From Scyliorhinus canicula (lineage: Eukaryota), in the NCBI RefSeq assembly GCF_902713615.1, contig NC_052175.1, positions 9,837,271-9,901,270 on the forward strand: DNA of 64,000 bases, given 5' to 3'. The notes beneath the pieces were generated by a model. It did not search any database. It saw nothing but the letters and a program-made list of their open reading frames with translations, and was not told where the DNA came from. Shown here piece after piece: positions 1 through 64,000 of the stretch (its first letter is position 1; the number at the start of each line of letters is the position of its first letter). The translations under genes were made by a program, and so were the position numbers.

Positions 1-2428
1 ATCATAAGTACTCCGCCCCCAATGATAAGCCTTGCCCTGCCGTATGGCCCTATCCCTCTCCATTGCAATAGTGAAAGACACCGAATTGTGATCACTATCT
101 CCAAAGTGCTCTCCCACAAACAAATCTAACACTTGGCTCTGTTCATTACAAAGTACCAAATCCAATGTGAGGAAATGTGAGTTGAATGGACAAGAACCCT
201 CTTGTCGACCAATCCACATATTGTGCCAGGAAACCCTCCTTCACACACTGAACAGAAACTGCCGCATTTGAACTGTTCGATCTATAGAGGTTCCAATCAA
301 TATTTGGAAAGTTAAAGTCATCCATGACAACTACCCTGAGACCTCCATATCCATACTCTGTTTTGCAATTTCTTCCTCCATATCTCTATTACTATTTGGG
401 GGCCTATAGAAAACTCCTAACAATGTGACCGCTCCTTTCCTATTTCTAACTTTGGCCCATATTACCTAAGTAGACAGATCCCCTTCAAACTGCCTTTCTG
501 CAGCCGTTAAACTATCCTTGATTAACAATGCTACTCCTCCACCTCTTTTACCACTTTCCTACTCTTACTGAAATATCTATACCCCAGAATGTCCAACAAC
601 CATTCCTGTCCCTGTTCTAACCATGTCCCCGTAATGGCCACAACATCGTAGTCCCAAGTACCAATCCATGCTCCAAGTTCACCTACCTTATTCCGGATGC
701 TCCTTGCATTGAAGTAGACACACTTCAACCCACCTTTCTGTCTGCCGGTACACTCCTGCGACCTTGTTACCCTCCTCAGTACCTCACTACTCTCAACACT
801 GGCTTCTGGACTACAGCTCGTTTTCCCATGCCCCTGACAAATTAGTTTAACCGCCCCCCCCCCCCCCGCCCCGAAGAGCCGTAGCAAATTTCCCTCCCAG
901 GATGTTGGTGCCTCTCTGTTTCAGGTGCAAACCGTCCTGTCTGTACAGGCCCCACCTTCCCCAAAAGGTGCTCCAATTATCCACGTACCTGAAACCCTCC
1001 CTCCTACACCATCCCTGCAGCCACGTGTTTATCTTCACTCTCTCCCTGTTCCTCACCTCACTAGCACCGGCAACAAACCAGAAATGACAACATGGTTTGT
1101 CCTGGCTCTCAACTTCCACCCTAGCTCCCTAAATTCCTGTTTTAAATCCCCGTCCCTTCTATTACCCATGTCGTTGGTACCAATGTGTACCACGACTTGT
1201 GACTGTTCCCCCTCCGTCTCATGGATTCTGAAAACACAGTCCGAAACTTTACAGACCCTGGCACCTGGGAGGCAACATACCATCCATGAGACTCTCGTGC
1301 CGCATAACCGTCTATCTGTCCCTCTAACTATCGAGTCCCCATTAACTATTGCTCTCCTGCTCTCCCTCCTTCCCTTCTGAGCCACATGGCCGGACTCAGT
1401 GCTGGAGATCCATTCACTGTGGCTTACCCCTGGTAGGTCATCCCCTTCAACAGCATTCAAAACGGTATACTTGTTACTGAGGGGAACAACCACAGAGGAT
1501 CCCTGCACTGACTGCTTCCTCCCAGCTCCTCTCACTGTCACCCATCTATCTTGATTCTGCGGAGTAACTACATCCCTGAAGTTACTATCTATGACGACCT
1601 CTGCCTCCCGAATTCATCCACCTCCAGCTCCTGTTCAAAAACGCGGTTTATGAGGAGCTGCAGATGGGTGCACCTCCCACAGGTGAAATCAGCAGGGACA
1701 CTGACGGCGTCTCTCACCTCAAACATTCTGCAGGAGGAACATTGCACTGCCTTCCCTGCCATCCCCAATAGATAAAAAAAAGAAAAAGAAAGAAAGAGCT
1801 TACCTGTTATTCACTCTACCTCTTGGGTTGGAGGAGGTGGAAGGGTGGGAGACACTACAAATATAGTGTCTAGGGTTTAGGAACTGCCCAACTTAAATAC
1901 AGGTAAAAATAAAACAGTTAACCAGCAAACACTACACCCCACCCAAGAACAGCAATCAGCTGTTATGGGCCTGCGCAAACAATTTAAATCTTTACTACTT
2001 ACCCAGCAATAACTCTGTCCTCTCTCCGACCGGATTCAGCTGGAAACAGTAAGTTTAAAAAAAAATTACACCCCTACTCAGCAAACACTCACTCAGCAAC
2101 CACTGCGCCCCAACAGGATAACACCTCAGAGAAAGGAAAAACTACTTACCAGTCACCAGCCAATCAATTACCTGCAGGCTGTGAGGTCACGGTTCAACTT
2201 CTTTCTCCTTCTACCTGCCCTCTAGTCTCCCTCTTCACCTTTACTCAGCTGGGATCCTTACAGTGATTGTTTTATTTTGGTTAGACGAGGAGTTTAGGGT
2301 TCAACTGTCACTTGATAACAGCTCCTCCTCAAACCACCGTCAAGATGCGGTGACCGCAATGCACTGATGCAAATTTTCCCTGCAACAGCCAATCAGCAGC
2401 TGCTCTCTACTGCCCTCTGCTGGATGCT
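1..2428 (-). mobile_element. CR1 LINE, 5' part (5' UTR, ORF1, start of ORF2); runs off the window start
   Basis: ORF1 starts MAGKAVQCSSCRMFEV...FTCGRC (CxxC..CxxC, ATG at 1762). It continues into the SGNH esterase motifs GDSIVRG and VVVHIGTND (ORF 1053..1541). ORF2 endonuclease start KCVYFNARSIRNK is in ORF 531..887. The 5' end matches 59712-59850 in reverse complement. Frameshifted. Confidence 0.92.
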
Positions 2429-2499
2429 TTCCTTCACTTGAACATGGACGGTGTCTTGCTCAGGTACACGTTCTGGATGCAGTGACCGCAATGCACTGC

Positions 2500-3370
2500 T
2501 GCAAATTTTCCCCGCAACACGATCCAAACACAATCTCTGCCACTTTCTCTCCCTTCCTCCTCAGGTCTATACTTAACCGATATCCATCCCTGCCCATCCA
2601 ATAGCCCATCTATGATCCTCTCTCCCTCTCTGTCTCTTTCTCTTCTCCCAGGTCCATATCTATCCAAAACTACACCTCTACATATCCAATATTCCATCGC
2701 TGTCTATCCTTTTTATAAATTTAGAGTCCCCAATTCATTTTCTCTAATTAAGGGGCAATTTAGCGTGCTCAATCCATCTCCCCTGCACGGATTTTAGGTT
2801 GTGGGGGCGAAACTCATGCAAACACGGGGAGAATGTGCAAACTCCACACGGGCAGTGACCCAGAGCCGGAATCGAACCTGGGACCTCGTCGCCATGAGGC
2901 AGCAGGCTAACCACTGCCAGCCGTGCTGCCCCGCGGCCTATCTAATACTACACCTCTAACTATGCACTATTCCATCACTGCCTGTCCACTACTCCATCTC
3001 TACCTATCCAATACTCCACGTCTACCTATCCAATACTACACCTCTACCTATCCAATCTTCCATCTCTACCTATCCAATACTCCACGTCTACGTATCCAGT
3101 ACTATATCTCGAACTATCCAATATAATGTGTCTCCCTATCCAATAGCCCATCTCTGCGCCTATCTTCCTTTCTGTCTCTTTCACTCTCCTCTCCTCCACA
3201 ATTCCATACCTATCCAATAGCACATCTCTACCTGTTTAATAACCCATCGTTGCTCCTCTCTCCCTCTTTCTTTCACTCTCCCCTCCTCCTCAGCGCTAAA
3301 CGTCCTGATATCCAATAACCCATCTTTCTCCCTCTCTCCCTCTCTGCCTCTTTCTCTCCCCATCTCCCAG
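2500..3370. repeat. Pyrimidine-rich low-complexity tract with recurrent (C)TATCCAATA units, split by a SINE
   Basis: Many ctacctatccaata-like units; inverted counterpart at 22790-23290. Confidence 0.75.
2735..2931 (-). mobile_element. tRNA-derived SINE (HE1-like), 3'-truncated
   Basis: Reverse complement reads gggcagcacgg...gcagtggttag (A box) and ggttcgattcc (B box), followed by the shared SINE body. Confidence 0.85.
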
Positions 3371-3379
3371 CTCTATAAC

Positions 3380-3790
3380 TTTTTAAAAAAATATTCATTT
3401 ATGGGTTGTGGTTCGGCCAGAATGCATTCCCCATCCCTAGTTGCCCTTCGGAAGGTGATGATGAGTTGCCTCATTTGACTCCTGCAGTCCTTCAGGGGCA
3501 GGTATATTCACTGATGTGTTAGGAAGGGAGTTCCAGGATTTTGCTGGGGACCTCTGGGGGAGACCGAGATGGATCATCCACTCCGTACTTCTGTCTGATG
3601 ACTCAGACTTGCCCCTTGCACGTATGTGCTGGACTCCTGCATCATTGAGGATGGGGATATTTGTGGAGCCTCCTCCTCCAGTGAGTTGTTCAATTGCACA
3701 TCGTAATTCACGACTGGATGTGGCCGATCTTCAGAGCTAATCTGATGCGTTGGTTGTGGAATCGCTTCACTTGCCGACCTCACACAGCGA
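3380..3790 (-). mobile_element. LINE fragment (L2/CR1 superfamily), 3' end joined to an internal piece
   Basis: The motif cccatccctagttgcccttcggaagg recurs at 5755-5822. It resembles a common chondrichthyan LINE 3' end recalled from memory, so the family assignment is uncertain. Confidence 0.5.
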
Positions 3791-4250
3791 GATACCCCCC
3801 TACACACACACACTCCCAAACCCACACCCACCCACACAGCCACATGCACACGGGCACATATACATTCACACAAGACACACATGGACAGACACACACGGAC
3901 AGACACAGGGACGCAAACAAACATATACAGACAGACATATGCCCACGTCCACCCACGCGCATACACATACACTAGATATACACGACACACACACTTAGAT
4001 ACACCGCCAGACAGACATAGAAAGTCAAGCACACAGACAAACACTTCCATAGGCACATATACCACAGTGACGCACCGACACGCACACGTACACACACAGA
4101 GAGACACGCACACAGACATACAAACTCACGCAGACAGCGAAACACGCATATAGACTCACAAAGGCGCATACACACGCAGAACCCCCCCCCCCCCCCCCCC
4201 CCCCCCGCCTCCCCACATAGATGCACACACACAAACACACAGAGACGAAC
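3790..4250. repeat. Degenerate (CA)n microsatellite with a poly-C run at about 4183-4206
   Basis: Direct inspection. Confidence 0.95.
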
Positions 4251-4359
4251 ACCCTTCTTCAGTTGTGGAGAACCTGGTTAACCCGGACCTGGAGTCTTCT
4301 GATCAGTTTCAGTCTCTGTTCAGAATCACAGTTTTTTTTCACAGAGGGAATGAAACGAA

Positions 4360-4640
4360 GTTTCATCAGGTTCCTTCCTGGGATGTTGGGAGTGTCTTAC
4401 CAAGAGAGATTGGCCACACTAGCCCAGTATTCTTCACAGTGACGATGTGATCAGATTGAGAAATATAAAATGCTGACAGGGATACACAGCCTTGCTGCAG
4501 GTTAAATGTTCTCCCTCGTTGGTGAGTTCTGAGTCATGTTTGGGGAGCGGGGGCGCAATATCAAATAGAGAGAAACCATTTAGGACAGAGATGAGGATAT
4601 TTTGTTACTCAATGATTGATGAATATTTGAAATTCTCAGT
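4360..4640 (+). mobile_element. Decayed CR1 3' fragment
   Basis: Translates to RFLPGMLGVSYQERL, similar to the CR1 ORF2 C-terminal RMLPG..SYEERL. Confidence 0.65.
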
Positions 4641-4817
4641 AATACTAATATAATAATTGCTTATTGTCACAACTTGTCTTCAATGAAGTTACAGTGAAAA
4701 GCCCCTAGTCGCCACATTCCAGCGCCTGTGCAGGGAGGGGATTACGGGAACTTAACCCGCGATGCTGTCCTTGTTCTGCATTACAAGCCAGCTGTTTAGC
4801 CTACTGTGCTCAACCAG
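4640..4817 (-). mobile_element. Short tRNA-derived SINE with a Rex1/Babar-type tail
   Basis: Minus strand ctggttgagcacagtagg...gggttaagttcc, tail cttttcactgta...gtgacaataa plus (TTA)n. The tail matches the LINE 3' end at 17810-17845. Confidence 0.75.
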
Positions 4818-5074
4818 AGGGCTGTGGGAGCTCACTAATTGAGTTTGATTGTGATTGAATACGTGTGTACCGGCAGTTATGTGTGTCTGTAGCAGGTGAG
4901 TTATCACCACCTTCCAGCTTTCCCCTCAATGTCACTCAATATGTATTTATGGATATTAAGCAGATTGTTCTGAAGAAAAAGGGGTCCACATGTTTATTTG
5001 AGATAGAAGAGTCCAGATGAGAGAGGAGAGCAATGGTTTTATAAACACACCACAAAACGCTGAGCAACATAAAT

Positions 5075-5404
5075 TTCATACAATTTACAGTGCTGAATGT
5101 GGCCATTCGGCCCATCGAGTCTGCACCGGCTGTTGGAAAGAGCACCCGACCCAGGACCACACCTCCACCCTTAACCCCAATACCCTAAGGGCACTTTTGT
5201 ACACTAAGGTCAACTTAGCATGGCCAATCCAGCTAACCTGCACATCTTTGGACTGTGGGAGGAAACCGGAGCACCCGGATGAAACCCACGCAGACACGGG
5301 GAGAACGTGCAGACTTCGCACAGACAGTGACTCAAGCCGGGAATCGAACCTGGGACCCTGGAGCTGTGAAGCAATTGTGCTAACCACAATGCTACCGTGG
5401 TGCC
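5075..5404 (-). mobile_element. Full-length HE1-like SINE
   Basis: A and B boxes, conserved body, tail gactcgatgggccgaatggcc...cactgtaaattgtatga. Confidence 0.92.
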
Positions 5405-5949
5405 CTAAAGTGCAACATAAGTAGATCAAACCGAAAAAAACCCAAAACATAAATATGATTCTAGGAGATAACAATGACAATAAATGAAGAGAAATGTGTA
5501 TAGGTATCTTCATACCATGTGGTTGAAAGGATGGATACCATTATGGCTTTTGTTTAAATGCTCCTCCTCCTATTACTACTACACTAAGAACACCACTAAT
5601 CATACTTTAAAAACAGCAGTAGCTATAATGTAAAGGCATTGGTGGAAATGCAAAGAATTCCATGTACATTATTTCAGAAGAAAGGTTGCACATTTCAGAA
5701 GGGTAAACAGTGAAGAGGGAAAGTATGTGGCAATCTGATGGCAGTGTCAAATTTACGGGATGTGGGCATTGCTGGTTAGGCCAACATTTATTGTCCATCC
5801 CTAGTTACCCTTCAGAAGGGCCCTGTTCACACGTAGCACAATAATTTATCGGGAGGAGCTAGAGACGGTCGAATTGTGGTCAGACTAAATCTAGGTGACA
5901 GAGCAGGGTAGAGTAACTAATGAATTCCTCTGCAAACACAGCAGGATGT

Positions 5950-5955
5950 TTTATT
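5950..5955 (-). terminator. Probable poly(A) signal of GPCR gene A
   Basis: AATAAA on the minus strand, at the homologous position to AATAAA 21351-21356 of gene B within a conserved 3' UTR. Confidence 0.6.
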
Positions 5956-6301
5956 CACTGATTGGACAGAGTGTGGAACTTGCTCCTGGGTTGCTGAATT
6001 GATGAGAATATCTCAGAAACATTGATCATTGACTTTGGAATACGGACCGATTCAATGGAGGGACTGAGAAAGCTGGTTAACTGCGAACATCCCCATATCC
6101 CAGGAGGGTCTCTGATAGGCTGAATTCTCAGTGTTCCGAGTTAGCTGAGGGGCTGTAAATCAGCGACTGGCTGGACCTCCTGATTGGCTGAAAGACTGCC
6201 GAAAAGTGACTGGAGCTCCTGATTGGCTGGGATGATGCAGGTCAGCGGTGGAGCTCCTGACTGGCTTAGCGGGGCAGTCAGTCCCGATTTGAGGAGCTCT
6301 G

Positions 6302-7203
6302 TCAGTTGTATTTATTGATTAGCTTCCTAATTGATGTAACCGGATATGTCACCGCGATCTTGACCTGCTCCCTGAACTTGGACTGAGTTATCACATAAAT
6401 AATTGTATTTGTGCAGCAATTTAAATCTAGCAGCATATATCCAACTACCTGTAAATTATATTGAGATTCAGTGAGGTCAATTACTCCCCTCAAATCAAAA
6501 TAGATCACGTTAAATTCAAACACTGTCCAGAGGGCAATGAACGTTCCGGAGAGGCTGAAGAGTAAAATTATTGACTTCCTTCTGCTCTCCATCTCTGGAT
6601 CTCTGCGTTTGTCTCCCTGACTCTGAGCCTTCAGTGTCTTCCGGACACGACTGGTGATTATAATGTGTCTGACTGTCAGAGCGTTGATCAACAGGATTAT
6701 GCCGAATGGGATCAATGGGCTTGTAATCTGAGCAAACAAGATAAATGAGACCCACATGGGGTCAGTGAAAAAGCTCATCTTTCTCTGACAGCCCCACTGG
6801 ACATTGTCGATTGTCTGCATAGGTTCATATAAAAAGTACCAGGGGATGTTTCTGACACAGACCACGATGCAGGTTATTGACAGAACCACAGCCACAGTTC
6901 TCTCTGTGCAATATTTAGTTTTCAGTTTCGGGCAGCAAATGGTCACAAATCGGTCAAAGGAGAAAGTGACGGTGAACCAGACAGAACAGTGCGCGGCTGA
7001 AGAAATCAGGACGTCTGAAAGGCTACACAGTGTGGTGAGGTTCAGAAAATTCCAGTGGAAATGATAAAGATTCATCTTGTTCAGTACGGGGCAAGTGATA
7101 ATAAACACCAGATCCGCCACCGCCATGGCTATCATGTAGCGCGTGGTGCAGGTAGAGAGGCCACACTTTCCCCGACACAGAATCACAATTCCCAATAAAT
7201 CAA
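6302..7203 (-). CDS. GPCR gene A exon 2: class A GPCR, GPR139/GPR142-like family (322 aa when spliced)
   Basis: Intact ORF with AVADL (D2.50), C3.25, FDRF, ECL2 Cys and NTIIY. Acceptor ctctctgatag|TTGAT at 7204/7203 is phase 1 and joins exon 1 as ...GVP-V-DLLGIVIL. Confidence 0.92.
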
Positions 7204-7246
7204 CTATCAGAGAGAAGAGAGAACAGTCTGGAAATTATTATTTATT

Positions 7247-10200
7247 TAAAAAAAAAATTTTATTCAAATTTTAAAACTACAAATTTTCTCCCAACAATAA
7301 AATAAACAAGGTTTAAAAATAAACAGAAAGAACCCCCCCCCCCCCAATACAAAGCAATAAATTAATAAAAATACAAAAAAAACAAGAAAGTGGCAAAACA
7401 AACAGTCGCAGAAACAAACCCCCTTAAAAGATCCCAAACCCCCCTTACCCTCCTGCCCCCCCCCCACCCCACCCCCCAGGCTGCTGCTGGGATTGACCAC
7501 CCTCTAACCCTCCATCAGAAAATCGAGAAAGGGCTGCCACCGCCGGAAGAACCCTTGTACCGATCCCCTCAGGGCAAACTTGACCTTCTCCAGCCTGATG
7601 AACCCGGCCATGTCGTTAATCCACGCCTCCAGGCTCGGGGGCTTCGCGTCCCTCCACTGTAAAAGAATCCTACGCCGGGCTGCTAGAGAAGCAAAGGCCA
7701 GGATACAGGCCTCTCTCGCCTCCTGCACTCAAGGCTCAGATGCTACCCCAAAGATCATGAGCCCCCAGCCTGGTTCCACCCTGGAGCCGACGACCTTGGA
7801 AAAGGTCCCCGCCACTCCCTTCCAAAACCCCTCCAACGCCGGACACGCCCAGTACATGTGGGTCTGATTCGCTGGGCTCTCCGAACACCTTCACCACCTG
7901 TCCTCTCCCCCAAAGAACCGGCTCATCCTGGCCCCAGTCATGTGCGCCCTATGCAGCACCTTCAGCTGAATTGAGCTGAGCCGTGCGCAAGAAGAGGACG
8001 AATGTACCCTCCCCAGTGCGTCAGCCCAAGTCCCCTCGTCGATATCCTCCCCTAGCTCCACCTCCCACTTCGCTTTCAGCTCTTCCACCGCGGTCTCCTC
8101 CTCCTCCTGCATCAACTGATAAATTGCCGAGATCCTACCCTCACCGACCCACGTCCCCGAGAGCACCCTGTCCTGCATCCCACTTGGTGGCAATAGCGGA
8201 AACTCTGCCACCTGCCGCTTAACAAACGCCCTAATCTGCATATACCTGAATATATTCCCGGGGGGAGACCCCACTTCCCCTCCAACTCGTCTAAAGTCAC
8301 AAACTTCCCATCGAGGTAAAGGTCCCCAATCCGCCTGATCCCTGCCCTGTGCCAACTCAAAAACCCACCATCTATTCTCCCTGGTGCAAATCGGTGATTG
8401 CCCCTTATCGTGGCCCACACTGAGGCCTTCAATTCCCCCCTATGCTGCCTCCACTGCCCCCAAATTTTGAGGGAAGCCATCTCTCCTGGACTCGCAGAAT
8501 ACTTTGCCGGGGGGAGTGGGAGCGGTGTCGTCACCAGCACCTCCAAACTCGTGCCCACACAGGACGCCACCTCCATCCTGTTCCATGCGGCACCCTCCCC
8601 CTCCATCACCCACCTACGTATCATTGCCACATTCGCAGCCCAGTAGTACCCACACAAGTTGGGCAACGCCAACCCGCCTACCTCCCTGCCTTGCTCCAGG
8701 AACACCCTCCTCACCCTCGGGGTCTTCCGCGCCCACACAAACCCCAGCATACTCCTATTAACCCTTCTAAAAAAGCCTTCAGGGTCAATGTGGGGAGGCA
8801 CTGGAAGAGAAACAAAAACCTCTGGAGCACCGTCATCTTAACTGACTGGACCCTACCCGCACCAACGGGTCCCACCTCCTGAACCCCTCCTCCATCTTTT
8901 CCACCAACCGCAAAAAAATTAGCCTGTGCAGGGCCCCCCCAGCTCCTAGCCATCTTAACCCCATGATATCTGAAGCTCCTCACCACCCTCTTCAACGGGA
9001 GCTCTCCTATCTCCCTCTCCTGGTCTCCCGGGTGCAGGACAAACAGCTCACTCTTCCTCACGTTGAGCCTATAGCCTGAAAAATCCCCAAACTCCCAAAG
9101 TATCTTCAGCACCTCTGGCACCCCCCACCGCCGGATCCGCAATGTACAACAGTAAATCATCTGCGTACAGCGACAACTGGTGCTCCTCCCCCCCCCTCCC
9201 CCCCCCCCCCCCCCCCCCCCCCCCACAGCACAAGCTCCCTCCAGTTCTTCGAGTCCCTGAGCGCCATGGCCAAGGGCTCAATCGCTAACGTGAAGAGCAG
9301 GGGAGACAATGGGCACCCCTTCCTCGTCCCCCCGGGACAGCCGAAAGTCCTCTGCCCTCCTCCCATTCATCACTACGCTCGCTACCGGGGCACTATACAG
9401 CAGCCTCCCCAGCTAATGAATCCCTCACCAAACCCAAATCTCCTCAACACTTCCCACAGGTAGCTCCACTCCACTCTATTTAAAGCTTTCTCTGCTTCCA
9501 TTGATGCTACTATTTCTGCCTCCCCAGCCGCCGACATCATTATAACATTAAGAAGCCGGTCCACATTGACATTCAGCTGCCTCCGCTTCACAAACCCCGT
9601 TTGGTCCTCGTGTATAACCATCGGGACCACATCTTCCACCCTCCTTGACAGTATCTTGGCCAACAGCTTCGCGTCCACGTTGAGGAGCGGGCTCGGCCTG
9701 TAAGACCCACACTGGAGAGGGTCCTTATCCCACTTCAGGATCAGTGAGATTATTGCTCTAGACATCGTTGGGGGCAAAGCCCCACCCCCGCCCTCACCTC
9801 ATTCAGGGTCCTCACAAGCAGCGGGCCCAGCAGATCTGAGAATTTATTGTAAAACTCCACCGGGAACCCATCAGGCTCCGGTGCTCCCCAGTGCCTCTAT
9901 CAGCTCCTCCAACAAGGTTGGGGCCCCCAGACCCTCCACCCGCTCATCCTCTACTCTTGGGAACTCCAGCTTATCCAGAAAGCGGTCCATCCCGCCACCT
10001 CACTAGGGGGCACCGACCGGTACAGCTCCTCGTAAAAGGATCCCTACCACTCAACACCAGGTTCCCTTCTGCATCTGTGACTCCCCCTATCACTCTCGCT
10101 GCCTCCCGTTTCCGGAGCTGGTGGGCCAGCATCCGACATGCCTTCTCCCCGTACTCATATACCGCCCCCTACGCCCTCCTCCACTGTGCCTCTGCCTACC

Positions 10201-12522
10201 GGGTGGTCAGTATATTGAACTCCGCTTGGAGACTGCAACGCTTCCTCAAAAGCCCCTATTCCGGGACATTCGCATAACCTCCTGTCCACCCTTTCCATTT
10301 CTTCCACTAGGCTCTCCCTCTCCCCCCTCTCCCTGTGCGCCCGAATAGAAATCAGCTCCCCTCCAACCACCGCCTACAGCACTTCCCAGACCACCCCAAC
10401 TTGCACCACCCCGTTGTCATTGGCTTCCAAATACCCCTCTTTACCCCTACGGACCCGCCCACATACTTCGTCCTCTGCCAGCAGCCCCACATCTAACCTC
10501 CACAGCGGGCACTGATCCTTCCCCTCCCCCAGCTCCAGGTCCACCGAATGCGGAGCATGGTCAGATATGACTATCGTCGAATACTCTGCCCCTACCACCC
10601 TCGGGATTAGCGCCCTGCTGAGGACAGAAAAATAAATCCGGGAATGGAATTGTGGACATGGGAGAAAAAGGAACACTCTATACTCCCCGGCTTCAAACAC
10701 CTCCAAGGGTCTACCCCTCCCATCTGATCCATAAACCCCTTCAACACTGTGGCCGCCGCCAGCCTCTTACCCGTCCTTGACCACGAACGATCCAGGGCTG
10801 GATCCAACACAGTGTTAAAATCCCTTCCCAATGTCAAGCTCCCCACCCCATCTCCAGTTCCGGGATCCGGCTCAACATTCGCCACATGAAGCCCGCATCA
10901 TCCCAGTTGGGGGTGTTCACATTAACCAGAACCATCCGCTCCCCTTGAAGTCTACCACTCACCATTACATATCTACCTGCACTGTCCACCACCACACTCG
11001 ACGTCACAAACGAAAAGCTCTTGCCAACTAAAATCGGCACGGCTCGATTCTTTGCATCCAGCCCCGAGTGAAACACCTGCCCAACACAGCCTCTTCTCAG
11101 CTTCACCTGATCCGCCACCTTAAGCTGCATATCCTGGAGCATAGATACATCCTCTCCCAGCCCCTTCAGATGCGCCAAGACCCGGGACCGCTTCACCGGT
11201 CCATTCAGCCCCCTCACATTCCAAGTGACCAGCCGAATCTGAGGGTCTTCCCCTCCCTCTGTGCCCGTCAGCAACAGCTCTCCCTCGGCTCACCACATTC
11301 CCGCAGCACCCCCAATGCCCGTTCCCAAGGTGGCAGACACCCCTCCCAAACCCCCCATCACCAGCAGTTCCCCTTTGGCCGCTCCAGCAGTAACCCGGTA
11401 CATCCCTATTCCCCCCAAAACTCCCCCCCCCAAGCTAGGCACCCCTAGCTGCATAACCCCTTCCATTGTACTTCCGTAAGTCAGCCGACTCCTGCTGAAC
11501 CTGGCTGCACCCACCCTCCCAACGAACCCCCCCCCAATGAAACACAAGCATCAATCTCCCCATCCGAGTGCTGGTCCCGCCCACTGCTCCTCCAGCGCGG
11601 GAGGAAAACCCCCTTCCATCACAAACCCCACCCCCCGACCCAACACACGGGAAAAGATGGGCACATGACCCAACGGGACCGCGAAACGCTCTGCAGCCCA
11701 TTACCAGTGGAAAAAACACCCAAATAAACAAATAACAGTCCGGAAAAGCGAAAAAGCAGAACAGCTAAAAGGCATCATCAAATACAACCAATAAAAGCGA
11801 AAGGATACCAAGGAGGACAATGCCTCCGGGCTGCATACATCATTCCCCAGCCCCCAGTCCTCAGTTCGAGTCCAGCTTCTCTGCCTGGACGAAGGCCCAG
11901 GCATCCTTCGGGGAGTCAATGTAGAGCTGGCGGTCTTTGTAAGTGACCCAGAGGCGAGCCATTGTAGCAGGTCGAACCTCACCTACTTCTTGTGAAGCAC
12001 TGCCTTCGTCTGATTACAACCAGCTCTTCTCTTTGCCACCTGCGCACTCCAGTCCTGATAGATCCTGATCTCCGCATTTTCCCACTTACTGCTCCTCTCC
12101 TTCTTTGCCCATCTCAGCACACACTCACGGTCGACAAAGCGGTGAAAACAGACCAGCACCGCCCGAGGCGGCTCGTTCGGCGAGGTCTTAAACGGTTCCA
12201 GGATGTCAGCCTTCAGCTCTCTGAAACAGCGCTGAAGCAGCACCTGCCGCTCCTGCGCCCACTGCTGCCACGCTGCCGGTTCCCCGCCCGCCGCCATCTT
12301 GTTTCTCCTGCCTCGCACCTTTCTCTGCTCCGAAGCAGATTGTTTAACCGCTCCGCTCCTGGTCCAGGCCATCCACCGGTAGGTAAGCACAGTGGATGTG
12401 TTCTCACCCGGGGAAAAGTCCAACCAGCACCGATACGGGCCCTTAAACAGCCCAAAAGACGAAAATACCGGGAGCGACCGAACGTGCGGCTTTGCTCCGC
12501 ATCACCGCAACCGGAAGTCAGC
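7247..12522 (-). mobile_element. Near full-length L1-clade (L1/Tx1-like) LINE inside the gene A intron
   Basis: CpG-rich 5' UTR starting GACTTCCGG; ORF1 (11983..12423, with an internal deletion); endonuclease TWNVRGLN and SDHAP; [11 protein letters not shown] and LYADD; C-terminal CARLSSIQ; AATAAA at 7259-7264. Target-site duplication ctgga(a/c)attatttatt at 7228-7246 and 12523-12538. Several frameshifts. Confidence 0.93.
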
Positions 12523-12699
12523 CTGGACATTATTTATTAAACATTCTCTGACCTGAACATAGATAGGATTTCAGGACCAGTAAAATTGGCAATGGGTCGG
12601 TTCCAGTGTTGGAAGAGGGTAGACACAGTGATTAACATTGCAAAGAGGGAAGTATAAAACGTAACCCAAGCTTTTATGAGGTGGCGAAGGGTTAAAGTG

Positions 12700-13170
12700 T
12701 GAATTGCAGCCCTGTCAGTTTGATGGCAGAGGCAGGAAAATGTTCCTCCAGCTTGTGCTGGGCTTCACTGGATCCATGCAGCAGGCCAACGACAGACATG
12801 TGGGCACGAGAGCAAGATGCTGAGTTAAAATGCCCGCAAGAAGAAGGCGTGTGAGCTGAGTGAAGGTGTCCACAAAACGGTCAGCCAGTCTGTGTTTAGT
12901 CTCCCCATTGTAGAGGAGACTGCATTGGCAGCAGCGAATGCAGTAGAACAAACTGAAGGACGCAGAAGTGAAACGATCCTTCTCCAGAAAGGATAGATTG
13001 CTGCCCATAATCCTGAGACGGGAGGAGGTAAAGGGACAGTTGTTGCACCGTCTGTGATTGCAAGGGAAGGTGCCACAGGGAGGGAAAGGGTTTTGGGTAT
13101 AATGGAGAAGTGGACCAGGGTGTCAAGGAGGGATCGGTATACGATGAATGCAGGAAAGATGAGGCTTCAT
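12700..13170 (-). mobile_element. Penelope-like element fragment (GIY-YIG endonuclease)
   Basis: ORF 12715..13008 has FTSASFSLFYCIRCCQCSLLYNGETKHRLADRF, matching the Penelope FTCxSxNxxYCIxCxxCxxxYIGETxRxLxxRF pattern. Confidence 0.85.
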
Positions 13171-14159
13171 CTTATAGCTAAATACAGCAACACGGTAATC
13201 ATTAATTATAATCTTGCAAAGTGGGTACGTCAATTGGAATTTAAAAACATTTTTTAAAAAAAATTAATTAATTAATTAATTTATTTTTTATATCCCCACA
13301 GATCACTGACCGCTCCTGCATTTTGCTCAGAACAATAAGTCTCCCGATCACTCCTTGGAAAACGGGTCAAAATGGACTGGAGGAGTTTCTGGATTCAGAT
13401 GAACAGATTCACAAATGGTTTGAAGCAGCAACACGGTTTAAACACATCCATAACAATTGAACAAATACTGGAGTTCATTTCGGGAGTATCAAAAATGAGA
13501 CAAACATCACAAAACCTCTCAGACCACTGCAATGTTTTGGAGGTTTTACATATCAGAGGCTTGTTAATATATGTTTCTGTTGGAGCAGTTCAATATAAAA
13601 CTGAGATACCGAGAAATTTAACTTCACAGAATAAAGATCAAACATCTTCAAAACATCGTCAAACTCTCCCTGCTTCAATATATTCCAAAGGTGAAATAGA
13701 GAGAGAGAGAGAGAAAGATCCATCTTTTGCAGCGACCACTCACCAACAAAATGCATTATTTCAAAATGCAAGCAACTTATTTCAATCCAGTTTCTGACCC
13801 ACACACAATTCAATTCTACATCAACAGACAGTCCCAGTAATAGATGGATAATTGGGTCAGATATTCCAATCTGGTGAGACCCGTATTCAGGCCAATTCTA
13901 CTCTGACAGATACTTCCAGTAATACTTGTTCACCGCTGTTAGATATTCCAGTCTGGTTAGTGATCCACACTGAGATCCAATCTAACATTCGACAAGGTTC
14001 CACGACATAAACTACCTTCATTAATCAGAGATCGCCTGAGTAACAAATTCGAGTTATTGTCAGTTAGTGAAAGGGATTCATACCATCGACATGTTTTAAG
14101 ACACTTGGCTGAAATAAATTACGTTGTGTCTTTTTTTTTAAGGTTAAGCACACCCAATA

Positions 14160-14310
14160 ATATTTTTCTAATTAAGACGTAATTTCGCGGGGCCAATTGA
14201 TCTAACCGTCTTTGGGTGGTGATGGTGAAACTCATGCAGACAAGGGGAGAGTGTGAATGGTCCCGGGTTCTCAGCGGTGTCGGCAACAGTGCTAACCACC
14301 TTGACACCGT
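14160..14310 (-). mobile_element. Decayed HE1-like SINE
   Basis: Minus strand cacggtgtcaaggtggttagcac, followed by degenerate body motifs. Confidence 0.65.
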
Positions 14311-14444
14311 GAGTGACGTTGTTGATCAGGTGTCTGTATAACAGTGATCCACGAGATTAGCATTAATCATTTCCAGACATAATTTAAAACCACGGAGCCG
14401 GATACACGCGGATTTACAAAACTTCAATGGTGATAATCACTAAC

Positions 14445-14511
14445 CAGGAACGCCAACAGTACAAAGGATTGGGTAGAATATTCTCTCAGCCTTTTCAATT
14501 GGAAGAAGCAT
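14445..14511 (-). CDS. GPCR gene A exon 1 (MLLPIEKAERIFYPILCTVGVP)
   Basis: ATG at 14511, 67 nt, donor CCTG|GTTAGT; homologous to gene B exon 1. Confidence 0.88.
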
Positions 14512-14601
14512 GTTCAGTGTGAAGTGATGTGTCCCTTCGTGCTGCTGACAGTCTTTCTGTCTTAAACTCTGAGGTTATTCATTTGCAAAACCTTTAATGT
14601 A

Positions 14602-14607
14602 TTTATA
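14602..14607 (-). promoter_or_regulatory. TATA box of gene A
   Basis: TATAAA about 95 nt upstream of the ATG; the context ttcctcag(g/a)gtataaat is conserved in gene B. Confidence 0.6.
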
Positions 14608-14816
14608 CCCTGAGGAACGGCCTCGGGGATATTGAGCTTGCGCATGTGTTCACTTATTTTCCAAAGCTTTGAACAAAGAGATTATGACATTGGGTTCAAA
14701 AATATTATTCTTTTGAGTGAGTGAACACTTTCCAACAGTGAACTGTGTTGATCAGATTGTTCACCTGACAATAACATAAAGGATGTTGTCCACTCAAAGA
14801 CCACCAGGCTCATGTA

Positions 14817-16460
14817 TACATAGAACATAGAACAGTGCAGCACAGAACAGGCCCTTCGGCCCTCGATGTTGTGCCGAGCATTGTCCGAAACCAAGATCAA
14901 GCTATCCCACTCCCTGTCATTCTGGTGTGCCTATCCAATAACTGCTTGAAAGTTCCTAAAGTGCCCGGCTCCACTATCACAGCAGGCAGTCCATTCCACA
15001 CCCTAACCACTTCCCGAGTAAAGAACCTACCTCGGACATCCCTCCTATATCTCCCACACTTAAACCTTATAGTTATGCTCCTTTGTAACAGCTACATCCA
15101 CCCGAGGAAATAGTCTCTGAACGTCGCCTATCTACCCCCTCATCATCTTATAAACCTCTATTAAGATGCCTCTCATCCTCCTCCGCTCCAAAGAAAAATG
15201 CCCGAGCTCCCTCAAACTTTCCTCATCAGACCTATTCTCCAAACCAGGCAGCATCCTGGTGAATCTCCTTTGCACCCTTTCCAATGTTTCCACATCCTTC
15301 CCATAGTGAGGTGTCCTGAACTGCACACAATACTCCAAATGTGGTCTCACCAGGGTCACGTACAGTTGCAGCCTAAACCCGCGGCTCTTAAACTCAAGCC
15401 CCCTGTTCATAAACGCCGACACACTGTAGGTGTTCTTTACGGTTCTATCCACTTCAGTGGCAACCTTCAGAGATCTGTGGACATGAACCCCAAGATCTCT
15501 CTCTTCCTTCACATTCCTCAGAACACTGCCGTTTACCTTGTAATCCGCATTCAATTTTTTTCTGCAAAATAAATCACCTCGCACTGATCAATCCATCTGC
15601 CATTTTTCGGCACAGCTCTGCATCTTATCAATGTCCCTTTGCAGCCTACAACAGCCCTCCACCTCATCCACTACTTCACCTATCTTCGTGTTATCAGCAC
15701 ATTTACTGACCCACCATTCAGCCCCCTCCTCCAACTCATTGATAAAAATCAGAAATAGCAGAAGCCCCATTGATCACTGTGATACACCGCTGGTAACTGG
15801 TCTCCAGTCTGAAAACGTCCCATCCAGCACCACCCTCTGTCTTCTGTGCGAAAGCCAATTACTTATCCAATTGGCCAAATTTTCCTCTATTCCATACCTC
15901 CTTAATTTCTTCATCAGCCGACCATCGGGAAACTTACTAAAATCCATGTGTACGACACCAACTGCTCTACCTTCATCTACACACTTAGTTACATCCTCAA
16001 ATAATTCAATAAAATTCATGAGGCAAGACTTACCCTTCACAAACCCGTGTTGTTGATCCCGGATTAAACTGCATCTTATCAAATCGTCATCAATCCTATC
16101 CTTCAAGACCTTTTCCATTAACTTACCGACCATCGATGTAAGACTAGACTGCCTATAATTACCAGAGTAATTCCTGTTCCATTTCTTGATCATAGGAGCA
16201 ACATTCCTCTCTCCAGTCCTCTGGCACTATCCCCGTGGAGAGTGAGGACCCAAAGCTCAAAGCCAAAGGCTCTGCAATCTCATCCCAAGACTTCCAATGA
16301 ATCCTTGGATATATCCCATCTGGCCCAAGAGACTTGTCGACCCTCAGGTTTTGCAAAATTGCTAATACATCCTACCCGAGAAAATCTATCGCCTTCCAGC
16401 CTACCGACCTGTATCAAACTCTCATCCTCAAAAACATGGCCCCTCTCTTTGGTGACCTTG
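14817..16460 (-). mobile_element. 5'-truncated CR1 LINE (RT and 3' end)
   Basis: QHGFVKGKSCL, GVSQ, KCADNTK and RPHLEYCVQF motifs; (CTATGTT)n tail at 14817. Confidence 0.92.
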
Positions 16461-16532
16461 CCCTTGCAAAACAGTGATAGAAGCTGATAGTCAGCATGGA
16501 TTTATGCAAAGGAAACCATGCTTGAAATTCGA

Positions 16533-16895
16533 GCAACACGGTAGCACAATGGTTAGCAAACTAATTAGCATAGGAGCTTCAAAGCTCCCGGGTCCCAGGT
16601 TCAAATCCCGTCTTGGATCAATATCGGTGTGGTGTCTGTACATTGGCCCGTGTCTGCGCCGGTTTCCTCCGGGTGCTCCAGTTTCCACCCACAATCCGAA
16701 AATGTGGTGGTGAGTTGGATTAGCCATGCTAAATTGCTCTTCGTGTCCAAAACGTTTCGATGGGGTTAATGTGTGAAGGGGAGAGTGTCGAGGTGTGGGC
16801 TTGGGTAGGGTGCTCTTTCCAAAGGCCGGTACAGACTTGATGGGAAGGAAGGTCTCCATCTGCACGCAAAGTTCTAATTCTGTGGGATTCTATGG
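16533..16895 (+). mobile_element. HE1-like SINE
   Basis: gcaacacggtagcacaatggttagc head, ggttcaaatcc B box, ttctatg tail. Confidence 0.88.
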
Positions 16896-16944
16896 GGTAC
16901 TTATCCTCCTATTCACACGACTGCGTGGGTACTTGGTTACAACT

Positions 16945-17862
16945 CTATCTACAGGTTTGCTGACGTTATGACCATAGTGGGCCGGATCTCGAATAACGAC
17001 GAGTCAGAATAATGAGGGAGATAGAGAAGCTGGTGGAATGGTGTAGCGACAACAATCTCTCCCTCAATGCCACCAAAACAAACGAGCTGGTCATTGACTT
17101 CAAGAAGCAAAGTACTGTATTCACTCCTGTCAGCATCAAAGGGGCCGAGGTAGAGATGTTTAGCAGTTTTAAATTTCTCGGTGTGCACATTACCAAAAAT
17201 CTGTCCTGGTCCACTCACGTCGACGCTATCACAAAGAAAGCACAATAGCGCCTATACCTTCCTCAGGAAGCTAAGGAAATTCGGCATGTCCACATTAACC
17301 CTTTCCAACCTTTACAGATGCACCATAGAAACCATCCTATCGAGCTGCATCACAACCTAGTATGGCAACCGCTCGGCCCAGGACCCCAATGAACTTCAGA
17401 GTCGTGAATACCGCCCAGTCCATCACACGAACCTGCCTCCCATCCATGGACTCCATCTACACCTCCCGCTGCCTGGGGAAAGCGGGCAGCATAATGAAGG
17501 ATCGCTCCCACCCTGCCTACTCATTTTTCCAACTTCTTCCATCGGGCAGGAGATAATGAAGTCAGAGAACACACACGAACAGACCCAAAAACAGTTTCTT
17601 CCCCACTGTCACCAGACTCCTAACTGACCCTCTTATTAACTGACCACATTAACACTACACCCTGTATGTTTCATCCGATGCCAATGCTTATGTAGTTACA
17701 TTCTATACATTGTGTAGCCCTATTAGGCATTTTCTCGTATTTTCTTGAATTTTGTTTAATTCCCTTTTCTTCCCATGTACTGAGTGATCTGTTGAGCTGC
17801 TTACAGAAAAATACTTTTCACTGTACCTCGGTACACGTGACAATACACACATCCAATCCAAT
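16945..17862 (+). mobile_element. 5'-truncated Rex1/Babar-like LINE
   Basis: REIEKLVEWCSDNNLSLNATKTNELVIDF...FKFLGVHI...DAITKKAQ; 3' end cttttcactgtacctcggtacacgtgacaata plus (ATCCA)n. Confidence 0.75.
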
Positions 17863-17969
17863 CTTGGAGGATATAACTTTTGGAGTTGATGTGGAGGAAG
17901 CAGTTGTCTCGAATCTGGGGACTTTTGAGAATGTGCCTCTTAAGAATATCAGCAAGTAATGCTGCAGCA

Positions 17970-18430
17970 CATGCCATTAGGGGAAGGCTATTCAGACGGT
18001 CAGAAAAATGTTCGGCAGACAAGAAAAAGAAGAGTGGGAATTAACAATATATTTTCCAGATTGGTAGTGGGGTGTCAAATGTTTCGGTGCTGGGACTCAA
18101 GCTGTTCACAATATCTATTCATGATTTAGAGGAGGATACCAAATGCAATGTTCCCAAATGTGCAGATGACACAAGCTGAAGAAGAGGGTGAGCTGTAAGG
18201 AGGATGCTACAATGTGTTGGAGCTACTTAGACGAGCTGAGTGGGCAAAAACATGAGAGATGCAGTGTCTAATGGATACATTTGAGTTTCATAGCAACAAT
18301 AAGCAGGCCAATTATTATCTGATAGGCTATACTTTGGGAGAGGTTTAGATGCAACCAGACCCGAGGATCTTCGTACACTAGTCGCTGAAGGTAAGCTTGC
18401 AGTTATGGCAGTTGGAACAGAAGCTAACTG
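17970..18430 (+). mobile_element. Decayed CR1 RT fragment
   Basis: Degenerate SVLG..LFTI and KCADDT motifs. Confidence 0.7.
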
Positions 18431-18699
18431 GTTTTGTGGCCATCATAGCGAGAGGATTAATAGAGCAGAATTCTTTCAGATCACAGAGATTTGCCCGTGG
18501 GCCTGATGGTCTTCGAGTGGCCAACATCCTTTCTGTTATTTTTAAACCAACAATGTGATCAACATAGTTTTGGAAAGTGTTCACTCACTCAACAAAATTA
18601 TATATTTTTACCTCAATTTCGTAATTTGTTTGTTCACATCTTTGAAAAGTAAGGTTAAGGATGTTGCAACCTTAATATCCCAGAGTTGATTCCTCAGAG

Positions 18700-18705
18700 T
18701 ATAAA
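18700..18705 (+). promoter_or_regulatory. TATA box of gene B
   Basis: TATAAA 92 nt upstream of the ATG, conserved with gene A. Confidence 0.6.
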
Positions 18706-18791
18706 TTAAAGGTATTTGGAATATATAACTTAAGAGTGTAATACAGAGAGACTGTCAGTAGCACGAAGGGACAGATCACGTCACACACAAC

Positions 18792-18858
18792 ATGCTTCTT
18801 CCAATTGACATTGTTGAGAAAATATTCTATCCAATCCTTGCTACTGTTGGAGTTCCTG
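18792..18858 (+). CDS. GPCR gene B exon 1 (MLLPIDIVEKIFYPILATVGVP)
   Basis: ATG at 18792, 67 nt, consensus donor CCTG|GTAAGT. Confidence 0.9.
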
Positions 18859-20121
18859 GTAAGTGACTATCACCTGTCATGTTGTGTAAATCTGTGTGAG
18901 CGGCTCTTTGATTTTAAACTGTGACTGAAATTGTTTAATGCTGATCTCGTGCTCACTGTTATACAGACACCTAATCAACAACGTCATTCAGATATGTCCA
19001 CTGTCTTTAAACATGTCTATGGCTTGAATCCCTTTAACAACTGACAATAAACCTCTGTTTCGAAATCACGGGATCTCCGATTAATGAAGTTATTATGTTT
19101 AGTGGAATCGCGTATAATGTTGGCTTGCAGCTTAGTGAAGGCAATTTCTCAAAGGACGTTTTGTGGGAGAAGAAAGAAATCACACCGAGTGTGGATTTCC
19201 ATCCAGAGTGGAATATCTGACAGCGGTGAACAAGTATTCTTCAAAGTATCTGTCAGAGTAGAATGTGAGTCTCTCACCAGAGTGGAATATCTGATCCAAT
19301 GACCATCTATTACTGGGACTATCTTTCCGAGTAGAGTTGTATTATATGTGGGACAGGAACTGGACTGAAATAAGTTGTTCTATTTTGAAATTATCTGTTT
19401 TATCGGCGAGTAGTTGCTCCATCCTATGGATATCTCTCTCCCTCTCTACCTCTTCTTCTCTTGCTCGATCTCTATCTCTCATACCTATATATCTATCTCT
19501 CTGTATCTCGCTGTATTCTGTCTTTGGAATAGATTGAAAACAGGAACAGTTTGCCTGTGTTGTGAAGGTGTTTGATATTTATTGTGTGAAGTGAAGTGTC
19601 TTGGCATCTCAGTTTTATATTGAGCGGCTCCAACAGAAACAGATATCACCTACACTCTGACATTTAAATCTCAACACAGTGCAGTATTTTAAATGGTTAT
19701 GTGATCTGTTTCTTATGTCTGTTAACACTGAAATGAAGTCCAATGTTTGTTCATTGTCTGAGGGAGTTTTGGAGGAGTGATGACAATATCTGGTACGTTT
19801 GTGTCTGGTTTGGGAAACCTGGCCAATCTGCGGTAATCCTCTAAATTAGACTAAATGAGAAATGTAACCTCTTCCAAATGTACTTCAATTATGAACATCT
19901 TTTCTATCACTGCCATCAAACAACTAGGTCTGAAATTCCTGCTTTTGCCTTCCCAATACTTAAACACGGGTACATTTGCGGTGTTAAACTCTGTGTCCAC
20001 CCTTCCAATACTGGACCCAACACACTGCCCATTTTATTGATGCTGAAATCTAATCTTGCACCATGCCCTCGAGAATATTTATTCAGTAATTTACAAACTC
20101 TTCTCCCTTTCTCTCTGACAG

Positions 20122-21023
20122 TCAATATACTGGGAATTGTGATTCTGTGTCGCGGAAAGTGTGGCCTCTCTACCTGCACCACTCGGTACCTGGTGGCAAT
20201 GGCGGTGGCGGATCTGCTTTATATTGTCATTCACCCTATACTGACCAAGATCAATTATTATTATTTCCCCCGGAATTTCCTGGAGATCACCCCTGTATGT
20301 AGTGTTCAAGAAGTGCTGATGTCTGCAGCCATGGACTGTTCTGTCTGGTTCACTGTAATGTTCTCCTTTGATAGATTTGTGGCCATTCGCTGCCAGAAAC
20401 TGAAAACTAAATATTGCACCGGGAAAACTGCATCTGCTGTTCTGTCAACGGTCGGTCTCCTACTCTGTGTAAAAAATATCCCCAGGTACTTTCCATATGA
20501 ACCGATAGAGATAATCAACAATGTCCAGTGGGATTGTCAGCCAAAGAGCAGCTTTTTCACTGATCCCATGTGGGATTTAATTATCTTGTTTGATCAGATA
20601 TTAACCCCATTGATCCCATTCGGTTTAATCCTTCTGATCAACGCTCTGACAGTCAGACACATTTTACTCACCAGTCGAATCCGGAAGGCACTGAGGGCTC
20701 AGAGTCAGGGAGACAATCGGAGAGACCCCGTGGTCGAGAACAGAAGGAAGTCAATGATTTTACTCTTCAGCATCTCCGGAACTTTCATTCTCCTGTGGAC
20801 TGTGTTTCTTATTAAAGTTTTCTACATTGATTTCGGAGGTTTGATTGACCTCACTGATCCTCAATATAATTTGCAGGAAGTCGGATATATACTGCTGGAT
20901 TTAAATTGCTGTGCAAACACATTTATTTATGTGGTGACTCAGTCCCGGTTTCGGGAGCAGATCAAGGTCGCGGTGACATATCCGGTTACATCAATTATTG
21001 AATTAGTCAATTTTAAAAAATGA
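20122..21023 (+). CDS. GPCR gene B exon 2: class A GPCR, GPR139/GPR142-like family (322 aa when spliced)
   Basis: Acceptor ctctctgacag|TCAAT gives GVP-V-NILGIVIL. Intact 7TM motifs: AVADL, PVCS, FDRF, WDCQ, NTFIY. Confidence 0.95.
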
Positions 21024-21350
21024 CTGACAGTCTCTCAGCCAATCAGTGACCTCTCAACACTGAGTAACAGGAACCACAGCCAATCACAGACTCTGCTTTC
21101 AGGCTGCAACCAATAAGGAAGCTGGAAAAACTGAGTAGCAGAAACCTCAGCCAATCAGAACCCCTGCTGTGATATGGGGATGCCCGATGTTAACCAGCTT
21201 TCTCAAACCCGTGTTGAATAAACTGCAACTCCGCTGAAGCTTTGTTGCCTTTTCTCTGGTCTGAATTCACAGCTCAATTATCAATGTTTCTGCGATATTC
21301 TCATCAATTCAGCAACCTGGGATTAAGTTCCACATTCTTTCCAATCTGTG

Positions 21351-21356
21351 AATAAA
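21351..21356 (+). terminator. Probable poly(A) signal of gene B
   Basis: AATAAA conserved with gene A (5950-5955). Confidence 0.6.
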
Positions 21357-21949
21357 ATATTCTGCTCTGTTTCCAGAGGAATTCATAAATTAGCCCTCCC
21401 CCCCCTCCCACCCCTCTGCTTTGTGACATACATTTAGTCGAACCACTTTGAATTGTTGTGCTACATGTGAACACTGTCTTTCTGGTGGGAAAGCAGGGCA
21501 GTGGGATTAGTTGGAGACAAACAGAGCTAGGAGGAGAGAGAGACAGTGAAGTTAGTTTGCGATTCATAGAGGGCGATGGAGAGAGAGTGGCACAGTGGGA
21601 TTAGTGTGAGGTTTATAGAGAGCTGTGGAGAGACCGTGGGGCAGTGGGATTAACTATAGATTAATACTGGTCTGTGGGGATCGTGCAGGGCATTGCGATT
21701 AGGGATAGTGGAAAGATCTAATAGTCTAGTGATGTGTCCTCTGTCGTCGAACTGCTATTGGGATCTTGCTCTGCAGAATTGCCTTCACTGCTACTGTACA
21801 TATTAACTTACTGACTGGAGTGGTCTGGGATCAGATTGCCGAATTATTAAAAAATAAGAGAGCGAGGGGAGACAGACAGAGAGGTGTAAATATGGAGAGA
21901 GAAGGAGAAATACAGACAGTGTGAGGGGAAGGCATATAGAGACAGAGGG

Positions 21950-22290
21950 CAGCACCATGGCACAGTCGTTCCCACTCTGTCTCAGCTCCAGGGCCTTCGG
22001 TTAAATTCCAGCCTCGTATCACTCTCTGTGGAGTTTTCACTTTGTCACCGTGTCTGCATGGGTTTCCTCCGGCTTTTCCGGTTTCCTCCCACAGTCCAAA
22101 AAGGTGATGGATAAGTGGAGTGGTCTCGCAAATTGCCCTTAGTCAAAAAGGTTCTGTCGTAATAGGTTACCGGGTGGGGTGGAAGCATGGGCTTGGATCG
22201 GATGCTCTTTTCAAGGGCCTGTGCAGAATCGATTGGCCGAATGGCCTCCTTCTGCACTGTAAATTTTGTGATTCTATGATTCTATGAGGG
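21950..22290 (+). mobile_element. HE1-like SINE
   Basis: gggcagcaccatggcacagtcg head, conserved body, (attctatg)n tail. Confidence 0.88.
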
Positions 22291-22789
22291 GCAACTAGGT
22301 AAATGTTACATCCCGTAAATGTGACATTGCCATTAGATTACCACGGGTTATTCACTGCTTACCCCTCTAAAATGTGCAACCTGACTTCTGAAATTATGTC
22401 TGCAGATTTTCTTTGCACCCCACCAATGCCTTTACCTTGTTGCTTTTGCTGCTTTTGAAGTATAAAAGGTGCAGTTCTTAGTGCAGTAGTTACAGGAGGA
22501 GGAACATTTAAACTAAAGCCACAATTGTACCAATTATTTCTAAAAAAGTCGTATGAAAGTGCCTATTAACATTTGTCCATGTCATCTCATTGTTCTCCGC
22601 CAGAAACATATTTATAGTATTTTCCTTTGTTTGGCTTATGTTGCTCTTTATGTTGCTCAGTATGTTTCTAAACCCCTTTGCTCCAATGACTCATCTCAAC
22701 TCTTCGGTTTCAAATAAACACGTGGTCTCCATTTTCTTCAGAACAATTGCTGCCTTACCAAAAATATCTGTTGTGTGAAAGAAAGAGAG

Positions 22790-23290
22790 CGAGGGAGAGA
22801 GGAACAAAAGATGGGTCATTGGATATCGGGCAAGTTTAGCGCTGGGGAGTAGTGGAGAGTGAAAGAGAGAAAGAGGGAGAGAGGAGCAGAAATGGGTTAT
22901 GGAATAGGTAGAGAATAGGGTATTTGATACGAATAGAGGTGAGGAGGAGAGGAGAGTGACAGACATAAAGCCAGAGAGGAGCAGAGATGGGCTATTGGCT
23001 AGGTAGAGATGGAATATTGGATTGGAATTGATCTGAAGGAGGGGGAGAGAAAGAGACAGAGAGGGAGAGAGAAACATATTGGTTTGGTAGAAATGGAGAT
23101 CGGATGAGTGCAGGGCTGGGGAGGAGGGGGCGAGAAAGTGGCAGAGATAGAGTATTGGATCGGTAGAGATGGAGATCGTCAAGGAAGAGCTGGGGAAGTG
23201 GGAGATAAATAGGGATAGAGAGAAACAGGAGATAAAGCGACCGGGAAAGACACAGGATGAGGTTGAGGTAACGGATATAAATGGGAGTTT
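22790..23290. repeat. Purine-rich low-complexity tract (TATTGGAT units)
   Basis: Inverted homolog of 2500-3370; a similar tract lies at 30440-30680. Confidence 0.7.
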
Positions 23291-24399
23291 CGTTGAAAAT
23301 ATTGATGAACAGCAGCAACAATCCTTGAGTGAGCAAGTACAGTGGTAGGACAGTGAATGAGGGGAGGGGCAGACGGAGGCTCTCATTGTTAATGTTTTTT
23401 GTAATGAGTTAGAAACACAGCTGGAGGCGGCAGGATGAACACACAGGGAGAGACAAAGATTCTTTGGGAAATGGTAAGGGTCGCGTTGAGGAGGACGATG
23501 AGGGTTTCAGTGTACAGTTATTGACCAGTCACTGGAGTAAGCCCCCCCCCCCAACCAGGTGAGATAGTATGTTTAAATAATTAAACGTTGGGACAGTTTG
23601 CACCTTCGTTTCATTTGAAATCTGTCCCCATTTTGGTCCGGTTTTAATAACGGGGAGGATGCATCCATCAAATGGGTGTTCACCCACCTCCCCTCTGAAA
23701 TTGTAACTGTCAGTGAGAGACAGAGCAGTGGTTGGATCTTCCTGTGTTTCGATGATGCATTGTTCGGTTTCAAACCCTTTCAACCTTTCTCGCTCTGTCT
23801 CGCAGGGAGATTTTATTTGAAGTTTGGACAATGCAAATAGAGAATCATTTTGCTGCGATTTCGCCATCTCTCCATTTTTATCATCCACATCCCATTCCGA
23901 TCTCCGGCTATTTCTATCCTCATTGCATCTATCAATAAAATGGTTAAACATATCAATGAGAATTTCTGCTTTTTTGTTTGTGTTGGGGACAGACATGTGT
24001 GTGTGTTGGGGTGGGGGGGGGGGGTGGGTGATGACTGGGGAGGTCTTGTTAAGAGAGACACATGATATGGGCTGTTATCTGTTGAGACCTTGTCCCTTGT
24101 GCGGTAGTTTGTGGCATGTTGGTTGAACAATTAACCTTAATTTATGGGATTGCTCTGTGCGTGTTTTGGCCCCCAGTTTTCCCGCACAGCGACTTCGCGT
24201 GGATTCCGCAAATTCAGTTCAATGAGAGAGCAGCTTCTGCATCGCTCCCATCCTCCAACCCCTCATCAAAAGTCAATCCGACTTCTCGATGTAAACCACA
24301 AATTAAATATTACATATAGTGGCAGCGCTTTGCAAATTATAACGATAAGTGAGGAACATTGGGTTAGGTGCAGGGTATCGGGGAGAGGCAGGGGAGGAG

Positions 24400-25150
24400 A
24401 GATGGAGAGAAGCAACAGGGGAGTATAGGAAGAGGAGTGGGTTGAAGAGCTGCTAAAGGTACGTCTTTGGGTTCAGGGCTTCAGGTGGGAGTCACCAAAC
24501 CAGGAAAAATACTGGTGAAGAGAATTGAGGTGGATGGTGGCTGCGGTTTTAAGCCTTTGCGGGGAGATGGGCGAAGGACGAGGGGGTGGGCAGTTAAATA
24601 GGCCGCTTTATCAGGTTGATATCGACATGGACGGTTCGGAGAACCATCATGGGTGAGCCATATTCAGAGAAGGGATGGGAGTCCGAGCCCAAGTGTGACG
24701 ATGGCTGACTCTGGGAGAGGGGGATCGGAGCCTCTGCTGAGAGTCCTGGCGACCTGACATGGAACGTCTGCGGGCAAAATGCGCCGGGTTTGCCAGTGCT
24801 GTGTCATTGTGCACTTGACATTTAAAGAGCGGAGCAGACTTTTCTGCAGGAGACGTTTCTCTGGGTGAAAGGTCAGATTAAACAGGGAAAGGGATGGGTG
24901 GGGGTGTTCAACTGGGGGGGGGGGGGGGGTGACTCGAATTCAAGGGGGGCGAGGGTTGCCCAAAAGTTGAATAAGAAAAGGTATTACGGGAGTGAGGGTG
25001 CTGAGGAATTCGGGGTTGGGTGGCGGGAGGTGTGAGATGCAGGATTTATTCCAGAATTGGCTATTTTGTTGTGAGTCAGGCGGTGGTGATGGGAGTGGAC
25101 GGAGTGGAATATGAGTAAAGAGTGGTTTCTGGCCACGCTCCGCACTGTCC
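24400..25150 (+). mobile_element. Old, decayed L1/Tx1 fragment (end of ORF1, spacer, endonuclease)
   Basis: acatggaacgtc (TWNV) at about 24757; gctattttgttgtgagtcaggcggtg resembles the endonuclease IDFFVLSRAL segment of the 7-12 kb L1. Confidence 0.6.
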
Positions 25151-25259
25151 AGGCGTGAGAGATTCTTTGGGTCAGGCACACAGGCCGGGTTGGATGTTCG
25201 ATTGCGGAAAGTAGTGAGGACGGTCGCGTGAGAGATTCTTTGGGTCAGGCACACAGGTC

Positions 25260-25520
25260 AGGCAGACGGTCAGAGGATACAGCAGGATTTAGATCGTTTG
25301 GAGTCGTGGGTGCCTGGAACTCGTTGCCGGAGGAGGTTGTGGAAGCAGGGACGATAGTGACGTTTAAGGGGAATCTTGACAAACACATGAAAAGATGGGA
25401 ATAGAAGGATACGGACCCCGGAAGTGTGGAAGAATTTAGTTCAGATGGCAGCATGGTCGGCAAAGGCTTGGAGGGCCGGAGCACATGTTCCTGTTCTGTA
25501 CTTTTCTTTGTTCTTTGTTC
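25260..25520 (+). mobile_element. CR1 3' end fragment
   Basis: WNSLPEEVVEAGT-like segment and (ttctttg)n tail. Confidence 0.8.
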
Positions 25521-25599
25521 TGTCTGTTAGACAAAGAGTTCAGTGGAATCATGGCAGTGGGGATTCAAAATTATGTTGAGTTCAATCAGAATGGGAAAG

Positions 25600-26440
25600 T
25601 ATTGGCCGCCATGTTTAATCAGTTAACGATATGAAAAGAGGTGGGTCAGGAACGGCAGGCACCAGTGTACAGTATGAATATTGGAGAAGGTGAGTCCTGT
25701 GTTGGCACATTAGCTGCGGTAATCTTGCAGGTGAGGCAGGACAGGTTGTGGGTGAGGATACATGAGGTGTTCGAAGCCTTTTATGGGGGCTGAATAGGGT
25801 GGAGCCGCTGGGAGCAATGGAAGGGAGATTAGCAGAGGGGCCAATGGAAGGGTGCTTTTCTGATTGGAGGTCTGTGACTAGTAATGTTCCGCAGGGATCA
25901 GTGCTGGGACCTTTGCCGTTCATAGTATATATAATTGTGCTTGAGAAAAATGTCACAGGTCTGATAAGTAACTTTGCTGACGACACACAGAGTGGCGGAA
26001 TTGCGGATAGCGAAGAGGATTGTCAGTGGATACAGCATGATTTAGATTGTTTGGAGACTTGGGCGGAGAGATGGCAGATGGAGGTAATGCACTTTGGAAG
26101 GTCTGATACAGGAAGGGAATATACAGTGAATGGTAGAACCCTCATAGCATTGACAGTCAGAGAGATCGAGGTGTACAGGTCCACAGGTCACTGTAAGGGG
26201 CAACGTAGTTGGAGAAGGTTGTCAAGAAGGCATACGGCATACTTGCCTTGATTGGACGGGCAATTGAGGTTAAATATTTGCAGGTTATGCTGCAGCTGTA
26301 TGGAACATTACTTAAGCCATAATTGGAGGATAGTGTTCAATTCTGGTCGCCACACTGCCAGAAGAATGTCGGGGCTTTAGAGAGGGTGCAGACGGGATTC
26401 CCCAGCATTCTGCCTGGTATCGAGGGCTTTAGCTATGAGC
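25600..26440 (+). mobile_element. CR1 RT fragment
   Basis: ORF 25799..26251: SNVPQGSVLGP, NFADDT. Confidence 0.88.
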
Positions 26441-26444
26441 AGAG

Positions 26445-28860
26445 CTATGAGCCATGAGTTTTTTCTACCTCAAAATTGACCTCATGGCTCCGAAACTCAA
26501 TCCCTCTACCAATAAGAGATAACACACCATATACCTTCTTAACAACCCTATCAACCTGGGTGGCAAATTTCAGGGATCTATGTACATGGACACCGAGATT
26601 TCTCTGCTCATCCACACTACCGAGAATAATACAATTACCCCAGTACTCTGAATTCCTGTTACTCCTTCCAAAATGAACCACGTCACACTTTATGCATTGA
26701 ACTCCATTTGCCACTTCCAAGCCCAGCTCTGCAGCTTATCTATGTCCCTCTGTAACCTGCCATATCCTTCCGCACTGTCCACAGCTCCACCGACTTTAGT
26801 GTCATCCGCAAATTTACTCACCCATCCTTCTGCGCCCTCCTCCAAGCCATTTATAAAAATAACAAACAGCAGAGGCCCCAAAACAGATGCTTGTGGTACA
26901 TAAGTAATTGAACTCCAGGCTGAACATTTCCCATCAACCACCACCATCTGTCCCCTTACAGGTAGCCAATTTCTGATCCAAACGGCTAAATCAACCTCAA
27001 TCCCATTCCTCCGTATTTTCTGAATTAGCCTACCGTGGGGAACCTTATCAAACGCTTTACTGAAATCCATATACACTACATCAACTGCTTTTCCCTCGTC
27101 CACATGTTTGGTCACCTTTTCAAATAACTCAATAAGGTTTGTGAGGCACGACCTCCAATTCACAAAACCGTGTTGATTATCCCTAATCAAATTATTCCTT
27201 TCCAGATGATTAGTAATCCTATCTCTTATAATCCTTTCCAAGACTTTGCCCACAACAGAAGTAAGGCTCACTGATAGTTACCAGGGGTTGTCTCTACTAC
27301 CCTTCTTGAGCAAGGAGATAACATTAGCTATCCTCCAGTCTTCTGGCACTATTCCTGAAGACAATGCCGACAGGAAGATCAAAGCAAAAGGCTCTGCACT
27401 CTCCTCCGTAGATTTCCGAGAACGCTAGGATAAATTCCATCCGGCCCAGGGGACTTATCTATTTTCACACTTTTCGGAATTGCTAACACCTCCTCCTTAT
27501 GTACCTCAATCCCGTCCAGCCTACCAGCCTGTATCTCAGTATTCTCGTCGACACCATTGTCTTTTTCCTAAGTGAATACTGACGACAAATATTCATTCAG
27601 CACCTCTCCTATCTCCCCGCACTCCACGCACAACTTCCCATTTCTGTCTTTGACTGGCCCTACACTTATCCTAGTCATTCTTCTGCTCTTGACATACATA
27701 CAGAAAGATTCGGGTTTTCCTTGATCCTCCCTGCCAAGGAAATCTCATGTCCCATCCTGGCTCCTCTTCTCTCTCTCTTTAGCTCCTTCCTGGCTATCTT
27801 GTAACTCTCAAGAGCCCCAAGTAATCCTTCATGTCTCACTTTTACATAAGCCTACTTCATTCTCTTGACAAGTGATTCAACTACATTAGTGAACCACGGT
27901 TCCCTCGCTCGACCGCTTCCTCCCTGCCTGACAGGTACACTCGTGTCAAGACACGCAGTACCTGTTCCTTGAACAAGCTCCACATTTCAATTGTGCCCAT
28001 CCCCTGCAGTTTCCTTCCCCATCCTCTGCATCGGAAATCTTGCCTAATCGCATAATAATTGTCCTTCCCCCAGCTCTAACTCTTGCTCTGCGGTATCTAC
28101 CTATCAATTTACATCGCGAAAGTAAACGTAACCGAATTGTGGTCACTATCACCAAAGTGCTCACCGACCTCCAAATCTAACATCTCGCCTGGTTCATTAC
28201 CCAGTACCAAATCTAATGTGGCTTGCCTCCTCTTGGCCTCTCTACATACTGTGTCAGCAAACCCTCCTGCACATATTGGACAAAACTTGACCCATCTAAA
28301 GTAATCGATTTATCGCGTTTCCAGTCAACATTTGGAAATTTAAAGTCCCCCATAACAACTACCCTGTTACTTTCGCTGCTATCCAGAATCATCTTTGCAA
28401 TCCTTTCCTTTACATCTCTGCAACTTTTCGGAGTCCTATAGAAAACACGCGAAGGGGTGACCTCTCCTTTCCTGTTTCTAATCTCAACCCATACTAGCTC
28501 AGTAGACCAGTCCTCATGAAACGTCCTTTCTGCCACTGTAATACTTCCTTGACTATCAATGCTACACTTCTCCCTCTTTTACCACCTTCACTGTGCTTAC
28601 TGAAACATCTAAAGCCCGGAACCTGCAACAACCATTCCTGTCCCTGCTCTATCCATGTCCCCAAAATGGCCACAACATCGAAGACCCAGATACCAACCCA
28701 TGCTTCAAGTTCACCCACCTTATTGATTCTCCTGGCGTTGAAGTAGACACACTTCAAACCACCTTCCTACCTGCCGGTACGCTCCTGCGACCTTGAAAAC
28801 TTACTCATGACCACACTACTCTGAACCTCCTGTACACTCGAGCTCCAATTCAGGTTCCCA
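26445..28860 (-). mobile_element. CR1 ORF2 (endonuclease and RT), truncated at both ends
   Basis: KCVYFNAR, VVVMGDFKFP, QHGFV, DFSKAFDKVPH, KFADDT. Confidence 0.93.
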
Positions 28861-30370
28861 TTCACCTGCTGAAGGGCCTATTCCTGTGCTGTATTTTCTT
28901 TGTTATTTGTTCTTTCTTTGCCAGTTCTGTTACTGTTCGTGTCCTCGCAAAGGCATTGATACGAAGCTTGGAGTGGTTTGTTCCAGAGGTGGCCTGGGAG
29001 GATCAGGAGAGGTTTGTGAAGAGGGGGCAGCTTTCAAGAATATTGCGAAATCCAATTCTGGCCCTATCGGGGGTGGGTGGGGATTGCGAGTGGTGGAGGT
29101 GATTGAGTCAATGGACTGGAAGAAGACGTCTTCTTTGGCTTGATAGAGCGGAGATTTTTGTTCGAAGCCCTGGGGAGGTTTGGTTTGGGATGAGGTTTGT
29201 GTTGTGGGGTTGACGGTTACATACGGCCCTTATGGAAAGTGCGGATGAATAAGACAACGTCGTGGGATTCTAGCACAGGGGAACAAAGCAGGGGTTTCCG
29301 CTGTACACGCTGTTGTTCGTGCTGACGATTGAGCTCTTGGCGATGGCACTTTGGGCCTCGGCTGAGTGGAAGGAGAATATGAGGGGTGGGATTCTGGGAA
29401 CACCGGGAGTCACTGCCTACTGATACCTGTTACTGTTCGTGACAGCCCCCTTAGAAAGCATGGCGGGAATACTGGGATATCTGGAGAAATTGGGGGCCTT
29501 TACGGACTATAATTCGGTTATAATTAGCCTTCCCCCAATTTAGCACATTCGCCCGAGGACCACTCTTATCCTTGTCCACCAGCACTTTAAAACTGACTGA
29601 ATTGTCGTCACCGTTGCCGAAATGCTCCCCAATTGAACCTGCCAGCATCTCTCCTGTCTGTTCAATTCATAGTTTTATATGTTTCGAGACGATCTCCCCG
29701 CACCCTTATAACTTCCAACGAGTACAGTCCCAGTCTACTCAAACTCTCCTCGTAATCCAACCATCAACTCTGGGATTAACCTCGTGAATCTCCTCCAGGA
29801 CGGGTCTGATGTCGTTCACTCCGACGAAATCCACGCGTGACCCTGTGCTGGAGCCGTGCATCAGAAAATGGAACCAGCTGAAGAGGTACTTTTACCTGGG
29901 GCACGTTAGTCATGACTCCACTGTGAATCATCTGTTTGCGCTGGGGCGGATGGCGGGGTGGAGCGTCACTGAGGATCAGGGACATGTTGTGGAGGGCGCG
30001 ATTGCTGGGCAATAGAAATTGGGGGAGACAGTCCTGGCGAATCATCGTCCATATGTTCTGAGGGGGGGGGGTGGTTTAGAAGAGATGTTCGATGAATGTT
30101 TGTGAACTTTTCGGAGGCTGAGTGAGGGACACTGTTGAGGTTTGAAGGGTTTGGCGTGAAGCTGCATCCTATGGTGGCCATCTTTGTGGTGCCGTGAGGT
30201 GCCGAAGTTGCTGGAGGTGAAGGGCGCCGATGTGGTGGGTGTGCTGCACAGCTTCAGCTCAGTGAGAAGCAGATTGTAAATCGCAACCATCTCCACCCTA
30301 TCCCCGACCCCTCCCCCAAATTTATCGATGTAAACCATCCATTAAATATGAGACATGTTGGGAGCTCATG
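28860..30370 (+). mobile_element. Old, decayed L1/Tx1 RT and C-terminal region, interrupted by a CR1 fragment (about 29515-29790, minus)
   Basis: ggaacaaagcaggggtttccgctg...ttgttcgtgctgacgattgagctc resembles [19 protein letters not shown]; IRKWNQL...NHLFALGRM resembles L1 KIWGQW...NHRFAPGRI. Confidence 0.65.
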
Positions 30371-30532
30371 GTTTATTATAACAGTCAGACAGGAACATTT
30401 CAAAGAACGTTTCAATTGAGATTTAGTCCTGAAATAGAGGGAAGAAGGAGCAGAAATTAATGGAGGGCAGGAGAGAGGGCTGTGGTATTTGAAAATGAAA
30501 CGATAAAAGTGGAGAGAAAAGGGAGGGAGAGC

Positions 30533-30575
<43 letters not shown>

Positions 30576-31329
30576 GTGATCGATGGGGTGAAGAGCAAGA
30601 GAGAGAAGTCAGAGATGGGATATTGTAAGAAGAAAAGAAAGGGGGAAAGAACAAAAGAGTGCTGCTTGATTGTGAATATTGAAGTATAAACAGAACCATT
30701 CCTGGAATGAGCAGGAGAGTGGGCAGAGGTTCATTATTGTCTTCTTCCTTTATTTCCAGTGTGGCAGTAAAACAGACGGCGATAGCGATTGAACACAAGA
30801 CGGAGAGACACAAGCTCTGGGAATGGTACTCCAGGATTCCGTCGCTGGCCACCCTTTGGGGACATCTCAGTCTGTCGATTTACATTTAATTTAAAATAAA
30901 AGTCTTGCTTGAAATCTGTTCCCATTGTAGGGCCGTGTTTATAACATGCGTTCTACGAATAAGAGGAGAGAGAAGTATTAGGATCTTGCTAGGATCTATT
31001 CTAGTTCCATAATATTTTGATTTGTTGTAATATATTTCCATCTGTCTCTATTTTGAAGATTGGAAGATGCAAAGAGATTTCTTTCGCAGCGAGGAAATCT
31101 CAGCAAAGAACAATCACCGGAGCGAAATAGTGTCATAAATGTCTCCGAGACATTTTTATTCATCATCTCACACACAAAATAGATTTGTGGTGTTTCAACT
31201 CAAAGTATTTTGGTCTGTTTATGGGTCTGAATGAGTTCTCAGTCTCTCCAGAAATGGAAATTTAGGGAGAGAGTGGGAATGAGTCAACAGGTGATTGACG
31301 GTGCCAAGGCAGATGAGAAGAGATTAAGG

Positions 31330-34300
31330 GGGAAGGGGCAGTCAGCAGGAGTTTGAGGTGGAATGGGTAAAGTCAGCTAGGCATTGAGTGGGAGAAGGAC
31401 AGAGTCAGTAGGGCATAGAGGGAGGAGGAGGCAGAATCAGCTGCTCATTGAGGGAGGGGACAGGCAGCAGGGGATTGAGGCGTTGGGGGCAGTCAGCAGA
31501 GGATTGGGGGCAATAGGCTGATTCAGCTGGGAAATGAGGGTGAGGGGACAGAGGCAGCAGGGGATTGAGGAGGAGGAGGCAGAGTCAGCAGTGGAGTGAG
31601 GGGGAGGAGGCAGTCAGCAGGGAATTGAGGGGGAGGGTCAGAGTCAGCAGGGGATTGAGAGGGAGGGGGCAGAGTCAGCAGAGGATTGAGGGAGATGGGT
31701 CAGTGTCAGCAGGGCATTGAAGGGGAGGGGCAGAGCGAGGATGGAGAATCAGCGTGCGGGTTCAGAGTCAGCAGGAATTTGAGGGGAGGGGCGGTCAGCA
31801 TGGGATTGAGGGTGAGGGGTCAGAGCGAGCAGGTGTTTGAGGGCGAGGGGGCAGAGTCAGCAGGACATTGGGAGGGAGAGGGCAGTCACCGGGGGATTGT
31901 GGGGGAGGGGACATAGTCAGCAGGCAATTGAGGGGGAGCGGCAGTCAGCGTGAGATTGAGGGGATTGGCAGAGTCAGCTGTGGATTGAGGGGGAGGGGGC
32001 AGAGTCTGCAGGGGATTGTCAGAGTCAGTAGGGTTTTTAGGGGGAGGGGCAGAGTCAGCAGGGCATTGAGGGGGCAAGGATAGTCAGCGGGGGATTGTGG
32101 GTGAGGGGGCAGAGTCAGCAGGGGTTTGAGGGGAGTGGCCAGTGAGCAGGGGATTGAGGGGGCAGAGTCAACAGGGGATTGAGGGTGAGGGGGCAGGGTC
32201 AGCAGGGGATAGAGGGTGAGGGGGCATTTAGCAGGGGATTAAAGTACACGAAGCAGAGTCAGCAGTGGATTGAGAGTGTTGGGCAGTCAGCAGGGGACTG
32301 AGAGGGATGGGGCAGTCTGGGCAAGGGATTGTTGGGACAGACTCAGTCGGGTATTGCGGAGGAGCAGTCACAGTGATCAAGTGATTGAGGGTTAGGAGGC
32401 CGAGTCAGCAGGGAATTGAGGGGATTGTCAGAGTAAGGAGGGTTTTCAGGGGGAGGGGGCTGTCAGCAGGCTATTGAGAGGATTGGCAGTGTCAGGAGGC
32501 GATTGAGGGGGAAGGCAGAGTCAGCAGTGTATTGTGGGCGTGGAACAGAGACAGCAGGGGAATAAGGGTGAGGGGTCAGAGTCAGAAGGGGTTTGACGGG
32601 GATGTGTCAGAGTCAGAAGGGCATAGAGGGGGAGCGAGCGGAGGCAGCAGGGGATTGAGGGGAGAGGGCAGACTCAGGAGGGGAATGAGGCGGTGGGGGC
32701 AGTCAGCAGAGCATTGATTGGGCGGGGCAGAGACAGCAGGGGATTGATGGGAAGTGGGCTGGTTCAGCATGGGACTGAGGGGCGGGGGAAGTCAGCAGTG
32801 GATTGAGGGGGAATGTGCAGTCAGTAGGGAATTGAGGGGGCTGGGTTAGTGTCAGCAGGGGATAGAAGGGGAGGAGACAGAGCGAGGAGGAGAATGAGCG
32901 TGCGGGTTCAGATTTAGCAGGGGTTACAGGGAAGAGGCAGAGACAGCGGCGGAGGTGTCAGAATGAGCAGGGGATTGAGGGTGAGGGGGCTGAGTCAGTA
33001 GGGGATTGAGTATATGTGTCAGTATCATCAGGGAATTGAATGGGAGGGGAAGAGCGAAGAGGAGAATGAGCGTGCGTGTACCGAGTCAGCAGGGATTTCA
33101 GGGGAGGGGCAGAATCAGCAGGGGATTGTGGGCGAGGGGACAGAAACAGCAAGGGATTGAGGGTGAGGGTCAGCATCGGCAGGGGTTTCGGGGGATGTGT
33201 CAGAGTCTGAAGGGTATTGAGGGGGAGCGAGCAGAGAGAGCAAGGGATTGAGGGGAGAGGGAAGACTCAGGAGGGGAATGAGGCGGAGGCGGCAGTCAGC
33301 AGAGTATTGAAGTGGTGGGGGCGGAGACAGCAAAGGATTGAGGGGGGGAAGGGCGGATTCAGCATGGGAGTGCAGACTCAGGAGGGGAATGAGGCGTAGT
33401 GGGGGCGGAGACAGCAAGAGATTGAGGGGGGGAGGGCGGAGACAGCATGGGAGTGAGGGGAGGGGGCTGAGTCAGCAGTGGATTGAGCAGGAGGGTGCAC
33501 AGTCAGCGGGAATTGAAGGGGATGGGTGACATCAGGGGATTGAAGGGGAGGGGGTAGAGCGAGGAGGAGAATGCGCGAGCGGGTCCAGAGCCAACAGGGC
33601 ACTGTGGGGGGACGTTGCAGAGTCAGCAGGGCATTGAAGGGGAGAGGGCAGTCACCGGGGGATTGATGGGGGGGGGTGGGGGACAGAGTTAGCGGGGCAT
33701 TGATGCTGAGGGGGCTGTCAGCCGGGGATTGAGGGGGTAGTGCCAGCAGGGGATTGAGTGGGAGGGAGCGGAGGTAGCAGGGAATTGAAGTGGAGGGAGC
33801 AGAGTCAGCAGTTACTTTAGGGCAGTGGGCCCAGCAGGGGTTGAGGGGGATGGGGCACACTGAGCAGGGGTATTGAGGGGAAGTCAGTAGGGGATTGAGC
33901 GGGAGAAGGCAGAGTCGCAGTGGATTGAGGGGGAGAGGGCAGAGTCAGCCATAGGATTGTGAATTGGCAGATCCAGTCGGAGATTGAGTGGGAGTGGGTT
34001 CAGTCGGCAGGGGATTGAGGAGGAGGGGGTTGTCAACAGGGATTGAGGGGATTGGCAGGTTCAGTAGGGCATTGGGGGAGGGCAGAGTCAGCAGGGGATT
34101 GAGGGCGAGTGGGCAGACACAGATGGCGAATTAAGGGTGGACAGGGTCCGTCTGCAGGGGTTTGAGGGTATGTGTCAAATTCAGAAGGGTATTGAAGGGG
34201 AGCGAGCAGAGAAACAGGGCATTGTGAGGAGAGGGCAGGCTCAGGTGGGAATGAGGGACGGAGGGGGCTGTCAGAAGAGCATTGAGGGGGTGGGGGTGGA

Positions 34301-34810
34301 GACAGCAGGAGCTTGAGGTAGAGGGGGCGGAGTCTGTAGGGGGAATGAGAGAGGGTACAGCGTCAGCAGTGTATTGAGGGGGAAATTACGGAGTCAGCAG
34401 GAGATTGAGGCGGCTAGGGTCAGAGTCAGCAGGGGATTGCGGGGGGGGGGTTGCAGAGACAGCATGGTATTGAAGGGATTGGTCAGTGTCAGCAGGGGAT
34501 TGAAGGGGCGGGGGCAGAGCGAGGGAGGAGAATGAGCGTGCGGTTCCGAGTCAGCAGGGATTTGAGGGGAGGGGCAGGACTGAGCAGAGGATTGATGGGT
34601 CAGAGTCAGTAGCGGATTGCGGGGAGGAGGCAGAGTCAGCAGGGGATTGGGTGGGAGTGAAGACGTCAGCAGGGGTGGGGGAAAGAAGCCAGAATCATCA
34701 GGGGATTGAGATGGAAGGGGTCAGTGAGCAGGGGATTGAGGGCAGTGCATTTTCAGCAGGGAATTGAGGGGGTACGGGCAGAGTCAGCAGTGGATTGAGG
34801 GGGATGCGAC
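31330..34810. repeat. G-rich minisatellite, unit about 30 bp (GAGGGGGAGGGGGCAGAGTCAGCAGGGGATT-like)
   Basis: Continuous degenerate tandem array of about 3.5 kb with extreme G/C strand skew. Confidence 0.95.
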
Positions 34811-34824
34811 AAAGTATATCCAAG

Positions 34825-35160
34825 AATCATAGAATCATAACATTTACAGTGAAGGAGTCAAGTCGGCCGATCGTCTCTGCACCGATCCTTGGAAAGGGCA
34901 TCCCATTGATGCCCCACACGTTCAACCTATCCCCGTAACCCAGTAACCCCATCTAACCTTTTTGGACACTAAGGATAATGTGTCATCACCAATCCACCTA
35001 ACCTGCACATCTTTGGACCGTGGGAGGAAACCGGAGCACCCGGAGGCAACCCACGCAGATACAAGGAGAACGTAAAGATTCCAGGACAGACAGTGACCAA
35101 AGCCGCGAAACAAAGCTGAGATCCTGGAGCTGTGACGCAACTGTGCTACCACTGTACTGC
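34825..35160 (-). mobile_element. HE1-like SINE
   Basis: Head, body and (catagaat)n tail. Confidence 0.85.
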
Positions 35161-35164
35161 CTAC

Positions 35165-37401
35165 CTATCAGCCCTTGGGAATGCATGTTCAGGGGCATCC
35201 TTCAGTTTAAACTAACACACTATTCCCATAGTGTCCCAAGTGTTCACCTGAAAAAGTTCATGAGTCTTGTTCTCCCCTGCCCTTGGAAGATGCAGCATCA
35301 TTCCCACTAGAAAGGTATGGATATAATTGACTGGGTAATGTCAACCCTAAGGAGGTGTTTTTGCAGCCTGGTGGGCCATATTTACCCGAGTCTTCAATTA
35401 ATCATTGCTCACACAATTAGGTATTCGGTATGCATCCAGGTGGAGTAGGTTGGTCTGGAGGCTTTGTGATAAGCGTGTTGCACATATATTACATGTCTTC
35501 ACGGGGCACGCTTCCTTCGGGATAGCACTCTGTCTCTCAAATAATTAATTCATTGTGGTCTGATATGGTTGCAACTGTTTGTGTTCTTTCCACACAAGGT
35601 AATGGACTTGGTGGCTAAGAGTGTAGGCATTTAGGTATATGTCCCTAACTGCAGCTCTAATTTGCCCTTTCATAACCTCAATCTCTTCACGTATCTCTGC
35701 TCTGCCAAGAACATTGACAGTTGAAACTCATATCCTCCAGCCTCCAGTTCCACTCTGTCTCTCTGTTGTCTCTTTTGTGTTGTCAATTCACTCCCGTCCA
35801 CAATACCCCTCTTTAAGGCGACAAAAACCCTTGCCCATACAAATAGGCTGATACGTGTAGGCTGGCGAGATTAATCATAATTTTCACATGGAGTCTGCAC
35901 CGGCTCTTGGACCCAGTAACCCCACCCAACACTAAGGGCAATTTTGGACACTAAGGGCAATTTTTCATTGGCCTATCCACCTAACCTGCACATCTTTGGA
36001 CTGTGGGAGGAAACCGGAGCACCCACACACACACGGGAGGATGTGCAGACTCCGCACAAACAGTGACCCAAGCCGGAATCGAACCTGGGACCCTGAGCTG
36101 TGAAGCGATGTGCTATTACAATGCTACCGTGCTGTCCTGGTACGGTCGTCACTGATTCATCAGTGAAGGTCAGAACTAAGCCGTTTCCCAGAGTGTGGCG
36201 AGTGATATGTTAATCACATTCGGGCTTGGGGTTGGCCTTGGACTTGTGGTTGGAACCGATCCGGAGCTCGCCGGTGCCACAGTGGTGGTGATAGGCTTCT
36301 ACCACCTCCACAGTTATCCCGTGGGGTTCTTGCTTCCTACAATATCCCACCCGATTCTCGGGCGCCAGAGCTGACTGGTTGCCGATCTCACTTCTCTCCG
36401 AAACGAATTGTCAATCTATCACCGACTCACTCATGATTTTCAGTACGGCTTTGGTGCCTGCTTAGGGATCTATTTACAGAATTTCAGAAGCTTTACATTC
36501 ACAATCGGGGGATTTGGTCAATCGAAGGCAATTATACGTTCCTGATCGGCCATTTTTAAAAACATGTCATTTTGCCTGGGGTAAAAGTTTGCTGCGTTCC
36601 AGCTTTCCGTATCAGCTGTAATCCCTTGATCCTTGGTTCCCAATGATATAGGGCCTGGATACTTAGCAAGTGCAAGTAATTCGTATAAGATGCCCCGAGG
36701 GACGTATCAAGTCCCGTTTGTGCAGACATCCCGAGTCCCAACATAATAAAACCTATACAAATCCTCCCATTTGAATTTCACATAGCATTTACAACAACCC
36801 TCCGCTCCGGCATGACATTAATATACATGCGATCATCGTTTTTTCTTTCAGCAATGCCGGCTCCTTCATGTCAATGGCGATGAGGTCGATGTTGATGGCT
36901 GCAGCCAAGAGATGAAATGGGGCCCTAAAGTGCGCGAGCAATAGAATGCTGTGGTATATATATATATATTCCGGCACTAAATTAGTATTATATCATTTGC
37001 ATCTACTCCAATCCTTCCTCGAATATCATCTCCGTGACTTCGTACCAATAGCCTGTGTCACTCTGGTGGCCCATGACAAATGCAGATAATTTCTTTTACA
37101 AGTGCTAGCAGTTGCCAATGCCGGAGGGATCTCTCAATCTTGTGACTGTGGCACTACTTATGAGGGTACGGTTTCAACTGTATCCAATGTTGCCACCGCG
37201 GACTAGGTTTCTCGTCGATTAAGGCAAATGTTTGTCCAGCAATGATTACTGCAGAGGGTGCCTCCCATCAAACCCCTGTGCCGTTTTATCTGTCATGAGT
37301 TTGACCATGACCCTTCCCTGCTGTCGGAGTTTTGGGGTATCCTTTCCAGTCAGTTTGGTCCAATTTTTATGCTGTTGCTGTGCCTGACCTTCACGACATG
37401 C
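35165..37401 (-). mobile_element. Decayed endogenous retrovirus remnant: integrase C-terminal domain followed by env (SU and TM)
   Basis: 37166-37267 reads WEAPSAVIIAGQTFALIDEKPSPRWQHWIQLKPY, preceded by GRVMVK (retroviral IN-CTD pattern). Downstream are a Pro/Thr-rich linker (36200-36298), KRQQR/D (35757-35774) and a heptad-like segment VSTVNVLGRAEIREEIEVMKGQIRAAV. Multiple stops and frameshifts; no LTR seen. Confidence 0.65.
35890..36138 (-). mobile_element. HE1-like SINE inserted into the ERV env
   Basis: A and B boxes and body; the env reading frame resumes on both sides. Confidence 0.88.
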
Positions 37402-37501
37402 NNNNNNNNNNNNNNNNNNNNNNNNNNNNNNNNNNNNNNNNNNNNNNNNNNNNNNNNNNNNNNNNNNNNNNNNNNNNNNNNNNNNNNNNNNNNNNNNNNN
37501 N
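37402..37501. other. Assembly gap (100 N)
   Basis: Run of N. Confidence 1.
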
Positions 37502-37682
37502 GATGATTGGAATCAAAATTTTTATTCCATGAACTTTGATGGAAAGATCACATTATGATCTTGATGCCGAGTGAACTGGCAGGATGAACCCAGGACGTAT
37601 GACAAAGCTTCACGGAACCTGTGTCCAGTATCAATTCACCATGCAAACACTCGCAGTGAAATCAGGATCAGGGAATGTCAAC

Positions 37683-38300
37683 AACATAGAACATAGAAAA
37701 AGAACAGTACAGCACAGACAGGCTCTTCGGCCCTCGATGTTGTGCCGAGCCATGATCACCCTACTCAAACCCACGTATCCACTCTATATCCGGAACCCAA
37801 CAATCCAATTTAGCATGGCCAATCCACCTAACCCGCACATCTTTGGACTGTGGGAGGAAACCGGAGCACCCGGAGGAAACCCACGCACACACGGGGAGGA
37901 CGTGCAGGCTCCACACAGACAGTGACCCAGCCGGGAATCGAACCTGGGACCCTGGAGCTGTGAAGCATTTATGCTAACCACCATGCTACCGTGCTGCCCC
38001 ACCGGCTCTTGGAAACAGCACCCTGCCCAAGGTCAACACCTCCACCCTATCCCCATAATCCAGTAACCCCACCCAACACTAAGGGCAATTTTGATCACTA
38101 AGGGCAATTTATCATGGCCAATCCACCTAACCTGCACATCTTTGGACTTTGGGAGGAAACCGAAGCACCCGGAGGAAACCCACGCACACACGGGGAGGAT
38201 GTGCAGACTTCGCACAGACAGTGACCCAAGCCGGAATCGAACCTGGGACCCTGGCGCTGTGAAGCAATTGTGCTAACCACAATGCTACCATGCTACCCAG
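37683..38300 (-). mobile_element. Two tandem HE1-like SINEs (about 37683-38000 and 38000-38300)
   Basis: Two heads with ggttcgattcc; the left copy has the (CATAGAA)n tail. Confidence 0.9.
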
Positions 38301-38459
38301 GGGGACAACACATATTCAATGCCAGTTATCGGATCAGCACTAAAGAATGGTATTGATTGCCCTCCTAAACGTGGACTTTAATGGTTCTCCACTCAGAATC
38401 TGAAGCTTCAGAATGTTCAGAAAGAGTCAAAAATATAACTCTGAAGCTTTGGATACCTG

Positions 38460-38790
38460 AGAACCATATAAATCCGACAGTAAGGTAAGAGGCAATTCGG
38501 TCCATCGAGTCTGCACGTCGCCTCTGCGAGAGTACCCTAACTCGGCTCACTGCACCAAAGCATCACCGTAAACATGATCCCACTTAACTTGCTCATCTTT
38601 GGACACTGAGTAACAATTTAACACGCTGCATCCACCAAACCTGAACATCGGTGGACTGTGGGAGGAAGCAGGAGCACAATTCCACATAGACATCGGGACA
38701 ACATACAGACTCCACACAGAGAGTCACCGAAGATCGGAATTGAATCCCGGTACCTGGCGCTGTGAGGCAGCAGTCCTACCACTCGGCGAC
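38460..38790 (-). mobile_element. Older HE1-like SINE
   Basis: Degenerate head, body and tail. Confidence 0.75.
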
Positions 38791-39198
38791 CGAACCACCA
38801 ATATAGACACTATACATTTTCCGATACAACCTGTCACATTTCCTATCCAAATAGTAGGGTTTGAAGAGGTTCCATGAAACAAAATTGGAAAATGATTCCG
38901 ATCATTATTGTTGCATCGTTCCTGTATGCTGGGAGATTTCATCATAATTCCACAGTATCATGTGATCAAAATAATATATGCATATGGAAGTGCTGCGTTT
39001 CACACACCACATCATGTCGATCAGTTTCAAAGCTATTGATGCAATATGTTTGTTGAAATAAGTGTAAGTAACAGCAATGAGCTGGGGTATAACTTTCCCA
39101 ATGGATACGGACGACAGATTGAAACCCGGACTGACTCAATCGCAGGAACATAATTCTGGAACTGAGTGTCTCGCAAACAGACTGAACGATAACCAATT

Positions 39199-39268
39199 AT
39201 GGAAGCTTCATCCGTACTTTCGATAGAGTATATTTACTATCCTGTTCTGGCAGCAGTTGGAATTCCTG
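39199..39268 (+). CDS. GPCR gene C exon 1 (MEASSVLSIEYIYYPVLAAVGIP)
   Basis: ATG at 39199, 70 nt, donor CCTG|GTGAGG, phase 1. Confidence 0.88.
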
Positions 39269-40639
39269 GTGAGGTTCCTATTCTGTTCATGATGTGAAGA
39301 TGCTTAACTTTGCCAATGCATTTAGCAACATTTCTATGCTGCATTTTTGCCACATCTACATGGGCGGATTATGTACTTGCTCAGATCTCTTTTCTTGCCG
39401 TGGTTTTACTTCAGCTTCGGTGGTGAAATACATTTCGAGAGCAGTTCTGATTGTGATACTGGATAAGCCTCTGCACTGAATTCACAAGTCACGACCTCGG
39501 CAAAACAGAATATCCCACACATCGGGGATAATTACGATTTTATATTAAGGATCAAATACGCTCTGAATGACTCATTTACTGACGTGCTCTCAGCCTCAAA
39601 AATGTTAATGCCACCTGCAGTCTATACCGTACATTGTCTCATGTAAAGGTGTCCGGTTGAACTGGGAGATCAGTGTCGGTGTGGTTTGCCAGCTCCAGGT
39701 TTATATGTAGACAAAGCGTTTGCAATCAGCGCGACACAACAGATGGTCTTCCTGTGATGGGGCGCATTCGCAGTAGCCGTGGATCAAGGCAATCACCCCC
39801 CTCAATCAGTGGTATCTCCTTTGCTCTTTGATGTAATTTCACTTTACATTTCTCCTGTTAAAATCATTGATATCCTCTTTTCAACCCACAGGCTTAGACG
39901 GCAAGAACAAAGATATTACCAACATGAGCAGATATCAGAGATTTCCCTCGCATGCGCCTGTAACACTTTCCAGCTCTATATGTCCGTATTCCCTGATATT
40001 TCCACTGCAGAATCATGGTAGCAGCTTTTATTCTCTCGTTTATCCAGCGCTCACATAATCTTGTCAGCCTGAACCATTGCTTGCGTCATGGAAAGCAATT
40101 AACGTGTCGTGAAATCATCCTTTCAGCTGACAATATTCATATGTGAAATTATAGATTCACTTTTCTAATTCTTGAATTTTCTATCTCGATGTATGTTTCC
40201 TCCCATGTCAGATACGGTCACCGCACTGCAGCTGCGCATGGCAGATCCGGATAAGTTATTACCCACCGATTTCCTCAACCGTCCCACATCCATCCAGCTG
40301 CGAATCGCTTCAGTATTCCGTAATTTCTCTTCACTTGCAATTGCTATTGGAACTCCTCGCTTGTCTGTTTTGTTTAATTTCCCCAAGTTTTTGTCATACT
40401 TAATTCCCACCGTGATGCTGAATACGTTGTGAAGCAAATTCCTGCTCTTCGGTACAGCGGGAAATCATCTAATTTCATCCTGTTTCCTCTCAGTGGTGAT
40501 AACCTTAGATTCGATATGGGGCAGCGCTTTGTCAAATCCCGATCATTGCTTCCACCCCTTCTGCACTGAAATGTGGCACAAATCATATCTGTGGAGTCGG
40601 ACGGAATTGGTGGAATATCACCACTCTCAAATCCATACC

Positions 40640-40960
40640 TCATTGAATCATATCATCTCTACTGTGCAGAAGGAGGCCATTCGGTCCATTGATGCTGCAA
40701 CGATCCTTGGAAAGAGCACCCTAACTACGCCCATGGCCTGACTTTGCACCCGTAACCCGGAATCCCCAGTTGTCCTTTTGAACACGAAGGGGCCGCTTTG
40801 GATGGCCAATCGACCTAACTGTGGGAAGAAGGCGAAGCATCGGGAGGAAACCCACGCACACCCGGGGAGAATGGACACTCCACAGACAGACACCCGAGGC
40901 CGGAATTGAACTTGGGTCTCTGAAGCTGTGAGGAAGCAGTGCTAACCACTGTGGCACGGT
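40640..40960 (-). mobile_element. HE1-like SINE in the gene C intron
   Basis: Head gtgccacagtggttagc, B box agttcaattcc, tail. Confidence 0.85.
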
Positions 40961-41053
40961 TCCGCCATGGAGGACTCCAGACGTTAAACTTGTCTGTAGT
41001 TACTTCTCAGTGGCTTATTTTTTTCATTTTAGTGTCTGTCTTTCTTTTTGCAG

Positions 41054-41994
41054 TTAACTTGACTGCGATTGTGACACTGAGTCGGAAAAAGTGTGGTCTC
41101 TCGAAATGTATCACTGGTTCCATGCTTGGAATGGTGGTGACGGATTTCCTGGTCATTATCAATGAGGTCCTATTATTTCGGATAGGTTATCAATTTTTCC
41201 CTGAAACTTTCTTCTCCATTACCCCTGTGTGCAGTATCATTACTGTTCTGACTCGGGACTCCAGAGACATCTCAGTTTGGTTAACTGTTGGTTTCTCATT
41301 TGATCGCTTCATCGGTATTTGTTGCCCAAAGCAGAGAACAAAATATTGCACAAAGACAACAGCGTCGGCTATTATATCATCAACATTAATTCTGCTGAGC
41401 TTTAAAAGAGCTGTTTGGTATTTTATATATCAACCTTTGGAAATAATCGGCAATGTCCCCTGGTATTGTGATATAAAGGTTAGCTATTTTACTGACTCTG
41501 GGTGGGTGGCCTTTGACAGGTTTGATACACTGTTAACACAATGTCTCCCGTGTGTCTTAATGTTACTGGTTAATACTCTGACAGTCAGACACATCTTAGT
41601 GACAAGTCGAGTCCGTCGCGGATTGGGGGGTCAGGGTAAAGGAGAGAAAAAGGCTGATCCTGAAATGGAGAACAGAAGAAAGTCCGTTGTTTTATCTTTG
41701 CAATTTCTGGCAACAAAACTCTTGTGGTTGCCGTATATTACAAGTTTCTTGTATTACATATTTGCACAAACAAGTCCCCTGGATTACAGCGAATCTTTAC
41801 ATGCGCTTCATCTTTGTGGTTATATGTTGCAGAATTTAAGTTCCTGTGCAAATACCTTCATTTATGGAGTAACTCAAAGCAACTTCAGACAGCAGTTCAA
41901 GATCGTGTTGAAATATCCGATTGTTACGTTTGTTAAATTGTTTTACAAAAAAATGTTAGATAACAACACTGTGTATTGTCTGGGGAAGTATTGA
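41054..41994 (+). CDS. GPCR gene C exon 2: class A GPCR, GPR139/GPR142-like family (336 aa when spliced; may be decaying)
   Basis: Acceptor tttttgcag|TTAAC gives GIP-V-NLTAIV. Motifs VVTDF, PVCS, FDRF, WYCD, LWLP, NTFIY. Open frame, but with a compensated frameshift in TM6. Confidence 0.85.
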
Positions 41995-42689
41995 TGGCTT
42001 TCATGTAATATCGTACATGGATCTGGAATTAAAATCTGCATTTGGAATATCTTAGTCGTCTGGTTAACATTTTGTTGCACGGTCCTCCCCTTGTAATTCA
42101 GGTGCCGGAAAGTAATTTTTAGGAATTTCAGTTCATCCGTGTTGCACAATGAAGTGCGTGAAGATGACAATGATATCCCATTCTTAAGAAGATGGAAAGA
42201 GCTTGGGTGAAGTTTAGAGCACCGACATGTCATGTGGAAGCAGCTTGAGTCATTTTCTCAGTCTGGTCTTTGCTGCCATATCGCGAGATATCGGACTATG
42301 ATGAACTGAAACGGTTTTCGGATTTTGAAAGGTGAATAGATTTTTGATCAGTCTATCACCATTGTAGACCTGTTCATGTTGTCTTCTCTATAGAGTCAGA
42401 AGAAGTTTTTAGCGCTTTGATACGCATCTCCCATTCCTTTAACATGCACAAATGTTAAATGTTAAATGTTCCTGTGTTTCTTAGAAATAGGGCTAAATTG
42501 GCTACAATATTGATGAGCCGGGTTGACCAATTCATTCAATAATCAGGAAAGCTACGTTACTGATTGTTTCTAACACTGTACAATATAATTTCATATTGCG
42601 GTTAATGATAGCGGCGTGCTCCACAAACGTGAGAGCTGAGGGCGAGGCTTTGATATGGCGCCTGAGCGGAGACAGGTAATGCATACATC

Positions 42690-43378
42690 CATACAATTTA
42701 CAGTGCAGATAGAGGCCATTCGGCCATCTAGTCTGCACCGGCTATCGGAAAGAGCACCTTACGGAGGACCACACACTATTCCCTTAACTCAGGAACTTAG
42801 GCAGCACGGTAGCATTGTGGATAGCACAATCGCTTCACAGCTTCAGGGTCCCAGGTTCGATTCCGGCTTGGGTCACTGTCTGTGCGATGTCTGCACATCC
42901 TCCCCGTGTGTGCGTGGGTTTCCTCCGGGTGCTCCGGTTTCCTCCCACAGTCCAAAGATGATCAGGTTAGGTGGATTGGCCATGATAAATTGCACTAGGT
43001 GTCCAAAATTTCCCTTTGTGTTGGGTGGGGTTACTGGGTTGTGGGGATAGGGTGGAGGTGTTACCCTTGGGTAGGGTGCTCTTTCCAGGAGCCGGTCAGA
43101 CTCGATGGGCCGAATGGCCCCCTTCTGCACTGTAAATTCTATGAACCCCAGCTAACATTTTTTGAACACAGGTTAATTTGTCGTGGCAAATCTACCTAAC
43201 CCCAGCATCTTTGGACTGTGGAAGGGAACCGGAGAACCCGGAGCAAACCCACACAGCCACAGGCCGGAGAAAACCCACGCAGACTCCGCACTGACAGTGA
43301 CCCAACCCGGGAATTGAACTTGGAACCCTGGAGATGTGTGGCGACAGTGTTAACCACTATGCTACCGCACCGCCCGTG
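42690..43378. mobile_element. SINE cluster: tail fragment (minus, 42690-42780), full SINE (plus, 42800-43146), SINE (minus, 43150-43378)
   Basis: HE1-like heads and bodies in opposite orientations. Confidence 0.88.
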
Positions 43379-44429
43379 TACTATATTTGTTCGGAAGAAT
43401 AGAACAACGAAGAATGATCTGAGCATAATCTTCCCACCGAGAACAAGTCCTCTTAAATGAGAGCTTGGTCACATCCATAAACTTGCAGAGAATTCTAAGT
43501 TCAAATTCCAGCCTTCATTTTCTCAATAATGGTCTGCGCCCTCTTCCTTCTAATCGAGTGTATTTACTGTCCCATTGTGAAATTAGGTAACTTCCAGTTC
43601 AACATTTATTTCATGTGTCGGTGTAATTCAAAAATGCTTTTACTGTGCTGATGTTTCTGATAATATTTATGTTGCTGCATTATTTCCTCAAATCTCTGCT
43701 CTAATCACTCGGCTCAAACAAATTAACTTTATGTCTCCAACATCACTGATGTTGGGACTGGATTATTATTGCTTGCGCTTAATATTTTCAACACATGTGT
43801 ATGGCTCAGCAAATATAACCGGAGATACTGGAGACTGAACAATGTTTCATGTTCATGAACAAAACAGTTCAGAAATATTCACTCACGATTCTACTATCAA
43901 CGATTGATGGTGAAGCATTTCAATCATTTCCCAGTAACGAAGTTCATATCGTCTGGCAGATCAATCTATTAATGTGTTATCTGTCGAATAAAATAACGTC
44001 TCCTATGTGTATCTGATAAAGCTCAATGTGACTAAAACAGTTGGAGAACCAAATAATGATTACAGTACATGCACAAGGTCATTCGGGCATCAAATCTATA
44101 ACAGCTATCAGTATCTTAAAACATTCAATTCCCTCACTCCGCCTCATTCTCTTCATCCTGTAATGCAGCCTCCATCATCAAATTCCCTTTGTTAAATATG
44201 AGTCCTTTACATTTCCAGAACACATTGCGACTGTGAGTCGCAGGTTATCACCGCTCGCAGAATAAAGTATCGATATTCCTTATGTCTCGCTACTCCTCTT
44301 GGCCAAAAAAAAAGCTATTTCCTCTCATATTTGTACCAGCAATGGGAGCAGTATGTTCTATTGCTTATTTTATCCTTTACTGTCATCATCGAGCTCCCTC
44401 TCTCAAGACATCCCACAATCACTTTTCTT

Positions 44430-44560
44430 CAAGCGAAACATCTCAAATTGCTCAGTGATTTCGAGATGTTAATCAGCCTGTCGATGGAAAAGTTTTTCCT
44501 CATGTCTGCTCCAAAATTTCGACCAATCACCTTAAATCTATGTTGACAACCCAACTTGAG
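44430..44560 (-). mobile_element. Decayed CR1 3' fragment
   Basis: Minus strand catagatttaaggtgattgg...gacatgaggaaaaacttttcc resembles HRFKVIG..DMRKNFF. Confidence 0.65.
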
Positions 44561-44666
44561 AAACAATTCTTGCATGTCTAAACAAAACCTACAGCTGCAA
44601 ATGTATCCTTAATGTGTATAATCTTGCTCGTCATCACGGTTTCAAAGGTCCATATATTCGCCCCAC

Positions 44667-47210
44667 TTGGATTGGATTGGATTGGATTTGTTTATTGCCA
44701 CATGTACCTAGGAAGAGTGAAAAGTATTTTTCTGCGAGAAGCTCAACATATTATTAAGTACATGGGAAGATAAGGGAATTATTGAAAATACATAATTGGG
44801 AAACACAAAGTATACAATGTATCTACAGAAACATCGGCATCGGATGAAGCATACAGATTGCAGTATTCATGATGTCAGCCGATAAGAGGGTCATGTAGGA
44901 GTCCGGTAACAGCGAGGAAAAAGTTGTTTTGAGTCTGTTCGTGAGTAGTCTCAGACTTCTGTATCTCATACCCGACGGAAGACTTTGGAAGAGTGAGTAA
45001 GCCGGGTTGGAGGATTTTTTTTCAATAAAGGATTTTATTGGGTTTTTGAAAAAGGTATAATTACCGTTATGTACACAGAATAAGAAACATATTCAATACA
45101 GATATTTAGAAGAGAAGGGCACAACCCAACATAAAATACAATAAAATATGAAATAGCAGCAGCTCTGTGCATCTGGCAGAATTATTTACACCACGTAAGT
45201 ACGCAACTGCTTCCGGGGAGGGGGGTGGGGGAGGGGGGAGGGGAGGGTGGGGAGAGGGGGGCAGTGGTGGCGGGGATTGGGGGGCGGTGAAATATACATT
45301 TGGGTGCCGGGGAGATAATTACAGTGTGCGATACTTGGCTGTGCTGTGCGCTGTTGTCGGCTGCTTCTCCCGGACGGAACTCACTGCCGTCACCCGCTCG
45401 CCTCCGCTTCTGCAGCTCCTCCTGTCCTCCATCTTTAATTTCCCCGTTACCCGCTCCTGGAGATGTCATGCACGTTTTGGCATCCCGTGCCTTCCTTCCG
45501 GCTCCCGTTTCCCTGCCCCCCGTCCAATCCCGCTGGTTCTCCTCTCTTGTCCCCCACCCCCCCCCCCCCTCCACGGTTCGCCTTTCTTTCCTCAGGTTTA
45601 ACTGTCTCCACCCTGCCCCTCCCCACTGTGTGTTCGCCTTTCTTTCTTCATGTTTAGCCGCCCCCTCTCCCTCCCTCCCTCCCACCCTCCCAGTCCCACT
45701 CTCCCGTTCACGCCTTGGCTACCATACCCTTATTATTGACTAATTTCAGCTGATTCTTGGCTACGTGGCTATTCTTCCTCTTGTTCGTTGGCCACTAACA
45801 GGTCCCGGAACAGTTGCATAAATGGCTCCCACGTTCTGTGGAAGCCGTCGTCTGACCCTCGGATGGAGAATTTGATTTTCTCCATTTGGACAGATTCCGA
45901 GAGGTCAGACATCCAGTCCGCCCTCCTCCCTAGGAATAGATCTGGTTGGTCCGAGACCCCGAAGACCGCCACTTTCGGGCATGGCTTCACCCTCACTCCC
46001 ACCACTTTGGACATTGCCTCGAAGAAGGCTGCCCAGTACTTCACAAGTCTGGGGCAGGACCAGAACATGTGGGCGTGGTTGGCCGGGCCTACGTTGCACC
46101 GTTCACATCTGCCCTCCACCTCCGGGAAGAACCTATTCATACGGATTCTTGTTAAGTGGACTCTATGTACCACTTTTAGCTGCGTCTGGCTGAGCCTTGC
46201 GCACGTGGCGGTGGCGTTGACCCTATGCAGTGCTTTCCTCCAGAGTCCCCATCCTATTTCAATCCCAAGGTCCTCCTCCCATTTCTTTCTTGTTGCGTCC
46301 AGTACGGTGTCGGCCCTTTCTGTCAGTCGGACGTACATGTCACTACATTTCCCCTTGTCTAGTATGCTTGTGTCCAGTTGTTCCTCCAGTAGTGTCTGTC
46401 GTGGCGGTTGTGGGAACGTCCTTGTCTCCTTTCGTAGGAAGTTTTTAAGCTGTAGATACCTTAGCTCGTTCCCCCTGGCTAGCCGAAATTTATCTGTCAC
46501 TTCGTCCAGTGTTGCGATCCTGCCGTCCATGTGTAGGTCCCTGACTGTCAATGTCCGTGCGTCCTGCCTCCACCTTTTGAAGGTGGCGACAGTCAATGCT
46601 GATGTGAACCTATGGTTGTTGCAGATGGGAGCCTTGTCCGACATTTTGGTCTGGCCAAATTGCTGCCGCAGTTGGTTCCATGATTGGAGGGTGGCTATCA
46701 CCACCGGGCTCCTGGAATGTTTTTTGGGTGGGGATGGGAGTGCTGCCGTGGCGAGAGCCCGGAGTGCGGTTCCCACGCGTGAGGCCTCCTCCGTGCGAAC
46801 CCATTCGGACTCTGGCTCCTGGATCCATCCCCTTATTCGCTCGGAAGTTGCCGCCCAGTGGTAGAATTGTAGGATTGGGAGGGCAAGCCCCACCCTGGAT
46901 TTTGTTTTTTGTAGGACCTTCTTTGGGATCCTTGCATTCCCCCCTCCCCCTCTCGCCGATACGAACGCCATGATTAGTTTGTCCAGCGCTTTGAAAAATG
47001 CCTTGGGGATGTTGATCGTCTGGACTCTCCCCGCGAGGGAGAGTTGGAGTGTGTTCCATCTTTGCAGGTCCTTTTTTACTTCCTCCGTTAGACTTGTTAG
47101 GTTCCATTTGTGGATCCCTTTCCAGTCATGGGCTATAATGGGTCCCCAGGTAGCTGAATGTGTGTCGGGCTGGTTTAAACGGTAGCCCCTTTAGTGCTGC
47201 CCCCCCCCCC

Positions 47211-47241
<31 letters not shown>

Positions 47242-49530
47242 GGGTGTACTGGGAAGATATCGCTTGTGCTCATGTTGAGTTTGTAGCACGAGAAGGCTCC
47301 AAACTCTTTCAGTAGCGCAATGATCCCGTCCAAGCTGCTCTGTGGGTCCGAAAAGTAGAGGAGCAGGTTATCTGCATAGAGTGAGTCTGTGCTCTCTGTC
47401 TCCCCTTCGGATCCCCCTCCAACATTTTGCTGCCCTGATCGTGATTGCTGGCGGTTCGATCGCAAGGGCGAACAGCAGCGGGGACAGCGAGCAGCCTTGT
47501 CAGGTGCCCCTGTGTAGTTAGAAGTATTGGGAGCTGGTATTGTTGGTCCGTACGCTCGCCATGGGAACTTTGTATAGGAGCTTTACCCAAGAGGTTGATC
47601 CCTGTTCCAAGCCCAAACCGCTCCAGTACCTCTATGAGGTATTTCCATTCGACTCTGTCGAAGGCCTTTTCTGAATCCAGGGAGACGATCACCTCTTGTG
47701 TTCTCTCACCGGAGGGGGTCATTATCACGTTCAGCAGGCGACTGATGTTCGAGGTGAGCTCTCTACCTTTGACGAAGCCCGTCTGGTCCACTGTGACCTC
47801 CTCAGCTACACAGTCTTCTAGCCTTTTGGCTAGGATTTTGGCTAGGATTTTGGCGTTTGCGTTTAGCAGTGAGATGGATATGTATGAACCACATTCCGTT
47901 GGGTCTTTGTCCTTCTTAGGTATCAGCGAGATTGAGGCCTGTGCTAACGTGGGTGGCAGTGTGCCCTTAGCTAGCGAGGCTGTGAACATCTCCCGCAGGT
48001 GCGGGGCCAGCGCTGTCGCGAATTTTTTGTAGAAGTCCGTCGGGAATCTGTCCGATCCCGGCGCCTTTTCCGTCTGCATGGAACTAATGCTGTCCATGAT
48101 CTCTCCCACTGCTAGTGGTGCGTCCAGGTCCCGGTTTCTGCCCTCCCCTACGACTGGAATGTCCAGTTCAACAAGGAAACGTTTCATCCGACACTCCCTC
48201 CTTGGGGGCTCAGAGGTGTACAGCTCTTGGTAGAAGGCCGTGAAGGTTTTGTTAATCTTTTCTGATTCGTTTTCAACGTGCCTCCCGTACCCCTGATTTG
48301 TACAATTTCTCTGGTGGCTGCCTGCTTTCTCAGCTGGTGTGCCAACAGGCGGCTGGCTTAGTCTCCGTGTTCGTACAGGGTCCCGCGCGCCTGGCGTAGT
48401 TGGTGCACTGCTTTCCTGGTGGAGAGCAGGTCATTGTTCCTATGTAGTTCTTTCCTCTCTGCCAGGAGCTCTGTGATCGGGGCCTCGGAGTATTTACCGT
48501 CTTCCTCCAGTACGGAGTCTGTCAGCTGCTGCCTAGCCACCCTTTGCTCCCTGTCTCTTTGCGCATTGAAAGCGATGATTTCCCCTCTTAGTGCGGCTTT
48601 TAGCGCTTCCCAGAACGTGGAGGGAGAGACCTCCCCGTTTTGGTTGTTCTCCGTGTACTCTGCTATGGTCTGCACGGTCCTTTCGCTGAAGGCCTTGTCA
48701 GCTAGTAAGGCACCGTCCATCTCCATGTGTGGCGCTGGGTCCTTCCCGTCTCTAGCCGCACGTCCATGTAATGGGGAGGTGTTTTTGATTATGCTTCCCG
48801 CTTTTCCCAGGCAGCGGGAGGTGTAGATGGAGTCAATGTATGGGAGGTAGGTTTGTGTGATGGACTGGCCGGTGTTCACGACTCTCTGTAGTTTCTTGTG
48901 GTCCACGGCCGTAGCCAATCTTTTTCATTCCAGGCTGTGATGCAACCAGATAGAATGCTTTCTCTGGTGCATCTGTAAAAGTTGGTAAGGGTTAATGAGG
49001 ACATGCAAAATTTCCTTAGATTCATGGGGGCATACAGGCGATGGGGTGCTTTCGTAGTGGTTGCGTCGACATGGGTGCACCAGGACATCTTTTGGATATG
49101 TGCACCCCAGGGATTAGAAACAGCTAAACATCTCCACCTTGGCTTCAATGATACTGTCTGTGGTGTGTACAGTACTTTGCTTCCTGAAGTCAATGACCAG
49201 CTCTTTAACTTTGCTGGCATCGAGGGAGAGATTATTGTCGCTGCACCACTCCACTAGGTTCTCTATCTCTCTCCTGTATTCTGACTCGTCGTTATTCGAG
49301 ATCAGGCCCACTTTGGTCGTATCGTCAGCAAACTTGTAGATGGAGTTGGAAACACATTCTGCACCGCAGTCGGGTCTGTACAGAGGGTAGAGTAGGGGCT
49401 AAATACGCACCCTTGCGGTGCCCCGTATTGAGGACTATTGTGGATGAGGTGTTGTTGTTCATTCTTACTGATTGTGGTCTGCTGGTCAGTATGTTGAAAA
49501 TCCAGTCGCAGAGTGGAGAGCCAAGACCAG
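44667..49530 (-). mobile_element. Rex1/Babar-like LINE split in two (44667-45017 and 48775-49530) by an L1 insertion
   Basis: 5' piece: GLISNNDESEYRREIENLVEWC...RCLGKAGSIIK. The 3' piece matches 17500-17860 and ends in (TGGAT)n at 44667-44690. Confidence 0.8.
45018..48775 (-). mobile_element. 5'-truncated L1/Tx1-like LINE (RT and C-terminus)
   Basis: KAPGSDRF, DQTGFVKGR, LDSEKAFDRVEW, LYADN, CARLSQTQ...CERC; AATAAA and A tail at about 45018-45045. Confidence 0.92.
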
Positions 49531-49949
49531 ATATCGATGGAATTCTCATCCAAGGAGTGGACCAATGGTAGTTTTCAGGAGTTTCTACAACATTTTCCAT
49601 TTTGAAAAATACACCAACGTTGCATATATTGCTCTACTTAATCACAGATTATATACCTGGTTATTTTGAATATAGTTATGAACATGAAACTCCATCGACA
49701 TTCGATCCTTCGACTCTTTTTCGTACTGCGCCTTCCTGTCGACATCTTCTCTCGTCATCTCAAGGTTCTATACAGCCGTAGCAAGACTTACCATCCTACC
49801 TTCTTTGCTGCACTCCAACTGTTCTTCTTATTTTTTTTCTTTCCCTCCCTGTCTCATTTCGTCCACGATAGTTGCTTGGCCCGTTCTTAAACACATTTAA
49901 TCCTTCTTTGCCTCACTTAGTCAATCCATCCCTACTTGTTTGCCACGAA

Positions 49950-50620
49950 AACGTTGAAAGTTCGCAGTGCAGAAAGACACTACTCGGCCGATTGTGCCTG
50001 TGTCAACCAAAATAGAGAAAAAAGCAACTAGACGTTCACTTTAACCTAATTTCCAACTCTTGGTTTGTTATGTCAAATCCAGTTCCACGTGCCGTTCAAA
50101 TGAGTTGAGCGTTTCAGCCTCAACTAGTGCCACACACAGTGATTGCGTGACGCCCACCAACCTCTGAATGGAAAGGATATCCTTATGTCTGCTCTAAAAT
50201 GTCGACCAATCACCTCAAATCTATCGTTGACACCTCACCTGGAAAAACAAGTCTTGCCTGCCTATCGTGCCAAAGGGCCCTCATGTTCACCGCAGTAAGG
50301 CCACCTCATACTCACCTGTATTCCAAGGGAAACCACCCCAGCTATCCAATCACTTCCCATAGCTGCAATTTTCTTGTCTTGGCAAAATTCTTGTACATCT
50401 CCTCTGCCCTCTCTCCAGAGCAATTATGTCGTTCCTGGAAAGTGATGAGCAGAATTAGACAAACAGTGCAACTGGCCTCATCAGCTTTTACATACTTCCA
50501 ACATTACAGATTTGCTATCCAACCAAAAACGGAAACCATCTCAAATACATTTTTTTCAACCTTGTCCAGCTGTCCTGCTACATTTAGCGACCAGTTGGCC
50601 TGCACTCCCAATTTCTTCAA
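49950..50620 (-). mobile_element. Decayed CR1 3' region
   Basis: gatttgaggtgattggtcgac...gacataagg and other CR1 C-terminal motifs on the minus strand. Confidence 0.7.
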
Positions 50621-51074
50621 CTTCTAAGACCACTCCCAATATGTCCTCATATGTTTATTGCTCCCTCGCGTTAATATAAGGCGGGTAAAATGAGAGAAAA
50701 TGATGGCCATCATGCGGACTGGGCCTATTCAATCTGAAGAAACGTCATTGTAATTTGAGCACAGAATAATTCAATTTGGCCCACAATACATATGATAATA
50801 TTTGCTCAAAACACTTTGTTTCTTCACCTCTTTCCACTTTCTGGCCCAACGAATTAATGTCATGCTCTGTTCGGAAGTAAACAAACTAATTTTTCATCTG
50901 TCGACAGAAAATGGGAGGCAAAAATGGCACTGACACCAAAACGTTTGTGGTACTGAGCAATCATCTTCTGTACTCCCATGCAGATTCACTTTCCTTCTTT
51001 CGGGCCAAACCATGTTACTGACCAAATATTACACCTGTGGACTATTACCTACAATGTCTTGAAGAAATCGTGTC

Positions 51075-51320
51075 GAGACACAGTTTCACAGTGGTTAGCT
51101 CTGGATTCCCGACTTTGGGTCACTGCCTGTGCGGTGTCTGCACGTTCTCCCTGTGTCTGCGTGGGTTTCCTCCGGGTGCTCCTATTTCTCCCCACAGTCC
51201 CGAAATACTTGCTTGTTAGGTGAATTGGACATTCTTAATTCACCTTCTGTGTACCCGCACAGGCTCCAGATTTTGACGACCAGGATTTTCAAAATAATTT
51301 CATTTCAGAATAAATATGTC
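51075..51320 (+). mobile_element. SINE with HE1-like head and body but a different (4640-type) tail
   Basis: Shared body gggtcactgcctgtgcgg...tcccacagtcc; the tail gcacaggctccag..gacgaccaggattttca resembles the 4640-4720 tail. Confidence 0.72.
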
Positions 51321-51699
51321 TAATTGTTAGACAAAAATCATGAAGAGTAGGATAAATAGATTTGCGTTCCGGTTATGTCTTTTCAAATTCCGCACAATAA
51401 TTGCCCAGAAAAGAAAATAACACATGATCCAGATATTCTACATGAGATCTTCGTTGAGGAATTACATATCACTGCGCCCACACACAATAGAAGACACGAC
51501 CCACTCCAGATTGTCTTCCAGTTGTAGAGGTTTCAGCTTTAATTTTGGGTTACGCAGTGCAACGATCACTAAGTTCAGCACCAGAATGTCAGTGTGAACA
51601 TATTCTCGTCGCAGGAGAGAGGTCTCCAATGTCTGACTCTGACGCTAGTACTGGGAGCTGAGAGCGATGCAGAGCGGCCCCAGATTCATCGCTAACAAT

Positions 51700-52000
51700 C
51701 ATAGAACATAGATCACAGAACATTAAGTGCAGAAGGAGGCCATTCGGCCCACCAAGTCGACACCGACCCACTTAAGCCCTCACTTCCATCCTATCCCCGT
51801 TACCCAAAAAAACCCATTCTAACCACTTTGCACACTGAAGGCAATTTAGCATGGCCAATCCACCTAACCTGCACGTCGTTGGACTGTGGGTGGAAAACGG
51901 AGCACCCAGAGAAAACACACGCAGACATGGGGAGAACGTGCAGGCTCCGCACAGACAGTGACCCGGAGGGGAATCCAAACAGGGACCCTGCTGCTGTGAA
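51700..52000 (-). mobile_element. HE1-like SINE
   Basis: Body and (catagaac)n tail. Confidence 0.85.
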
Positions 52001-52239
52001 GCCACTGTTCTGTTCACTCGTATCACCGTGCTTCCGGTTAATCACATTCGCACAATCTCACGGACACAAATACAGCCACATAAGGACTCGCAGAAATAAG
52101 GAATAGAAACCACTGTAAATTCGCTATAATTCTGACACGGGAACGAATTATCAGATTGGGGAAAGGAAGAGGGAAATTTTCAGATTTGAAATACACAAAT
52201 CGGATGGATATTGACTCCAATTTAAATTATTTTCCAATA

Positions 52240-52435
52240 TTGCTCTTCGAATTAAGGGACACTTCAGCGTGGCCAACCCGCCTACTCTGAATATATTTGG
52301 GCTGTGCGGATGAGACCTACGCAGACAAGGAGAGAATGTGGAATCTCCACACGGACAGTGTCTCAGGGACGAATCAAACCCGTTTCCTCCGCGAGGTGAG
52401 GCAGCAGTGCTAACTACTGCGCCGCCATGCCGCCC
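52240..52435 (-). mobile_element. Decayed HE1-like SINE
   Basis: Head gcggcatggcggcgcagtagttagc, B box gtttgattc. Confidence 0.75.
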
Positions 52436-53849
52436 GATCACTGCAATTCAGACGTTGGACACTCAGGCGTGCTCTTTGTTAACCTTATGGAATATCCAGC
52501 AAGGGGAGATAATGTACCCTGCTCCAAAGATCATCACGTTTCTGTGCAGTATTACAAAAGTTCACAATAACCTCACTTGTATTTCACACTTTGCCTCTGT
52601 TTTAGGATTAATCTGTGTATTAGTCATTCAGATATGAATCTAAATGTTATGCTTTTCAGGCTGATCTGCGACTAATTAGAGAGGCACAATACAGCAATGC
52701 TCCTCTAATACTTCTATGAGGAATTATTCCTTCAAGCTCCCGAACACTCCAACTTTCCCCAAAACAGAAAGTGTCCGGCAATCTGTCAAAGATCCCGCCA
52801 ATCTAAAGGGCAGAATCATTTTTCAATGGATGGACATGCATGGTCTATCCCTTGTTTCTTGTAACTACTGTCCAGCAAACCTATTGCTGTCATTATCAGT
52901 CAAATTTCCTCAATTTCACATTTATTCTTCGGCAACATTTCGATGTCACTTACCAGTTTGTCGTTGTTCCCGCCCTTCTCTTTGTATTTTTCCTCTCAAC
53001 ATACAAAACGGATCAGGCGAAATAATCAAACTAACATTAAGTTTTACAAATCCTGTCTCGGTGCCAGAAGAAGTCGCGATGAGAAGTAAATCCCGTTCCT
53101 AGAGCATTTTGAAGCTCACGGAACATCTGCAATTGGAAAAAGTGCTGGCGTGTAACTGAGTGAACAGTGTTAATACAGGTACGGCCTCAGGGAAGACATT
53201 TGCAAATGGTTCATTCACTTGCTTTCAATTGTGGTGTCTCTTGACTCGTTCTTCTCAATGACGAAACGAGTTAATAATTTCAAACTATGATAATTCGGCC
53301 AACAATTCTGATTACGCAATTGCGCTTCATAAACGAGAATCTTCAACTGATCTGCCGCTTTTACGAATCCAAATGAACAAAACGATGCAGAGTCGAACGG
53401 GAATCGCCAGTACAGTTACTACAGCAGGAAGGACCGCATTGGACCATCCCACATAAATACAATACTTAGAGAATGCTGCTCTAACAAACCAGACATTTTT
53501 ATTTGGGAGGTGGGGGTGATTTTCTGATAGGAAATGCAAACCAGTTTAAAAGATGGACCAGCAAACTCCTGTGTGACATCAATCATAAAAATAAAACGGG
53601 CAACGGCAGAGTTAAGAACGGAATAAATGACACTCCGTTGGCTGCTTGACATCAATTAACTGAAAGCACAATCTGATTCGTTCCATATTCATAATGCATC
53701 AGAATATATCATTTCAACATCATTTCCTGCCTTATTTTTTAAGTGACTCGTGGATTTTTGCAGACCAGGAAGGAGTCAATTGGTTAATCGTGCCTGTGGT
53801 CTGCTCCTTTAATCATGTATCCAAATAGTCACACCATTCTTGTTCAGCG

Positions 53850-54140
53850 CTGGGACACAGCGGTTAGCACTGTTGTCTGACAGTCAAGGAGCCTGTTTCT
53901 ATTCCGGCCTTGGGTGACAGTATCTGTGAAGCTTGCACATTCTCCCTGTTTCTGCATGGGTTTCCTATGGGAGCTGAGGTTATCTCCCACAGTCCATGCT
54001 GAGTGGATTGGCTATGCTACATTGGCACGGCTTGAGGTTACGGGATGGTGTGGCGTTTGGGCCGAAGAAAGGTACACTTTCAGAAGACCGGAGCAGACTT
54101 GATGGGCCGAATATGCTCCTACTGCACTGCAGGGATTACA
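53850..54140 (+). mobile_element. Decayed HE1-like SINE
   Basis: cacagcggttagcac head; tail gcagacttgatgggccgaat. Confidence 0.75.
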
Positions 54141-54179
54141 ATAGATTGTGTTTATTTCAATGCTGAATCATTTTCCACT

Positions 54180-54460
54180 AAATTTGGACATGTCCCCTCG
54201 TGTTCTAGATTCTAACACCAATGAGATGTTTCTCCCCATCAACTCTCACCAGACCGTCATGATTCTCAACACGTCCATTCCTATGCAAGAACGAAAGTCC
54301 AAATGTCTCCAACCTACCAACGTACGAGAAGGTGCCCAGCCCTGAGACCATTCGTGAGCATCTGAAAATCGCTTATTGGCACAAGTAGGCTTCAAATGAA
54401 GTGATTGTGAAAAGCCAAATCTGTTTGCGAGTCTACTTGCTTCTTCAATCCAGAACAGGG
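54180..54460 (-). mobile_element. Very decayed CR1 3' fragment
   Basis: Residual similarity to CR1 C-terminal DNA. Confidence 0.5.
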
Positions 54461-55019
54461 CACCATATTCCAATTGAGATTGAAGCACATTATCAACGTT
54501 TTATCATTGTTTCCTTGATTTTATTCTCCCTGCAGTTATTACCAAAAATATGACATCAGATAGTTAATTTGACATAAAAATAGATTTGTCAAAAAAGATG
54601 GAGATTTCTGTGCTCATCCCACAAGATGACACAGCCTGTGTATGTCCTTCAGTGAGGAAAATTATGACTGAATTGAACAGGACCTTCCTGATATGGCTGG
54701 AGAAGCTTTACCATTGAAGCTCGGCCAACTGTTTCTGAAATTGAGCTGTTTGATATTAGTATTGGGTGCAAAATATGTTACTTTATTCCAGTGGTAAAAT
54801 AAGCACAAAGTACTGTCTTTGCTGATCTCAATTGGATTGGTAATGAATATATAATCAATGCTATTGGCTTCTGGGCTTAGGAAGAGAAGATCAGCATGGG
54901 CTCCTGCTGCTGATCGATACTTCATGTCTTTTGCTGGAAAGTGTGTATAGATGTCAGTTGTGGAGACAGTTGAGCTGAACTGTACCACATTTGTGTTAGA
55001 AATTGCCTATCCTGGAGCG

Positions 55020-55125
55020 ACATGGCGGTGCAGTGGTTAGCACAGCTGCCCCACATGCCGAGGACCTGGATTTGTCCTTGGTCCAGGGTCGCTGTCCTTG
55101 TGGAGTTTGCACAGTCTGCATGGGT
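55020..55125 (+). mobile_element. SINE head fragment
   Basis: catggcggtgcagtggttagcac...gtggagtttgcac. Confidence 0.7.
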
Positions 55126-55628
55126 CTCACGACTCTCCTCCCCCCCACTTTCAGAAGTGGAATGATATTTTGACATAGTTTTGATAATGTCATAACCATA
55201 AAAGAAACTAAAAGGGACATATAGGAGAAGGGCACCTTCAGGAAAGGGGAGTGATGATATTAAAGGTCTTTTCCCTTGTGGAACCCCTCTTGGTTTTGGT
55301 GCCTGGTTTTAAAAGTACCTGTATAGTATATTAAACGTTTGTTATAGTTACCATTTGGTTTATATGTGGTTATTAGGTTCCTACTGGTAGTTTTTTAACC
55401 ACTTTCTATAGTTCTGCTTTGCATGATACCCTATCAGTTCCATTTTTTTAATATTGAGCTGTTCATTCATTTGTATTAGGCACATATTAGATTCACAGGA
55501 AGTGTGCATTGAAGACAAAATGTATTACTGGTAGATCACTATCATTACGATCCCAGTCCACACCCCAACTGTAGCTAGGATACTGGACTGACACCCCAAT
55601 GTTTACGTTTATTTTGTAAGATTCTGTA

Positions 55629-58368
55629 GTAGAGGAAAGGATGGCGAAGATGATTCTGGAAAAGAGCGAAAGTAACAGGGTAGTTGTTATGGGAGACTTT
55701 AACTTTCCAAATATTGACTGGAAAAGGTATACTTCGAGTACATTAGATGGGTCGTTCTCTGTACAATGTGTGCAGGAGGGTTTCCTGACACAATATGTTG
55801 ACAGGCCAACAAGAGGCGAGGCCACATTGGATTTGGTTTTGGGTAATGAACCCGGCCAGGTGTTAGATCTGGAGGGAGGTGAGCACTTTGGAGACAGTGA
55901 CCACAATTCGGTGACCTTTACGTTAGTGATGGAAAGGGACAAGTATACCCCGCAGGGCAAGATGTATAGCTGGTGGAAGGGCAATTATGATGCCATTAGA
56001 CATGACTTAGAATGTGTAGGTTGGAGAAGGAGGGTGCAAGGGTTGGGCACACTGGATATGTGGAGCTTGTTCAAGGAACAGTTTCCTCCCACAGTCCAAA
56101 GATGTGCGGGTTAGGTGGATTGGCCATGCTAAATTGCCCGTAGTGTCCTAATATAAGTAAGGTTAAGGGGGATTGTTGGGTTACGGGTATAGGGTGGATA
56201 CGTTGGTTTGAGTAGGGTGATCATGGCTCGGCACAACATTGAGGGCCGAAGGGCCTGTTCTGTGCTGTACTGTTCTATGTTCTATGTTCTAACAGCTATT
56301 GCGCGTTCTTGAAAAGTACGTCCCAGTCAGACAGGGAGGAAGGGGTAGAGCGAGGGAACCGTGGTTTACCAAAGAAGTGGAATCTCTTGTTAAGAGGAAG
56401 AAGGAGGCCTATGTGAAGATGGGGCGTGAAGTTTCAGTTGGGGCGCTTCATAGTTACAAGGAAGCGTGGAATGATCTAAAGAAAGAGCTAAGACGAGCAA
56501 GGAGGGGGACATGAGAAGTCTTTGGCAGGTAGTATCAAGGAAAACCCAAAAGCTTTCTATAGGTATGTCAGGAATAAAAGAATGACTAGGGTATGAGTAG
56601 GGCCAGTCAAGGACAGTGCTGGGAAGTTTTGTGTGGAGGCTGAGGAGATAAGCGAGATACTAAATGAATACTTTTCGTCAGTATTCACTCAGGAAAAATA
56701 TAATGTTGTGGAGGAGAATGCTGAGACCCAGGCTCTCAGAATATAATTAGATTAGAATGAGGTGCGGAGGGAAGAAGTGTTGGCAATTCTGGACAAGGTG
56801 AAAATAGATAAGTCCCCGGGGCCTGATGGGATTTATCCTATGTTTCTCTGGGAAGCCAGGGAAGAGATTGCTGAGACTTTGGCTTTGATTTTTATGTCAT
56901 CATTGGCTACAGGAATAGTGCCAGAGGACTGGAGGATAGCAAATGTGGTCCCTTTGTTCAAGAAGGGGAGTAGAGATAACCCTGGAACTATAGGCCGGTG
57001 AGCCTCACGTCTGTTGTGGGTAACGTCTTGGAGAGGATTATAAGAGATACGATTTATAATCATCCAGATTGGAATAATATGATTAGGGATAGCCAGCATG
57101 GTTTTGTGAAGGGTAGGTCATGCCTCACAAACCTTATCGAGTTCTTTGAGAAGGTGACTGAACAGGTAGACGAGGGTAGAGCAGTTGATGTGGTGTATAT
57201 GGATTTCAGTAAAGCGTTTGATAAGCTTCCCCACGGACGGCTACTGCAGAAAATACGGATGCTGGGGATTGAGGGTGATTTAGAGATATGGATCAGAAAT
57301 TGGCGAGTTGAAAGAAGACAGAGGGTGGTGGTTGATGGCAAATGTTCAGAATGGAGTTCATTTACGAGTGGCGTACCACAATGATCTGTTCTGGGGCCGC
57401 TGCTGTTTGTCATTTTTATAAATGACCTAGAGGAGGGCACAGAAGGTTGGGTGCGTAAATTTGCAGACGACACTAAAGTCGGTGGAGTTGTAGACAGTGT
57501 GGAAGGATGTTGCAGGTTAGAGAGGGACATAGATAAGCTGCAGAGCTGGGCTGAGAGGTGGCAAATGGCGTTTAATGTAGCGAATTGTGAGCTGATTCAC
57601 TTTGGAAAGAATAACAGGAATGCGGAATATTTGGCTAACAGTAAAATTCTTGGTAGTGTGGATGAGCAGGGGGTTCTCGGTGTCCATGTACATAGATCCC
57701 TGACAGTTGCCACCCAGGTTGATAGGGTTGTGAAGAAGGCCTATGGTGTGTTGGCCTTAATTGGTAGAGAGATTGAGTTCCGGAGCCATGAGGTCATGTT
57801 GCAGCTGTACAAAGCTCTGGTACGGCCGCATTTGGAGTATTGCATACAGTTCTGGTCGCCTCATTATAGGAAGGACGTGGAAGCTTAGTAACGGGTGCAG
57901 AGGAGATTTACCAGGATGTTGCCTGGTATGCAGGGAAAATCTTATGAGGAAAGGCTGATGGATTTGAGGTTGTTTTCGTTAGAGAGAAAAGGTTAAGAGG
58001 TGACTTAATAGAGGCATACAAAATAATCAGAGGGTTAGATAGGGTGGACAGTGAGAGCCTTCTCCCGCGGATGGAGGTGGCTAGCACGACGGGACATAGC
58101 CTTAAATTGAGGCGTAACAGATGTAGGACAGATGTCAGAAGTAGGTTTTTTACGCAAAGAGTGGTGAGGCAGTGGAATGCCCTACCTGCATCAGTAGTGA
58201 ACTCGCCAACATTGAGGGCATTTAAAAGTTTATTGGATAAGCATATGGATTATAATGGCATTGTGTAGGTTAGATGGCCTTTAGATTTTGACTTCCCATG
58301 TCGGTGCAACATCGTGGGCCGAAGGGCCTGCACTGCGCTTTATCGTTCTATGTTCTATGTTCTATGAC
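55629..58368 (+). mobile_element. 5'-truncated CR1 LINE (end of endonuclease, RT, 3' UTR) containing a SINE
   Basis: VVVMGDFNFP, KSPGPDGIYP, QHGFVKGRSCL, KFADDT, RPHLEYC, FFTQRVV; (TATGTTC)n tail at about 58350. Confidence 0.94.
56085..56290 (+). mobile_element. 5'-truncated HE1-like SINE inserted in CR1
   Basis: Flanked by aacag on both sides; the CR1 frame continues across it. Confidence 0.88.
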
Positions 58369-58497
58369 AACCAGAATTCAGAATGTTATAGAATTCCATT
58401 GAATATTGTGGAAATAATTTTGCAGGCCTGATGCAGCTGCTCTCCAAGAGATTTGAAATAAAGGAAAAACTGTGAATGGATTGCTGTCAGATCTACC

Positions 58498-58820
58498 GGG
58501 GCAGCATGGTGGCATAGTGGTTAGCATAAATGCTTCACAGCTCCAGGGTCCCAGGTTCGATTCCCGGCTGGGTCACTGTCTGTTCGGAGTCTGCACGTCC
58601 TCCCCGTGTGTACGTGGGTTTTCTTCGGGTGCTCCGGTTTCCTCCCACAGTCCAAAGATGTGTGGGTTAGGTGGATTGGCCGTGTTAAATTGCCCGTAGT
58701 GACCTAAAAAGTAAGGTTAAGGGGGGGGGGGGGGTTGTTGGGTATAGGGTGGATACGTGGGTTTGAATAGGGTGATCATTGCTCGGCACAACATCGAGGG
58801 CCGAACTGTACTGTTCTATT
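58498..58820 (+). mobile_element. HE1-like SINE
   Basis: ggggcagcatggtggcatagtggttagc head; ggttcgattcc B box. Confidence 0.9.
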
Positions 58821-58979
58821 TGCTTAAGTATTGCATTTGTGTTGATAGTGCACATTGTTCGGCGTGTGAGACGCTGAAGAAGCCGATGCGCCATTTGGTA
58901 ACATTGCAGGGCATTTGTAAAATTTATTTAAATACCAGAAGATCAGGTAACCACTGACAGAGGGGCATATCGATAAGAA

Positions 58980-59600
58980 CACGGGGATTCCTGCACTGAC
59001 TGCCTGCCCTTTCTGGTGGTTACCCATTTCTCTGCCTGCACATTGGGTGTGACCACATTTATATAACTGCTATCTATGTCGCTTTCCGCCACCTGCATGC
59101 TCCAAAGTGCACACAACTGCTGCTCCAACCGAACCGTGCGGTCTGTGAGGAGCTCCAGTTGGGTGCACTTTCTGCAGATGAAGCCATCCGGGACTCTGGA
59201 AGCCTCCCGGACCTGCCACATCTCACAGTCAGAACACTGCACCCCTATAATTGACATTGCGTCAATGTTTTAGTAAATTAAATGTAAAAGATTAAAAAAG
59301 TTACTCTTAACTATATGTTTACCAGCACTAGATTTCTACTATAAATGTGAAAGCTTAATACAGTACTCTGTGATCTCTGGCTTAGTTATAATTAAGTAAT
59401 TATGTTTAATTTGTTTAACAATGCTTATTTAAAAAAAATTAGTATAGCTTTCCAACCAGCCAATCAGGACATGGCTTTACTGTGAGATCACTTCAGCCCA
59501 CACCCACACTCACAATTGAAAAGGTAATAAAAATAAATAAAAATCACTTACATTTCCAAGTTCTCTGATGCTCTCTGGTTCTCTCCCTCTACATTCGTAA
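58980..59600 (-). mobile_element. CR1 5' fragment (5' UTR and ORF1 zinc finger)
   Basis: ORF 58943..59257: VQCSDCEMW...FICRKCTQL. Confidence 0.82.
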
Positions 59601-59711
59601 AGACTAGCGGCCAAATGTTGACTGACGTTCATTACATTAAAATTTCTAATCTAATGTGTCAAACTATGATCCATAAATCAGAGCAGCAACATGGTTTATG
59701 TGCTTACGTAC

Positions 59712-62700
59712 GATCCAGCAGAGGGCAGCAGAGCTACTGATCAGCTGTTCTGGGGAAATTTGCATACGTCCAGTGCGGTCAGCCTAATTTGAAGGTGGTT
59801 TGTGGAGTGGCTGTTGTCAAGTGACAGTTAAACCCGAAACACTTCCTCAGTGTTTCCCACCCTACCTCCACCTCTAACCAACCCCCCCCCCCCCCCACGG
59901 TCGTTGGGAAGCGGGAGCAGGGGCCTGTCGTGAAGGTGAGTGAGTGCCTTTAAATTTGCTTACCTTTCAGCGGGAGCAGGGTTTGAGGGAATATCAGGTA
60001 AGCTCTTCCTTTCTTTTTCTTTTACTAGTTTTTTTTAAAATCTAGAGGTGATGTCAGGGAAGGCAGTACAATGCTCCTCCTGAAGAATGTTTGAGGTGAG
60101 GGACACCGTCAGTGTCCCTGCTGATTTCATCTGTGGGAAGTGCACCCAAATCCAGCTCCTCAAAAACCGTGTTAGGGACCTGGAGCTTGAGCTGGATGAA
60201 CTTCGGATCATTCGGGAGGCAGAGGGGGGTCATAGATAGGATCTTCAGGGGAGTAGTTACACCAAAGACTGGAGATAGATGGGTAACTGTAAGAGGGACT
60301 GGGAAGAAGCAGTCAGTGCAGGGACCCTCTGCGGTAGTTCCCCTGAGTAACAAGTATACCGTTTTGGATACTTGTGGGGGGGGGGGACTTACCAGGGGTA
60401 AGCCATGGGGTACGACCCTCTGGCACGGAGTCTGTCCCTGTTGCTCAGAAGGGAAGGGGGGAAAGGAGTAGAACATTAGTAATTGGGGACTCAATAGTCA
60501 GGGGCACAGATAGGAGATTTTGTGGGAGCGAGAGAGACTCACGTTTTGTATGTTGCCTCCCAGGTGGAAGGGTACGTGATGTCTCGGATCGAGTTTCCCG
60601 GGTCCTTAAGGTGGAGGGGGAGCAGCCCCAAGTCGTAGTCCACATTGGCACTAACGACATAGGTAGGAAAGGGGACAAGGATGTCAGGCAGGCCTTTAGG
60701 GAGCTAGGATGGAAGCTCAGAGCGAGAACAAACAGAGTTGTTATCTCTGGGTTGTTGCCCGTGCCACGTGATAGTGAGATGAGGAATAGGGAGAGAGAGC
60801 AATTAAATACGTGGCTACAGGGATGGTGCAGGCGGGAGGGATTCCGATTTCTGGATAACTGGGGCTATTTCTGGGGAAGGTGGGACCTCTATAGACAGGA
60901 TGGTCTACATCTGAACCTGAGTGGCACCAATATCCTGGGGGGGGGGGGGAGATTTGTTTGTGCTCTTTGGGGGTGTTTAAACTAATTCAGCAGGGGCATG
61001 GGAACCTGGATTGTAGTTTTGGGGTACGGGAGATTGAGAGTACAGAGGTCAGGAGCACAGATTTGACTTCGCAGGAGGGCGCCAGTGTTCAGGTAGGTGG
61101 TTTGAAGTGTGTCTACTTCAATGCCAGGAGTATACGAAATAAGGTAGGGGAACTGGCAGCATGATTTGGTACCTGGGACTTCGATGTTGTGGCCATTTCA
61201 GAGACATGGATAGAGCAGGGACAGGAAAGGTTGTTGCAGGTTCCGGGGTTTAGGTGTTTTAGTAAGCTCAGAGAATGGGGCAAAAGAGGGGGAGGTGTGG
61301 CGCTGCTAGTCAAGGACAGTATTACGGTGGCGGAAAGGATGCTAGATGGGGACTCTTCTTCCGAGGTAGTATGGGCTGATGTTAGAAACAGGAAAGGAGA
61401 GGTCACCCTGTTGGGAGTTTTCTATAGGCCACCTAATAGTTCTAGGGATGTAGAGGAAAGGATGGCGAAGATGATTATGGAAAAGAGCGAAAGTAACACG
61501 GTAGTTGTTATGGGAGACATTAATTTTCCAAATATTGACTGGAAAAGATATAGTTCGAGTACATTAGATGGGTCGTTCTTTGTACAATGTGTGCAGGAGG
61601 GTTTCCTGACACAATATGTTGACAGGCCAACAAGAGGCGAGGCCACATTTTGGGTAATGAACCAGGCCAGGTGTTAGATATGGAGGTAGGTGAGCACTTT
61701 GGAAACAGTGATCACAATTTGGTGACCTTTACGTAAGTGATGGAAAGGGATCAGTATATCCCGCAGGGCAAGAGTTATAGCTGGGGGAAGGGCAATTATG
61801 ATGCCATTAGACATGACTTAGGATGTGTAGGTTGGAGAAGCAGGCAGCAAGGGTTGGGCACACTGGATATGTGGAGCTTGTTCAAGGAACAGCTGTTGCA
61901 TGTTCTTGATAAGTACGTACCAGTCAGGCAGGGAGGAAGGGGTCGAGCGAGGGAATCGTGGTTTACCAACGAAGTGGAATCTCTTGTTAAGAGGAAGAAG
62001 GAGGCCGATGTGAAGATGAGGCGTGAAGTTTCAGTTGGGGCGCTTCATAGTTACAAGGAAGCGTGGAATGATCTAAAGAGAGAGCTAAGACGAGCAAGGA
62101 GGGGATATGAGAAGTCTTTTGCTGGTAGGATCAAGGAAAACCCAAAAGCTTTCTATAGGTATGTCAGGATTAAAAGAATGACTAGGGTAAGAGTAGGGCC
62201 AGTCAAGGACAGTGGTGGGAAGTTGTGTGTGGAGGCTGAGGAGATAAGCGAGATACTAAATGAATACTTTTCGTCAGTATTCACTCAGGAAAAAGATAAT
62301 GTTGTGGAGGAGAATGCTGAGACCCAGGCTATTAGAATAAATGGCATTGAGGTGCGTAGGGACGAAGTGTTGGCAATTCTGGACAAGGTGAAAATAGATA
62401 ACTCCCCGGGGCCTGTTGGAATTTATCCTAGGATTCTCTGGGGAGCCAGGGAAGAGATTGCTGAGCCTTTGGCTTTGAGTTTTATGTCATCATTGGCTAC
62501 AGGAATAGTGCCAGAATACTGGCGGATAGCAAATGTGGTCCCTTTGTTCAAGAAGGGGAGTAGAGATAACCCCGGTAACTATAGGCCGGTGAGCCTCACG
62601 TCTGTTGTGGGTAAAGTCTTGGAGAGGATTATAAGAGATACGATTTATAATCATCTAGATAGGAATAATATGATTAGCGATAGTCAGAATGGTTTTCTGA

Positions 62701-63610
62701 AGGGTAGGTTATCGAGTTCTTTGAGAAGGTGACTGAACAGGTAGACGAGGGTAGAGCAGTTGATGTGGTGTATATGGATTTCAGTAAATCGTATGATAAG
62801 GTTCCCCACGGTCGTCTATTGCGGAAAATACGGAGGCTGGGGATTGAGGGTGATTTAGAGATGTGGATCAGAAATTGGCGAGTTGAAAGAAGACAGAGGG
62901 TGGTGGTTGATGGCAAATGTTCAGAATGGAGTTCAGTGGCAAATGGAGTTTAATGTAGAGAAGGTTCGATTCCCGGCTGGGTCACTGTCTGTGTGGAGTC
63001 TGCACGTCCTCCCCGTGCGTGCGTGGGTTTCCTCCGGGTGCTCCGGTTTCCTCCCACAGTCCAAAGATGTGTGGGTTAGGTGGATTGGCCATGCTAAATT
63101 GCCCGTAGTGTCCTAAAAAGTAAGGTTAAGGGGGGGGGGGGTTGTTGGGTATAGGGTGGATACGTGGGTTTGAGTAGGGTGATCATTGCTCGGCACAACA
63201 TCGAGGGCCGAAGGGCCTGTTCTGTGCTGTAGTGTTCTATGTTCTATGTAAGTGTGAGGTGATTCACTTTGGAAAGAATAATAGGAATGCGGAATATTTG
63301 GCTAATGGTAAAATTCTTAGCAGTGTGTATGAGCAGAGGGATCTCGGTGTCCATGTACATAGATCCCTGAAATTTGCCACCCAGGTTGATAGGGTTGTGA
63401 AGAAGGCCTATGGTTTGCTGGCCTTTATTGGTAGAGAGATTGAGTTCCGGATCCATGAGGTCATGTTGCAGCTGTACAAAACTCTGGTACGGCCGCATTT
63501 GGAGTATAATGGATGATTATGGCATAGTGTAGGTGAGATGGCCTTTAGTTTTTGACTTCCCGTGTCGGTGCAACATCGTGGGCCAAAGGTCCTGTACTGC
63601 GCTGTAAAAA
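59712..63610 (+). mobile_element. Near full-length CR1 LINE with internal deletions and a SINE insertion
   Basis: 5' UTR; ORF1 from ATG 60051 (zinc finger with a stop) through the esterase GDSIVRG/HIGTND/GLHL; ORF2 KCVYFNARS to the RT; 3' UTR at 63450-63610. Confidence 0.94.
62962..63247 (+). mobile_element. 5'-truncated HE1-like SINE inserted in CR1
   Basis: Starts at the B box ggttcgattcc and ends (ttctatg)n; CR1 resumes at aagtgtgaggtg. Confidence 0.88.
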
Positions 63611-64000
63611 AAAATAATAGCGGCAAATGCTCGAAACACACAGCGGATCAGAAATACGCTACTTAGAGAAGAGGTTGACATTTAGATTTCTGACCATTCG
63701 TGCGAATGTGACAACGCCTCTGATCTGGTTGCAGTGCAACATAAAGTTGCCGGAGATATGTATGGCGGATAGACCTGTCTTTGTGACTCAACTTATATGT
63801 AAAATACAGAGGCGGGGACTTTAACAGTGGAACAGTGTAGAGGGATCAATGCTTTTCTATTATTTTGTTTTCAACAGGGATCACGGCCTTTAAAAAGGTT
63901 TCAGAAACGTCCGCAAATTCAGAACCTGGTTTGAAACCTCGCTGGATTGACTCCATATTACAATAATCGTTTTAAGTCTTTATTGGAATTTGATAAGGTT

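Follow-up and report, generated by a model that had tools for sequence, protein, structure and literature searches.

Background

The envelope glycoproteins (Env) of retroviruses represent different classes of fusion proteins, those of orthoretroviruses belonging to class Ia and those of foamy viruses to class Ib (Fernandez et al. 2024, PMC11468914). Lokiretroviruses are described to combine an Env resembling paramyxovirus F with a retroviral gag-pol containing tether and RNase H (Wang and Han 2021, PMC7947760). From cartilaginous fish, snakehead-like and "spuma" endogenous retroviruses (ERVs) were reported in chimaera and catshark, the Env class not being given in the available parts of these reports (PMC4422223, PMC10699275); the snakehead retrovirus clade is known as clade Huo (Xu et al. 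2018) and CmiERV lineage I (Han 2015). Env swapping was reported by Chen et al. (10.1101/2021.11.23.469661). Captured env genes include syncytins, percomORF and shark candidates, the latter from a screen described as requiring an immunosuppressive domain (ISD) and CX6-7C (Proudley et al. 2026, 10.64898/2026.05.06.723177).

The window analysed here is a stretch of 64,000 nucleotides from Scyliorhinus canicula (NC_052175.1, positions 9,837,271 to 9,901,270), in which an earlier note had proposed a decayed ERV. The locus is best understood as a piece of integrase and env, interrupted by a SINE, from a shark ERV family with dispersed copies; this family is likely located on the snakehead side of class III and has a predicted class Ib Env (probability roughly 0.8). 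Family membership, gene order, long terminal repeats (LTRs), 5-bp target duplications, a tRNA-Ser primer site and the loss of coding capacity were directly observed. The fragment as such is a common kind of defunct ERV remnant, from a lineage whose outlines had been described; the newer result is an intact homologue outside of the window, on contig C14.

Results and discussion

Anatomy of the window fragment

All 19 peptide motifs searched for (those of the earlier note and a few added here) were located in the proposed order on the minus strand between window positions 35164 and 37401, where they are spread across three frames (Table 1). They belong to a dead integrase tail and the 5' two-thirds of env, which is split by one SINE and truncated by another. 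No open reading frame (ORF) is visible, in agreement with the previously noted empty ORF track, since the longest stop-free stretch comprises only 88 codons. The integrase region carries one frameshift near 37268 and reaches into the assembly gap, while env stops at 35164, upstream of the membrane anchor, and the copy has no 3' LTR. The SINE within env is present almost as first delimited (35890-36138); it is common to three closely similar copies on this contig (hereafter near copies) and absent in dispersed copies. As to the question raised earlier, whether pol continues past the assembly gap, comparison with family copies revealed no ERV sequence beyond the gap in the window. The segment at the start of env is likely to have encoded a signal peptide. 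The basic site formerly described as furin-type exists, but represents only a minimal R-X-X-R motif at which cleavage may have occurred. HVKIMINL aligns with EIVPVVFNL of an intact homologue, which forms a strand in the model of that homologue. Today, the window copy is a non-coding remnant, likely without activity. All three nearby ORFs tested (window 6302-7234, 19845-21023 and 40924-41994) encode single-exon 7TM receptors (PF00001).

Table 1 Features of the ERV fragment (window positions) and of the intact homologue on contig C14
Feature	Position	Strand	Remarks
Assembly gap	37402..37501		
Decayed pol 3' end, integrase C-terminal region	37160..37401	minus	tblastn to sibling ORF and Pol P0061
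KLRQQ..QGF motif	37270-37332	minus	
WEAPS..LKPY motif	37166-37267	minus	
Decayed env start	37059..37138	minus	matches hydrophobic segment after integrase stop in L023, L042 and L046
Decayed env surface subunit	36135..37058	minus	77% DNA identity to siblings; tblastn
Pro/Thr linker in surface subunit	36215-36298	minus	
tRNA-type SINE inside env	35891..36134	minus	sibling-alignment break at 35890/36135; many SINE matches
Surface-subunit end	35760..35890	minus	predicted core strand HVKIMINL and basic site KRQQR
HVKIMINLASL motif	35858-35890	minus	
KRQQR motif	35760-35774	minus	
Decayed TM first half	35164..35759	minus	fusion peptide, heptad repeat, helical core, strand GMMLHLP
VSTVNV..RAAV motif	35647-35727	minus	
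CPVKTCNIC motif	35482-35508	minus	
GMMLHLP motif	35284-35304	minus	
LGHYGNS motif	35219-35239	minus	
Second SINE at truncation point	34836..35163	minus	
31-bp satellite after truncated env	31322..34804	no strand	present in near copies too
Intact 754-aa env-like gene	G000:C14:36601690-36603950 (L077:3690-5951)	minus	upstream exon from L078:1807 onward

Searches for retroviral integrase and Env, proposed earlier as a check, were negative for the window by itself, none of its six frames matching any retroviral family in Pfam, but positive via its relatives (sibling ORFs, Pol P0061 and the Env profile A5). The similarity exceeds chance because such relatives match: the integrase tail shares 68–69 % identity with sibling ORF L042:40-648 (tblastn, E 9e-23) and 47 % with residues 1108-1143 of the intact Pol P0061 of a sister family (E 1e-5); the surface-subunit part matches sibling ORFs with tblastn E values of 9e-18 and 8e-15; and the TM part is 51 % identical to a sibling ORF (E 3e-61). 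The fragment is also 52 % identical to protein P0032 of Scyliorhinus torazame (E 5e-62), and profile A5 matches at 35164-35748 (iE 9e-42).

A dispersed family of proviruses

The siblings with LTRs and reverse transcriptase (RT) for which a search had been recommended do exist and form a dispersed family. The integrase-surface-subunit part is matched 50 times in the genome and the TM part 44 times (40 candidates scored each); most of these copies are 71–79 % identical to the window fragment, and three located on its own contig reach 92–96 %. Sibling copies display gag (CCHC), protease, RT, tether, RNase H, integrase and env between LTRs, which bears out the proposed succession of integrase C-terminus and env within a full gag-pro-pol-env order. 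Copy L023 has zf-CCHC (E 8e-6), RVP (E 2e-4) and RVT_1 (E 2e-22) domains with the RT motif YVDD, other copies have tether (E 6e-8), RNase H (E 2e-7) and rve (E 7e-16), and RT and family Env co-occur within a single 10-kb locus in L145 and L148. Of 15 copy pairs inspected, eight yielded an LTR pair; seven of these have K2P distances of 0.05–0.12, and the eighth has a distance of 0.03 over 110 bases. These values translate into ages of about 11–27 My at a mammalian rate or 115–270 My at a tenfold lower shark rate, taken from PMC4422223. The LTRs end in TG...CA, a purine run precedes the 3' LTR, and 5-bp target duplications were recognized by eye in six pairs (three exact, three with one difference or extra base). 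The primer site is complementary to host tRNA-Ser(UGA), this tRNA being encoded at three places (ARAGORN-confirmed). A genome query with the LTR yielded 1645 first-look candidates, 40 of which were scored. The siblings thus possess the gene order, primer site, polypurine tract and target duplication expected of a Retroviridae ERV; the window holds only the integrase tail and env. A non-retroviral origin is ruled out by the anatomy of the sibling copies.

Contig C30 carries four copies in all, the one in the window included, and the near copies are likely segmental duplicates, since both the SINE and the satellite are common to them. At the position of the gap, they hold ~390 further bases of integrase followed by a LINE piece and the leader, with a 5' LTR after the leader in L038; the short integrase, LINE piece and leader indicate that the ancestor likely lacked most of gag-pol. 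The four C30 copies likely go back to a provirus, by then already broken, that was duplicated segmentally within a cluster of 7TM-receptor genes.

Two neighbouring family copies on C4 (L024:5341-8387, L039:7209-8360) contain a long tandem array of a 36-base unit from the integrase region, with stop-free frames of up to 931 codons. Another ERV with gamma-type env (L031:1-1918) and a class I gag-pol ERV (L058:2900-8000) are nested in family copies, and two long ORFs (390 and 222 aa) resembling HEAT-repeat host sequence adjoin a further copy (L030:5120-6958).

Placement of the reverse transcriptase

Alignment of the family RT against viral contigs yielded three relatives among 68 candidates: snakehead retrovirus (L061) with 39 % identity and two foamy records with 29 %. 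The RT tree (LG+G4) comprised 25 rows after removal of 21 of 46 as redundant or short and was built without lokiretrovirus, ERV-L/S, walleye and beta/lenti RT. Gamma and epsilon labels were assigned in the present analysis, the epsilon-like references being two viral records and one shark ERV, with no walleye virus. The family (100/100) groups with sister shark ERVs and a minnow (cyprinid) ERV (99/98), then with snakehead retrovirus and two other shark families (84/90), and this side together with foamy viruses is separated from the gamma and epsilon-like rows (99/98). Grouping with the epsilon-like rows was rejected (AU p=0.0003). When rooted with gypsy, a quick tree placed the family within retroviruses, together with foamy viruses and snakehead retrovirus (SH-aLRT 98), its root being unreliable because class I came out paraphyletic. 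Among PDB sequences, MLV-type RTs matched best (5e-35), ahead of foamy (6e-24) and Ty3 (4e-16). The family thus likely sits on the snakehead-retrovirus side of class III. Further features shared with this clade are a CCHC Gag, a long Env without CX6CC or ISD and, in hhalign though not in hmmsearch (see below), an alignable TM core. Differences are the long RT branch of the family and its Env of ~840 aa with a short tail, as compared to 1042 aa with a long tail in snakehead retrovirus; moreover, several sister RT families of the catshark genome bear gamma-type Env. The notion of a deep, poorly described lineage is tenable only in part, as such ERVs had already been reported, according to PMC4422223 and PMC10699275.

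These sister RT families (L140, L141, L143 and L149) show that Env class varies within one RT clade, which agrees with the Env swapping described by Chen et al.

Sequence and predicted fold of the family Env

Sibling Env proteins consist of a signal-like segment, a surface subunit of ~370 aa, a basic site and a TM subunit totalling ~460 aa, in which a Gly-rich fusion peptide and heptads precede a beta region with Cys residues; a second heptad comes next, and an anchor ends the series. The earlier judgement that env is not gamma-type is upheld: CX6CC and ISD are missing from all four family Env ORFs inspected and both present in the gamma control L031. The family profile retrieved 25 proteins among 1.84 billion; all 12 of those with names looked up are from sharks (five species). 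Searches with the family Env ORF and profiles against PDB sequences and Pfam fusion families, a word-indexed protein search for longer Env relatives and single-protein searches of virus sequences gave no match. With hhalign, the probability for snakehead retrovirus Env rose with alignment depth from 1.6 % via 22 % to 70 % (E 4e-5 over 126 columns at the deepest); shallow alignments had yielded 1.6 % for snakehead retrovirus, 0.2 % for foamy and 0.1 % for gamma Env. Profile A4 (hmmsearch) scored snakehead and foamy Env no better than shuffled sequences. In the ESM Atlas, the family ORF retrieved haemagglutinin, Fusion_gly and Baculo_F clusters at 0.90–0.91 with low recognition, a lead only, and P0050 matched a single chordate cluster without a name (0.82). 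The catshark genome also contains several other decayed F-like env families (L065-L075, L086-L095), which are 22–46 % identical to the intact C14 gene, L094 being the closest.

Modelling was done with two intact homologues, P0050 and L077 residues 195-689, which are 17–24 % identical to the family Env, rather than with the family Env itself. The PDB rows listed by Foldseek comprise only paramyxo/pneumovirus F, foamy Env (8rm0/8rm1) and one coronavirus spike row (best E 4.5e-4 and 5.5e-6 for the two models, TM-scores at most 0.28). VIA compared 48,161 chains, and the first 11 ranks were taken by foamy Env and ten F chains (Z 8.2–6.0); the best row, foamy Env (Z 8.2, rmsd 11.9, 217 aligned), has a Z near the tool's background for unmatched models and is closely followed by NDV F (Z 7.9). 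In BFVD, Env of walleye dermal sarcoma virus ranks first (8e-5), which hints that Env of walleye epsilonviruses may also belong to class Ib; glycoproteins of a fish filovirus and a myriapod virus, the F proteins of baculovirus and metapneumovirus, and Env of feline foamy virus are among the other best rows. Taken together, the models suggest that the family Env is likely a class Ib (paramyxovirus-F/foamy-like) fusion protein, the assignment being no stronger because the homologue models are of low confidence and homology had to be transferred (E 9e-11; E 3e-9). Entry of the ancestral virus would accordingly have relied on a furin-cleaved Env trimer whose long TM subunit would fold together with the end of the surface subunit; an N-terminal fusion peptide would be released before the heptads refold in the manner of F proteins.

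Alternative explanations

The class Ib prediction could be mistaken if the fold matches merely reflected long helices in weak models, which have mean pLDDT values of 51 and 54, half of their residues below 50 and low TM-scores. Since the same protein family was ranked first with two models, two programs and two libraries, generic coiled coils ranked lower (Z 5.2 and below), HIV gp41 reached Z 4.7 with its helix only, and the TM length and missing CX6CC/ISD fit class Ib, this is considered improbable. A foamy-like Env, as the earlier note had suspected from the TM part, would be explained directly if the family were a cartilaginous-fish member of the spuma clade. The top VIA row is indeed foamy Env, tied with NDV F, a weak Spuma_A9PTase match was obtained for the family sequence (E 0.01), and a foamy-sister RT topology is not rejected by the AU test (p 0.17), against 84/90 support for the snakehead grouping. 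Proteases of Spumaretrovirinae are of the A9 type, and foamy viruses are not known to have a CCHC motif in Gag. The family differs in both respects, L023 having a CCHC knuckle and an RVP-type protease, its RT is closer to snakehead retrovirus than to the foamy records, and its Env has an N-terminal signal peptide instead of the long foamy leader and no Pfam Foamy_virus_ENV match. The relation to spuma Env thus stands for the predicted fold of the homologues, including the long TM subunit, but not for the sequence, as the deeper hhalign comparison with foamy Env (2.6 %) is not significant. A catshark ERV was classed as spuma, according to PMC10699275, and most foamy viruses are stated to use a Lys rather than a Ser primer site (PMC5512871). 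On the whole, spuma-clade membership is unlikely, though a shade less so than a misjudged fold.

Much the least probable is a lokiretrovirus in shark. The Env layout described for that lineage is the same (signal peptide, basic site, fusion peptide, coiled coil, anchor, F similarity), as is a dual RNase H (PMC7947760). Against this, the family RT is nested with foamy and snakehead retroviruses under the gypsy outgroup instead of being basal, in a tree that had no loki reference, and is nearer to MLV-type than to foamy or Ty3 RTs; in addition, PF00523 is not matched, and cartilaginous hosts are absent from the list in PMC7947760. The snakehead-side family with a predicted class Ib Env hence remains the preferred reading.

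An intact homologue on contig C14

Starting from P0050 (Chiloscyllium), the homologues P0064 (S. torazame) and P0065 (Heterodontus) were identified. The catshark genome holds one match at 98 % without stop, the next best being broken and 46 % identical (stricter first look). The C14 protein is 97.7 % identical to that of S. torazame, and identities between shark orders are 85–88 % (three orders). Among four species, three of which were found because intact, at least 178 changes have accumulated with 0 stops, where 11 would be expected, and 0 internal gaps, where the indel rate of the LTR pairs predicts about 20. All 19 cysteines are invariant in the four species, as is 87 % of the TM ectodomain. 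In these species, given the same mode of discovery for three, the open frame appears to have been kept under constraint. Within 48 kb around the gene (C14:36580000-36627999), 15 queries detected no gag/pol relics (E up to 0.05), and no convincing flanking LTR pair was found; three same-orientation repeats of 250–330 bp are present, at least two of them SINE-like.

A 4782-base contig of run X1 (presumed RNA) covers the C14 ORF and joins it to a unique upstream exon. The junction sequences (AG/GTAAGG and CCCAG/GT) define a GT-AG intron of ~5.85 kb that ends two bases before the ATG and could be a relic of the proviral env splice. In runs X2 and X3, intron and exon are covered alike, and the one raw RNA run inspected, X22, contained no reads on the C14 ORF. 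The C14 gene is likely a domesticated non-gamma envelope, a candidate viral gene kept by sharks. It resembles captured env genes such as syncytins, percomORF and the shark candidates in being intact, conserved, apparently spliced and devoid of gag/pol. From the candidates as described by Proudley et al., it differs by the lack of ISD and CX6-7C and by being conserved in three orders and not just in one genus; it was missed by screens of this kind because they demand both motifs. A literature search retrieved no report of an F-like snakehead/walleye Env or a domesticated non-gamma shark env; both may still have been described earlier.

Conclusions

A class Ib Env on a snakehead-side Pol is of interest in view of the division into classes Ia and Ib put forward in PMC11468914; next to sisters with gamma-type Env, it points to Env swapping between fold classes in early retroviruses. 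It appears somewhat more probable than the opposite that class Ib Env is typical of the snakehead clade (perhaps also of walleye epsilonviruses) and that galeomorph sharks domesticated one before the lineages of catsharks, bamboo sharks and horn sharks diverged. If so, the C14 gene would be a very old captured env of a fold class overlooked by syncytin-based screens, and it offers a testable candidate for a host fusogen or restriction factor in sharks.
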